NCBI RefSeq assembly: GCF_018350175.1
Contig: NC_058368.1
Location: 58,654,001 to 58,718,000 of the forward strand
Source of the DNA: Felis catus
Lineage: Eukaryota
Reading direction: 5' to 3'
DNA length: 64,000 nt
Below are positions 1 through 64,000 of the stretch, piece by piece (position 1 is the first letter of the stretch; every line of letters starts with the position of its first letter). Below the pieces are notes generated by a model that saw nothing but the letters and a program-made list of their open reading frames with translations, was not told the origin of the DNA and ran no database searches. The position numbers were made by a program, and so were the translations under genes.

Positions 1-1790
1 AGAATGGATTATAGAGGATAAAGGTGAAACTTGTGTGCACATTCTTATGGGAACTTAATTTCTCTGAAGACAGATGGGAAATTTCTTTCAAATTACCTTT
101 TCTGTAAAAAACATCATTTTTACCAAGGAAAAGGAATGTTTAGTTCTGATGACCATGGAAACAACACACATCTAATTTCAAGTTTAGATAGGGGAGTTAA
201 TGGATGAGATTCAAGTATAAAAATCAAACCTTTTATTTCCTTGCTTAAATGATAATAGCACCCAGGAGATGGCATTCCTTAGATAAATAACCCTTTCCTT
301 TATGATGCAATAAATATATTTGTTTTATTTTAGTAAGTTAGATTTTGTATTTAAGTAAGTATTTCAGAATGTCTATTTTTCTGCACAGTTGTTTCCCATG
401 TTGACTTCCTCTTGAAGCTAGTAATGTTTTTATAGAATTCCATACTCTAGGATCATCTTGCTTCCACAAATTCATTTTTCAAATGTTTATGCCCTTCATA
501 AGGAATTTGATTCCTTTTCTCCCATTATTAAGAAAAACATTGATTCTGAAGTTAAATCTAAAAGATAAAATTATCAAATGACATTTCATGTGTTTATATC
601 CTTAATACTGCAGCCCCCTCCTTTCCTGAGGGGAAGGAGAGGATACAGTATGATCTAATAGAACAATTACAGGCTTAAGAATTCTGACATTTAAAACTAA
701 AATAGGAACAGACCAAGAGGGTCTTAATGTTCCTGCCTCATGGGCAGGATGCTTTGGAAGAGGGAGAAAGAAGGGGCAGAGGAGGAGGGAGAAAGGGGGA
801 GAGAGAAGGGGAGAGAGCTGTTGTGTTGAATGATATAATTGAAAACACATTATATAAATTTTAACCTTGCTTTCTCTCCCTGTGGTGAATGTCTTATATC
901 TCTAAGGCATGTGTCCAATATACTGTCTTGATTTGGATATACAATTTTAAGTGGATAAAGAGGCACAAATTACTGAATGAGGAAACCCAATTGGAGAGAC
1001 AAGATTGGTAGAGAAATGAGGAAAGGAGATTATACTTTCAGCTTGGGAATTATTTACCTCTAAAAAATTTTTAAGTAAATATCTTTGTTGTTAGTAAAAT
1101 CTCAACATTTAACTGCTTTTGTAACTAGACTTCTATCTTTTAGTTGTGCCTTAAACACTGTAGGTAAAGATAACGTCATCATCATCATCATTACCATCAT
1201 ATCAGATTTTCTTTTCATTCCTGCCTAAAAAGATAACTATTGTAAAAATGCAGATTAAGAAAATCAAATCTATCAAAAGTTAAGCTAATTTTTTAAATGT
1301 ACATTGGTAGAGTAAAACTGCAGACATGAGATTCAAAAGTCATTCTCCTCTCCTGGTGAGTCAGAAGATTATAAAACAGGATGTTGGGTTAATCCAACCC
1401 TCAAACACAAAATTAGACTCCAAAACAAGACTGGGCAAGAGAGGAAGTGCCTTGCTCAACGGCAAACCAAAACTAGCAGAAGCTTGATCTTTAAGAAAAC
1501 AATTCAAGAAAAGCTTCCCTAAGGGTAAGATGTAAAACTATGCAAGTCAGAAAAAAGTATCAAAAGTTTTGAAAATTGGAAAGCTCTTTATTAGTGACCC
1601 TAATGGTTTGGATTGTTTAGTATTTATTTTGAAAAAAAAAAGTAAAAATTGGAGTGAGACTTGATGGAATTTTCTCTCAGCTGTATAATAATCTCTAAAG
1701 ATGAACTTTAGAGATTTAATTTATGATGCTTGAATACCATACACATTTATAGATCTACGTATTTCATGTCAATAGAAATTCAAGACTTGG

Positions 1791-1847
1791 GCAGGGAGTC
1801 TGCCTCTTTCTCTCTCCCTCAAAATAAATAAATAAACATTTAAAAAT
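1791..1847 (+). mobile_element. Can-SINE 3' tail fragment
   Basis: gcagggagtctgcc..(ct)n ccctcaaaataaataaataaacatttaaaaa is the typical Can-SINE 3' end. Confidence 0.6.
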
Positions 1848-2124
1848 AAGGTAAAATTGCTTTATTACTAATTAAAAAATGACATAAGAGGGAACGTTCA
1901 GGTGAATCTCTGATTCATGAAAAATAAATGTATGTTTTTCATGGTACGAATTACTTAATTAAAAAAAACACAACAAATTATGTGTTCCTGTATGAAAATA
2001 TTTTATATTTAACTCTATAACACATTTTTGCTTATATAATTAGCTGAAATAATATTATATGTAAGTCTAATAACAAACTAAAAAAATTGGGGTGGATTTG
2101 AGAATTGTATTTGCTTTGTGAATT

Positions 2125-3020
2125 TCTTTTTTTATTTATTTAAAATTCTATTATTAAACTATAGCTAAAGTGCATGTTATATTAGTTTCAGGTGTAACAT
2201 AGTGATTTGACAATTCTATACATTAACAATGCTTCCTACTATAAATGTAGTCATCATCTGTCAGTATGCAATGTTGTTACAATATATTGACTATATTTCC
2301 TATGCTATAATTTTCATCTATGTGACTTATTTATTTTATAACTAGAAGTTTGTACCTCTTAATCCCCTTCATCTATTTCATCCAAGCCCACAATCCCTTC
2401 CTCTTGGCAACTACCAGTTTGTTCTTTGTATTTATGAGTATTTTTGGTTTTTGTGTTAATTCGTCTTGTTTTTTAAATTCCACATACAAGTGAAATTTGT
2501 CTTTCTCTTTCTGACTTATTTGACTTAGCATAATACCTGCTAGGTATATCCATGTTGTCCCACATAGCAAGATCTTCTTCTTTTTTTTTCTAATTTTTTT
2601 GATGTTTATTTTTAAGTGAGAGAGAGAGAGACAGAGTATGAGTATGGAAAGGTCAGAGAGAGGGAGACACAGAATCTGAAGCAGTCTCCAGACTCTGATC
2701 TGTCAACATACAGCCTGACTTGGGATTCAAACCCACGAACTGTGAGATCATGACCCGAGCTGAAGTGAGAGGCTTAACCAACTGAAAACATATGAGTGCG
2801 TTTATCATTTCAAATTGTGTGGGTTTTTTTTTTTTTAGGTAAATATCTGGTAATGGAATTACTAGTTTGTATGGTTATTTCTTTTTTATTTTATTTTATT
2901 TTTTGGAGGAAACTCCATACTGCTTTTTACAGTAGTTGGACCAATTTACATTTGCACTAACAGTACAAGACGGTTCTCTTTTCTCCACATTCTCACCAAT
3001 ACTTGTTATTGTGAATCTCT
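2125..3020 (-). mobile_element. Old LINE-1 3' end (L1MA/L1_Carn-like), interrupted by a SINE
   Basis: T-rich tail at ~2125, L1 3'UTR motifs (attagtttcaggtgta, gcaactaccagtttgttc), ORF2 C-terminal remnant in ORF 2373..2570 (GIMLSQISQKEKDK). Confidence 0.85.
2581..2785 (-). mobile_element. Can-SINE, head deleted
   Basis: poly-T, (GA)n, gagacacagaatctgaagca, gagatcatgacc; stops at ccaactga without the gccacccaggcgcccc head. Confidence 0.9.
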
Positions 3021-3263
3021 TTTTAAATTACATTTGTTGAAATTACTCAATTCAGACTAACCAAGACTGGGATATCAAAACTATTTGTTCGATATCTTCA
3101 GAAATATTGCACTGTTGAAAACATCATATAGATTAAGTAAAACAGACACTATTTCTCTTCTTTGAGAATTTTAATTAGCAAATTAACTACTGATTGGCCT
3201 TCCCTTGATGCCTGATATTTGTTTTTTATTTATCTGTAAGTGTGCTGTAACATATTTTTTAAA

Positions 3264-3480
3264 GTTTTTTTAAATGTTTATGTATTTTTGAGAGAGAGAG
3301 AGAGAGGGAGAGAGCGCACACAAGTGGGGGATGGGCAGACAGAAAAGGAGACACAGAATCCAAACCAGGTTCCAGGATCCAAGTAGTCAGCACAGAGCCC
3401 AACGTCAGGCTTGAACTCATGAACAGTGAGATCATGACCTGAGCTGAACTCAGACACTTAACTGAGCCACCCAGGAATCC
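3264..3480 (-). mobile_element. Can-SINE
   Basis: Full body; degraded TSD tgtaacatattttttaaa / tataacatactctttaaa. Confidence 0.92.
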
Positions 3481-3676
3481 TTATAACATACTCTTTAAAC
3501 CTTTGCAGAAGTAGAAAAAGAGTTCCTTTCCATAGTTCTGATATTTTTTCCTGTACAAAATGAGCTCAGCTCTGATTTTCTGATTTGCACATCTCTGTGT
3601 AAATTTTAAAGTCAATTAAGAATGCCTGGTAAGAAAAATGCGGCAGTGGCTACCCCACTTTCAGAAACTAATTTTT

Positions 3677-6600
3677 TTTTGGTTAAAGTTTTATTTATTT
3701 ATTTATTCATTCATTCATTCATTCATTCATATTAAATATAATTTATTGTCAGATTGGTTTCCAAACAACACCCAGTGCTCATCCCAACAGGTGCCCTCCT
3801 CAATGCCTATCACCCACTTTCCCCTCTGCCCCTCCCCATCAACCCTCAGTTTGTTCTCAGTATTTAAGTCTCTTATGGTTTGCCTTCCTCCCTCTCTAAA
3901 TTTTTCCCCCTTCCACTCCCCTGTGGTTCTCTGTTAAGTTTCTCAGAATCCACATATGAGTGAAAACATATGTTAACTGTCTTTCTCTGCCTTATTTCAC
4001 TTAGCATAATATCCTCCAGTTCCATCCATGTTGCTGCAAATGACCAGATTTCATTATTTCTCATTACCAAGCAGTATTCCATTGTATATATAAACCACAT
4101 CTTCTTTATCCATTCATCAGTTGATGGACACTTAGATTCCTTCCATAATTTATCTGTTGTTGAAAGTGCTGCTATAAACATTGGGGTACATGTACCCTAT
4201 GCATCAGCACTCTTGTATCCCTTGGGTCAATTCCTAGTTGTGCTATTCTGGGTCATAGGGTAGATCTATTTTTAATTTTTTGAGGAACCTCCACATTGTT
4301 TTCCAGAGTGGCTGCACCAGTTTGCATTTCCACCAACAGTTCAAGAGGGTTCCCGTTTCTCCACATCCTCTCCAGCGTCTATAATTTCCTGATTTGTTCA
4401 TTTTAGCCACTTTCACTGTGGAAGTGGTTTTGATTTGTATTTGATTTGATTCTCAGTGTGGTTTTGATTTGTATTTCCCTGATGATGAGTGACGTTGAGC
4501 ATCTTTTCATGTGTCTTTTGGACGTCTGGATGTCTTCTCTAAAAGAAGTGTCTATTCATGTCTTCTGCCCATTTCTTCACTGGATTATTTGTTTTTTGGG
4601 TGTGGAGTTTGGTGAGTTCTTTATAGATTTTGGATACTAGCCCTTTGTCTGATATGTCATTTGTAAATATCTTTTCCCATTCCATCAGTTGCCTTTTAGT
4701 TTGGTTGATTGTTTCTTATGCAGTGCAGAAGCTTATTAACTTCATGAGATCCCAATAGTTCATTTTTGCTTTTAATTCCCTTGCCTTGGAGATATGTCGA
4801 GTAAGAAATTGCTGCAGCTGAGGTCAAAGAGGTTTTTTCCTGCTTTCTCCTCTAGGGTTTTAATGGTTTCCTGTTTCACATTCAGGTCCTTCATCCATTT
4901 TGAGCTTATTTTTGTGAATGGTGTAAGAAAGTGGTCTAGTTTCATTCTTCTGCATGTTGCTGTCAAGTTCTCCCAGCACAATTTGTTTCCTGCTTTGTCA
5001 AAGATTAGTTGGCCGTACATTTCTGGGTCAAATTCTGGGGCCTCTATTATTTTCCATTGGTCTATGTGTCTGTTTTTGTGTCAATACCATACTGTCTTGA
5101 TGATTACAGCTTTTTAGTAGAGGCTAGAGTCTGGGGTTGTGATGCCTCCCGCTTTGGTTTTCTTCTTCAATATTACCTTGCTATTCGATGTCTTTTGTGG
5201 TTCCATACAAATCTTAGGATTGCTTGTTCTAGCTTTGAGAAGAATGCTGGTGCAAATTTGATGGGGATTGCATTGAATGTGTAGATTGTTTTGGGTTGTA
5301 TTGAAATTTTAACAATATTTATTCTTCCAATCCATGAGCATGGATTGTTTTTCCATTTCTTTTATCTTCAATTTTCTTCATAAGCTTTCTATAGTTTTCA
5401 GCATACAGATCTTTTGCATCTTTGGTTAGGTTTATTCCTAGGTATTTTATGATTCTTGGTGCAATTGTGAATGGGACCAGATTTTTTACCTCTCTTTATA
5501 TTGCTCATTATTGGTGTATAAAAATGCAACCGATTTCTGTATATTGATTTTGTACCCTGCAATTTTGCTAAATTCATGTATCAGTTCTAGTAGACTCTTG
5601 GTGGAATTTGTCAGGTTTTCTGTGTAGAGTATCATGTCATCTGCAAATAGTGAAAGTTTGACTTCATCCTTGCCAATTTTGATGCCTTTGATTTAATTTT
5701 GTTGTCTGATTGCTGATGCTAGGACTTCCAACACTATGTTAAGCAACAGTGGTGAGAGTGGCCATCCCTGTCATGTTCCTGATCTCAGGGGGAAGGTTCT
5801 CAGTTTTTCCTCATTGAGGATGATATTAGTTGTGGGCTTTTCATAAATGGCTTTTATGATGTTTAAATATGTTCCTTCTATCCCGACTTTCTTGAGGGTT
5901 TTTATTAAGAAAGGATGCTGAATTTTGTCAAATGCTTTTTCTGCCTCAATTGACAGGATCATATGGTTCTTATCTTTTCTTTTATTAATGTGATGTATCA
6001 CATTGATTTATTTGCAAATACTGAACCAGCCCTGCAGTCCAGGAATGAATCCACACTTGATCATGGTGAATAATTCTTTTTATATGCTGTTGAATTCTAT
6101 TTGTTAGTATATTGTTGAGAATTTTTGCATCCATATTCATTAGGGATATTGGCCTATAGTTCTCTTTTTTTGCTGGGTCTCTATCTGATTTGGGAATCAA
6201 AGTAATGCTGGCTTCATAGAATGAGTCTGGAAGCTTTCCTTCCCTTTCTATTTTTTGGAACACCTTGAGAAGGATAAGTATTATCTCTGCTTTAAATGTC
6301 TGCTAGAATTCCTCAGGGAAGCCATCTGGTCCTGGACTCTTATTTGTTCGGAGGCTTTTGATAACTGATTCAATTTCCTCACTAGTTATGGGTCTGTTCA
6401 AATTTTCTATTTCTTCCCATTTGAGTTTTGGAAGTGTGTGGTAATTTAGGAATCTGTACATTTCTTCCAGGTTGTCCAGTTTGTTGGCATATAATTTTTC
6501 ATAGTATTCCCTGATAATTGCTTGTATTTCTGAGGAATTGGTTGTAATAATTTCATTTTAATTCATGATTTTATCTATTTGGGTCCTCTCTCTTTTCTTT

Positions 6601-9106
6601 TTGAGAAACCTGACTAGAGGTTTATCAATTTTGTTTCTTTTTCAAAAAACCAACTCTTGGTTTCATTGATCTGCTCTACTGTGTGTTTGTTTTTTATTTT
6701 TTAATCTACATTGTTTTTTTCTGCTCTGATCTTTGTTATTTCTCTTCTTCTACTGGGTTTGGGGTGTCTTTGCTGTTCTCTTCCTAGTTCCTTTAGGTGT
6801 GCTGTTAGATTTTGTATTTGGGATTTTTCTTGTTTCTTGAGATAGGCCTGGACTGCAATGTACTTTCCTCTCAGGACTGCCTTTGCTGCATCCCAAAGCA
6901 TTTGGATTATTGTATTTTAATTTTCATTTGTTTCCATATATTTTTAAATTTCTTCTCTAATTGCCTGGTTGACCCATTCATTCTTTAGAGGATATTCTTT
7001 AACCTCCATGCTTTTGGAAGTTTTCCAGACTTTTTCCTGTGGTTGTTTTCAAGTTTCATAGCATTGTGATCTGAAAGTGTGCATGGTATGATCTCAATTC
7101 TTTTATACCTATTAAGGGCTGTTTGTGACCCAGTATGTGATCTATCTTGGAGAATGTTCCATGTGCACTTGAGAAGAAAGTATATTCTGTTGCTTTGGGA
7201 TGCAGAATTCTAAATATATCTGTCAAGTCCATCTGGTCCAATGTATCATTCAGGGCCATTGTTTCTTTACTGATTCTCTGTCTAGATGATCTATCCATTG
7301 TTGTAAGTGGGGTGTTAAAGTCCCCTGCAATTACCACATTCTTATCAATAAGGTTGCTTATGTTTGTGATTAATTATTTTATATATTTGGGGGCTACCAA
7401 ATTTGGTGCATAGACATGTATAATTGTTAGCTTTTCCTGATGGATAGACCCTGTAATTATACAATGCCCTTCTTCATCTCTTGTTACAGCCTTTAATTTA
7501 AAGTCTAGTTTGTCTGATATAAGTATGGCTACTCCAGTTTTCTTTTGACTTCCAGTAGCATGACACATAGTTCTCCATCCCCTCACTTTCAATCTGAAGG
7601 TGTCCTCAGGTCTAAAATGAGTCTCTTGTAGACAGCAAATAGATGGGTCTTGTTTTTTTTTGTTGTTGTTGTTGTTTTTTTATCCATTCCGATACCGTAT
7701 GTCTTTTGATTGGAGCATTTAGTCCATGTACATTCAGTGTTATTTTTGAAAGATAATGGGTTTAGAGTCATTGTGGTATCTGTAGGTTTCACACTTGTAG
7801 TGATGTTTCTGGTACTCTGTGGTCCTTGCAACATTTCACTCACAGAGTCCCCTTAGGATCTCTTGTAGGGCTGGTTTAGTGGTTATTAATTCTTTCAGTT
7901 TTTGTTTGTTAGGGAAAACCTTTATCCTTCCTTCTATTCTGAATGACAGACTTGCTAAATAAAGGATTCTTGACTGCATATTTTTCCTGTTCATCACTTT
8001 GAAGATTTCCTATCATTCCTTTCTGGCATGCCAAGTTTCAGTAGATAGGCCTGCTACTACCCTTATGTGTCTACCTTTGTATGTGAAGGCCTGTTTATCC
8101 CTAGCTGCATTCAGAATTCTCCATTTATCCTTGTATTTTGCCAGTTTCACTATGATATGTCATGCAGAAGATCAATTCAAGTTATATCTGAAGGGAGTTC
8201 TCTGTGCTTCTTGGATTTCAATGCCTGTTTCCTTCCCCAGATTGGGGAAGTTCTCACCTATGATTTGTTCAAGTACACCTTCAGCCCTTTCTCTCTCTCT
8301 TCTTCTGGAATTCCTATGATACTGATATTATTCCATTTGATTGCATCACTTCATTCTCTAATTCTCCCCTCTTACTCCTGGATTTTTTTATCTCTCTTTT
8401 TCTTAGCTTCCTCTTTTTCCATAGTTTTATCTTCTAATTCTCCTATTCTCCCCTCTGCCTCTTCAATCTGTGCTGTAGCCACCTCCGTTTAATTTTGTAC
8501 CTCATTTATAGCATTTTTAAATTCATCATGACTATTTTTTGGTCCCTTGATCTCTGTAGCAATAGATTCTCTGCTTTTTTCAAGCCCAGCAATTAATTTT
8601 ATAACTATTATTCTAAATTTTTGTTCAGTTATATTGCTTAAGTCGGTTTTGATCAATTCGTTAGCTATCACTACTTCCTGGGGTTTCTTTTGAGAGTTCT
8701 TCCGTTTCATCATATTGGCTAGTTGTCTGTCCCTTATGTGTTTTAAAAGCTTGTTGTGTGCTCTGCACCTGTGAGCACTGCTATATTAAAGGGGGATCAT
8801 ACACCGTCTGGAGCCTGGCCCCTCAGGAGGTGTTTTCTTGGAATTGTTACTTTCTCTCATTTGTTCTGACTTTGGTTATTTTATTACCCTACTCATAGTG
8901 ATATTTTGGACCCTCCACCAGGTGTGCTTTGATTTGTTCCTTGGAGTAGCCCTATCTTTTCTCCAGTTTTCCCATTTTCTTCCTGGCAGATTCAGTCTCT
9001 TTTCCTCCCAGACTCTGGGGTTCAAAGTACTTTGCCTTCAGCACTTTTTTTTTTTTGAGAGACATGGGAAGTACGGATCCCCCTACTTCTCTGCCATCTT
9101 GGCCCG
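3677..9106 (-). mobile_element. LINE-1 with 5' end retained and most of the 5'UTR missing (probable spliced copy); ORF1 and ORF2 disrupted
   Basis: 5' start gggccaagatggc at ~9105; ORF1 ATG at 8713 (MMKRKNSQKK); EN and RT fragments in the ORF track ([30 protein letters not shown]); 3'UTR and tail at ~3677-3950; 14-bp TSD agaaactaattttt (3663-3676) / agaaaataattttt (9107-9120). Confidence 0.97.
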
Positions 9107-9259
9107 AGAAAATAATTTTTGATTATTTGAATCAATTCCTTTATTTGTTTAAAAGTGTAACTTAAAGAATTTGGGAAAAAAAGGATTTTATTAAGGTAGA
9201 GTACCCACACAGTAAACAACAAGACAGTTTATACTACTGTTTTTTTATGTTGTATAGAT

Positions 9260-9416
9260 CAGTTCTTCAAAAATGTTGATGTGCTTATAAATCACCTGGG
9301 AATCTTGTTACAATGAAGGTTTTGATTCAGGAGGACTGGGTAAAGCCTGAAATTGTGTGTTTTTCTAACCATCTTCCAAACGATGTTACTTCTGCTGACC
9401 TTGGAACATGCTTGAT
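9260..9416. mobile_element. MER5-like hAT-Charlie relic
   Basis: aatcacctgggaatcttgtta..gattcagga..ggg..gcctgaaattg resembles MER5 consensus. Confidence 0.7.
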
Positions 9417-9839
9417 GTATTAAGGAGATTGACCATAACTGCTGTAAATGTTACAGGCATTTTAAAAAAGGGGGAGAGTGCCAGATGTAAGCCCTCAGTG
9501 TTGGGAAAAATTGTAAAAGACTTTGAAATGGGCACATACAGAAATAAACTACTGGGTATTCTATTAACAAAGCCCTCTGGGTTAGATGATTGTATAGGGT
9601 ATGCAAATGTTCACTGCCATTGAGATACTTTATAAGACTCTATGTCAGAGAGAATTGACAACAATGCAAATAACTCCTGCTGAAAGAAATTAACTTTGTC
9701 TTGTGTTTTTATGATTGATTATTGCCTTATGAATATTGAATTTTATTAACAAAATGATTTTAGGATTTTTGATTACATGTGTGTCTGTTCTTTGAATTCT
9801 CCTATAAAGTAGTTTAGATCTTATTGGTACCCTCAGTAA

Positions 9840-10170
9840 ATAATAAGCATATAAAATTTTTGTTCTGTAGTCATTTTATATTTGAAATAGAGTCATGATC
9901 TTATCCTTAAAATATAGATCTTTGAACTTAATGGAAGGCTTCATTTAAGAGTTAGAATTTGAATTGAGCTTGGATACATAGGTAAGAAACATTTAGGTCA
10001 AGAGGGTGATAGGAAGAATATATTCTAAGAAAAGGAACAACATAAGACAAGTAATGGGGCATTGATAATGACATTGATGCATTTATAAACAGGCAGGTAA
10101 GTGTGATTGGTAGTGAGGCTTAGTGTGGGTTTATAACTAAGGATTTAAATGGGCATGTCAACCTGGATGC
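9840..10170 (-). mobile_element. L2 fragment
   Basis: ggaaggcttc..tttgaattgagctt..aaggaacaacataagacaa typical of antisense L2. Confidence 0.5.
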
Positions 10171-10962
10171 AATATTTAAAGAAAATTAGTGTAACATACA
10201 ACATAAATATCAAAAGAAGAGTGTAAATAAAGATAAAAATGCAGGAATCCCTAGTACTTTGGTGTAATTCATGACATAATTATGCAAATTTAAGCCAAAA
10301 TTGACAATATTTAATGAATGACTCTATAAAGGATAAGGGGGGAAAAAAACAAAGTGACCATACTGTTATTTTCAGAAGCTTTTTTTTACATTAAAATCAT
10401 TTAAAACTTATAGAAAAACAGCAAAATTAGTATAGATATTCTGATGTAATCAGATTCAACATTTTTAAAAATTTTACTGAGCTTGATTTCTCTCTCCCCT
10501 ACCCTGCATGTGTGTGTATGTGTGTGTTTATATCATCCCTCCCTCTTATATCTTTCCTTCTCTCTTGCTTTCTTTTTCTCTTATCTATTATCTTAACCTC
10601 CTGAAAATTGGTATCAGTATTATAATTCTTACAGTTTTGAAGTAGAATTTTTATAGAATGTTGTTGCCCCTAAGAATAAAATATAAATATTAAAAAAATA
10701 AATTAAAGAAGACCAGACATTTTGGAGAGAAGTTGTCTTGATCAATATAGATCTGAGTCAGCAAACATAAAATAGCATTTCACTTGAAATTAAGCCTTTG
10801 TACTACGATATGTCACTTGAATTTTTGGACAAAACACTGATGAGACATTTTTCTTTCACAGGTACTATAGAAACTGGATATTTTTCTGAGTATGTTAAGA
10901 TTCCTAACTTTAAGAGACATTTGAATTTGTCCACAAAGTTTCTCTTATTTTTTATTGAAGGT

Positions 10963-11305
10963 CAGGTATCATGAAGCTATGGTTTAAGGGACATATCTAA
11001 CCTGTTGCCTGCTTTTGTATATAGGGTGGAGACAGTAAAATAAAGATGGTTTAAATTTAAAAAAAAATTGAAAAGTTAAGGAATAATATTTTGTGATATG
11101 TGCAAAAATATATAAAATTCAACTTTCAGTGTCCATAAATAAAGTTTTTTTGGAACCCAGCCATGCCATTCACTTATGTAGCATCTCTAGCTGCTATCCA
11201 TTAGAATGGCAGAGTTGAATAGTTATGACAGAGAAGGTTTGTCCCACAAAGCTTAAAATAGTATATAGTCTTTTATAGAATCAAAAAAAAAGTTGTCAAC
11301 ACCTA
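10963..11305. mobile_element. MER58B-like hAT-Charlie element
   Basis: ttcagtgtccataaataaagttttt..ggaacccagccatgcc..ggcagagttgaatagtt..gacagaga; ~340 bp with TIR remnants. Confidence 0.85.
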
Positions 11306-11707
11306 CTTAAGGTGATATGAGGTAATCTGTCTCCTTCTCTAACCGTGAAATGATTGACAGTGGTGGTGGTACCCAAATATGTGTTTGTTCCAGTTTGGGA
11401 TACCGTGAGGCTGCTTCCCCATGATCTCTCAGAGACATATTATTACATGTTGTATAACAAGTTATGAAATATAAAGAACTGCTCCCCACATTTTCCTCTC
11501 TCCCTTGGGAATTGAATGGCCTCTGCCTTCTATACAATTCCCTCCCAATGGTAGCTTTCCAAGCCCAGTTTTTCCCAGATGAACAAAAAAAATACTCAGA
11601 TGGATAATGGCCAAAATGCCTTAGCTGTGAGACCAAGGGTCGCATGGCCCATTTCGCTCTGCAAATTTTTCATTCATTGGGAACAGATGGGTGCAATACT
11701 TGGTAAA

Positions 11708-11900
11708 GAAGTTCTCAACCCCCCTAGGGACATTTGGAAATGTCTGGAGGCATTTGAAAAATTTTTTTCTTAAAAACTGAAAATCAACTATCAACAGTTA
11801 ATGGAGAGATTATAGGGGTGTGAAACATCATGCAATGCATGTGACAGTGAAAAATTACCCTTTGAAAGATTTCAACACACTCTCATTCAGAAATATTGCT
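11708..11900. mobile_element. MER20-like hAT element
   Basis: gttctcaacc..gggacatttggaaatgtctggaggcattt..aaacatcatgcaatgca. Confidence 0.7.
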
Positions 11901-12853
11901 TTAAAGCATTAAAAACAAAAATGGAACTTTTATTTTCTCTCTTTCAAAACACAATCAAAAATTGATATGGTGCCCATCTGGCTCCGCAACAACTACAACT
12001 AGTGAAATAATAACTCTCAACTAGACAATGACAAGTGCTCAATGCTCTCAGTCTTGTGTGGTTTTCCTGTAGTCATTTGGAGACAAGTTTTAGACGAGTT
12101 ACTGTTTTTTTTAAATAAATGAGAATGATTAATTATAAAAATATATCTTATAATATTTTAAAAGATTTTGAGAGAATTGTTCCCCTTTAATTTAATACAG
12201 ATTAATAATCTCCAAACTGTTTCATAAATGAAAAGCATGATCTTTTTCATTTTACTCACGTATACTCCTGAAATGAAAATTTTTTTTTTAGCCAGTGGTT
12301 AGGAAACTTATAACCTCATAGATTTTAGCCCTCAAAGAGGTACTGGCATGGTTAATTGAGTAATTAAATTGGAACACATTTTTTAAAATTCCACATTAGA
12401 ATTGACCAATCATTTTTCATTTTCAGCAAATAGTCCAAAGTTAGATCTATAGATGCACTACAGTAAAGCCAGGTATTTTAACAGAATATATAATGAAAAG
12501 GACTCCAGGAATTTTAAGCTGAATTGGTAAAACAAACCCACAATGGATTAGGGCTATTCATGATTTTAGTGTGGTTGACAAACTTCCCTTTTTGTTCTAT
12601 GAAATATTACCAAGGAACTGGAGATACAATTTTTATTTTCGATCTCCAATAAATTCATGACCTATTACTAATTTAACCTTTATGTATATATGACTTATAT
12701 ATCGTGAATCGTTTTGAATATCATTTTTCACTTTCCTAAACCTGTAAAGGGAAGTTTTATTATTCCTGTGGGGTGTTTTAATCCAAAGCAAAACTGTGCT
12801 TTGGGCAAAAACAGATTGTGAAAAAAGCCAATGGAGAAGACAAGCACATTCTT

Positions 12854-14254
12854 TTTTTTTTTTTATGAAATTTATTGACAAATTGGTTTCCATACAACAC
12901 CCAGTGCTCATCCCAAAAGGTGCCCTCCTCAATGCCCATCACCCACCCTCTCCTCCCTCCCACCCCCCATCAACCCTCAGTTTGTTCTCAGTTTTTAACA
13001 GTCTCTTATGCTTTGGCTCTCTCCCACTCTGACGTTTTTTTTTTTTTTTTCTTTTTTTTTCCTTCCCCTCCCCCATGGGTTCCTGTTAAGTTTCTCAGGG
13101 TCCACATAAGAGTGAAACCATATGGTATCTGTCTTTCTCTGTATGGCTTATTTCACTTAGCATCACACTCTCCAGTTCCATCCACGTTGCTACAAAAGGC
13201 CATATTTCATTTTTTCTCATTGCCACGTAGTACTCCATTGTGTATATAAACCACAATTTCTTTATCCATTCATCAGTTGATGGACATTTAGGCTCTTTCC
13301 ATAATTTGGCTATTGTTGAGAGTGCTGCTATGAACATTGGGGTACAAGTGGCCCTATGCATCAGTACTCCTGTATCCCTTGGATAAATTCCTACCAGTGC
13401 TATTGCTGGGTCATAGGGTAGGTCTATTTTTAATTTTCTGAGGAACCTCCACACTGCTTTCCAGAGCGGCTGCACCAATTTGCATTCCCACCAACAGTGC
13501 AAGAGGGTTCCCGTTTCTCCACATCCTCTCCAGCATCTATAGTCTCCTGATTTGTTCATTTTGGCCACTCTGACTGGCGTGAGGTGATACCTGAGTGTGG
13601 TTTTGATTTGTATTTCCCTGATAAGGAGCGACGCTGAACATCTTTTCATGTGCCTATTGGCCATCCGGATGTCTTCTTTAGAGAAGTGTCTATTCATGTT
13701 TTCTGCCCATTTCTTCACTGGGTTATTTGTTTTTCGGGTGTGGAGTTTGGTGAGCTCTTTATAGATTTTGGATACTAGCCCTTTGTCCGATATGTCATTT
13801 GCGAATATCTTTTCCCATTCCGTTGGTTGCCTTTTAGTTTTGTTGGTTGTTTCCTTTGCTGTGCAGAAGCTTTTTATCTTCATAAGGTCCCAGTAATTCA
13901 CTTTTGCTTTTAATTCCCTTGCCTTTGGGGATGTGTCGAGTAAGAGATTGCTACGGCTGAGGTCAGAGAGGTCTTTTCCTGCTTTCTCCTCTAAGGTTTT
14001 GATGGTTTCCTGTCTCACATTTAGGTCCTTTATCCATTTTGAGTTTATTTTTGTGAACGGTGTGAGAAAGTGGTATACTTTCAACCTTCTGCATGTTGTT
14101 GTCCAGTTCTCCCAGCACCATTTGTTAAAGAGGCTGTCTTTTTTCCATTGGATGTTCTTTCCTGCTTTGTCAAAGATTAGTTGGCCATACGTTTGTGGGT
14201 CTAGTTCTGGGGTTTCTATTCTATTCCATTGGTCTATGTGTCTGTTTTTGTGCC
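12854..14254 (-). mobile_element. Young 5'-truncated felid LINE-1 (L1_Fc-like)
   Basis: Perfect 16-bp TSD agacaagcacattctt (12838-12853 / 14255-14270), poly-T tail, retained CpGs, uninterrupted ORF2 frame. Confidence 0.98.
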
Positions 14255-14285
14255 AGACAAGCACATTCTTGATTGGTTTAGGCAT
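13095..14285 (-). pseudogene. Open C-terminal part of L1 ORF2p (396-aa ORF; first ~10 codons from flank/TSD)
   Basis: [25 protein letters not shown], cysteine-rich [18 protein letters not shown]; no EN or RT core. Confidence 0.93.
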
Positions 14286-15064
14286 CTTGAGTCAGAGTGG
14301 AAGGGTCGCAAGTAGATTCTCAGGGTGCCTCGCCTACCCCTCAGGCACTGTTTCCCACAGGACACTGTCATGCCTACACCATCCACTCCATTTCAATGTA
14401 TGCTTCTATGATATAACTTGTGAGTGTTTGGAAGACTTTCAAGAAGTTTGGCCATACTTTATGTAATCGTCAAATTCTATTCGAATAGAAGTTTTGTCTA
14501 TATAAGGCATGGCTCAATGTCTTTTACCTGCTTGTCACATAAACTTCAGTGTCTTAAGGCATGGAAGGTAAATGTCAATCCCAGTCAATTTGGTTTGGGA
14601 ATCTGATGGGATTTCACAGACTTTAATTATGTTAATTTTGCACAATGACACCACAACCCTTAATTCTCTTTTGTAAAGACTCAACTGAGACTAGGTATGG
14701 ATCAGTTGAAACCAATTATTGCCTTTGACAATAAAAATTGAGGAGCCATCAATAAATCACTCAGCATCTCTAGTATTTAAGGACAGTACCACCTAGGAGA
14801 TTAGCTTCCAAGATCCTCTTGGTGTCCTTATCTGTTAGTAAGCAAGTGCTCTTTCCTAGAGACTTTCTCTAGTAAGGCAGCCAGAATTTCCAGAAAAAAA
14901 TACAATTTTCATGATGTTGGACTGTGCCTTAATCTACCCATGCCACTTCACTTAAAGGGGATCTTATATGTCCATCTACTTTATGGCAACAAAAAACTCA
15001 TTTCTAGGAAGTCTGAGTAAGCACAGTTATTTGTATATAATATATTTTTAAGTATAATTACTTG

Positions 15065-15253
15065 AATACTTTCTATGCTCAGCTACTAAGATATGAAAGC
15101 TTCAATTTGATTAATCCTCAAAGTAATCCTGTAAAATAAGTACCATTATTATCACCCTTACAGATGATGGTTCAGAAAAGTTAATTGCCTTAAACTCATA
15201 TAGTCGGTAAAATTTAGAACTGGAATTAAAATCCAGGACTACTGAGTCTGAGA
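15065..15253 (-). mobile_element. MIR SINE
   Basis: taatcctca..aatcctgtaaaataag..attattatcacccttacagatga..gaactggaattaaaatccagg. Confidence 0.75.
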
Positions 15254-16639
15254 TGCAAAGTAGAAGAGGAATCCGGGATATCTCTTTGGAAGAGCAGGTC
15301 CCACTAGGAAAACAGAGATGTGAAGAAAGCCTAATCTGGTCACTAGTAGCTTTTGTACAAGCACCACACTGGAGGAAGTTTAAAAAGACAAATTTAAGGG
15401 AAGAGTTAGGAGGGCATTGCAGTAAGGGGACCTTGGGCTACTCTCATTCCTGGAACACAGCTAGATCAACATCAAATCACTTTGAACACCTAGGAAATCA
15501 ATATGAAGATGAAGAGAACATTCTGAATAATTTGAAGGAGAGAATGTGGCAGGTACACGGTGTGGACAGGGGATTTGGGAGAGAAAAAAGCCCCGGCGTC
15601 ACAAAGGGGTGGAAGTCCTTTTTGTGTAGAGAAGGCACAAGGGGGAGAGAGAGCAGCACATTGGGTTCACACAAGGGAAATACTCTCACAAAACCATTAA
15701 TGGGGGCATCATAAAGAAGTGACTACTGCAAGTTTTTGCAAACACTGGAGCTGAAATTCTGAGTGTTTGGTAGTCTGTATTATTCATTGGAGTGCAACCT
15801 GGGGAGTGGGGGCAGCAATACTCCTAGGGAGAAGGAGAGGAAACCTGGAGTGGATAGACAGCATGGTGTGGGGATCCCTTGGGTGGCACTGGGAGAGAAA
15901 GGTCCCCTTCTTGGAGTGCATTTGGAGAAGGATATATTGCCTCTCTAAGGACAAAAGATCCAGCTGGTTCCTTTGAGTGGCTGTTCAACAACAAGGGACA
16001 GAGGCATGAGCAGAGGGCAGATAAAGTGGTTACAGTTTTTCACTGTGCTTCTTCATAAACTCCAGGCACCTTCATGGCCATGAGACTGCTTTTCTGGGAC
16101 AGAATAGCCCAGGCACAGCGCTGAGAGGCTCTCCTCCAGAGGAGGGGAGTGGGTCCATGCCTTGCCAGACTCTTTAAGATTTGGAGTTTTAAATTCCAGT
16201 GGTACGCCAGAGATAAAACACAGGAAAGCTGTGGTGCTGAGCATGTCAATGGCCCAGGCACAGAAAGGTTGAAGGCAGGGATCTAATGGAAACCTGGGAC
16301 ACAGGAGTGGAGATTGCTTGTCTGTGAGGGATACCTGAACAGCAGCAGGCGCCAGGTCCCCTACCCAGCAGTGAGAGAGTGGGTTGATGCCATCTTCTCC
16401 CACCCACCAGAGCAGTCAGACTCCAGCAAACAGCACAGTGCCCAGGTCGAGGCTGGAGCTGCTTACACCAAACCTCACCCTCCTGCACTCTCAGGGACAT
16501 CTTTACAAGGGCAGGTCTGATTGTGAACCAGCCAGTGGAACTCTCCCCCAGAAAGCCAACACAGTCCCTCCCTGCCCCCATGCATCAAGTCTATTCATCA
16601 CAGAGTGCTTCAAAGCATCAGCTTCAGTTCTGGTGGAAA

Positions 16640-16994
16640 TAGGACCAGGCTTGTTTTTGTTGTTGTTGTTGTTTGTTTGTTTGTTTGTTTGTTTTTCTTT
16701 CTTTTTCTTTGTGTTTTGTTTGTTTGTTGCTTGTTTTTGTTTTTTTTTTTTATCAGGCTTACAGTTTTTAATTCATTTGTTTTTGTTTTGTTTTGTTTTG
16801 TTTTCTTTTTTTTTAGATTGGGTTTTTTTTTTCCTTTCTTTCTTTTGTTCTTGTCTTCTGTTTTGCTTTCTTTTTTTGGGGGGGGATCAGGCTTATAATT
16901 TTCAGTATGTCCATTTGGTTGTTTTTTGTTCCATTTTCTTTTTCTTTTATTTGGATCAAGACTGTTTGTTTGTTTGTTTGTTTGTTTAAATCAG
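16640..16994 (+). repeat. T/GT-rich tandem region in L1 5'UTR punctuated by CAGGCTT
   Basis: CAGGCTT at 16646, 16754, 16888, 16992 separated by (GTTT)n/T tracts. Confidence 0.85.
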
Positions 16995-17225
16995 GCTTAT
17001 TTTAACATACAGATCAAAGCACACCTAGTTAAAGGTCTAAACACTCCTCACTGCAGGCTAGGAGGAACTCTGCATAGAACTAACTGGGGATAGAGCAGGC
17101 AAATTACAACAGCAGTAGAGTGCAGACACAGAATACATTAGAAACACTTCCTGAAGTTCCAGGCCCTGAACAGTGTATATTTAACCCCTTCTTAAGTAGC
17201 ATTACACTCAGAAGCAGGAAACATA

Positions 17226-17434
17226 GGGGTGCCTGGATGGCTCAGTCAGTTGAGTGTCCAACTTCAGCTCAGTTCATGATCTTGTAGTTCATAAGTTTGA
17301 GCCTCGTGTTGGGTTCTGTCCTGAGCACTCAGAGCCTGAAGCTTGCATTGGATTCTGTGTCTCCTCTCTCTGCCACTCCCCCCACCCATGCACTCAGTCT
17401 CTCTGTCTCTAAAATAAACATTAAAAAAAAAAAA
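17226..17434 (+). mobile_element. Can-SINE inserted in L1 5'UTR
   Basis: 15-bp TSD agaagcaggaaacat (17210-17224 / 17435-17449). Confidence 0.95.
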
Positions 17435-18717
17435 AGAAGCAGGAAACATCACAAGTTTTCATGATATGCAAAAGAAAGCAAGCTAGACAAAATGACAAGA
17501 TGGAGGAATTCTCCCCGAAAGAAAGATTAAGAAAAAACCACAGGCAGGGATTTGCTCAAAGGAAATGTAAGTAATATATCTGAACAAGAATTTGGAACAA
17601 CAGTCATCAGAATACTAGCTTAGCTTGAAAAAAGCATAAAAGACTCCAGAAAAACCCTGGCTACAGAAATAGAAGACCTAAGAACTAGTCAGGCCAAAAT
17701 AAAAAATGCTATAACTGAGATACAAAATTGATCTAATTGGATGTAATTACAAGGAAGATGGAAGAAACACAGGATCAAATGGGTGATATAGAAAATAAAA
17801 TTGTGGAAAATAATGGAACTGGGAAGGAGAAGGAAAGAAAATATTGTGTCAAAAATACTGACTTAGGAAAATCAGTGATTCTATAATGTGCAATAATAAC
17901 CATATCACAGGAGTGTCAGAAGAAGAGCGGGAAAAAGATACAGAATGTTTATTTGAAGAGATTATAGCTGAAAACTTCCTAATCTGGGGAAGGAAACAGG
18001 CATTCAAGTCCAAGAGGCACAGAGAACTTTCCTAAAAATCAATAAAAATAGTCAACACCAAGACATATCATAGTGAAACTTGAAAGATACAAAGATAAAG
18101 AGAGAATTCTGAAAACAGGTAGGGACAAAAGCTCCTTAACCTATAAGGGTAGATGCACAAGGTTAGCAGCAGATGTGTCCACAGAAACTTGGCAAACCGG
18201 AGTGAGTGACATGATATATTCAGCGTGCTAAATGGAAAAAAAAAATATGCAGCCAAGGATCCTTTATCCAGCAAGGCTGTCATTCAGAATAGAAGGAGAG
18301 ATAAAGAGTTTCCAAGACAATCAAAAACTAAAAGACTTCATGAACACTAAACCAGCTCTGCAAGAATTATTAAAGGGGACGCTTTGAGCAGGAAAGAAAG
18401 ACTAAAAGCAACAAAGACTAGAAAGGAACAGAGACAATTTACAGTAACAGTGACTTTACCCAGGTACACAATGGCACTAAATTCATATCTGTCAATAATT
18501 ATCTGAATGTTAATGGACTTTACTCTGAATGTTAATGGACTAAATGCTCCAATCAAAAGACAGAGGGTATCAGAAAAAAGACCCATCAATATGCTACTGA
18601 TAAAATTATCATTTTAGACCCAAAGACACCTCCAGATTGAAAGTGGAGAACCATTTATCATGTTAATGAACATCAAAAGAAAGCTGGAGCAACCATACTT
18701 AGACCAACCAGATTTTA

Positions 18718-18933
18718 TTTTTTAATTTCTTTAGTGTTTGTTTATTTTTGAGAGAAAGAGAGAGACAGAGTGTGAGCAGGGGCAGGGGAGGCGCAGAGAG
18801 AGAGGGAGAGACACAGAACTCGAAGTAGGCTCCAGACTGCATGCTGTCAGCACAGAGCCTGATGTGGGGCTTGAACTCACAAACTGTGAGAAGGGGATGA
18901 AGTTGGATGCCTAACTGGCCACCCAGGTGCCCC
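18718..18933 (-). mobile_element. Can-SINE inserted in L1 ORF2 endonuclease region
   Basis: TSD agaccaaccagatttta (18701-18717) / agacaaactagatttta (18934-18950). Confidence 0.95.
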
Positions 18934-21900
18934 AGACAAACTAGATTTTAAAACAAAGAATGCAATGAGATGAATAAGGGCACTATATGATAATAAAGGG
19001 GTCCATCCAACAAGATAATCTAACAATTGTAAATATTTATGCCCCCAAATTGGAAGATGACAAATATAAAAATCAATTAATAACAAACTTAAAGAAACTC
19101 TTCCATAATAATACAATTGTAAGGGACTTTAACACCTCATTTACAGCAATGTACAGATCATCTAAGCATAAGATCGACACAAAAACAATGGCTTTGAATG
19201 ACACACTGGACTGGATGGACTTAACAGTTATAGTCAGAGAATTTCATCCTAAATCAGCAGTATACACATTCTTTTCAAGTGCACACAGAACATTCTCCAG
19301 AATAAATCACAAACTGGGTCACAAATCAGGCCTCAACCAGAATAAAAAGATTGAGATCATACCATGCATATTTTCAGACGACAACACTATGAAACTTGAA
19401 GTCAACCACAAGAAAAAATTTGTAAAGATCACCAATACATGGAGATTAAAGAACATCCTATTAAAGAATGAATAGGTTAATCAGGAAATTAAAGAATAAA
19501 TTAAAAAAAAAACATGGAAGTCAATGAAAATAAAAACATGACAGTCCAAAACCTTATGACAGCAAAGGCGGTCATAAGAGGAAAGTATTTAGCAATTCAG
19601 GATTTCCCCAGGAAGCAGAGAAAAGTCTCAAATACACAACCTAAACTTACACCTGAAGGAGCTGGAAAAAGAACAGCAAGTAAAGCCTAAAGCCAGCAGA
19701 AAGGAAATAATAAAGATTAGAGTAGAAATAAATGATATAAAAAAAAACCAGTAGAACAGATCAATGAAACTAGGAGCTGATTCTTTGAAAGAATTAACAA
19801 AATTGATAAACCCCTTGTCAGACTTATCAAAAATAAAAGAGAAAGGACCCAAATAAAGTCACCAATGAAAGAGAAGGGATTACAATAAACACCACGGAAG
19901 TACAATTATAAAAGAATATTATGAGCAATTATATGACAACAAATTGGGCAATCAAGAAAAAAAATGAGTAAATTTATAGGAATATATAAATTACCAAAAC
20001 TGAAACAGGAAGAAATAGAGTATTTGAACAGAATCATAACCATTAACGAAATTGAATCAATAATCAAAAGTCTCCCAACCAACAAGAGTCCAGGGTCGAT
20101 GGCTTCCCAGAGAAATTCTACCAAAAAATATAAAGAATTAATACCTAATGTTTTTTAACTTTTCCAAAAAATAGAAATGGAAACTTTTGAACTCATTTTA
20201 TGAAGCCAGCATTACCTTGATTCCAAAACTAGACAAAGACCCTACTAAAAAGGAGAATTACAGACCAATATCCCTGATGAACATCTATGTAAACATTCTC
20301 AATGAGATACTAGCAAATCAAATCCAACAATGCATTAAAAAGAATTATGCACCATGATCAAGTGGGATTTATTCCTGGACTACAGGGATGGTTCAATATT
20401 TGCAAAATCAAACAACCTGATAAACCACATTAATGAAAGAAAAGATAAAAACATATGATTCTCTTAATAGATGCAGAAAAAGCATTTGACAAAATACAGC
20501 ATCCTTTCTTGATAAAAACCTTCAAAAAACTAGGAATAAAAGGAACATACCTAACATCATAAAAGTCATATATGAAAGGCCCACAGCTAATATCATCCAC
20601 AATGGGGAAAAACTGAGAGCTTTTCCCCTAAGGTCAGGAACAATAGAGGGATGTCCACTCTCACCACTGTTGTTCAACATAGTAATGGAAGTCCCAGCCT
20701 CAGCGATCAGACAGCAAAAAGAAATAAAAGTCCTCCAAATCAGCAAGGAAGAAGTCAAACTTAGCTATTTACAAATGACACAATACATGGAAAACCAAAA
20801 GATTCCACCAAAAAATTGCTAGAACTAATTCACAAATTAACAAAGTCACAGAGGATATAAAATCAATGTGCAGAAATCTGTTGCATTTCTATACACCAAT
20901 AATAAAGCAGCAGAAAGAGAAGTCAAGGAATTGATCCCATTTACAACTGTAACAAAAGCCATGAGATACCTAGGAATAAAACTAAGCAAAGAGGTAAAAG
21001 ATCTGTATTCTGGAAACTATAGAACACTTATATAAGAAATTGAAGGAGACACAAAGAAACAGAAAAACTTTCCATGCTCGTGGATTGGAAGAACAACTAT
21101 TGTGAAAATGTCTATATTACCCATAGCAATCTACACACTTAATGCAATGGAGCCACAACTATATGGGATTCAACTCATCTTTGACAAAGCAGGAAAGAAT
21201 ATCCAATGGAAAATAGCCTTTTCAACAAATGATGTTGGGAAAATTGGACAGCAACATGGAGAAGAATGAAAATGGACCACTTTCTTAACACTATACACAA
21301 AAATAAATTCAAAGTGGATGAAAGACCTCAATGTGAGACAGGAAACCATCAAAATCCTAGAGGAGAATATAAGAAACAACTTCTTTGACCTCAGCTGTAG
21401 CAACTTCTTACTAGACATATCTCTAGAGGCAAGGGAAACCAAAGCAAAAATGAATTATTGGGGCTTCATCAAGGTAAAAAACATCTGCATGGGGAAGGAA
21501 ACAATCAACAAAACTAAAAGGCAACTGATGGAATGGGCAAATATATTTGCAAATGATACATAGGATAAAGTGTTAGTATTCAAAATCTGTAAAGAACTTA
21601 TCAAACTCAACATCCTCAAAATAAATAATCCAGTTAAGAAATAGTGAGAAAACTTGAATAGACACTCCTCCAAAGAAGACATATAGATGGCTAGCAGAGT
21701 CATGAAAATATCTTTAACATCATTCATCAGGGAAATACAAATCAAAACCATAATGTAATACCACCTCACACCTGTCAGAATGGCTAACTTTAACAATTCC
21801 TGAAACAACAGATGTTGGCAAAGATGTGGAGAAAGGGGAACCCTCTTACAGTGTTGGTGGGAATGCAAGCTGGTGTAGCCACTCTGGAAAGCAGTGTGGA

Positions 21901-23206
21901 GGTTCCTTAGAAAGTTAGAAATAGCACTACCCTATGATCCAGCAATTGCAGTACTAGGTATTCATACAAAGGATAAAAAAGTACTGATTCAAAGGAGCAC
22001 ATGAACCCCCATGTTTATAGCAGCACTATCAATAATAAGCAAATTAGTGAGATAAAATGGAAATATGGAATGGAATATAAGTCATATATATATATAATGG
22101 AAAAAATATATATATAATAGAATATTATTCAGCCATCAAAAAGAATGAAATCTTGCCATTTACAACAATGTGCATAGAATATGAATGTATTATGTTAAAT
22201 GAAATAAGTCAGAGAAAGAAAAATGCCATATGATTTCACTCATATTTTGAATTTAAGAAACAAAACAGATAAACATACAGGAAAGGAAGGAAAAATAAGA
22301 TAAAGACAGAGAGAGGGGCAAAATGTAAGAGACTCTTAACTATAGAGAACAAACTAAGGGTTGCTGGAGGAGAGGAGGGTGAGGGAATGGATTAAATGAG
22401 TGATGGGCATTAGGGAGGGCACTTGTTCGGATGAGCACTGGGTGTTACATATAAGTGATAAATCACTAAATTCTACTTCTGAAACCAATACTACACTCTA
22501 TGTTAACTAACTTGAATTTAAATAAAATCTTGGGAGGAAAAAAAGTCAAATTATTTTACTTTACTATTTTGTTTACCTGGATTTATTAACCTGCTGTTAA
22601 TTCTGTAAGTTTGAAATTATTAAAATCAAGTTGAAATCTTATTTGAAGTCAATTTATTAAATGACATCTTATTTTGTATTCCTTACCACCTCCTCACTGG
22701 AACAAATTTCTTGGTGTTTATTAAACTTTCTACATAGGACATAGGCTTTTGTTTCTTAGTTTTACCATTATTGTCAGGTGGCTTCTGTTTTTTAACAACT
22801 TAATAGGTAGATGAAATAGTTACATAAATACAAGGCATTATTAGAAGTTATAACGCTAATGATAAAGATATACACAGGTCGCTGTGGGTATTGGAGATGC
22901 AGTTCCTTACCCAACCATGGCGCTATGATTCAATCAGGAAATTAAAACACTGCTCTATTCTTTCACATTGTTTTTTTAATAATCATGAGTATATGTTAAA
23001 ATGAAGTTTTACTTAATGTACTTAAAGGCTTAGAATCCAAAACTCTGGAAGGCTATAGATTAGGTAAAAAGGTTTAATTTCATTAAACAGCTTAAATGAA
23101 TACAGAGCAAATTTATTGCTAAATAGGTTCTAGTCTTTGTGCAAAATTAGAAGATTAAACCAAGGTTGTACTATAGTTTTCTAGCTTTAGAACTATTGCT
23201 GAATAT

Positions 23207-23306
23207 GGGGTACCTGGCAGCCTCAGTTGGAAAATGATGTGACTGTTGATCTTGGGGTCGTGAATTTGAGCCCCATGTTGGGTGTATAGAGTTCTTAAAA
23301 AAAAAA
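23207..23306 (+). mobile_element. Short tRNA-derived Can-SINE without CT tract
   Basis: ggggtacctgg..ctcagttgg..gatcttggggtcgtgaatttgagcccca, A tail; TSD actattgctgaatat / actgttgctaaatat. Confidence 0.85.
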
Positions 23307-23832
23307 CACTGTTGCTAAATATGCATTTTCCACTGTCAATCAAATTGTGTGTTATTTCATTTAAAGAGTCCTTGGAAATATAATGCTTCTGGTGAAAGCC
23401 TTCTACTCGTGCAATCTAGTATTTATGGAATAAACAAGTGACAGGGATTGGTTAACACTGTCATTATGCTTTCTTTCTGCATGGGCTCTGAAATTATAGT
23501 TAGTTGATTAGACTGAGAAGACTTAAAATGTCAGAAAGACAAACTGAGGGAATAACAACTCAAGAGATACCAGACCACAAATTAAGGTGTATGCAGTTTG
23601 TCATAGTGTGTAATTGAGGGCACCTGCTCACTGAAAAATGACAACTTTGCCAAAACTAGAAGTAATAGTCTATGTAAGGACCTTTTTGATACAGCAAAAC
23701 ACAGGACAGCAATAGCAGAAGAATAAGCAATTTTCTGTCTTAAGCTATCTGGCTGTATAATCTTTTCCTGGTAAAGAATCTGGCATGCATACACTTCTCC
23801 ATTGAAAGACACTTAGGTTGTTTCCATATCTT

Positions 23833-23855
23833 TTCTTTTTAATGTTTTATTTATT

Positions 23856-23894
<39 letters not shown>

Positions 23895-24054
23895 ATTAGT
23901 GGGGGAGGGGCAGAAAGAGAGGGAGACAGAGGATCTGAAATGAGCTCTTCCCTGACAGTAGCGAGCCAGATGCAGGGCTCCAACTCAAGAACTGTGAGCT
24001 TATGACCTGAGTTGAAGTCAGAGGTTCAACCGACTGAGCCACCCAGGTGCCCCC
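23833..24054 (-). mobile_element. Can-SINE
   Basis: 15-bp TSD ttgtttccatatctt (23818-23832 / 24056-24070). Confidence 0.95.
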
Positions 24055-24218
24055 ATTGTTTCCATATCTTGACTATTATAAATAATGCTGCAATGAACAC
24101 AGGAACATAGATACCACTCTGAGGTATGGATTCATTTCCTTTGGTTATATACCCAGAAGAGGGAATGCTGGATCATGTATATGGTAGTTAACTTGTTTTT
24201 TAAACAACCTCCACAGTA

Positions 24219-24450
24219 GGGGCACCCGGGTGGCTCAGTTGGTTGAGCATTGGACTTCGGCTCAGTTAATGATCTCATGGCTCGTGAGTTGGAGCCCTGC
24301 CTTGGGCTCTGTGCTGACAGCTCAGAGCCTGGAGCTTGCTTCATAGTCTGGGTCTCCCTCTCCCTGTCCCTCTCCTGCTCATGCTGTCTCTCTCTGTCTC
24401 TCAAAAATAAATGAAAATTTAAAATTTTTAAAACAAATTAAAAAAAAAAA
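24219..24450 (+). mobile_element. Can-SINE
   Basis: Full body; TSD aacctccacagta / aacctccacacta. Confidence 0.95.
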
Positions 24451-25459
24451 AACCTCCACACTATTTTCCATAATATCTGAACCAAGTTACATTCCACCAA
24501 CAGTGTGTGTCCAAGGGTTCAACACAGATGAAGCTGGAGGGCATTATGCTAAGTGAAATTAGCCAGATACAGAATAAAAATATTACCTGATCTCATTTAT
24601 ATGTGTAATCTGAAAAAGTCAAATTCATAGAAGCAGAGAGTAGAATGGTGGTTTCCAGGGATGGGGAGGTGAGAAAAATGGAGATATGTGTCAAAGAGTA
24701 CAATATTTTAGTTATGTAGGATGAATACATTCAGAGATCTAAGGCATGACATGGTGAAAGGAGTTCTACACAGGAAATTTTCTTAGAGAGTAGATCTCGG
24801 GTGCACAGTAATGGTGAGAAATGGACATGTTAATTAACTTAATGATTAAATAATAACATATATAACATTCTCCATCTGGTATAAAAAGAATATCATAACT
24901 ATTAATAATACTGCTATTATTTTTGTCATTATTGCCATGTTTTTACATTGGTAATAATTATTAACAAAGTAGTAACCAGAAGTAGTTACCAGATTATCTT
25001 TAAGTTTGATTCAGCATTTTGCCTGCCTAAAATCTCATAGAAAAAATGAGGCTATTAATTGTGTGCTTGCCTGAGATTCTCCTTTTATACTTACAAAACT
25101 ATCTGTATCAAAATAAAACCTGTATGTGCAAATTTCCTACATGTTCCTTGTTCTTTTTTTTTCTCAGTCTAGAATTTCAAATGATTTCACTGAAAAATAT
25201 CATCCATTATTTCAGAAAGTACAAGCACCTTAGCTTTTATGTAATTCTCATAATTCTTGGATTCTCTTCAAGGTACATTTTTTACCTCCTTTCATTCTTC
25301 AAACTTTTGACCTCACTTTTAGGTTTTATTCTCTCTAGTCCTCTTTCTTCCAGTTGACCATTCTCTCCAGTCTGTTTTGTTGGCTCATCATACAATCATC
25401 CAGTTAAATACTGGTGTTTTGGAATGTAGTAATCTTTTCTCTCTTCTTGTTTTTCTTTA

Positions 25460-25632
25460 TGCAGTTATCCTTAATATTTTCTGGAAACACTATTCTCTAT
25501 AGAATTTTTCAAGTAATTTGCTTGATCCTCATTCTCAGAGATTTTTATTTAGTAGCTTTTGGATAGTGCTCCAAGAAGTAGAGTTCCAAAAGCCCCATTA
25601 AGTCATTGATATTCAACCAAAGTTGAGAACCA
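25460..25632. mobile_element. MER5-like relic within L2-like sequence
   Basis: ctcagagatttttatt..caaagttgagaacca end motif. Confidence 0.45.
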
Positions 25633-26599
25633 AAATCTACTCATTCATTCTCTATGGGGTATCTCATCCAATCACAATGCCTACATATCTGACTCCATTT
25701 GATACCCCCTATGTAACCTTTCTAGCAAGAAATCTATATATTCGAAACATAGGATGTGCTTAATGAACTCCATAAATGAAAGAAAGTATAAATGAGTCCT
25801 CTGTATAAACGCAAACTAAATCAGAGTTAAAAAAAAAAAAAGCTTATTGACGATGATAATGAACTGACCTCTTGACATTATCATTGCCAACTTATTTTCA
25901 TATCATCATCAAGTAGGAAAAAGGAAATATGCAAGTGAACACTGAATAGAAAATTCTTTTCAATATCAAAATACCCACTTGCTGTTAACTATTTATGAAA
26001 ACCCCTGAAAAGCAAGCTTTTGGCTTAGAATCTGTATGTTTAACATTGACAGCAGGATTATTAAATAAACCAGTAAAATATGATTTCATGCTATTTTGTT
26101 TACTAAATTGCAGATAAGCAGTTTCTTTGTGAAACCGAAAGAATGTTAAAGTGCTGCTATATGTCACAAACTCTGGCGCCAGTTCTCAAGATGTTTAACT
26201 TTTAAATGTATCCTTGGTAAACAAAAGAATTTAAAAACTTGGCAGAAAGTTAATGCCTACAGATGCAGACAATCATTTTCTAAAAGCTTCTAGTGTCAAT
26301 TCCTCTTAGGCTTCAATGTGGAACAGAGTCTGTCCTTGTTATATGATGGATTTACAGCTTTCGTATCTCATAACTTTCCCATCTGTACAAGGCGTGGACA
26401 GTGAATCTTGTTTAAAAGCATAAACATATCATAAATGAATTTTCCCATATTTGTCATAATCATAATTGAGCTAATGTTATTATCAATAAATTTTCATTTA
26501 CTGCAATGCGATTTCATTCTTTGAATATGAATTTAATAGTATATCTTCTGCAAAAGAAAGTGTTTGTAATTATCACATATAATGCATCAAATATTGGAA

Positions 26600-26770
26600 A
26601 GTGGCTGCATTATGAGATTAGGAAGAATTTCTTTTGTTTGCTAGCTGTGTAATCTTGGGTAGGTTACTTAGCTTGCAGTGTTGCCCTGAGAATTAGCTAG
26701 CATATGTAAAATGTACCTAATGGAGTAGCTGACACATAGAAGACAATCAATTAATGGAAACAATTATTAT
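26600..26770 (+). mobile_element. MIR fragment
   Basis: ctagctgtgtaatcttgggtaggttactta..catatgtaaaatgtaccta..gctgacacataga. Confidence 0.6.
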
Positions 26771-28014
26771 GACGGGACTTAGTTGTATAATGATGTTATA
26801 TTATTAGCTTAGTTTAGAGGTAGAGTCCCAGATGACTGTTATACCTGTTAACCATTTAGACAGTCTTCTGGGGGCTTTGGTAGATACAGGAAATTAGGAG
26901 ATGGTTGAAAACATTAATGGTGCAATATATATTTCAAACATCTCATGTGCAAGGTGATTCTTTTGTCTTTTTCTTGGATATAAACTAGATATTAATTAGT
27001 TCCATAAGGATTACAAATTTTACTTGGTGAATAAATGAGACTTACAAATAGGTGTCATATAAAGTGAAGACATAAAAATACAACTAAGAGAAATGAGGTT
27101 AAGGAACATGACAAGAAATACATGTACACCTTTCTATTAATCAAGAGATCTTGTTATCAGCAGGTAAAGAAGAGCATATTAGATAGACATTTGGAGAAGA
27201 GGACTTTTAAACCCTATCTTTACCCCATCCTAAAGTTTATTTCTGCCCAACTATTGCTTGAGAATCCTTGAAAAAGTATAATTGTAATTGACGGGAGTGA
27301 TTCCACACAAACACAGAGGAATACAGATCATGTAAATTTAAAGTCACCTTTTAAATGTGGTTTTTATCTTTTGACCCAATATGGTTTTAAATAACATTTT
27401 ATTTTTTTAAGCAGGCTTCTTGATTTTTGTATTATTCGTGTTATTGGAATATTTGAGATAATCATCCATTGTCTCGAAAATTTCATGGAAGTATTTTTAG
27501 CAAAAAAATCAAGTAATTTTCAGTACAACAAATTTATTCAATATTTATACTCTAAAATCTTCTCTTTACCTGGTGATACATCATGTTTCAGTCCTAATTC
27601 ATCTTTAACACTTTATCTCCAGATTGGTAGACTGTACTAAGTGATGAGATAGACATAATATAAGTGTTTAAAATGTGTTTACTTTGTAAACATTTTTTTT
27701 TATAAGCATCTTGGACAAGCTAATAAAATACTTCCATGGATTTTCCATTGCTCATCATTCACTTAGTCTTTTTAATAAGTATTGTTTAAAGTTTGCTTAA
27801 TCTTTTACTTTTCTAGAATTTATAACAATTATCTACAGAAAGATATATTCTGTATGTTTCTGTTAATATATAAGGAAATAAAAATACTTGAAATGGTAGT
27901 AGTTGATGAAACTACTAATTATATATGATCTTTTATTTCCTGATATCAGTTATGTTTGCTTATAATGCTTATTCAACAAGCACCAATGATATGGAAGCAG
28001 TCTCAGGACAAGTT

Positions 28015-29285
28015 TATTTTATTTATATATCTATTTATTTATTTAGCTTTTAAAGTTTTTATTTTAATTCCAGTCTGTTAATATACAGTGTTACATTAGT
28101 TTCAGGTGCACAGTATAGTGATTCAACAATTAATGCATCACCCAGTGCTCATCACAAGTGTACTCCTTAATCCTCGTCACCTATTTAACCCATCCCCCCA
28201 TCTTACTCCCCTCTGGTAACCATCAGTTTGTTCTCTATAAGTCTTTTTCTTGATTTGTCTCTCTTTTTTTAAATCCCTTTGCTCACTTGTTTTGTTTCTT
28301 ATATTCTACATATGAGAGAAGTCATATGGTATTTTGTCTTTCTCTGACTTATTTCACTTGGCATTATACTCTTTAGCTCCATTCATGTCATTACAAATGG
28401 CAAGATCCCATTATTTTTTATGGTTTAATATTGCATTGTGTATGTGTATGTGTGTATACACATATACATACATATATTCTATATCCTTTTAATCCATTCA
28501 TCAATATATGGATACTTGGGATGCTCCCATAACCTGGTTATTGTAAATAATGCTGCTATAAAAATATGGGTGCACATATCCCTTTGAATTAATGTTTTTG
28601 TATTCTTTGAGTAATATCCAGTAGTTCAATTGGATCACAGGGTAGTTCTATGTTTAACTTTTTAAACATTTTTAACTTTTTGAAGAACATCCATACTATT
28701 TTCCAGAACGACTATGCCAGTTTGCATTCCTACCAACCCTACAAGGGGGTTCCTTTTTCTCCACATCTTCACCAACACATGCTGTTTTTTGTGTTTTTGA
28801 TTTTAGCTATTTTGATAGATGTGAGGTGATATCTCATTGTAGTTTTGATTTCCATTTCGCTGATGATAAGTGATGATGAATATCTTTTCATATGTGTCCT
28901 TTGGCCATCTGTATGTCTTCTTTGGAGAAATGTCTGTTCATGTCTTCTGCTCATTTTGTAATTGGATTATTTGTTTTTTTGAGTGTTGAGTTTTATAAGT
29001 TCTTTATATATTTTGGATACTAACCCTATCGGGTATGTCATTTGCAAATATCTCCTCCCATTCTGTAGGTTACCTTTTAGGGTTAGTTGATCATTTCCTT
29101 CGTTGTGCAGAAGCATTTTATTTTGATGTAGTCCCAATAGTATATTTTTTGTTTTGTTTCCTTTGCCTCAGGAGACATCTCTGGAAAGAAGATGCTACAA
29201 CTGATGTCAAAGAGATTACTGCCTGTGCTCTTTTCTAGGATTTTTATGGTAACAAGCCTCACATTTAGGTCTTTAATCCATTTTA
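28015..29285 (-). mobile_element. 5'-truncated carnivore LINE-1 (3'UTR and ORF2 end)
   Basis: T-rich tail, cacccagtgctcatcacaagtg, ORF2 remnant EMEIKTTMRYHLT (ORF 28769..28954). Confidence 0.93.
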
Positions 29286-29341
29286 TTTTAAATAAATAAT
29301 GTAATTTTTCTCTAAATTAGCTATATATTTAAATGTTATTT

Positions 29342-29930
29342 TTAAAGTTTATTTATTTATTTTATAGGCAGAGAGGGAGAGAGAGGGAGAGAGAGAGAAT
29401 TCCAAGAGGCTCTGCACTGTTAGCACAGAGCTCGACACAGTGCTCAATCCCATGAACTGTGAGATCATGAACTGAGCCGAAATCAAGAGTAGGACGCTTA
29501 ACTGACTAAGCCACTTAGGCTTGCTTTTTTTTTTTTTAATTTTTATTTAGTTTATTTTTTTAATTTACATCCAAGTTAGTTATCATATAGTGCAACAATG
29601 ATTTCGGGAGTAGATTCCTTAATGCCCCTTACACATTTAGCCAATCCCCCCCCCTCCACAACCTCTCCAGAAATCCTCTGTTTGTTCTCCATATTTAAGA
29701 GTCTTTTATGTTTTTGTCCCCCTCCCTGTTTTTATATTATTTTTGCTTCCCTTCCCTTATATTCATCTGTTTTGTATCTTAAAGTCCTCATATGAGTGAA
29801 GTCATATGATATTTGTCATTCTCTAAGACAGATATTTGTCTGACTAATTTTGCTTAGCATAATACCCTCTAGTTCCATCCACATAGTTGCGAATGGCAAT
29901 ATTTCATTCTTTTTGATTGTCAGGCGTCCT
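29342..29930 (-). mobile_element. Can-SINE whose head is split by an L1 fragment
   Basis: Body 29342-29520, head remnant caggcgtcc at 29921; 14-bp TSD tttaaatgttattt (29328-29341 / 29931-29944). Confidence 0.88.
29525..29920 (-). mobile_element. Short felid L1 3' fragment nested in the SINE head
   Basis: poly-T, atttacatccaagttagt..gagtagattccttaatgccc, ctagttccatccacatagttgc. Confidence 0.9.
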
Positions 29931-30139
29931 TTTAAATGTTATTTAAACATCCTTCTGTAGCAAAAAATATCCTAAAATCTTAATAAAAGGATTAGACTTC
30001 TAAAAATAATAAAGGATTTTAAGGCATTCTACAAATAGAGTTAAAAATAAACCTATACCTATTAAAATAAAATAATCTGAAATAGGTTCAGTTTAATTGC
30101 TTGGATTATTATAAAATTTTATAGTATCACTTACTGTTT

Positions 30140-30320
30140 AAGGACAGATGATACTGATTCAGGCAAAAGTAGGTTCAAATTCTTTTTCATCACCTCCTAG
30201 CTATATAATCTTAAACATTCATAATAACCTCTGTATGCTTGAGTGTTCTCATTGATAAATGAGAAATGTAATATTTTCTACCGCATAAGACTTTTATGAG
30301 AGTAAAATGTGATTAACTAT
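30140..30320 (+). mobile_element. MIR SINE
   Basis: ggttcaaattct..ctagctatataatctt..aacctctgtatgcttgagtgttctcatt. Confidence 0.65.
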
Positions 30321-30413
30321 CTTTCAACATATTTATCTACTTATCTCTCTTCTTTCATTCTCTCACTTTCTCTCATGCTCTCCTCTCTGTTTCTGTCTCT
30401 CTCTCCAAGAACA

Positions 30414-30870
30414 ATGTGGCAAAGACTGGTAGCCTCTTCCAATATCTGTTCCTCCCTTTTCTCATGGTGGTGGAAATTCCAGGTTTTAGTTGTATATATT
30501 TATCCAGGATACAGACAAAATTTCCAAGTTCCCTTTCAATGACTTATGGTCATATGTCTGGGTTTTGAATAATGGAATGTAAGTTGAGTGCCATGCAGGA
30601 ACTCCTGAAAATTTTCCATAAAATATAGTTGATGTACAAGTTTTGTCTCCTTTACTTCTTAGTCCTTATTCTGTTCTTTTGACTAGAATGTGGATGTGAT
30701 ATTGGATCTTGTCCCACTATTTTGGAACGGGTAATTAAAGCTATACTCTGGAATTGGTGGGACATCCCTGAGCATTTGTGGAACAAAAAGAAACATAATC
30801 CTGGATTTTCTACTTCTGATTTTTTATGTGAAGTAGAAAAAAATTTCTATTTTATATGACTCTATTATAT
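30414..30870 (+). mobile_element. Old ERVL/MaLR-type solo LTR
   Basis: tgtggca start, atttccaagttcccttt, ggtcatatgtc..aatggaatgtaag, gaatgtggatgtgat motifs. Confidence 0.6.
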
Positions 30871-31494
30871 CTGATTACTAATATTTACTGGTTTATAGTG
30901 ATATTTCAGAGCTTAAATAGTCACATGAGTGCCTTGTGTAACAGAACTACAATAATCACTAAAGTCTTAAAGTGAGAACATTTTCTCCTTCCATACAATG
31001 CAGAGATGGGCAATGAGCTGGAAGGACCAGAAAATTGAGTTTTGGATTCAGGGTTTAGTGTACCGTCTTTCATTTCTGGCATTTCACATGTCATTTGCTA
31101 ATAATGATTTCTGCCATATTTAGAAACTGGATAATGTGCAATCAAGAAATTACTGAATTAGAGGTTGTTGAGCTTGCTGAATTAGATAGGGATACCAAAC
31201 TGACTTAGCATTAAGGAATGTAGTTGAATGGAATTGGCTCATTGATATTCAGAGATGTTAAATAAAATAGGATGACTCTTAAAAATATTTATATTTTAAG
31301 TTCTTGATAAGCTCTTTGAAAATTCATGAAAAGGTAAAAATCAATAGCTTGTATATCTAGTTTTGGGTTTTGTGTATGTATTCCACATGCTAACAATGTA
31401 TTATAACCCTGGTTGCCTACCCTGTAGATAAAGAAGGCAGACTAAAGTGAAGCACTTTAGAAGGATTTGTTTGCCCAGTGCCCCAGGGCTGATG

Positions 31495-31899
31495 GTGAAT
31501 TAATTTCCTATTGTCGCTGTAACAAATTACCATAAATTCGGTGATTTAAAGCACCACAAATTTATTGTGTTACAGTTCTGGATGTGTTACAGTTCTAGCC
31601 CAAGTCTCCTTGGGCTAAAATCAAGATGTCAGCAAAGCTGCACTTCTGTCTGGAAGCTCTAGGGGAGAATTCATTGCCTTGCCTAGTTCAGCTTCTAGAG
31701 GGTGCCCATGATTCTTGGCTTGTGACTCCCTTCCTCCACCGCCAAACCTGACAGGTCATTAAAGATATTGTTCTCTATTCAAGGTCCTTAACTCAATCAC
31801 ATCTCCAGTGTCTTGTTGCCATGTAAGGTAACAGATACACAGGTTACCAGGATGAGGGCGCACATATCTTTAGAAGGGGTAATTATTTGCCTATCACAG
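31495..31899 (-). mobile_element. MLT1 (C/D-like) MaLR solo LTR
   Basis: gctgtaacaaattacca..acagttctgg..gggctaaaatcaagatgtcagc..ctctaggggagaattc..gccatgtaaggtaaca..gcctatcaca. Confidence 0.88.
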
Positions 31900-33314
31900 A
31901 TGATTACTGAAGAGATTCATAGAATATTGCATTATTATCTCTAGGTTTCTTTCTGTGTATATATATTCTGATTCACTAAAAACATATAATGCTGGCTCAG
32001 GGACTATTAAGTCTTGAATAATTATATATTTTCACTGCTCATTTTGAGCACTATTTTTGCTACCAGGAAAATACAACTATTGTTATCTAGTTGGCTAAAA
32101 ACTTACTCTAACTAAAGAAGTTACTTGATTCCCACTGAGTGGCAATCCTAGAGATAGCAAAAAAAATTTTTTTCACATAAGACGGGAGAGTCTTGTCAAG
32201 CAAAGATCATCTGTGAATTCTGGAGCTCTAATAATTAACATCTCCATGCACATTAACTTCATATTCCATTATTCATTTTTATAACATTAAACACACACAT
32301 TTATATATGTTTATAGTTATATATAAGAATATCTATACATATGAGTATATATGTATATATTTATCACCTCCAATTTCTTTTTAGGATCAACAAGTTTATT
32401 ATAAAATACATTAAAAATTGGCTAATTTATGCTTTTGAAATTTAGTATTTTAACTTCTGTGGTATACATACTAGAGACATATTTGCAATTGTTATTATTG
32501 GTAGAAACATCTGATTATATTTTAGAACATTTTACCAAACTATGATAAGATAGAGTTATATAATATAACTAATATGGATGAAAAAGAAAACATGTATGCT
32601 TTTGTTCTTCATAGCATAGTCACAAATGCAATACAATTTGAGAGCAATTCAAGGTTTTTCTTTACACTTCTGGCATAATTTTATCAAGGAATCTGTTGAT
32701 AGTCACTATACTATCAACAAGGATTCTTAAAGAAAGAAAAAAAGTCATATGGTTCCATATGTCTGTGGGTTCAAATGTTCACTTTTGTACACATTTCACA
32801 CAGATCCTATATTTATTGTCTTTCGGTTTAGTATCTGATTCCTCACACTCATCTCTTTCCTAAATGTTATAAACACTTTCAAATTGTTTTTGCTATCATC
32901 TCAAAATTTGATTGTATATATGATTTATTTTGATAAGACAAGTAAAGGAATGGAAAATGTAAACAATGTGTTTATGTTTTCAGTATAATTAGAAATATCA
33001 TTCTTAAACAAAATAAAAAGGGTTAACCCATTCCTGGGAATTGTACCTACAGTTGTGCATGGCCTTTAGTCCTTTTTGGTGATCACTTCATTTATGCAAA
33101 TTTTTAATCTATCAAACAAAAAGGGACAGACAGTCTCTCCATTGTAACTAAATTTTGTTATTCTATAACCCACAAACTTATTTTCTTAAATAATGCATGA
33201 ACATCTTAAGTAAAGAATTTTGTCTAAAAATGTGTAGGCTTGTGTTTTTTTATTTTTCCTTTTGAATAGAAAATATCACAGGATCTATTCAATCATTAAA
33301 ATAATATTCTTCTT

Positions 33315-33478
33315 GGGACACCTGGGTGGCTCAGTCCGTTAAGCATCCGACTTAGGTTCAGGTCATGATCTCACGTTTCGTGGGTTCGAGCCCCGCATCA
33401 GGCTCTGTGCTGACAGCTCAGAGCCTGGAGTCTGCTTCAGATTCTGTGTCTCCCCTCTCTGCCCCTCCCCTGCTCATG

Positions 33479-33515
<37 letters not shown>

Positions 33516-33540
33516 AAAAATAAACATTAAAATTTTTTTT
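33315..33540 (+). mobile_element. Can-SINE (felid type)
   Basis: Full body, (CT)n; flanking repeat atattcttctt. Confidence 0.95.
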
Positions 33541-33627
33541 AAAATATATTCTTCTTAATTTTCCTTTTTTTGCTTTTAGATTTGATATGATTTATCTTTG
33601 GTAAGAAAATGGTTAAAATATCTGTCT

Positions 33628-33842
33628 AATTTTTTTCAACATTTATTTATTTTTGAGAGACAGAGAGAGACAGAGCATGAGTGGGAAAGAGGAAGAGAGA
33701 GAAGGACACACAGAATCAGAATCAGGCTCCAGGCTCTGAGCTGTCAGCACTGAGCCTGATGTGGGGCTCGAACTCACCAACTGTGAGATCATGACCTGAG
33801 CTGCAGTCAGAGGCTTAACTGACTAAGCCACCTAGGGACCCC
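33628..33842 (-). mobile_element. Can-SINE
   Basis: Full antisense body; flanking repeat aaatatct. Confidence 0.93.
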
Positions 33843-34759
33843 ATTTGAAATATCTTAATGTTAATTTTTATTTCATTTAGCCATTCATAAATAATATGAA
33901 ATCATGATAATTTTTTAAAAAATTTATTAACTTTAATCTTAATACTGTGTCAGTTTTTACTCTTTCCACACAAGATGTAGCTATTTATACAAGAACTGTA
34001 TAAGTCAGTGTGTTGCTCATGTAGATTTAGGGGTATGCATTTTGTTTTCCATGTTTTTAAAAATATTCATGACATGTAAATCACTAAATATCATCTATTG
34101 TCTAATTGATCTGTATTTTTTTAACATATAAGCAGAAGATAATTGTTTTCTTCTGTTTCTGAATTTTAGATGCTTTTGGAAGATGCTTATTAAAATGTGG
34201 TTTGTATATAGGAAAGCAGGAAGAGAGATGCCGCTCAAAGAGAAAGGCACTTTCCTGGTAGCTACATCACTTTTAGTCAGTTTACATTAATTTTAGAATC
34301 CACTTATTTTTACAGGAGGCAGTAAGCACATTATTTCTGACACTAGTCGCCTCCTGTACCCTTGGGTGGTTTCCATGCCTACCTAGCTTGTTTGAAGAGA
34401 TGGCTGTAAAGCTCTTATGATCTGTCTCTGAGAGACAAATTGCTTCAGAAGCATACTTTGTGTGTTTAAGCACACGATGAGCAGATGTGGGAAATCAGGC
34501 AGTCTGTGAGAGACATGATGTGATAACACACTCACTGTGTTTGAGGTATGTGTTATGACCTGGTATGCTACTAAATCTTAAAATATCATCAAGAAAGAAA
34601 ACAGTGTCAAGATGGTAGATACAGAAATAGTACATTGTGTGACTAATGAAAGTTAATCAAAGACTAGTGTTTTTTTCTCTATGTAAGAATTTGTGCATGT
34701 ATGTATATATATTTATTTTTGCTTTAAGTACTTTGCCTATACAACTTATGTCTTTACCA

Positions 34760-36420
34760 CTATCTTTTGGGAAACTCATTATTCATTCTATGTCCTAATG
34801 GGATGGCTTATCATGTTTTCAGGGGTCTTGAGCTTTTGGAGTGGAGTGGGCCAATCATATTACTATATCTCTTTGAGCTTAGTCATTGAGTTAAATAGCA
34901 AATATATAATCCAATCAGCAGGGACATGATCCAATCAAAGCCAGACAGGATTTTCTAATATTGTACCTTTTGGAGATGGAAATATAAATGTCTCTTCCTT
35001 TTAACATTGAAATTATAAGAATTTGTCTGTTTTGTTGACAAATAGAAAATCTACATCATAATAAAATAAAAGCAAAATACAGAGAAAAGCAACAACAAGC
35101 AGAAAAAAGAAACAGAAAGTGCAAAGAGAATTCTTGTGCTATTGTTCGGGGTTCACTTTCAGCAATATCTGAAAATCTAAACCCATTTCTTTCTTGTCAA
35201 TAGCCAATGTATTTCCCATCAAAAAATTAGGTTATTACGTACTATCATCAGAAGCCCCAAACAGCTTCACAGTTACAGAACTGTTTATTAACAGTGAAAT
35301 GTCCAATTACTATACTATAAATTTTGGAATTGGTTGAATTAAGTTAGGATGGATTGTAAGGGTTATACTATGCCTTGCTGAGAAGTTGCAATTATTGCAA
35401 AGCAGTTGGGTAAACAATCAATCAGTTGTGCCTTGTAATTTAGACTGTATGCCTACCAAATGTGGAGCTCTTGACATTCAGTAGAAAAATGTCAAGATGC
35501 TAAATTTTGTTGGTCATATCTAGGGACATTCAGTAAGTAAGTAAGTATGAGAAAAAACTAGATTCACACTTGTCCATTTGAGACATAAAGTGTAAAGCAT
35601 ATAATTTTGTTGTGAGAGGTTATTCCTTTTATAGCCAGCCTGCCACAATAAAAACTTAATAATCAATAAAATTGGGACTCAAACATTTTCAAGGTAATAA
35701 AGAATATTTTGTCACATGAAAACCCATATGAAACAGTTTGCTTTCTCCCTGAGGGAAGCAATAAATATAAACTCTTTTGTAAGTTTAACTGAATAGGATG
35801 CATTTTTGTGTCATCAGGAAAGTTAACTCTCATTTAGAGCCACCCAAAACAAAGATGGAAGCCACTGAGTGATTGATTAGAAGTATAAGGGAGAGAGCAC
35901 GAAGACCTATTGGTCAGAGATGTAAGCCACAAGAAAGGGCTCTAGTTTATAAGATTATTATTTGTAAGAAATCTCATGTTGTTCACTACCCTGTAAATTG
36001 CCAGGAGTTAAAAATACCGGCAGCTACCTTAGCTTTTAATGTGTTTTGTTAGTTAAATCCCCAAACTAGCAATCAAGTTTCTATTATTTTTAAGTTTTTA
36101 AGAAAAACAAATAGTCCTTGTTGGTGTGACTGTAGATATTGGGATCCTTAAAGTAGCTCCTTGTTCTAAAGAGAAATCTACATCCACTTCAGATGGGGGC
36201 CACAGAATGGGGGGAAAAGAGAGGAAGTAGAATTAGAAACAACCTCTTACGATTGTCTCATCCTCAGTCACTTAATGATGAAATATTATGATGATCCTAG
36301 ACTTCTACTCCAATGTCTAGAAGAGGGAGGCAAGAATGACATGTTTTATTGCCCCATGAAGAAGACAGGGAGTTTCCAAAAATGAAGATCCAGTACCAAA
36401 TAAGAGGACTGAAAACAATG
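34760..36420 (+). mobile_element. Possible decayed MLT1 LTR plus MaLR internal sequence
   Basis: gggccaatca, ccaatcag, tagccaatgtatttccc LTR-like motifs followed by MaLR-int-like sequence; highly diverged. Confidence 0.4.
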
Positions 36421-39229
36421 TTAGCAAAATTAACAACAACAAAGCTCCTTAAATCCACGGTTTTCTTTATCTTGGCTATTTGCTATACAAGTTTCCCCTA
36501 GTATCCAAAAGTAGAAGATTCTTATCAAACCTTCCATAAGCCAAATCACTTAAAGGGAACAAGCAATTACCATTAATTTATGTGGAAAAATTTTTGATCT
36601 TTCCCAGATCTAAAAAGCAATCTCTCTGAGGCTTTTGTGATACCTTAGGACACATCTTGCTAACAGATACATAGAATAAACTGAGATGAAGCACAGATGC
36701 TCATAGACAGAGTTCTCGAAGCTGAGCTGCTGAGTGTATTCTCAGGGAAAGGGCTTAGTGGTGCCACTCTGGCTGCTCATGGTCCCTGTGTAAAGGCTCA
36801 CTGAAAATGAATGCTAATCACTATTTTCACTTTTCACCTTTTTTTGTAAAAGCAAAAATCCTCTTCAGATTTCTCTCAGTTGGCAAAAACAGGTACTAAC
36901 GTAGTCCTTTCATGAAAGCGCAGTACCATAACACAAACTTTTGAAGAGTGGAGTGTACCTGTACCTTTATTTCTCGTTTCAATAAATACATTTTGATCAA
37001 TATGTTTTGATACCAAAAATCAAACAACAGTTTAAAACATGGAATCTTTTTTGTTTGTTTTGTTTTTACCACATAAGAATGATTCTGATGGTGAAGAACT
37101 GCTGGCTGATTTTCATCAGCTCTATGATAATAGGCCTAGCACATATAATCTTATCACTTTTGATTATTTTTAGCACTCAAACTCATCTGATATTGGGGCA
37201 AATTGGAATAAAAAGATTGTCTAGGTTTAGGTTTAAAAAATTATGTTTTCTCACAGTAAGTTATATATTATCAACAGAGAGAATTAAGCCTTTTATTTTT
37301 ATTTTTCCTTACAGAATAAATAAGATAAAATGAATAACAATAAATAATACAAGAAATAAGAATTATTTGAGCTTATCCATGATATTAATGAAGTATACCT
37401 CTTTTCTCCCTGTAAATACTAGATGGGAATAGATAATACTGGTATGTCTGTATTTGAAAGGTTTTTAGTATATAAATCAACAAAATTTGAAGGAAAATAG
37501 TGGAGGTTACCAATATAGTCTTGCCATCCTCTTATTTTGAAAAGAAGGAAATAATAAGATTAAGATAAATATCTACTCTCTATTAGCGTAAAAGACACTT
37601 TTTTTTATTACCAAAATTCATATAGTCTATATGCAGAGTAAATAACTGATATCTATGATCTAGGATTTATTTTGAGAGCATGTATACAATGGCTTATATC
37701 TTCTTGGCTATGTGAAAGGTTAAGATTTTTCTCTTTATAATCTCTTATATTGTTAAAAACATTATGAAGACAGTATATTTCTTATAGGTAATGCATTTAA
37801 TGTTTCAAATTTTAAAACATCAAAACATATCATTTTATTTTTTGATGGATCATTGATATAGTAGCTATCTTGACCCAACTTGTTAAATATGGTGATCCAC
37901 TTACTGCAATGCAATATAAGTACAGCACACCATTCAACTTCTTTGCATAGTTCATTTTTATGGGAATTATAAGAAATTCAATTATACATAGATATTTTGA
38001 GAAATTTGGAGCTACTACTCTGAAATTTATTTTATCAATTCAGAATACTTTAGGAAAACAAAGATAATGTAAGATTCAATAACCTCCAGGCTACCCATGC
38101 CATCATTTGATGATGCTAAGCCAGGCATCTAGCTTCTGAGGGCTCTAGTCAAGGTGATTTGGTGTGTAATATACTAGGTGGCACCTTACACTTTGGTTGG
38201 GCAACAGAGGCAGAGGGCAGTGACTTTTCAACAAGTAGGGTAAGAATTGAGCTGAAAGTCAGAACATTAAAGCTTTAAAATTTTCACTTTAAATGAGTAT
38301 TTGAATCTACTAGTCCAAAATCCATGCAAATGAGAGAAAGATTGCTTGAGCCAGTTTCCATAAGTTGCCTTTCAGTTTTGTTGATTATTTCCTTCACTGC
38401 ACAGGAGCTTTTTGTCTTGATGAAGCCCCAACAGTTCATGTTTACTTTTATTTCCCTTGTCTACAGAGACATGTCTAATAAGAAGTTATTCTGGCCAAGG
38501 TCAAAAAGTTACTGTTTTCTTCTCTAGGATTTTGATGGTTTCCTGTCTCACTTTTAGGTGTTTCATCTATTTTGAATTTTGTAAGCAAGTGGTCCAGTTT
38601 CATTCTTCTGCATGTCATTGTGCCAGTTTACCCAACACCATTTGATGAAGAGTTTTTTTTTCCATTGGATATTCTTTCCTGCTTTGTTGAAGATGAGTTG
38701 ACCACATAGTTGTAGGTCTAGTTCTGGGTTTTCTTTTCTGTTCCATTGATCTATGTGTCTGTTTTCGTGCCAGTACCATACTGTAATGATCACTACAGCT
38801 CTGTAACATAGCTTGAAATCGAGGATTGTAATGCCTCTAGCTTTGTTTTTCAAGATTGCTTTGGTTATTTAGGGTATTTCCTGGTTCCATACAAACTTTA
38901 GGATTGCTCTAGTTCTGTGAAAAATGCTGGTGGTATTTTGATAGAGATTTCATTGAATATGTAGATTGCTTTGGGTAGCATAGACATTTTAACAATATAT
39001 GTTCTTCTAATCCACGAGCATGGAGTGTTTTTCCATTTCTTTGTATCATCTTCAATTTCTTTCATAAGTTCATAAGTGTTCTATCATTTCCAGGGTACAC
39101 ATCTTTTATCTCTTTTGTTAGGTTTATTCCTAGGTATCCTATGGTTTTTGGTACAGTTGTAAATGGGATTAATTCCTTGATTTCTCTTTCTGCTGCTTTA
39201 TTATTATTGGTGTATAGAAATGCAACAGA

Positions 39230-39346
39230 GGAGCACCTGGCTGGTTCAGTCAGTGGAGCATATGAGTCTTGATATGAGGTCAGGAGTTTGGGTCCCACCT
39301 GGGGGGTAGAGATTACTTAAAGATAAAAAAAAAATCTTAAGTAAAA
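39230..39346 (+). mobile_element. Short tRNA-derived Can-SINE inside L1
   Basis: TSD agaaatgcaacaga (39216-39229) / agaaatgctacaga (39347-39360). Confidence 0.88.
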
Positions 39347-40128
39347 AGAAATGCTACAGATATCTGGATGCTGATTTTGTATCCTGTGACTTTGCTCAAT
39401 TCGTGTACCAGTTCTCGCAATTTTTTGGTGGAGTCTTTCAGGTTTCCTACATAGAGTTATCATGTTCTCCGTGATTAGTGAAAATTTGACTTCTTCCTTG
39501 CTGATTTGGATTCCTTTTATTTCTGTTTGTTGTCTGATTACTGAGTCTAGGACTTCCAGTACTATATTGAACTACAGTGGTGAGAATGGACATCTTTGTT
39601 GTGTTCCTGATCTTAAGACTGAGAATTTTTCCCCATTGAGGATAATATTAGCTGTGGGTTTTTCATATATGGCCTTTATAATGTTAAGGTATGTTCCATC
39701 TATCTCTACCTTCTTGAGGGCTTTTATCAAGAATGGATCCTATATTTTGTCAAATGCGTTTTCTGCATGTATTGACAGAGTCATTTGGTTATTATCCTTT
39801 CTTTTATTAATGTGGTGTATCACACTGATTGATTTGCAAATACTAAACCATTCCTGCAGTCCAGAAATAAATCTCACTTGATCATGGTGAATAATTCCTT
39901 TTAATATACTGCTGGATTCAATTTTCTAGTATCTTGTTGAGAATGTTCACATTGATGTTCATCAAGGATATTGGTCTGTATTTTTCCTTTTTAGTGGCAT
40001 CTTTGTTTAGCTTTGGAATCAAGGTAATGCTGTTCTCATAAAATGAGTTTGGAAGTTTTCTTCCATTTCTATTTTTTGGAACAGTTCAAAAAGAATAGAT
40101 ATTAATTCTTCTTTAAATGTTTGGTAGA

Positions 40129-40352
40129 GGGGCGGCTGGGTGGCGCAGTCGGTTAAGTGTCCGACTTCAGCCAGGTCACGATCTCGCGGTCCGTGGGTTC
40201 GAGCCCACGTCAGGCTCTGGGCTCATGGCTCAGAGCCTGGAGCCTGTTTCCGATTCTGTGTCTCCCTCTCTCTCTGCCTCTCCCCCATTCATGCTTTGTC
40301 TCTCTCTGTCCCCAAAATAAATAAAAAACGTTGAAAAAAAATTTAAAAAAAA
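40129..40352 (+). mobile_element. Young SINEC_Fc-type SINE inside L1
   Basis: Perfect TSD taaatgtttggtaga (40114-40128 / 40353-40367); CpG-rich. Confidence 0.97.
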
Positions 40353-41229
40353 TAAATGTTTGGTAGAATTCTCCTTGGAAGTTATCCAGCCTGGACTCTT
40401 GTTGTTGGGAGATTTTTGATTACTGATTCAATTTCTGTACTGGTTATGGGTCTGTTTAAATTTTCTATTTTTTCCTGTTTCAGTTTTGGTAATTTGCATG
40501 TCTTTAGGAATTTGTCATTTTCTTCTAGATTGCCCAATGTTATGACATATAATATTTCATATTTTCTTATAATTGTTTGTATTTTTGTGGTATTAATTGT
40601 AATTTCTCCTTTTTCATTTGTGATTTTATTTATTTGGGTCCTTTCTCTTTTCTTTTTGATAAGTCTGGCTAGGAGTTTATCAATTTCTTTAATTCTTTCA
40701 AAGAACCAAGTCCTAGTTTCATTGATCTATCTTACTGTTTTTTGTTTGTTTCTGTATCATTTATTTATTCTATAATCTTTATCATTTCCCTTCTTCTGCT
40801 GGCTTTAGGCTTTATTTGCTATTCCTATCAAAACTTCTTTGGGTGTTAGGTTCTGTGGTTGAGACTGTTCTTGTTTCTTCATGTAGGCCGATATTGCTGT
40901 ATACTCTTATGACCAATTTTGCTTCTTCCCAAAGGGTTTGGACTGTCATGTTTTCATTTTCACTTACTTCCATATATATACATTTTTATTTCTCCTTTAA
41001 TTTCCTGGTTAACTCATTTATTTTTTAGTGGGATTAATGATCTTTAACTTCCATGTATTTGTGGTGTTTCCAAATTTTTTCTTGTGGTTGATTGACATCA
41101 AGCTTCATAGCTTTTTGGTCTGAAAATATACATGGTTTGATTTCAATCTTACTGTGCTTGTTGAGGCCTTTAACATAATTTCCTATTGGTCAGAACTGTT
41201 AGTATTTTTCTATACATTTTCTCAAACTC

Positions 41230-41522
41230 TCTCACACATTTAATTCATTTTTGTCTGATCTGCCTGGAATTCCATTATTCTTTATTTTTATTTTATATTT
41301 ATTTAAATCCTCTTTATCCTTCATTTCTTTCAAGTGTTAACTCAGGTGTTATCTTTTCTAGGAAGTATTTCTAATTACTGTACTCAAATCCAATTTATTG
41401 CAATGTAAATTTTAAAAACTCATCTATTTCTTTTATTTGTTTGAATTCCTACTGACAAAAATTGCATTATCCTGATTCCTGGAATGTGGCACATAATAAA
41501 TGTTAGTAGAATAAATGAATGT
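41230..41522 (+). mobile_element. L2 3' end
   Basis: tctgcctggaat..ctcaggtgttatcttttctaggaag..ggcacataataaatgttagtagaataaatgaatg. Confidence 0.65.
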
Positions 41523-42131
41523 TAAGTTTGAAATGTCTTTAGTTCTCTAGTTTTACATATACCCACTTTTTCCTAAAAGTAATTATTACAAAAGTTAAAA
41601 TCTACCCTTGTTCATATATAGTTGAGAAATTATTTTCTTGAAAGTAAGCAAAAACTGTTTACTCAAAATAAAAAATAACATAAGCATTATTCTAGTTTTC
41701 TTTTTTTTTTTTTGAGAAAATAAATTGCTCATTGAAGAATGTAATTTTTTTTGTTTGTTTCACATACCCTAATTGGTCTATGGAAAGTACAATGTGCAAA
41801 TTAGGAGTGATCAATTACTTAAGCGTGGTGTTGTGAACAAAGATAAGGGAAACCTCCTAGGACTACACGCCTACACAAAGTCAACTGAGGTAAAATCACA
41901 TAATTCATGACAGTCTTAGGAACTGTATAAATACCCTTTTCGTTAAGATAAAATTGAACAGTAACTATATTATACTCCATACAATTGCATAGATGTGTAG
42001 ATACATAATATAAAACAAATTTCTTAAAACTCTTTTGTAATTAGCCTCGTCGAATTAGTAACTGACTATATTTTAGGAAATTTTATACAGAGTATTTTAA
42101 TCTTTTTCTCTTCTTGAAAAAAGATATTTAA

Positions 42132-42325
42132 GGGGCGCCTGGGTGGCACAGTCGGTTAAGCGTCCGATTTCAGCCAGGTCACGATCTCGCGGTCCATGAG
42201 TTCGAGCCCCGCGTCAGGCTCTGGGCTGATGGCTGGGAGCCTGGAGCCTGTTTCCGATTCTGTGTCTCCCTCTCTCTCTGCCCCTCCCCCGTTCATGCTC
42301 TGTCTCTCTCTGTACCCCCCCCCCA
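42132..42325 (+). mobile_element. Young SINEC_Fc-type SINE lacking its normal tail
   Basis: Perfect TSD aaaaaagatatttaa (42117-42131 / 42326-42340); ends in C10 then TSD. Confidence 0.96.
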
Positions 42326-43161
42326 AAAAAAGATATTTAAAAAGGCATACTGAATGTCTTTAAACTGAAGATAATGAGTATGTTTTAGCTTAAAGTTTAC
42401 CGTATATAGCTTTGCCCTTGCTAGTACCACTTTGCCTAAAGAACGATTTAATTTTGGGAAAAAAAAAACAAACAAACTTGTGAAGATAAACTGTGGAGCC
42501 AGTTTTAAATAGAAGAGTAGACATTTTCTGTCCACAATTTAGGAACCAATATTCCAATAATGGATAAACCCCTAATCCTGATGTAGCAACTTTGAGAGAA
42601 GAGAGAATACTGATTTAGGCACTTTGTTTCAGGAGTTGGAATTGAGTGGGAGGCTATGAACTCTGTTTCATGCTGATGTGGCTTCTCCAAACCCAGTCTT
42701 GCCCTTTTATCAGGTTCCTTGGCAGGAGGCAAGCACAGATGGGTCATAATCCAGAAAGAGTCATTAACACTTCATCTGCATTGCACTACTTTCATTCTCA
42801 GGGCAAAATGTCCTGATGTAAAACTACCAAGTGACCTGAGGTAGCAAATGGCACACTGAAGACTTGATACTTGATACTGCTTCATCTTGTGGTTTATCAC
42901 ATTCAACTAAAGGGATCTCTCTCTCTTTCCCTTTCTCTCCCACGTTAAAAGACAAAAAACAAAAATAAACAAATAAACAAAACGGCACGTAAGCATAAAG
43001 GAGACAGAAAAGAAATGATTACTATTCTTAAATAGCGTAACAACACCCAAAGCCCTTCTGCAATGTGCACACACACACGAAGACAATCAATCAATCAATT
43101 CTCTCTTATTATGATTATCAACACCTGTATTTTCACTTACATAGTTTAAAAATTGCAAAGA

Positions 43162-43296
43162 TTAAAAACTGAGAACAAACTGAGGGTTGATGGGGAGTGG
43201 GAGGGAGGGGAGGCTGGGTGATGGGCATTGGGGAGGGCACCTGTTGGGATGAGCACTGGGTGTTGTATGGAAACCAATTTGACAATAAATGTCATA

Positions 43297-43336
<40 letters not shown>

Positions 43337-43340
43337 AAAT
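43162..43340 (+). mobile_element. Very short felid L1 3' end
   Basis: gagaacaaactgagggttgatggg..gatgagcactgggtgttgtatgg, (TAAA)n tail; TSD aaaaattgcaaaga / aaaaattacaaaga. Confidence 0.95.
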
Positions 43341-43387
43341 AAAAATTACAAAGAAAGAGCAGAAACAGATACATCAAAATCACCTTA

Positions 43388-43582
43388 GGTGTGCCTGGGT
43401 GGCTCAGTTGGTTGAGTGTATGACTTTGGCTCAGGTCATGATCTCACGGTTCATGAGTTCAAGCCCCATATCAGGCTCTCTGCTGTTAGCACAGAACCTG
43501 CTTTGGATCCTCTATCCCCCTCTCTCTCTGCCCCTCCTCTGTTCATGCTCTCTCTCTCCCTCAAAAATAAATAAACATTAAA
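43388..43582 (+). mobile_element. Can-SINE
   Basis: Full body; flanking repeat tcacctta. Confidence 0.93.
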
Positions 43583-43869
43583 CAATTCACCTTAAATTAA
43601 TGGCAAAAAAATTGTACACCAGACATTGCACAGAATCCTGTAACCTAAATATATATTTAAGTTCAATACAAATATATCTATAATGAAGAAAATTACATTA
43701 AAATAGTCAATGGCTGAACAAAGAAAAACAGTGGGATAAAAGACATAATTTGGAAATGGTTTAATAGGTTCAATATGTCTTGTAAATAGAATGTACATGA
43801 TTAAAATGAGAAATTAACTTCTTAGGTCACATTCATTTAGTGGCCTCAATGTATAAATGAAAAACTGCT

Positions 43870-44085
43870 GGGGCGCCTGGGTGGCTCAGTGGGTTAAGTG
43901 GCCGACTTCGGCTCAGGTCACGATCTCGCGGTCCGTGAGTTCGAGCCCCGCGTCGGGCTCTGTGCTGACCGCTCAGAGCCTGGAGCCTGTTTCAGATTCT
44001 GTGTCTCCCTCTCTCTGACCCTCCCCTGTTCATGCTCTGTCTCTCTCTGTCTCAAAAATAAATAAACGTTAAAAAAAAATTAAAA
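43870..44085 (+). mobile_element. Young SINEC_Fc-type SINE
   Basis: Near consensus, CpG-rich; TSD aaaaactgct. Confidence 0.97.
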
Positions 44086-44635
44086 AAAAACTGCTTTAAA
44101 AAAAAAAGGCAACCATTTTCACAGCAACTATAAGTTTTGTTGTATAGAAATAGAAGCAAAGTCTACAGAGCACATAATGTTTAATCACTTTCCCCCTTGG
44201 AACCAACCTTTGATTATTTATTAAGATATTGACATATGTTTTATTCAATAATGTAATTTCAGTGAAAGACAATGAATAGTCATCCTCTACATTAGCTAAA
44301 TAAATTTGGTTTATAATGTGTATCTCAGAATCAAAGAGGTAATAAAGTAATGTAGGTATTTTCAGAAAACATGCTTTGCTAAAGTTAGATTTCTGGAATG
44401 TCAAATGAAATGCTAAAATCTCTAAAATTTAGCAAAAATTGTATTATGCATTATTTAATATACATACCATTTCAAATAAATAATCAATGCAAATAAAGTA
44501 TAATTGATACATTGATATTTTTAGGTAAAACATAAAATCATTGAATTTTATGCAATGAATTCATAAGAAAAATGTCCACAATATAACATCAGAAATGTAT
44601 ACTTCTATTATAATAATAAACTACACAAGATGAGA

Positions 44636-44675
44636 AGACGGGATCGGTCATGTTCAGGGTGGAATGGCCGTAGAC
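44636..44675 (-). pseudogene. 5S rRNA tailless retropseudogene (5S nt 1-40)
   Basis: Reverse complement GTCTACGGCCATTCCACCCTGAACATGACCGATCCCGTCT matches mammalian 5S nt 1-40 at 35/40; TSD acacaagatgagaaga (44623-44638) / acacaagaagagaaga (44679-44694). Confidence 0.92.
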
Positions 44676-44721
44676 AACACACAAGAAGAGAAGAATGCAG
44701 TGATAAAGAAAACTTTTTGGT

Positions 44722-44949
44722 GGGGCGCCTGGGTGGCGCAGTCGGTTAAGCGTCCGACTTCAGCCAGGTCACGATCTCGCGGTCCGGGAGTTCGAGCCCC
44801 GCGTCGGGCTCTGGGCTGATGGCTCAGAGCCTGGAGCCTGTTTCCGATTCTGTGTCTCCCTCTCTCTCTGCCCCTCCCCCGTTCATGCTCTGTCTCTCTC
44901 TGTCCCAAAAATAAATAAAAAACGTTGAAAAAAAATAAAAAAAAAAAAA
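44722..44949 (+). mobile_element. Young SINEC_Fc-type SINE
   Basis: Near consensus, long A tail; TSD aaagaaaactttttgg. Confidence 0.97.
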
Positions 44950-44962
44950 AAGAAAACTTTTT

Positions 44963-45180
44963 GGGGGGCACCTGAGTGTTTCAGTCAGTGAGGCATCTAA
45001 TTTCAGTTCAGGTTATGATATCACCGGTTCATGAGTTTGAGCCCCGCATCAGGCTCTGTGCTGACAGCTCAGAGCCTGGAGCCTGCTAAAGATTCTGTGT
45101 CTCTCTCTCTCTCTACCCGCCCCCCCTGCTCACATTCTGTCTGTCTCTTTCAAAAATAAACATCAATAAATTTTAAAAAA
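44963..45180 (+). mobile_element. Can-SINE (older)
   Basis: Diverged full body; flanked by aagaaaacttt copies. Confidence 0.94.
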
Positions 45181-45191
45181 AAGAAAACTTT

Positions 45192-45383
45192 ATTTTTTAA
45201 ATTACATTTATTCATTTTTTGAGAGACAGAAAGAGATAGAGTGTGAGTGGGGGATGGGGCAGAGAGTGATGGAGGGAGATACAGAATCTGAGGCAGGCTC
45301 CAGAGGGCTCAAACTCACGGACTGCAAGATCATGACCCCAGCAGAAGTTGGATGCTCAACCGACTGAGCCACCCAGGAGTCCC
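45192..45383 (-). mobile_element. Can-SINE (older, internal deletion)
   Basis: Antisense body; flanked by aagaaaacttt / aagaaaactgttttt. Confidence 0.93.
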
Positions 45384-46312
45384 AAGAAAACTGTTTTTTA
45401 TGAAATTGGTGGCAAAGTAAAAATGCTCAGAATGTCTTAAAGTGAAGGACAGCAGTACTTTCTCCTACAGATGAATTTTAAAACATAGTAATATAAATTG
45501 CTTCTGTCAAAATATACAAAAACACATTTTAAAAGCCTTGACATGTGATTATTAATGTTCCTTGTCATAAGGAATTGTTGAATGCAAAACACTCCTGGAT
45601 TTTTCCTTCCTATTTTAAGACTTTCCAATTTCAATAGATTTAATAATTGCTGAACACAGAGTGAGGCAGAGTGATTTAACCTAAATCATTAAACTTTTTA
45701 AGACTCATCTATCACTAAAGAATCACAAAGATAGATCTTAAATATTTTCTTACTTCACTAATTGTACTAAATGTGCTGAGTAATTCAAAACCAAATTGTC
45801 TGAAAACAGTCTAAATTTTGGCATTTTAATAAATAACCAATTTTATTATTTCATAATATTAAGTTTGATATTTATGATTTAATTTCTTAACATAGCAATT
45901 ATATTTTCTAATAATACAACCAAAAGAAGTTTGGATAACCCCCTACAGATGGACTATAATCTGGTTTTAATTCTGCAAGTGTTATTTATTGTGAGCTCAA
46001 AATATGGTTCATGTACAAAGTGTTTAACCTATGTCATCAAAAGGCATACACAAATTAAAACTACACTAGAATTTCATTTCTCACCTATCAGATCCGCAAA
46101 AACTCCTAAATTTGGCAACATGCACCAGAAGAACCCTAATGCAATTTTGTAACAAAATGTGAGTAACTCATTATAACTTGAATATAAGCTTTCAAATATT
46201 TTCAAGCTTGTAATTGTTAAAAAGTCTAAATCTTGTAATTATGCTGCTGTCATCTGCTAGTATAATTTGTGATTGTATTAAGGTAATATTGGAATCAAGA
46301 TATGAAATTCTA

Positions 46313-46511
46313 GGGGTGCCTGGATGGCTCAGTCAGTTGTGTCTGACTCTTGGTTTCACCTCAGGTCATGATCTCATGGTTCCTGAGATTGAGCCCCGCA
46401 TCAGGCTCTGTGCTGACAGCTCAGACCCTGCTTGAGATTCTTTGTCCCTCGCTCTTTGCTCCTCCCCTCTTCTCTCTCTCCCTCTCTTTCTCTTTCTGCC
46501 CCCCCCCCCCA

Positions 46512-46542
<31 letters not shown>

Positions 46543-46557
46543 ATATTAAAAAAAAAA
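46313..46557 (+). mobile_element. Can-SINE
   Basis: Full body, C run and (TAAA)n tail. Confidence 0.93.
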
Positions 46558-46964
46558 GTGTAAAATTCCAAGTATCTAACCTTCTGCCCAGGCTGGTTTC
46601 TACCCAGCACATTCACTGGTTTTGGAGACAGAGAAACAAATGCATCACACACATTGTGTATTACACAAATCCACAGAAAGATGTCTGGTATTAAAAATTG
46701 TATAACATTTAGTTCAGGAAATGCATTAATGTTAAGTGACAGACTTTCAAATGTAGTGGAACAAAAAATCTTTTTAGTATTCTATAGCATATATATATAT
46801 ATATATATATAGAAAGAGAGAGAGAGAGGCAGAAAATGATTTATGAAATTTATAAATTTGCTTATTGCTACATTTTTATTAAGTGAGGAATAAAATAAAG
46901 TACAATAATAAAATAATAAGAATTATTCTTTTATGAATTTGGCCAAAATTATGGATCTTTTTTC

Positions 46965-47412
46965 CATCAAAGGTCTTGTTCTAGAAAGTTGATACCAAGA
47001 AATAGAAGTACAGCAGATTTAATAGGGATAACATCTATGAAAAGATAAAAGGTAGAGCAGGAGTTAGCAGGTAAAGCCCTCATAAATCATGCAAGTCTGA
47101 CATCTTTGCAAGGAATGAGGAAGGACAACTGGGTGGCTGAGCAGGTGAGCATCAGACTACAACACGGCTCTGAGAAAGTCTTGGCCAGCTCAACTGGAAC
47201 ACAGGTGCAAAGTTTGCCCATAGAAGATCACATATTGAGCAGAAACGGTCACACGTAGACTGGAGGTACCTCAGAAAAGCATGGCCTCTGATCAAATGTA
47301 CTGGCAAGTCCTGAAGGCACTGCAGCTGGAAAGCTGTTGGCTAAATGTAGTTCTCATAGTTTATTGGGAATTTCTCACTTAGAATTGACTGGCATGCTTC
47401 CATGACTGCCCC
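46965..47412 (-). mobile_element. LTR16-like ERVL solo LTR
   Basis: gcaagtctgaca, ctcagactac-like..ctctgagaaagtcttggccag, agcatggcctc, ends ccatgactgcc. Confidence 0.7.
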
Positions 47413-47892
47413 TGGGCCATTTTCTTATTAGTATGTAGAAACATAAAGCCTTTGGCAGAGATGTGTAATGTGAGTGCTACATTTTGCCCTGACTTCTGCA
47501 GAGTGGCTTAAAAATTATTTATAACTATTTGATTTTTTCATTTTGTTTTTTTATTGTTTGTTTGTTTGGTTGGTTGGTTTTTAATTTTATAGACCACCTT
47601 GGAGAAGCAATAGATCCCATGGACAAACCACAGATGCATTACGTTTTGCAGGACTTACGAAAATAAAATAATCTTTCCATTTTAAAACTTTAAGAAATGT
47701 CTTTTTTTGAAGAGACAACTGATTTAATATGATCGGTTTTATATTAAATATCTGAAGTATATTATTAGCTCCTTCAGTTAATTACATATGAAAAATCATG
47801 TGTAAAGTATTGACATCAGCCTGCAGATCATCTGACAAGTCCTTTTCTTGACAATGGTTGTCAAGAGTTCTCTTTAAAAAGCATTTTTCACA

Positions 47893-48084
47893 GGGCACCT
47901 GGGTGGCTCAGTTGTTTGAGGATCGGACTTCAAGTTAGGTTATGATCTCATGGTTGGTGACTTCGAGCCCCACAGGGGGCTTACTGCTGTCAGCGCTGAG
48001 CTTGCTTTGGAATTTCTGTCCCCCTCTCTCTGCCCCTCCCCTGCTTGCACTGTCTCAAAAATAAAATAGAGTAAACATTAAAAA
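47893..48084 (+). mobile_element. Can-SINE
   Basis: TSD aaaaagcatttttc / aaaaagtatttttc. Confidence 0.93.
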
Positions 48085-48170
48085 AAAAGTATTTTTCCCA
48101 AATCATGTTTTTAGACCATCAAGTATGATATCAATAATACAAACTCACAGGGCAAAGCCAGGATAATTTT

Positions 48171-48409
48171 TTTTTCTTTCATTACTTTTTTCCCCAATTT
48201 TTTACTTAAATTCCAGTTAGCTAGCATATGATGCAATATTAGTTTTAGGAGTAGAATTTTGTTATCGATCACTTACATACAATACACAGTGTTCATCACA
48301 AGTGCCCTCCTTAATGCCCATCACCTGTTTAACCCATCCTTCTGTCCACATCCCCTTCGGCAACACTCAGTTTCTTCTCTATAGTTAAGAGTCTCTTTTA
48401 TGGTTTGAG
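48171..48409 (-). mobile_element. Short carnivore L1 3' end
   Basis: TSD agccaggataatttt (48156-48170) / agccaggctaatttt (48410-48424); catcacaagtgccctccttaatgcccatcacc. Confidence 0.92.
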
Positions 48410-48450
48410 AGCCAGGCTAATTTTTACTTTTCATTGAAAATATTTATTTA

Positions 48451-48660
48451 GGGGCGCCTGGGTGGCTCGATCGGTTAAGCGTCCGACTTCAGCTCAGGTC
48501 ATGATCTCACAGTTCGTGAGTTCGAGCCCCGCGTCAGGCTCTGTGCTGACAGCTTGGAGCCTGTTTCGGATTCTGTGTCTCCCTCTCTCTCTGCCCCTCC
48601 CCTGTTCATGCTCTGTCTCTCTCTGTCTCGAAAATAAATAAACGTTAAAAAAAATTAAAA
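48451..48660 (+). mobile_element. SINEC_Fc-type SINE
   Basis: Near consensus, CpG-rich; flanking repeat atttattta. Confidence 0.96.
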
Positions 48661-49154
48661 AAAAATTTATTTAAAGGTTCTATTTAAAACCAAGAAAAAA
48701 AAAGTTTTATCTAATTCATCCAACTTTTGCAACTACCCTGTCTTTATTATGCAAACAAATTCACCTTTGACCAAGCAACATATGCTTACATTTACTTCCC
48801 TCAGGAAAATTACTGAAATGAGACTCATGATAACGATGCATTTCATTTACAGTATTTCTCACTTAATCCCAAAGCATTTATCCAGTTTTAAAATTTAGAA
48901 TTGAATAGAGATGATGTCTAGCATATTCATCTCTTTTTAATACCAATATTTAAATGATAATGAAAACAAAAAATGAAGAGTCACATATTTCCTCTCTTTT
49001 TCAGGAAGAAGTGAAAGAAAACCATTAAAGCTAACATGACTATAAATAACATGCACTACATTTTCAAAATTAGCAGTCATATGTTATTTTTGCTAGCAAT
49101 TAAGAAAAATTTTGAGCATAATAAAGTGGTAAGAGGAGTATTTAAACCCTATAG

Positions 49155-49394
49155 TGTTAAGGACTGAACATTTGTGTCCATCCTCCTAAATTCATATGTT
49201 GAAATCCCAATCCCCAATGTGACTATATTTAGACACAAGTCCTTTGAGGAGATGATAAAGGGTAACTGGGGTTACAAGGATAGGGTTTCAGACATTGATC
49301 TTGGACTTCCCAGCTTTCACAACTGTGATAAATTTCTGTTGTTTAAGCCACTCAGGCTATATTTTTTGTTATGGCAGCCCAAGCACTATAAGAC
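49155..49394 (+). mobile_element. MaLR (MLT1A/MST-like) solo LTR with internal deletion
   Basis: aaattcatatgttgaaatcccaatccccaatgtga..ttgatcttggacttcccagc..aaatttctgttgtttaagccac..ttgttatggcagccc. Confidence 0.85.
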
Positions 49395-50087
49395 GTATAG
49401 TTAATTGTTATCTAACTTACTTAGATGTGGTCTAAATATCACCATTGTCCCTGAAAAAATGTATATATATTTTTTAACTTAAAAGTGTTTCTAAATAAAG
49501 ACTAGTAATTAGTCACTGTGCGATCATTCATCTTTTCCAAAAGCTCACCATTGAGCTAATGAATATTTGCAATGTATTTTGAAATTATTATCAATATTTA
49601 AGTTTTACCATTATTATGTTCACTTTTTCAAAAATAATCTCAGAATACATCCATCTCATTTTGCATGTTTGAAATGTTTAGGGTTCCTTAGTGAACTAAT
49701 GCAGATAATCAGTTTAGCTCACATTGCTCAGGTTTTTGCTTAACTCTGAACTACTTTCCTTGGAATTTAAGTTTCTATTATGGAATTCTATACATTAATA
49801 AAAGTAGATATTCCTAGGATGTGAAATGTTAAAATCATCTGATTTTTCTTATAAAAAACTACCATTTTGAGAATTAATTGGACTTTCCTTACATCATTTT
49901 CTATACTTTTGATATCTCCTAACATCCTCCTTAATTTTCTTTCTTAAAAAATTAACTAATAGTATTTTGTAATTTACATATAATATTTTACAAAATTTAT
50001 AAACAGTTGTGTATAGCTAATAATTAATAGTTAAAATGTTAACTCAATCCAGAGAAAATTTGGTACTGAATGATGTAAGGTCACTAG

Positions 50088-50232
50088 CAATAATATATAA
50101 TAATATAATATAATACAATAATAATATAATAATATATGTTAATATAATATAATACATATTAACAATTAGTATACATAATTAGTACTATAATATATATTCA
50201 TATAATATATATGTATTCAACATATATATACA
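50088..50232. repeat. (TAATA/TA)n low-complexity tract
   Basis: taatatataataatataatataataca... Confidence 0.85.
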
Positions 50233-50234
50233 TC

Positions 50235-50668
50235 TTTTGTGTTTTTTAATAAAGATCTTATTTATTTAAAGTGTATATGATGTTTTAATATGCTTAATGA
50301 AATAATTACTGCAGTCAACCTAATTAACGTGTCATTTCCTCATAAAGCTACCATTTTTGTCTGTGATGAGAGCAGCTGAAATGTGCTTTCTTAGCAAATT
50401 TCCAGTATTCAATACAGCATTATTAATGATAAACATCATGCTACACATTAAATGTCTAGACTTACTCATCCTGCATAACTGTAACTTTGTTCATGTTGAC
50501 CAACATCTCATTTCCCCCACCTCCCAACTGCTGGTAACCGCCATTCTACTTTCTGCTTTTATGTATTTGACGCTACGATTCCAAATATAAGTGAGGCTGT
50601 GGGGTCTTTTTCTCTCATGCCTGGCTTATTTCACTTCATATAATGTCCTCTAGGATGTTTCAACAAAC
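50235..50668 (-). mobile_element. Old L1MA-type 3' end
   Basis: tagacttactcatcctgcataactg, ctggtaaccgccattctacttt, cctggcttatttcactt. Confidence 0.85.
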
Positions 50669-52123
50669 AAGACCTTTTGCTTTTAATGCCAGCATATAAG
50701 GTGCCCATGCAAAGTAATTGTTTTATTGTTTTAACCATCTATGTTCTCCATTTTTATTACCACGTATTTCACTGACTGCTTCTATGTTTGTGTTTGGAGA
50801 TGAATTTGAAACATATAGAGTTTATTTGGATGTTTATTAGTGTTTAAAAACAGTGAATTGTCTGTTAATATTCCAGAAGTAGTCATTTCAAACTTTGGGA
50901 AAGAATTGTTATCCAAAGTTTATTCATCTTTGATAGTAAATAGTAAATAAGCCTGTAATTTCCGTATGATTGCTCCATCGTGTATTAACCAAGTTGCGTA
51001 TATATGCACAGGGTCTTCAACAATTTATGGATACTTTCTGATGTCTCCTGTACTGGTTAAGTGGCCTTATCCATTGGATCTTTCTTTTCCCTGAAATCTC
51101 CACCAGGCCACTGTCCTTACTTTTATCTACATCTCCAAACAACACTCCACTCTTCCCTTTTTTATGTAAACTTCTGTTTGTCCTTTTAAACTCATTTCTA
51201 ATATCTGATTACTAAAAAATGTTTACAACTCTTTGATCTAGTTAACTATTTATTTGTCCAATTGCTGAATTATATACATTCTTTAATTTTATAGTTGTAA
51301 CACTGCATTTGTACAGTGGAGCAAGAAAATTTCCAAGCTGAAGAAATCAGATATTGTTATTCTGAAATCTCAAAATTTAGAATAACTTTGTTCTTGAATG
51401 CAAGATATATATATATATATATGGAAACTTCTGTGTATCTTCAAAGTGATTGTATTTTCCAAAATATATCAAGAGGAATTTCCAAGATTAGCTGTAGAGA
51501 TGATATTTTCCACCAACATCATTGTAGGAACAGTATATCCTTGTAGATGAAGTCTTTATTTCTAACCACACATGATGGTCAATAACCATTGGCAGCGAAA
51601 GTGTCCCTTGTCATTCGGGGAAATCAGTCCTAACACAGTGGTTAACTGCAATGTCACTGCATGGTCAGAAGCAAGTCTGTGATTTGGGGTTAGCTCTACT
51701 CTGATATTCCTTTGAACCATGTTTCAATAGACAGGGTAGTAATTATCACATTCTGGATTAAACTGTCTCTATGGCACAGTTCACATAGTTCACAACTATA
51801 TATCATTATAAAAGCCTCCACTCAGTCACCATGATAATAACACCATTTTTGCATTTTGTTTTTATGTGATAAGAAAATAAATGATACTGTATCAATTTTA
51901 TATGGAGAAATATTCTGACATTTCTAAGAATGCTTTTTCCAATGAATTTACTATCTGAGTCATAAGTTGAGAATATTAGATATACAGTGAATCTTAGAGG
52001 TACCATAAAATTGTCAAAACTCTTCATACTGAAATTAGAGAAAAAGTGAAACGTATTATTCCACATCTTTTGTTTTCTATAGCAGAAAGTGATACAAAGA
52101 TTTAGGATGGATAAAAAAGACAA

Positions 52124-52160
52124 TTTTCTTTTTTTTATTACTTAAATTTTTATTATTTGT

Positions 52161-52201
<41 letters not shown>

Positions 52202-52484
52202 ATATAATGAATTGTCAATTGGCTAACATACAGTGTGTAAAGCGTGCTCTTGTTTTTTGGGGGTTGATTCCCGTGGTTCATCGCTTGCATACAACACCCA
52301 GTGCTCATCTCAACAAGTGCCCTCCTCAATGCCCATCACCCAGTTTCCCCTCTCTCCCCATCAACCCTCAGTGTGTTCTCCATATTTAAGAGTCTCTTAT
52401 GGTTTGCCTCCCTCCTTCCCTGTTTGTAACTATATTTTCCTTTTCCCTTCCCCCATGGTCTTCTGTTAAGTTTCTCAAGATCCA
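52124..52484 (-). mobile_element. Short felid L1 3'UTR fragment
   Basis: (TTTA)n tail, acaacacccagtgctcatc, ttctgttaagtttctcaagatcca; no clear TSD. Confidence 0.92.
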
Positions 52485-52664
52485 GAAAGAAAGTGTGTTG
52501 CATGCTGAGATAGACGCTTGTGTGTGTTTTTGTTCTAATTATCACTCATTTACGTATGACATATACCTCCAAAACACAGACTTACTAATGTAGAAAAGAA
52601 AAAAAATGTCTAAATCTTTTACTGAATTAAAACAAATTCTAAACAATAGGCATTTTAATAAAAA

Positions 52665-52790
52665 TAATGGCTAACACGTTTCTGTACACTTACTATGTGC
52701 CAGACACTGACATTTTAGATGGATTATCTATATTAAAGCGGACAAGGACACAATAGTTGGGCTTTATTTTTATTTCCATTATGTTGGTAA
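52665..52790 (-). mobile_element. MIR fragment
   Basis: ataatggctaacac..cacttactatgtgccagacactg. Confidence 0.6.
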
Positions 52791-52949
52791 GGGAATTTTT
52801 AAAGGCCTACACTATTTTCCACTCCCACAGAAGAATTATGACCTTATCCACCCTCCATTATTGCCTACATAGAATGTAAATAATACAATTTTTAAGTATT
52901 TTCTAGTGTGATTGGTGCAAATCCTAAAATTAGTTTCTTTGGAGAGATT

Positions 52950-53160
52950 TTTCTTTTAATGTGTATTTATTTACTTTTGAGAGAGAGTGTGCATTCAAGC
53001 AGGGGAGGGGCAGAGAAAGAAAGAGAGAGAGAGAATCTCAAGCAGACTCCACGCCTTCCGCAGAGAGCCCAATGTGGGGCTAGAAGTCACTAACTAGAGA
53101 TCATGACCTGAGCCAAAATCCAGAGTCAGATGCTTAACCAACTTGCCACCTAGGCACTCC
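52950..53160 (-). mobile_element. Can-SINE
   Basis: TSD tggagagatt (52940-52949 / 53161-53170). Confidence 0.93.
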
Positions 53161-53254
53161 TGGAGAGATTGTTTTTAATCAATGCAGCACACAATCTCTA
53201 TTTCATAGTATTTGTAGCATCTAAGAGTTGTGTGTCAAGAAGAGTATCATGTGG

Positions 53255-53482
53255 GGGGGGGCTCCTGGGTGTCGCAGTCGGTTAAGCGTCCGACTTCAGC
53301 CAGGTCACGATCTCGCGGTCCGTGAGTTCGAGCCCCGCGTCAGGCTCTGGGCTGATGGCTCAGAGCCTGGAGCCTGTTTCCGATTCTGTGTGTCTCCCTC
53401 TCTCTCTGCCCCTCCCCCGTTCATGCTCTGTCTCTCTCTGTCCCAAAAATAAATAAACGTTGAAAAAAAAATTTTTTTTTAA
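53255..53482 (+). mobile_element. Young SINEC_Fc-type SINE
   Basis: Perfect 18-bp TSD aagaagagtatcatgtgg (53237-53254 / 53483-53500). Confidence 0.97.
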
Positions 53483-53859
53483 AAGAAGAGTATCATGTGG
53501 AATGTGGCATTTGGATTGGTGGTTAAAAGAGAATTGGAGCTGTTTGCAAAGCAAAAATTTCAAAAAGTATTTGTAGTGCTTGATACCATTTATAATAAGG
53601 TTTCTACTGCCTCTATTAATAACAAGTCATTTTTTAAAGTTGTTTCAAAGTGTTCCACTTATTAGAGATGGATTTAAATTGAAAGAGTACGAAGGCAGGA
53701 GTCACCTTTTCTTACTACTCAGGCATTTTGGCATATCTGGAATGGCTGTTGGGACATTAATGACCCCTCCAGGGATACCTTGGTGCACATCCCCATTTAA
53801 TGAAAACTGATGCACCGCTTCAGATTGCTATTTCAAACAGTGTTAGCCATGTAATAAAC

Positions 53860-54155
53860 TACCCTCCTCACCTCACCAGCCGTTCTCTATTCCAGTTTTA
53901 TTTTTCTTTACAAAATGTATAATTCCCTGCAATTATTTCATTGTTTTTATTTGTTTGTCATTTATTTCTCCCCACAGGAGTGTAAGCTACGTAATTGCAA
54001 GGACCATTCTGCTCTTATTTACTTGTATCCTTAGTGCCATGGCCTGACATACACTAGGCATTTAATAATGAGACGTCAGAAAACTGTTCAATGTCACACA
54101 GCTGGTAAGTGGCTGAGAAAGGATTATAACGGCAAATATTTAGTTAAATTCATTG
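53860..54155 (+). mobile_element. L2 3' end with a small MIR piece
   Basis: gtgtaagctac..gcaaggacc..gtatccttagtgcc..ggcctgacatac; MIR core gtcacacagctggtaagtggc at ~54093. Confidence 0.65.
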
Positions 54156-56992
54156 GATAATTGATGAAGAACACTAATTTGAATCGCACGCTGTATTGGG
54201 AGCATTTGAGGATATCTCTCATTTCATAATTTAGGCTTAATCATTTTCTGACTCCACTCATTTTGAAATTTATATTCTTGTTTTCTCTCTTTTGTCCTTC
54301 CCTCTCTTTCCACTTTTTTCATATTCTTCTGAGTTCCTCAAAGGACTCAAGGAAGCTATTTCTACATTTTCCAGATCTGGCAAAGTTTTACTCTGATGTG
54401 TCTATCACATGCTTCTAACAAGTACCCTATTATCTATTCATGAAATTGGGTGACGATGTATTTACTTGAGTCTAGACAGGGTTGTTACTCAGTTTTGAGT
54501 TATTGTTGTTTTCCCAAAGAGTGTCTCTAAGTGCAGTTTGATTTTAATGCAGAGCAAGTGGCAGATATTAAACAAGCTTCAATTCTAATATGTGTAATAA
54601 ATACATAAACCTTTGTAACTGATTTGCTTGAATTGATGTTTTTGGAGAAGATATAATACACTTAAACACACAATTTTTATGTTGGGCCATGTTTATGTGA
54701 TCTCCAAAGCATCCCACTTCAAAGAATCAAAGAGTTCTTTGTAAGTCGAGGCAGGCAAATCATTTCATTATCAGGCTATTACATCAACACATCAGGATTC
54801 CTTCTGAATGCAGACTGTTGATATCCCTCTGTCTCCTTTCCAGCTGGCAGTTTTGGACACTCCACTGATTTTTTTTCAGTTTTTCATCACTTCAACAATA
54901 CAGTCTATTTACTATCTCACATTTTTTAAATCTTTCCTGTATTACAGGCCCAAATGCCAAACACAGGCAAATTCTCTCAATCTTATACACCAATAATATC
55001 TTTGGCTTTTCATTAGAGACCATTAAAAATGTTAGATTATCACTGCGATACTATTGTTCCACTGTACCATTCCAGCAAAACAGCATTTTCTCTCTCAGGT
55101 AAAGAGAGTGGATTACTGTTAATACTTAGTTTGACACACTGGCAAGGTAGTAGACAGATATTTCCTCTTTTACAATAGACATATTATCTGTGAGAGGAAT
55201 AGGGTATTATCTCATCAGACCTAGTAATAAAGAACCCAATATCTTTCCCAGCTATATTTACGGCTTTGTTACAAAACAAAAAGCATTGGAAAGACAACTG
55301 ACTAAGAAAAAAATGATGCTCTAACCTTTGATTCTGGATGACAATATAGAATCCTATATATTCTAAATCCAATTGGATTCTAAATCCAATCCTTTGCCTT
55401 GTCATGTTTGCATTTTGTTTATCTTGCTTGGAAGAGGAAAGAGAATCCTTTCTAGAAATCAGATGTCTAATAATAAGGATTTTAGATTTCAAAACATATA
55501 CTCAGTGACAGCTCAGGTCAATAATCTCAATGCATAGTTCATGTGGAGCTTATACAGGGAGTAATATGGAAAATGTTGGTGTCTTTGAGTTTGAAACCCT
55601 CCTCTCAGCCCATTAAGTACAGCTGTGTTGCACAAATTTAGACATATTTAATGTAAAAAATACAACAAAAATAGTGATTATTCTTTTTTCCAATAGAATA
55701 TTTACAACTCTTTTAATAGCTCCATTATCAGTCATCCATTTTTCACTATTCTTTCAAGTCATTTCTTTGGTATCTACCTTATTTCAGTGTTGTATTATTT
55801 GTTGGTTATATAGTGATAAAACACAAATATCCTGTCCGCATTGAATTTATTTTATTGAACAATTATTGCAAAAGCACCACATAATAGATCTCCTAATCAG
55901 ATGTTTTGTGTTAATAACTGACATGGTTACTGGAATTTCTTTCTCTGTTCTGAACTCCTATGATCTTAAGTAACCATCAGATATATGTATATGTTTTGAA
56001 TCTCATTTCCTAGATTATGTGTAGCTAGTACTTTTAATAATTCTTTCCAAATATGAATTTCATGAATGTATAAAATGGAGAAGCTAAAGTCTAGACTTAT
56101 CAAAAACAGTTAACATCATTATAAAATGCATTATTTAGGTTAAATCCTAGTATTCATTTTGAACTATCTATGTCTTGGAAAAATAGGATTTTGTTTTTCA
56201 GTTTAGAACTTCTTGAATCCTATACCTCTGAGACTTTAACACATTCTCTAGACAGTAAGATTAATTTATAATTTGTGATTTATAAATAATAATGATTTAT
56301 TTTACAGAGAATTCCTGTCCTCATATATTGATGCTGTCCTTTGTAACAACTGAATTTCTAACTACTATCAAGTTGTTTAACATTATATTATTTATTAATA
56401 AGTAATACTATATTTCTACTTATGGAAGGCAAGAAAATTTATTTCTTTCACTTCATTGAAAATTCATTCGCCATTTTTTAGTATGCTTAAACACTTGAAC
56501 ATGTTTTATCATCTGAATGAAAATGGACTGAAAATATTTTCAAACCAGATAACATATATATACAGTTTTTTCAAAGTATCAAGAAAATATGTATGGATTG
56601 AAAGTATTACAAACAATTCACATGTTATCTGAAAGTTTTAGCATGTAAAAGTTAGCACTAAAATGTGATCAAGATTTGAATTCATAACATTCCTAAGAAT
56701 GACATGTAAACCAAATCTAATTTAAGGTTTGAAAGTCCCACTGATAAATATGTGCCAGATTAAAATTAGAAAAAGATGTGTGTAAAAAAAAAAATCCAAA
56801 CAAATCAACTCTGTATGAATTTAATATTTTATGAATAGAATGAATAGAAGACAAAACTGATTGGTTAAAAATTAAAGTCTTGCAAATAAACACAAGGGGT
56901 AGGCTAATGTGATTTTGAGTAAAAATAATATTAGAATTGACAGCTGTGTTCAAAATTGATTTATTAATTGGTCAAATCACTCATTCTTTTTT

Positions 56993-57212
56993 AAAAAAAA
57001 TTTTAATGCTTTATTTGTTTTTGAGAGAGAGAGGGAGAAACAGAGTACTAGTGGGGGTAGGACAGAGAGGGAGACACAGATTTCGAAGCAGGGTCCAGGT
57101 TCTGAGCTGTCAGCATAGAGCCTGTTGTGGGGCTTGAACTCGAGAACTGTGAGATAGATCATGACCTGAGCCAGAGTTGGACGCTTAATAGACTGAGCCA
57201 CCCAGGCACCCC
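56993..57212 (-). mobile_element. Can-SINE
   Basis: TSD tcactcattctt / tcacccattctt. Confidence 0.94.
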
Positions 57213-58059
57213 TCACCCATTCTTATTAAGTTCATGTTGTACATATAAATAACATAATAATTTATGTGATGAATGTTGTTGGAGATGCTAGGAAAAAGAA
57301 GTGTTTGTATCATCCACAGTCTTAAAACATGAAAAGTGAGATAAGGCACTAACCCAATGCCACATGTTAAGAGGACTATCCTCTTGGCATCTAGACTTCA
57401 AGGAATCTTTTTCCTTGCTTTTCACACAAACTTCTATACATGTCATAATCAAGTTACCTAAATAGTGAATTTTGGGGGTGTCCATTTAACATGTCCTTTT
57501 TTTCTCTTTTGGGGGTTTATCTTCAAGATGTAAAAGCTTACCCTATCTGCTATTACATAGTCAACCCTTAAAGATTTAGGGTAGACCTGTAATTGTTCTA
57601 TTCTGTCCATGAAAGGATGGGTAATTTTAATTCAGAGTTTGGAGTTAGGAAGAGGGAAAGAGTACAACTCTCAGTGAGAAACAGAATAAAGAGGTCAAGA
57701 CATGATGCCATCTGAGACTTGGAATGCTTGTATAAAGTATTGAAGTGGGAAAATACATGTGAAATTCAGAGAAAGTAATAGAGTCAAATTCATAGTCTGG
57801 ATTATGAAGCAGGATTGTAATATTTGAGAGCAATGTGAATAAAGTAAATATTAAACCTTAAAATTTATTGAGAGAGGTAGTATATATATTTCTCTGTTTT
57901 ATTTCTTAGTAGATCATATATCCTCCATGGCTGTAAACAAATCTGTCCTTGATTTTAGAAGGAAACATTATATCTTTCAAGGCTGTTTAATTTACAAACA
58001 TTCTTACAAAAGTAGTCTGGAGCAAAATCTTTTAGTGTCTCTGTTACAACTTGTGTAGA

Positions 58060-58330
58060 GAAATGAGAAGCCCATGGAGAATGGTCTCCCAGGAGATGGT
58101 AGGGTCAGGGCATCCATAGTAAACAGAGTGGCCAGAGAGATCTCACTGGGAAGAACATATTTTAGTAAAGACCTGTAGAAAGTGGAAGGGGGAGCCATGT
58201 AATATCTTGGGCACATCAAGGTAGAATAAAAAACATACACAAAGACATTGATGTGGCAGTGGGCTTTGCATGTTTGTGGAACAGCGAGAAGGCAAATGTG
58301 ACTAGAAAGGAATGAGGAAGGAAAAGAATG
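58060..58330 (-). mobile_element. L2 fragment
   Basis: gagtggccagagagatctcactg..aagacctg..ggagccatgt..gtggaacagcgagaaggcaaatgtgactaga. Confidence 0.7.
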
Positions 58331-58479
58331 ATGTTAGATAAGTTCTGGAAAGAGTTTTGAATATGAATGATTACTACCTTGTTAAACTTTTCTATTGTTT
58401 CTCATAGTTTTCGGTAGTTTATCTTGTCCTATTTATATAAATAAATATTCTTCAAATTGTTTTTTTTTTTCACTTTCTA

Positions 58480-59600
58480 ATCCATAAGCATTTGTTGTTG
58501 TTGTTTTAATTACACTTACAGGACATCCAGTATAATGTTAAATGTGCTTAGTGGTAAATTAATTTCTTTTTCTTTTTCCTGATTTTAAGGAGAATGAGTT
58601 CATCATTTTGTCATTTAGAATGACATTTTTAATATGCTTATTGTTGTTAACATCTACTGGATAAAGAAAGTTCTATTTAATTCTTAACTTACAGAGTTTT
58701 TGTCATACAATTATGTTAAATGTTATCAAATATCTTCTCTGTATCTATTGAGATCATATGACATTTTCATAAAAGAAGTAAATGACATTAACATTTTTCA
58801 GATTTTATTATATTATCATTGATTGACATGAAGAAACCTAACTTTGTTAAAGTAATTATCTTTTTAATATATTTTTTGCATTTGCTTTTCTCATACTTTT
58901 TAGCCTTTTACCCATATTAAAAGCAATATCGAATTTAACTTTCTTTTTTCATATCATGCTTGGCATTTTAGGATCAAAATTATACTGTCGTTGTTGAATG
59001 AGTTGGGCAGTATTCTTTATTTTTCTGTTAGAAGTGTCTCTGAAAAATGCTTCTGAAAAAACTTTCATAAGATAGGAATAATATGTTTCTTGGCAGACAG
59101 AACTTGCTTAGAAAACTTCATGGTCACAAAGTTTGTTTGGTTCAAGATTTTTAACAACTTCTTCATTGCCTTAACTTGTCGATTGTGGGATTCTTTATGC
59201 TTTTTCTATTTGGGCCAAATTTGGCTAAGTTAAAGAAATTTTGGAAGGTGTCCGTTTTTAATTCACTGACATTACTTTTACAGTAATTTGTTTTAAATAT
59301 CTTCTTCAAATGTAGCTACATTTCTTTTTACTCTTAACAATATGTATTTCTGCACCCACCCTCTTCTTATTTAGGCTTATCAGAGATATGTTTGTTTTGT
59401 TATGTTTTTCTAAGAAAAAGATAGATTTATTGATATTTTGTTATATTTTTTCCCCACTTCACTGGTTTCAGATTTTGTTTTTATTAACTTCTTGTTTACA
59501 CATTCTTAGGTTTATTTTGTTATTCTTTTTATCATCAAAGTTTGCATCATTAGCTTTAAATTTTGTCCTTTTTAAAAATTATTCCTTTGAAATATAAATC
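58480..59600 (-). mobile_element. Ancient L1 (L1MC/ME-like) ORF2 fragment
   Basis: catccagtataatgttaaat, cctgattttaagg, atcaaatatcttctctgtatctattgagatcat, aatgagttgggcagtattc. Confidence 0.75.
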
Positions 59601-59759
59601 TCTGCTGCTATCTTCTCATTTTAACTTATATACATGCTTAAGAAATTACACAGTGGTCCAAATAATACTAAAGCCAAAATACCTCACACATTGAGTTTAG
59701 TTGATCCCAAGGCAATCTATATTCCCTAGCCTGATCATAGTCTATCTAAAGACATGTAT

Positions 59760-59980
59760 GGGGCGCCTGGGTGGGTCAGTCGGTTAAGCGTCCAACTTCG
59801 GCTCAGGTCATGATCTCGCGGTTTGTGAGTTCGAGCCCCGCGTCAGGCTCTGTGCTGACAGCTCAGAGCCTGCAGCCCGTTTCAGATTCTGTGTCTCCTT
59901 CTCTCTCTGCCCCTCCCCTGTTCATGCTCTGTCTCTCTCTGTCTCAAAAATAAATAAACGTTAAAAAAATTAAAAAAAAA
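59760..59980 (+). mobile_element. SINEC_Fc-type SINE
   Basis: Near consensus; TSD taaagacatgt. Confidence 0.96.
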
Positions 59981-60129
59981 TAAAGACATGTGTGTTTAAG
60001 AAATAAGCTCATATATCAGATAAGTATTAGAGCATAAATAAGCAAAGTATAAAGTGAAGCTAGAAATACACACCAAAATTGATGGGTTCAAAATAAGAAG
60101 CATGCAGGCTTCCCACATAAGTAAACATC

Positions 60130-61020
60130 TGAATAGTATTTTACACCAACAAAAGACATTTCCAGGTAAGTAAGATAATATAGAAGGGAAATCCCAGGTA
60201 GATAAAGATGACAACTTATATCAAGAGCAGAAATTGTTAGAGAATTTCCAATTTTAGGAAGTGTAAATAATTCAGTGTGTGAAGATCATGGATACTGGGT
60301 TAGAGATGTAACATCTAGACAGAAAGCTTAATAGATTAAATAGACTTAGACCAAAGCATAATGGATCTTAAATGCCAAGTTGATCAGTTAGATTTATCTG
60401 AAATATTACCAAAAAATTTCAAGCAAGTGAGTGACATAGTAAAAATTATTGTTTAAGAAAATCCTGATAGATGTGTAGAATGCATTGGATGCAAGGTATT
60501 TCAATAATCTAGCCTAAATTTATTCATAAGCATAACTAGACTGTAAAAGAGGGATAAAAAAAGGGGCACAAACGCTTCAGATATGGTAGACATAGCATCG
60601 ATCATACTCAGAACATGAGTATGAATGAAGGACTAAGGAGAGAAGACAGAGAAGTAAAGGTTGATTCAAACCTTATTTAAATTTGTGGCAAGTGGATTGT
60701 AAAATGAAGACAACCTTAGAAGGGTCAGATTTTACTATTAAAATTGTGAGATTCAATTAGACTTGGAAATCAGGTATCCTGGATTATTAAGTTGATGGTT
60801 GATACCACTGAAACTAATGGAGAAGAAAGTTTTATTAATGATGAACATAATATAATGTCTAATATTAGGTCACATATGACAATATTAGGTCACTTTTTTT
60901 ACATGTACGGTTTTATTAATGGTTTGGGCAGGGTGAATTCCATAGCACATAAATTGGAAACCACACTGCTGTGGATTGAAAAGTGAATAGCAATGAGATA
61001 AAAACACTAAGGACACTTCC
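60130..61020 (-). mobile_element. Diverged L2 fragments
   Basis: gacatttccagg, aatgccaag, aagcaagtgagtgacat, gatggttgataccactga motifs. Confidence 0.5.
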
Positions 61021-61039
61021 AAGAAGATTGACTCTACTG

Positions 61040-61349
61040 TTGACCATAGTAAGTTTCAGTTATGCAAGATGAGTAAATCCCAAGATCTACTGTATAGCAT
61101 AGTGCCTGTCATTAATAATACTGCATCATATACTTCCAAGAAGATAAATCCTATGTTAAGTGTTTCTATCTCAAAATTATAACAAATACATAAAGAAGGT
61201 GGGAGGACATTTTTGGAAGTGATGGATACCTGTATGACACAGATTATGGTGATGGTTTCCCCTATCTCTAAATTCATCAAGTTGTGTACATTAAATATGT
61301 ACAATAATTTGTATGTCAATCATACCTCAATAAAGTGGCTTAAAAAAAA
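61040..61349 (+). mobile_element. Old L1MA-type 3' end
   Basis: tttcagttatgcaagatgagtaa..gatctactgtatagcatagtg..tgtcaatcatacctcaataaag and A tail. Confidence 0.9.
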
Positions 61350-61809
61350 GGATTGGCTTTAAAGGAGTGAAAGAAAGGGTGTGTAAGAATGAGGAGGATG
61401 CTTTGGATTTCTGTTATTTTTTTAAATTGTAGAATATATTTGTTTAATGATGGAACAAAGTAAGCAAAAATTAAGACAAAACAAGTTAATTTTTGATAAT
61501 TCAAATAAAAATTATGTGATCCAGGTTATATTTATTACTACAATACATTAATTCATGGATGTAAAAATGTAGGTTTTTTGCAGTATGAGGGAAGTCATTT
61601 TGGGAAGTCATAAAAACACCAAATTTTGGTCCATAAAAATAGATCAAATAATAGTGCAAAAGAAGTCTGGAGCACATTATTGATTTTCTATATTTATAGG
61701 TGAATAAGGAGAGACTAAATCTCATAGCTGTAGAGCTAATATTTAGGTAATTTTTGGGGGGCATAGTACAGGAATTGGTAACAAAGATTTTGTTTTGGTA
61801 CATGTGTCT

Positions 61810-62010
61810 TATTCTCTGTAGCCATACTATTTGGTTTCTAATTCCACTCTTAGCTATTTTACACTGGGAAAATTACTTAAATTTTAATATCTACCTTCTC
61901 ACCTGTAAAATACAAATAATACTATGCCTCCTTCACTGATCATTGTGAAAGGTAAATGGCATAAGACCTTGTCTATTGTAAGATCTCAATATATTATAGC
62001 AATTACAATA
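61810..62010 (+). mobile_element. MIR SINE
   Basis: actcttagct..gggaaaattacttaa..ttctcacctgtaaaatacaaataatactatgcctcc. Confidence 0.65.
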
Positions 62011-62563
62011 GCAATTAATTGTTATTACATGGTTTCCCAGATCTGTGTCAGTCCATTTTCTTCTTTTATATGGTTCTACAAATTGTCTTTATTGGTTCTC
62101 ATAAACTGACTGTTTCTTCTTAAGCAGATACTTCTTCAGTACTTTTATTACTACTTGTGTAAGAAAATTATGTTTTACAATTTTATTATGCTACCAAATA
62201 ATTTATTATATTAGGCTTTTTGATAGGGTGTTGCAAAGCTTTTATTCTCTTCTTGAATTCTTAAGTTCACAAATGGTGAAAAGTGGTACTTGTTTACTGT
62301 GGAGCATTTCAGTCTCCCTCTCAGGGATCTTGGTGCAAAAGAAGACAGTAGGAACACAAACCATGAATCATCACACTACAAAGAATCTTCCAGCCACCCC
62401 AGCTTTTAGCATCTCAGCTGGTCAGCCAAAAAATACAGAAGTTAAAATTCTAGAACTGGTAGCACACTATTTCCCACTCAGAGCTTGTAACATCATAGTC
62501 TTGATGCTAGGCATTAGAAAGATCAGGCTTTCTAGTTATTTTTTTCAAATTAATCTTCTACAG

Positions 62564-62996
62564 CAGTGCTGTCCAGTAGAACTTTCTAAGGTGACAGAAA
62601 TGTTCTCTACCCCTGCTGTCCAAGATGGTAGTTACTATTTACATGTAGATATTGAGCAGTTGAAATGGGCCTAGCGTGACCAAGAAATTAAGTTTTAAAT
62701 TGTATTTAATTTTAAGTAAAAAAAAAATAAGTTGAGGGGTGCCTGGGTGGTTCAGTTGGTTGAGAGTCTGACTCTTGGTTTTGGCTCAGGTCATGATCTC
62801 ATGGCTCATGAGTTTGAGCCCCTTGTCAGGCTCTACTCTGACAGTACAGAACCTGGTTGGGATTTTCTTTCTCCTTCCTTCTCTGCCCCTCCCTCTCTTT
62901 CCCTCTCGCCTCCCCCCAAAAAATGAGTAAATAAACATTAAAAAATAAGTGGAAATAGCTACATATGGCTATTGGCTACTGTATTGGACTGCAAAG
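62564..62996. mobile_element. MER3-like hAT element interrupted by a SINE
   Basis: cagtgctgtccagtagaactttct..gaaatgttct..gctgtccaagatggtag; far end atagctacatatggctattggctactgtattggac. Confidence 0.85.
62736..62940 (+). mobile_element. Can-SINE inside MER3
   Basis: TSD aaaaaataagttga / aaaaaataagtgga. Confidence 0.94.
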
Positions 62997-63295
62997 TTGT
63001 AGAGTTATTTTCAACTTTCAAAAGTTTACTTCTAACAGTCATGTCATTTTTACAAGCATGCCTGAATGGAAGATTATTCTCTAAACTGAGAACCTTTATA
63101 CTTTATTCTTAAAGTCATGGTTACTGATTCTATGCAAAATGACTGATAGGATTGTCAATCTTTTCCACCCCTGGCAAGGTCCTGGCATTTTATTGATGAT
63201 GTTAACTCTGTACCTGAGCCCATGTATATCCCAAGGAGCTCTAAATTTCTATGTCCACATTTGACATGTTTTAATTGATCGTGGCCATTCCATTA

Positions 63296-63297
<2 letters not shown>

Positions 63298-63335
<38 letters not shown>
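63298..63335. repeat. (TG)19 microsatellite
   Basis: Uninterrupted TG run. Confidence 0.95.
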
Positions 63336-63336
<1 letters not shown>

Positions 63337-64000
63337 TCAAGGGATAAGGCATGTTGAGGGACTAGTGACATGGAGATCCAGGAGACCAGCTAGCATTAAG
63401 ACTGAATTCACCTACAGAGATTTCACTCTCAAGGAGAGGCTCTGAGGAAGTTGACAAGGAAATGATGATGTCTCTCCAGGCTGTGAGAACACCAATTTCA
63501 TGTGTTTTTAACATTTCAGTGGTTATTTTAGTAATGCTCTTGTTCTTTTCTAGATCAAAGGAAAGTTTGTGAATATATCTGAGGGAAAATAAATTATAGT
63601 GTTCGTTAATGTTAGCCTTTATTATTAAATATTTCTGCATTTGTTTCATTGTCAGAAATGTGAAATTTATATACTAACTCTCTAAGATGAAACCAATCAG
63701 AAGACAATGTTCTGCCTGTTCCTTTAGGTCATTTCCTCTTCTGTTATTGCTATTGCCTGTGCTTCTTCATTGTGTAGCCAGCTGTTCACTTACATTGCAC
63801 GTTGCAGAGACAAGCCAGTTCAATAGAATTCTGAAGCTGACAGTGTTGGATTAGCATGGTTTGTGAGAAAATTGCCCATAGTCAGAATAGAAGAAACAAT
63901 AACAGTGGAAGCCCTAGCACTTTGCTTTTTAAAATAAAGTCAGTTTAGATAAGAGTGTGACCCAGCCTGATCTATGGGAGCAGCGGAAGAGCAACCTAAT

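Follow-up and report, generated by a model that had tools for sequence, protein, structure and literature searches.

A LINE-1 copy in the cat genome that probably derives from a leader-spliced RNA

The window, i.e. the whole 64,000-nt stretch of cat DNA analysed here, contains a LINE-1 (L1 A) that is, with high confidence, best explained as the product of a full-length felid L1 RNA whose leader intron was spliced out and which was then copied into the genome by TPRT. Judged by every feature that its sequence offers, L1 A can be classed as a putative felid intra-5′UTR SpIRE. Since the breakpoints follow the GT-AG consensus and the same join recurs in other copies, we infer that the spliceosome made it. 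What is new here is a felid L1 leader intron whose donor position is common to two diverged subfamilies.

Results

Architecture of L1 A

L1 A lies on the minus strand and consists of the following parts (a slash marks the join here and below).

3677..9106, minus strand: L1 A, a feliform LINE-1; 5′ end kept, leader internally shortened, ORFs decayed; endonuclease and RT Pfam matches
9107..9120, minus strand: TSD of L1 A, 5′ copy; 13 of 14 positions identical to 3663-3676
8952..9106, minus strand: leader exon 1 of 155 nt with a terminal AG, after which unspliced relatives have RTG-NGT (P0066, P0068, P0069)
8951..8952, minus strand: splice-type join, AG/G, with 3 nt common to both ends; documented by loose ends, bridging contigs, P0061 and P0064
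8714..8951, minus strand: leader exon 2, the 238 nt before the ORF1 ATG; preceded in unspliced relatives by a pyrimidine tract and AG
7838..8713 (end approximate), minus strand: ORF1 remnant with stops and frameshifts
3943..7771 (ends approximate, from sequence), minus strand: ORF2 remnant, broken
3663..3676, minus strand: TSD of L1 A, 3′ copy, after an A-rich/microsatellite tail

An earlier note on this DNA had described an element with its 5′ end, ORF1 start, ORF2, tail and TSD, but with a 5′UTR of only about 390 nt. Our measurements agree with this description: the ORF1 ATG is at 8713, the leader comprises 393 nt and the two TSD copies match at 13 of 14 positions. Both ORFs are present as described, but they are now broken by stops and frameshifts. 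The junction at 8952/8951 also reads as had been claimed, namely ..GAAAAGATAG/GGCTACTCC on the minus strand. The hallmarks of TPRT are there, with a 14-bp TSD that starts with an A run and contains one mismatch, and with a decayed A-rich tail. PF03372 and PF00078 scored above cut-off, and ORF1p, endonuclease and reverse transcriptase follow each other in L1 order.

The best named matches of the ORF1 N-terminus were ORF1p of Felis catus, Panthera leo and Crocuta crocuta. Several ORF1 matches extend upstream into a translated leader unlike that of L1 A, which therefore seems to be of another leader type than theirs. We take the carnivore-type leader of L1 A to be unrelated to the primate leader. 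Exon 2 is homologous to positions 17009-17217 of a second element in the window, L1 B. L1 A itself is a dead fossil and bears no functional sign.

The acceptor side in cognate copies

Related copies were collected by alignment to positions 8714-9400 at 80% likeness, using the DNA contig sets X1 and X4 (one organism) and X13 (a second organism) as well as the oligo-dT RNA run X24; the RNA runs X18-X20, whose word shares were small, were left out. This gave 1659, 1414 and 1490 records in the DNA contig sets and 1490 RNA reads in X24. A flank contig covering 9068-9400 was found without a single difference in all three DNA runs. Behind position 8953, 48 (X1), 44 (X13) and 37 (X4) contigs as well as 288 of the 1490 RNA reads ended loosely, and a smaller set did so behind 8948 (15, 16 and 13 contigs in the three DNA runs; 62 of the 1490 RNA reads). 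Read in L1 sense, the consensus of the loose ends is a T/C-rich tract that runs into AG at 8953-8952. The protein P0067 agrees independently (V-A/L-E-R-K-T), and P0065 as well as the P0072 cluster also run into K/R/E/T-rich sequence on the acceptor side. That is, many relatives carry a canonical 3′ splice site exactly at the start of L1 A exon 2. The RNA reads at the acceptor end in A-rich sequence; since they may represent internally primed intronic RNA, we did not count them as L1 expression.

One ENA contig (P0062, 778 nt) shows exon 2 joined at the homologous AG (8952/8951) to an unrelated purine-rich upstream sequence that lacks a pyrimidine tract and gave no Pfam match. Here the acceptor of the L1 may have been used by a host exon or by some other donor, or a 5′ truncation may fall on this point by chance.

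The donor side in cognate copies

On the donor side we used a chance antisense ORF (8790-9119) that crosses the join and reads G-V-A/L-S-F there. Similar chance ORFs from host DNA are produced by gene callers in ENA assemblies. While a word search with this ORF gave two matches among 14 candidates, 11 were obtained when 1.84 billion proteins were searched with a profile. In four of these (P0066, P0068, P0069 and P0070), exon 1 runs into other sequence at the join. As predicted ahead of the search, a GT after exon 1 requires Y, H, N or D before L; P0068 and P0069 read T-V-T-H/L-S-F, and P0066 reads A-A-T-H/P-S-F. When T-H of these three proteins is back-translated, the intron starts with RTG NGT, so that the donor is fixed at T (+2), G (+3), G (+5) and T (+6), with R (G or A) at +1 and any base at +4. 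The consensus of U1-type donors is GTRAGT, which the back-translated RTG NGT fits at +2, +3, +5 and +6. P0066, P0068 and P0069 belong to one family and do not amount to three independent tests; in P0066 the exon-terminal AG is altered. P0070, which diverges around the donor site, P0063 (stop at the join) and P0071 (other sequence, without AG) were counted neither for nor against. No donor-side loose end was present among the 24 rows listed (678 further), so that the donor is deduced from back-translation.

The earlier note had proposed that the breakpoints would coincide with splice signals in cognate copies, and this was borne out by AG with its pyrimidine tract on one side and the RTG-NGT donor on the other. 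It had also considered whether the family normally has a short leader; this is not the sole form, as many cognates have a long leader. In the long-leader ORFs the intron parts comprise 141-212 residues, and the cognate intron is thus at least 636 nt long. G, A, R and P together make up 0.29-0.36 of their residues and 0.09-0.18 of those in exon 1, in keeping with a promoter body of high GC content.

When exon 1 was searched at the protein level in its second antisense frame, which could have settled every base of the GT, none of five candidates matched. Cognate DNA had no match in viral contigs or in plasmids and phages, and ten matches in metagenome contigs, none of which resembled the window beyond the search pattern. 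GTDB gave no protein match and two short DNA matches (44 and 26 nt), which we took as chance.

Recurrence of the join

A contig was scored as bridging the join when at least 31 letters were aligned on each side of it (24 pieces listed, 4557 further). By this rule at least two contigs, which differ from the L1 A locus by 12-17%, bridge the join, its place in them being given by the alignment and not by the letters at the join itself. Record 5 of X1 (546 nt) spans 8917-9102 with 31 other letters and continues for 366 nt into another flank; record 14 of X13 equals it in length and span. Record 6 of X1 bridges the join from 8921 to 9089 with 20 other letters. Records with a short side of 28 letters (X1 record 7, X13 record 15) or 26 letters (X4 record 23) were not counted. 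Another contig bridges the join in all three DNA runs with a 9-nt skip (8950-8960; 61 letters on the side). Either a small deletion in one more joined copy or the use of an alternative site nearby may account for it.

Two of the proteins, P0061 (80% identical to the ORF of L1 A) and P0064, run through the join ungapped, possibly at the same loci as the bridging contigs. Beyond the L1 5′ end, the flank into which P0064 continues resembles that of L1 A in none of the three frames. The join had been expected to occur in other copies as well, and it does recur in diverged contigs and ORFs, some of which have other flanks. Since the same join is found at other loci, a private deletion in L1 A after its insertion is unlikely. 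The divergence of 12-17% and the broken ORFs indicate that L1 A and the bridging joined copies are old insertions.

The joined copies are not uniform. With P0061 the unspliced P0068 shares 29 of 32 exon-1 residues, L1 A 23 and P0064 17, a pattern that favours repeated splicing from different source elements. On the other hand, L1 A and P0064 have T-L-G and L-Q of exon 1 in common, while all four long-leader copies read in frame (P0066, P0068, P0069, P0070) have A-L-V instead of T-L-G, which would leave room for a small amplified lineage of spliced copies. Summed contig depth does not equal copy number, and the data suggest hundreds of exon-1 copies versus a handful of joined ones seen.

An unspliced relative in the same window

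L1 B, which holds an interval at the corresponding place of its leader, is located on the plus strand.

15395..22539, plus strand: L1 B, from another carnivore L1 subfamily and with an unspliced leader; TSD 15382-15394 / 22540-22552, 12 of 13 positions identical
15553..16994, plus strand: GT..AG interval of L1 B, 1442 nt; homologous in position to the intron that L1 A lacks

The caveat that the two elements belong to different subfamilies was justified. Likewise, GT at 15553, AG at 16993-16994 and the 1442 nt between GT and AG were given correctly, while the first block is not exactly 155 nt long as assumed: the TSD ends at 15394, which makes it about 158 nt. Of the homology proposed for the two pairs of blocks, that of the downstream blocks is clear (score 64, reached by none of 300 shuffles), and the L1 B acceptor adjoins the homologue of L1 A exon 2. 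For the first blocks it is weak from the window alone. Their local alignment score of 29 was reached by 129 of 300 shuffles; their global score of 61 was reached by one of 2000 dinucleotide shuffles and none of 820 genomic windows, and an unrelated window at 15255 ties it. When both leaders were aligned globally at the DNA level with cheap gaps, exon 1 was scattered.

The long-leader proteins link the two donors. Among 1627 offsets, the 25 residues (75 nt) beside the donor in P0069 fitted L1 B best at 15553, if by a small margin (27, next 24), and the donor-side residues of P0068 did so at 15556 (score 18, next 10). Since both fall at the predicted place, the GT of L1 B is the positional homologue of the donor of L1 A. 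That part of the earlier interpretation stands, but the 1442 nt are the intron of L1 B and not that of the L1 A subfamily, whose cognate intron comprises at least 636 nt. The GC content of the 5′ part of the L1 B intron is 51%, versus 35% in the window.

Some further features of L1 B were observed. Before the acceptor (16641-16994) lies an unusually long pyrimidine tract of about 350 nt, which is T-rich, internally duplicated and has 28% GC. The leader comprises 2094 nt, or about 1.9 kb without a SINE-like repeat behind the acceptor (17226-17438) that has a direct repeat on both sides. Another SINE-like repeat, in opposite orientation, is located in ORF2 (18723-18933). At about 21150-21170 the alignment of both elements breaks, and about 200 nt of the ORF2 of L1 A are absent from L1 B. 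Between the two elements, at 12869-14291, lies the 3′ end of another L1, truncated at its 5′ side and probably young, in which the frame of the ORF2 C-terminus is open over about 390 codons.

Discussion

A model for the origin of L1 A

According to the explanation we prefer, a full-length element would have been transcribed from its own 5′ end, and the spliceosome would have removed the leader intron, so that the 155 nt of exon 1 were followed directly by the last 238 nt before the ORF1 ATG. With both ORFs downstream of the acceptor and still translatable, the spliced RNA could have been mobilised in cis, as we suppose by analogy with human elements (accessible part of PMC5860796). Insertion by TPRT would then have left TSD and tail, and the new copy, without most of the GC-rich leader, would probably be poorly transcribed. 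Since the removed part is the GC-richer leader body, most of the promoter is presumably lost, judging from the human work and with GC content as a proxy. Different source elements appear to have been spliced repeatedly. With its homologous donor, L1 B suggests that this intron was present in at least two carnivore L1 subfamilies.

Joined copies could also go back to a single splicing or deletion event, which produced a short-leader master that was amplified as a small subfamily, with L1 A being a descendant and not a first-round copy. We consider this unlikely. It would account for the existence of several joined copies and for the T-L-G and L-Q of L1 A and P0064, where the long-leader copies have A-L-V, and a human SpIRE is described as having regained mobility through a host promoter (10.1101/2025.02.02.635956, as far as accessible). 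However, the spliced P0061 has A-L-V and finds its closest relatives among unspliced copies, and the bridging contigs seem to differ at the family-wide variable site 9012, although this point is weak. In addition, human intra-5′UTR SpIREs are compromised for further rounds according to the accessible part of PMC5860796. Descent from such a master can nevertheless apply to part of the copies alongside independent splicing.

We give very little credence to a chance hit on splice-like signals, be it by a deletion at the DNA level or by a reverse transcriptase jumping along its template with the help of a 3-nt microhomology. The ends of the join do share AG/G, as in a microhomology deletion, and indels also occur elsewhere within L1 A when it is compared with its relatives. 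But the splice consensus extends beyond the shared 3 nt, to the pyrimidine tract on one side and to +2 T, +3 G, +5 G and +6 T on the other, where a match to T, R, G, T is expected about once in 128 at equal base frequencies, and the identical join is found at other loci with other flanks. It is hardly credible that the L1 A subfamily normally has the short leader and that long copies gained the interval or represent other subfamilies. Exon 2 is indeed present in more subfamilies than exon 1 (X1 depth up to 74,500 versus about 20,000), and some of the acceptor-side contigs may therefore not be the closest kin of L1 A. Yet long-leader copies are at least as similar to L1 A in exon 1 (23-26 of 32 residues) as the other joined copies (22-23 of 32), and the diverged L1 B holds the interval at the homologous place, which makes the long form the shared, ancestral one.

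Comparison with primate SpIREs

Intra-5′UTR SpIREs are described for human L1 (SpIRE97/622 and SpIRE97/790; Larson et al. 2018, PMC5860796, which cites Belancio et al. on them), where the accessible text counts 131 SpIREs among 6,609 full-length L1PA1-6 copies (about 2%). L1 A resembles them in its short first exon taken from the L1 5′ end, the GT-AG deletion within the 5′UTR, the kept ORF1 start, TSD and tail, and the recurrence at independent loci. It differs in its felid host and carnivore-type leader and in being an old, decayed copy. Its exon 1 is longer (155 nt versus 97 in human), as is the intron (at least 636 nt in the cognates of L1 A and 1442 nt in L1 B versus 524 nt; human values from the accessible text), and the acceptor of its family, unlike that of human SpIREs, has a long T-rich tract near ORF1. 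Promoter loss and cis mobility were measured for human SpIREs (PMC5860796, accessible part), whereas for L1 A we extrapolate them by analogy. A SpIRE of the L1PA2 type in RAP1GDS1 is described, in the accessible part of a preprint, as re-mobilised from a host promoter (bioRxiv 10.1101/2025.02.02.635956). It illustrates that an L1 with a spliced leader and both ORFs can seed further copies, as would be possible for the L1 A type. Unlike this SpIRE, L1 A has no host exon, and we found no evidence of L1 A as a source.

The literature searched, which excluded most subscription papers, yielded no account of a spliced L1 from the cat or any other carnivore. In the accessible text of PMC5860796 the words dog, carnivore, rodent and non-primate are absent. 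A 2026 review of canine retrotransposons (PMC13756887) does not contain the term SpIRE in its accessible part, where passages on splicing concern host genes, and the available portions of 10.1101/2022.02.16.480772 and PMC5932605 hold nothing relevant.

Spliced and reinserted L1s would accordingly not be peculiar to the primate leader, since a different leader in a different mammalian order is affected, and a GT-AG intron of the carnivore leader would have left genomic fossils. It thereby becomes testable across orders whether leader splice sites benefit the L1, serve the host in restricting it, or are tolerated as the price of promoter motifs. The acceptor of the leader may also be a possible splice target for host exons. 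A further-reaching scenario, in which a strong canonical leader intron was kept through at least two carnivore subfamilies, splicing lies far above the human level of about 2% and the T-L-G lineage amplifies itself, strikes us as improbable; if true, splicing would be a route for L1 promoter change and not a dead end.

Further observations around the 5′ end of L1 A

In the region 8700-12600 of the window, 51-73% of the sampled words were present in two RNA runs and in one run guessed to be RNA. It may be that a transcribed gene has this region in one of its introns, or that the runs include DNA; as to a host gene, no Pfam family was detected in eight non-L1 ORFs of the window that were searched. 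At position 9091, 10, 8 and 9 contigs in the three DNA runs carry one common sequence that replaces the first 15 nt of L1 A; it might stem from a locus present in several copies or from a 5′ transduction, or the family might have a second type of 5′ end.
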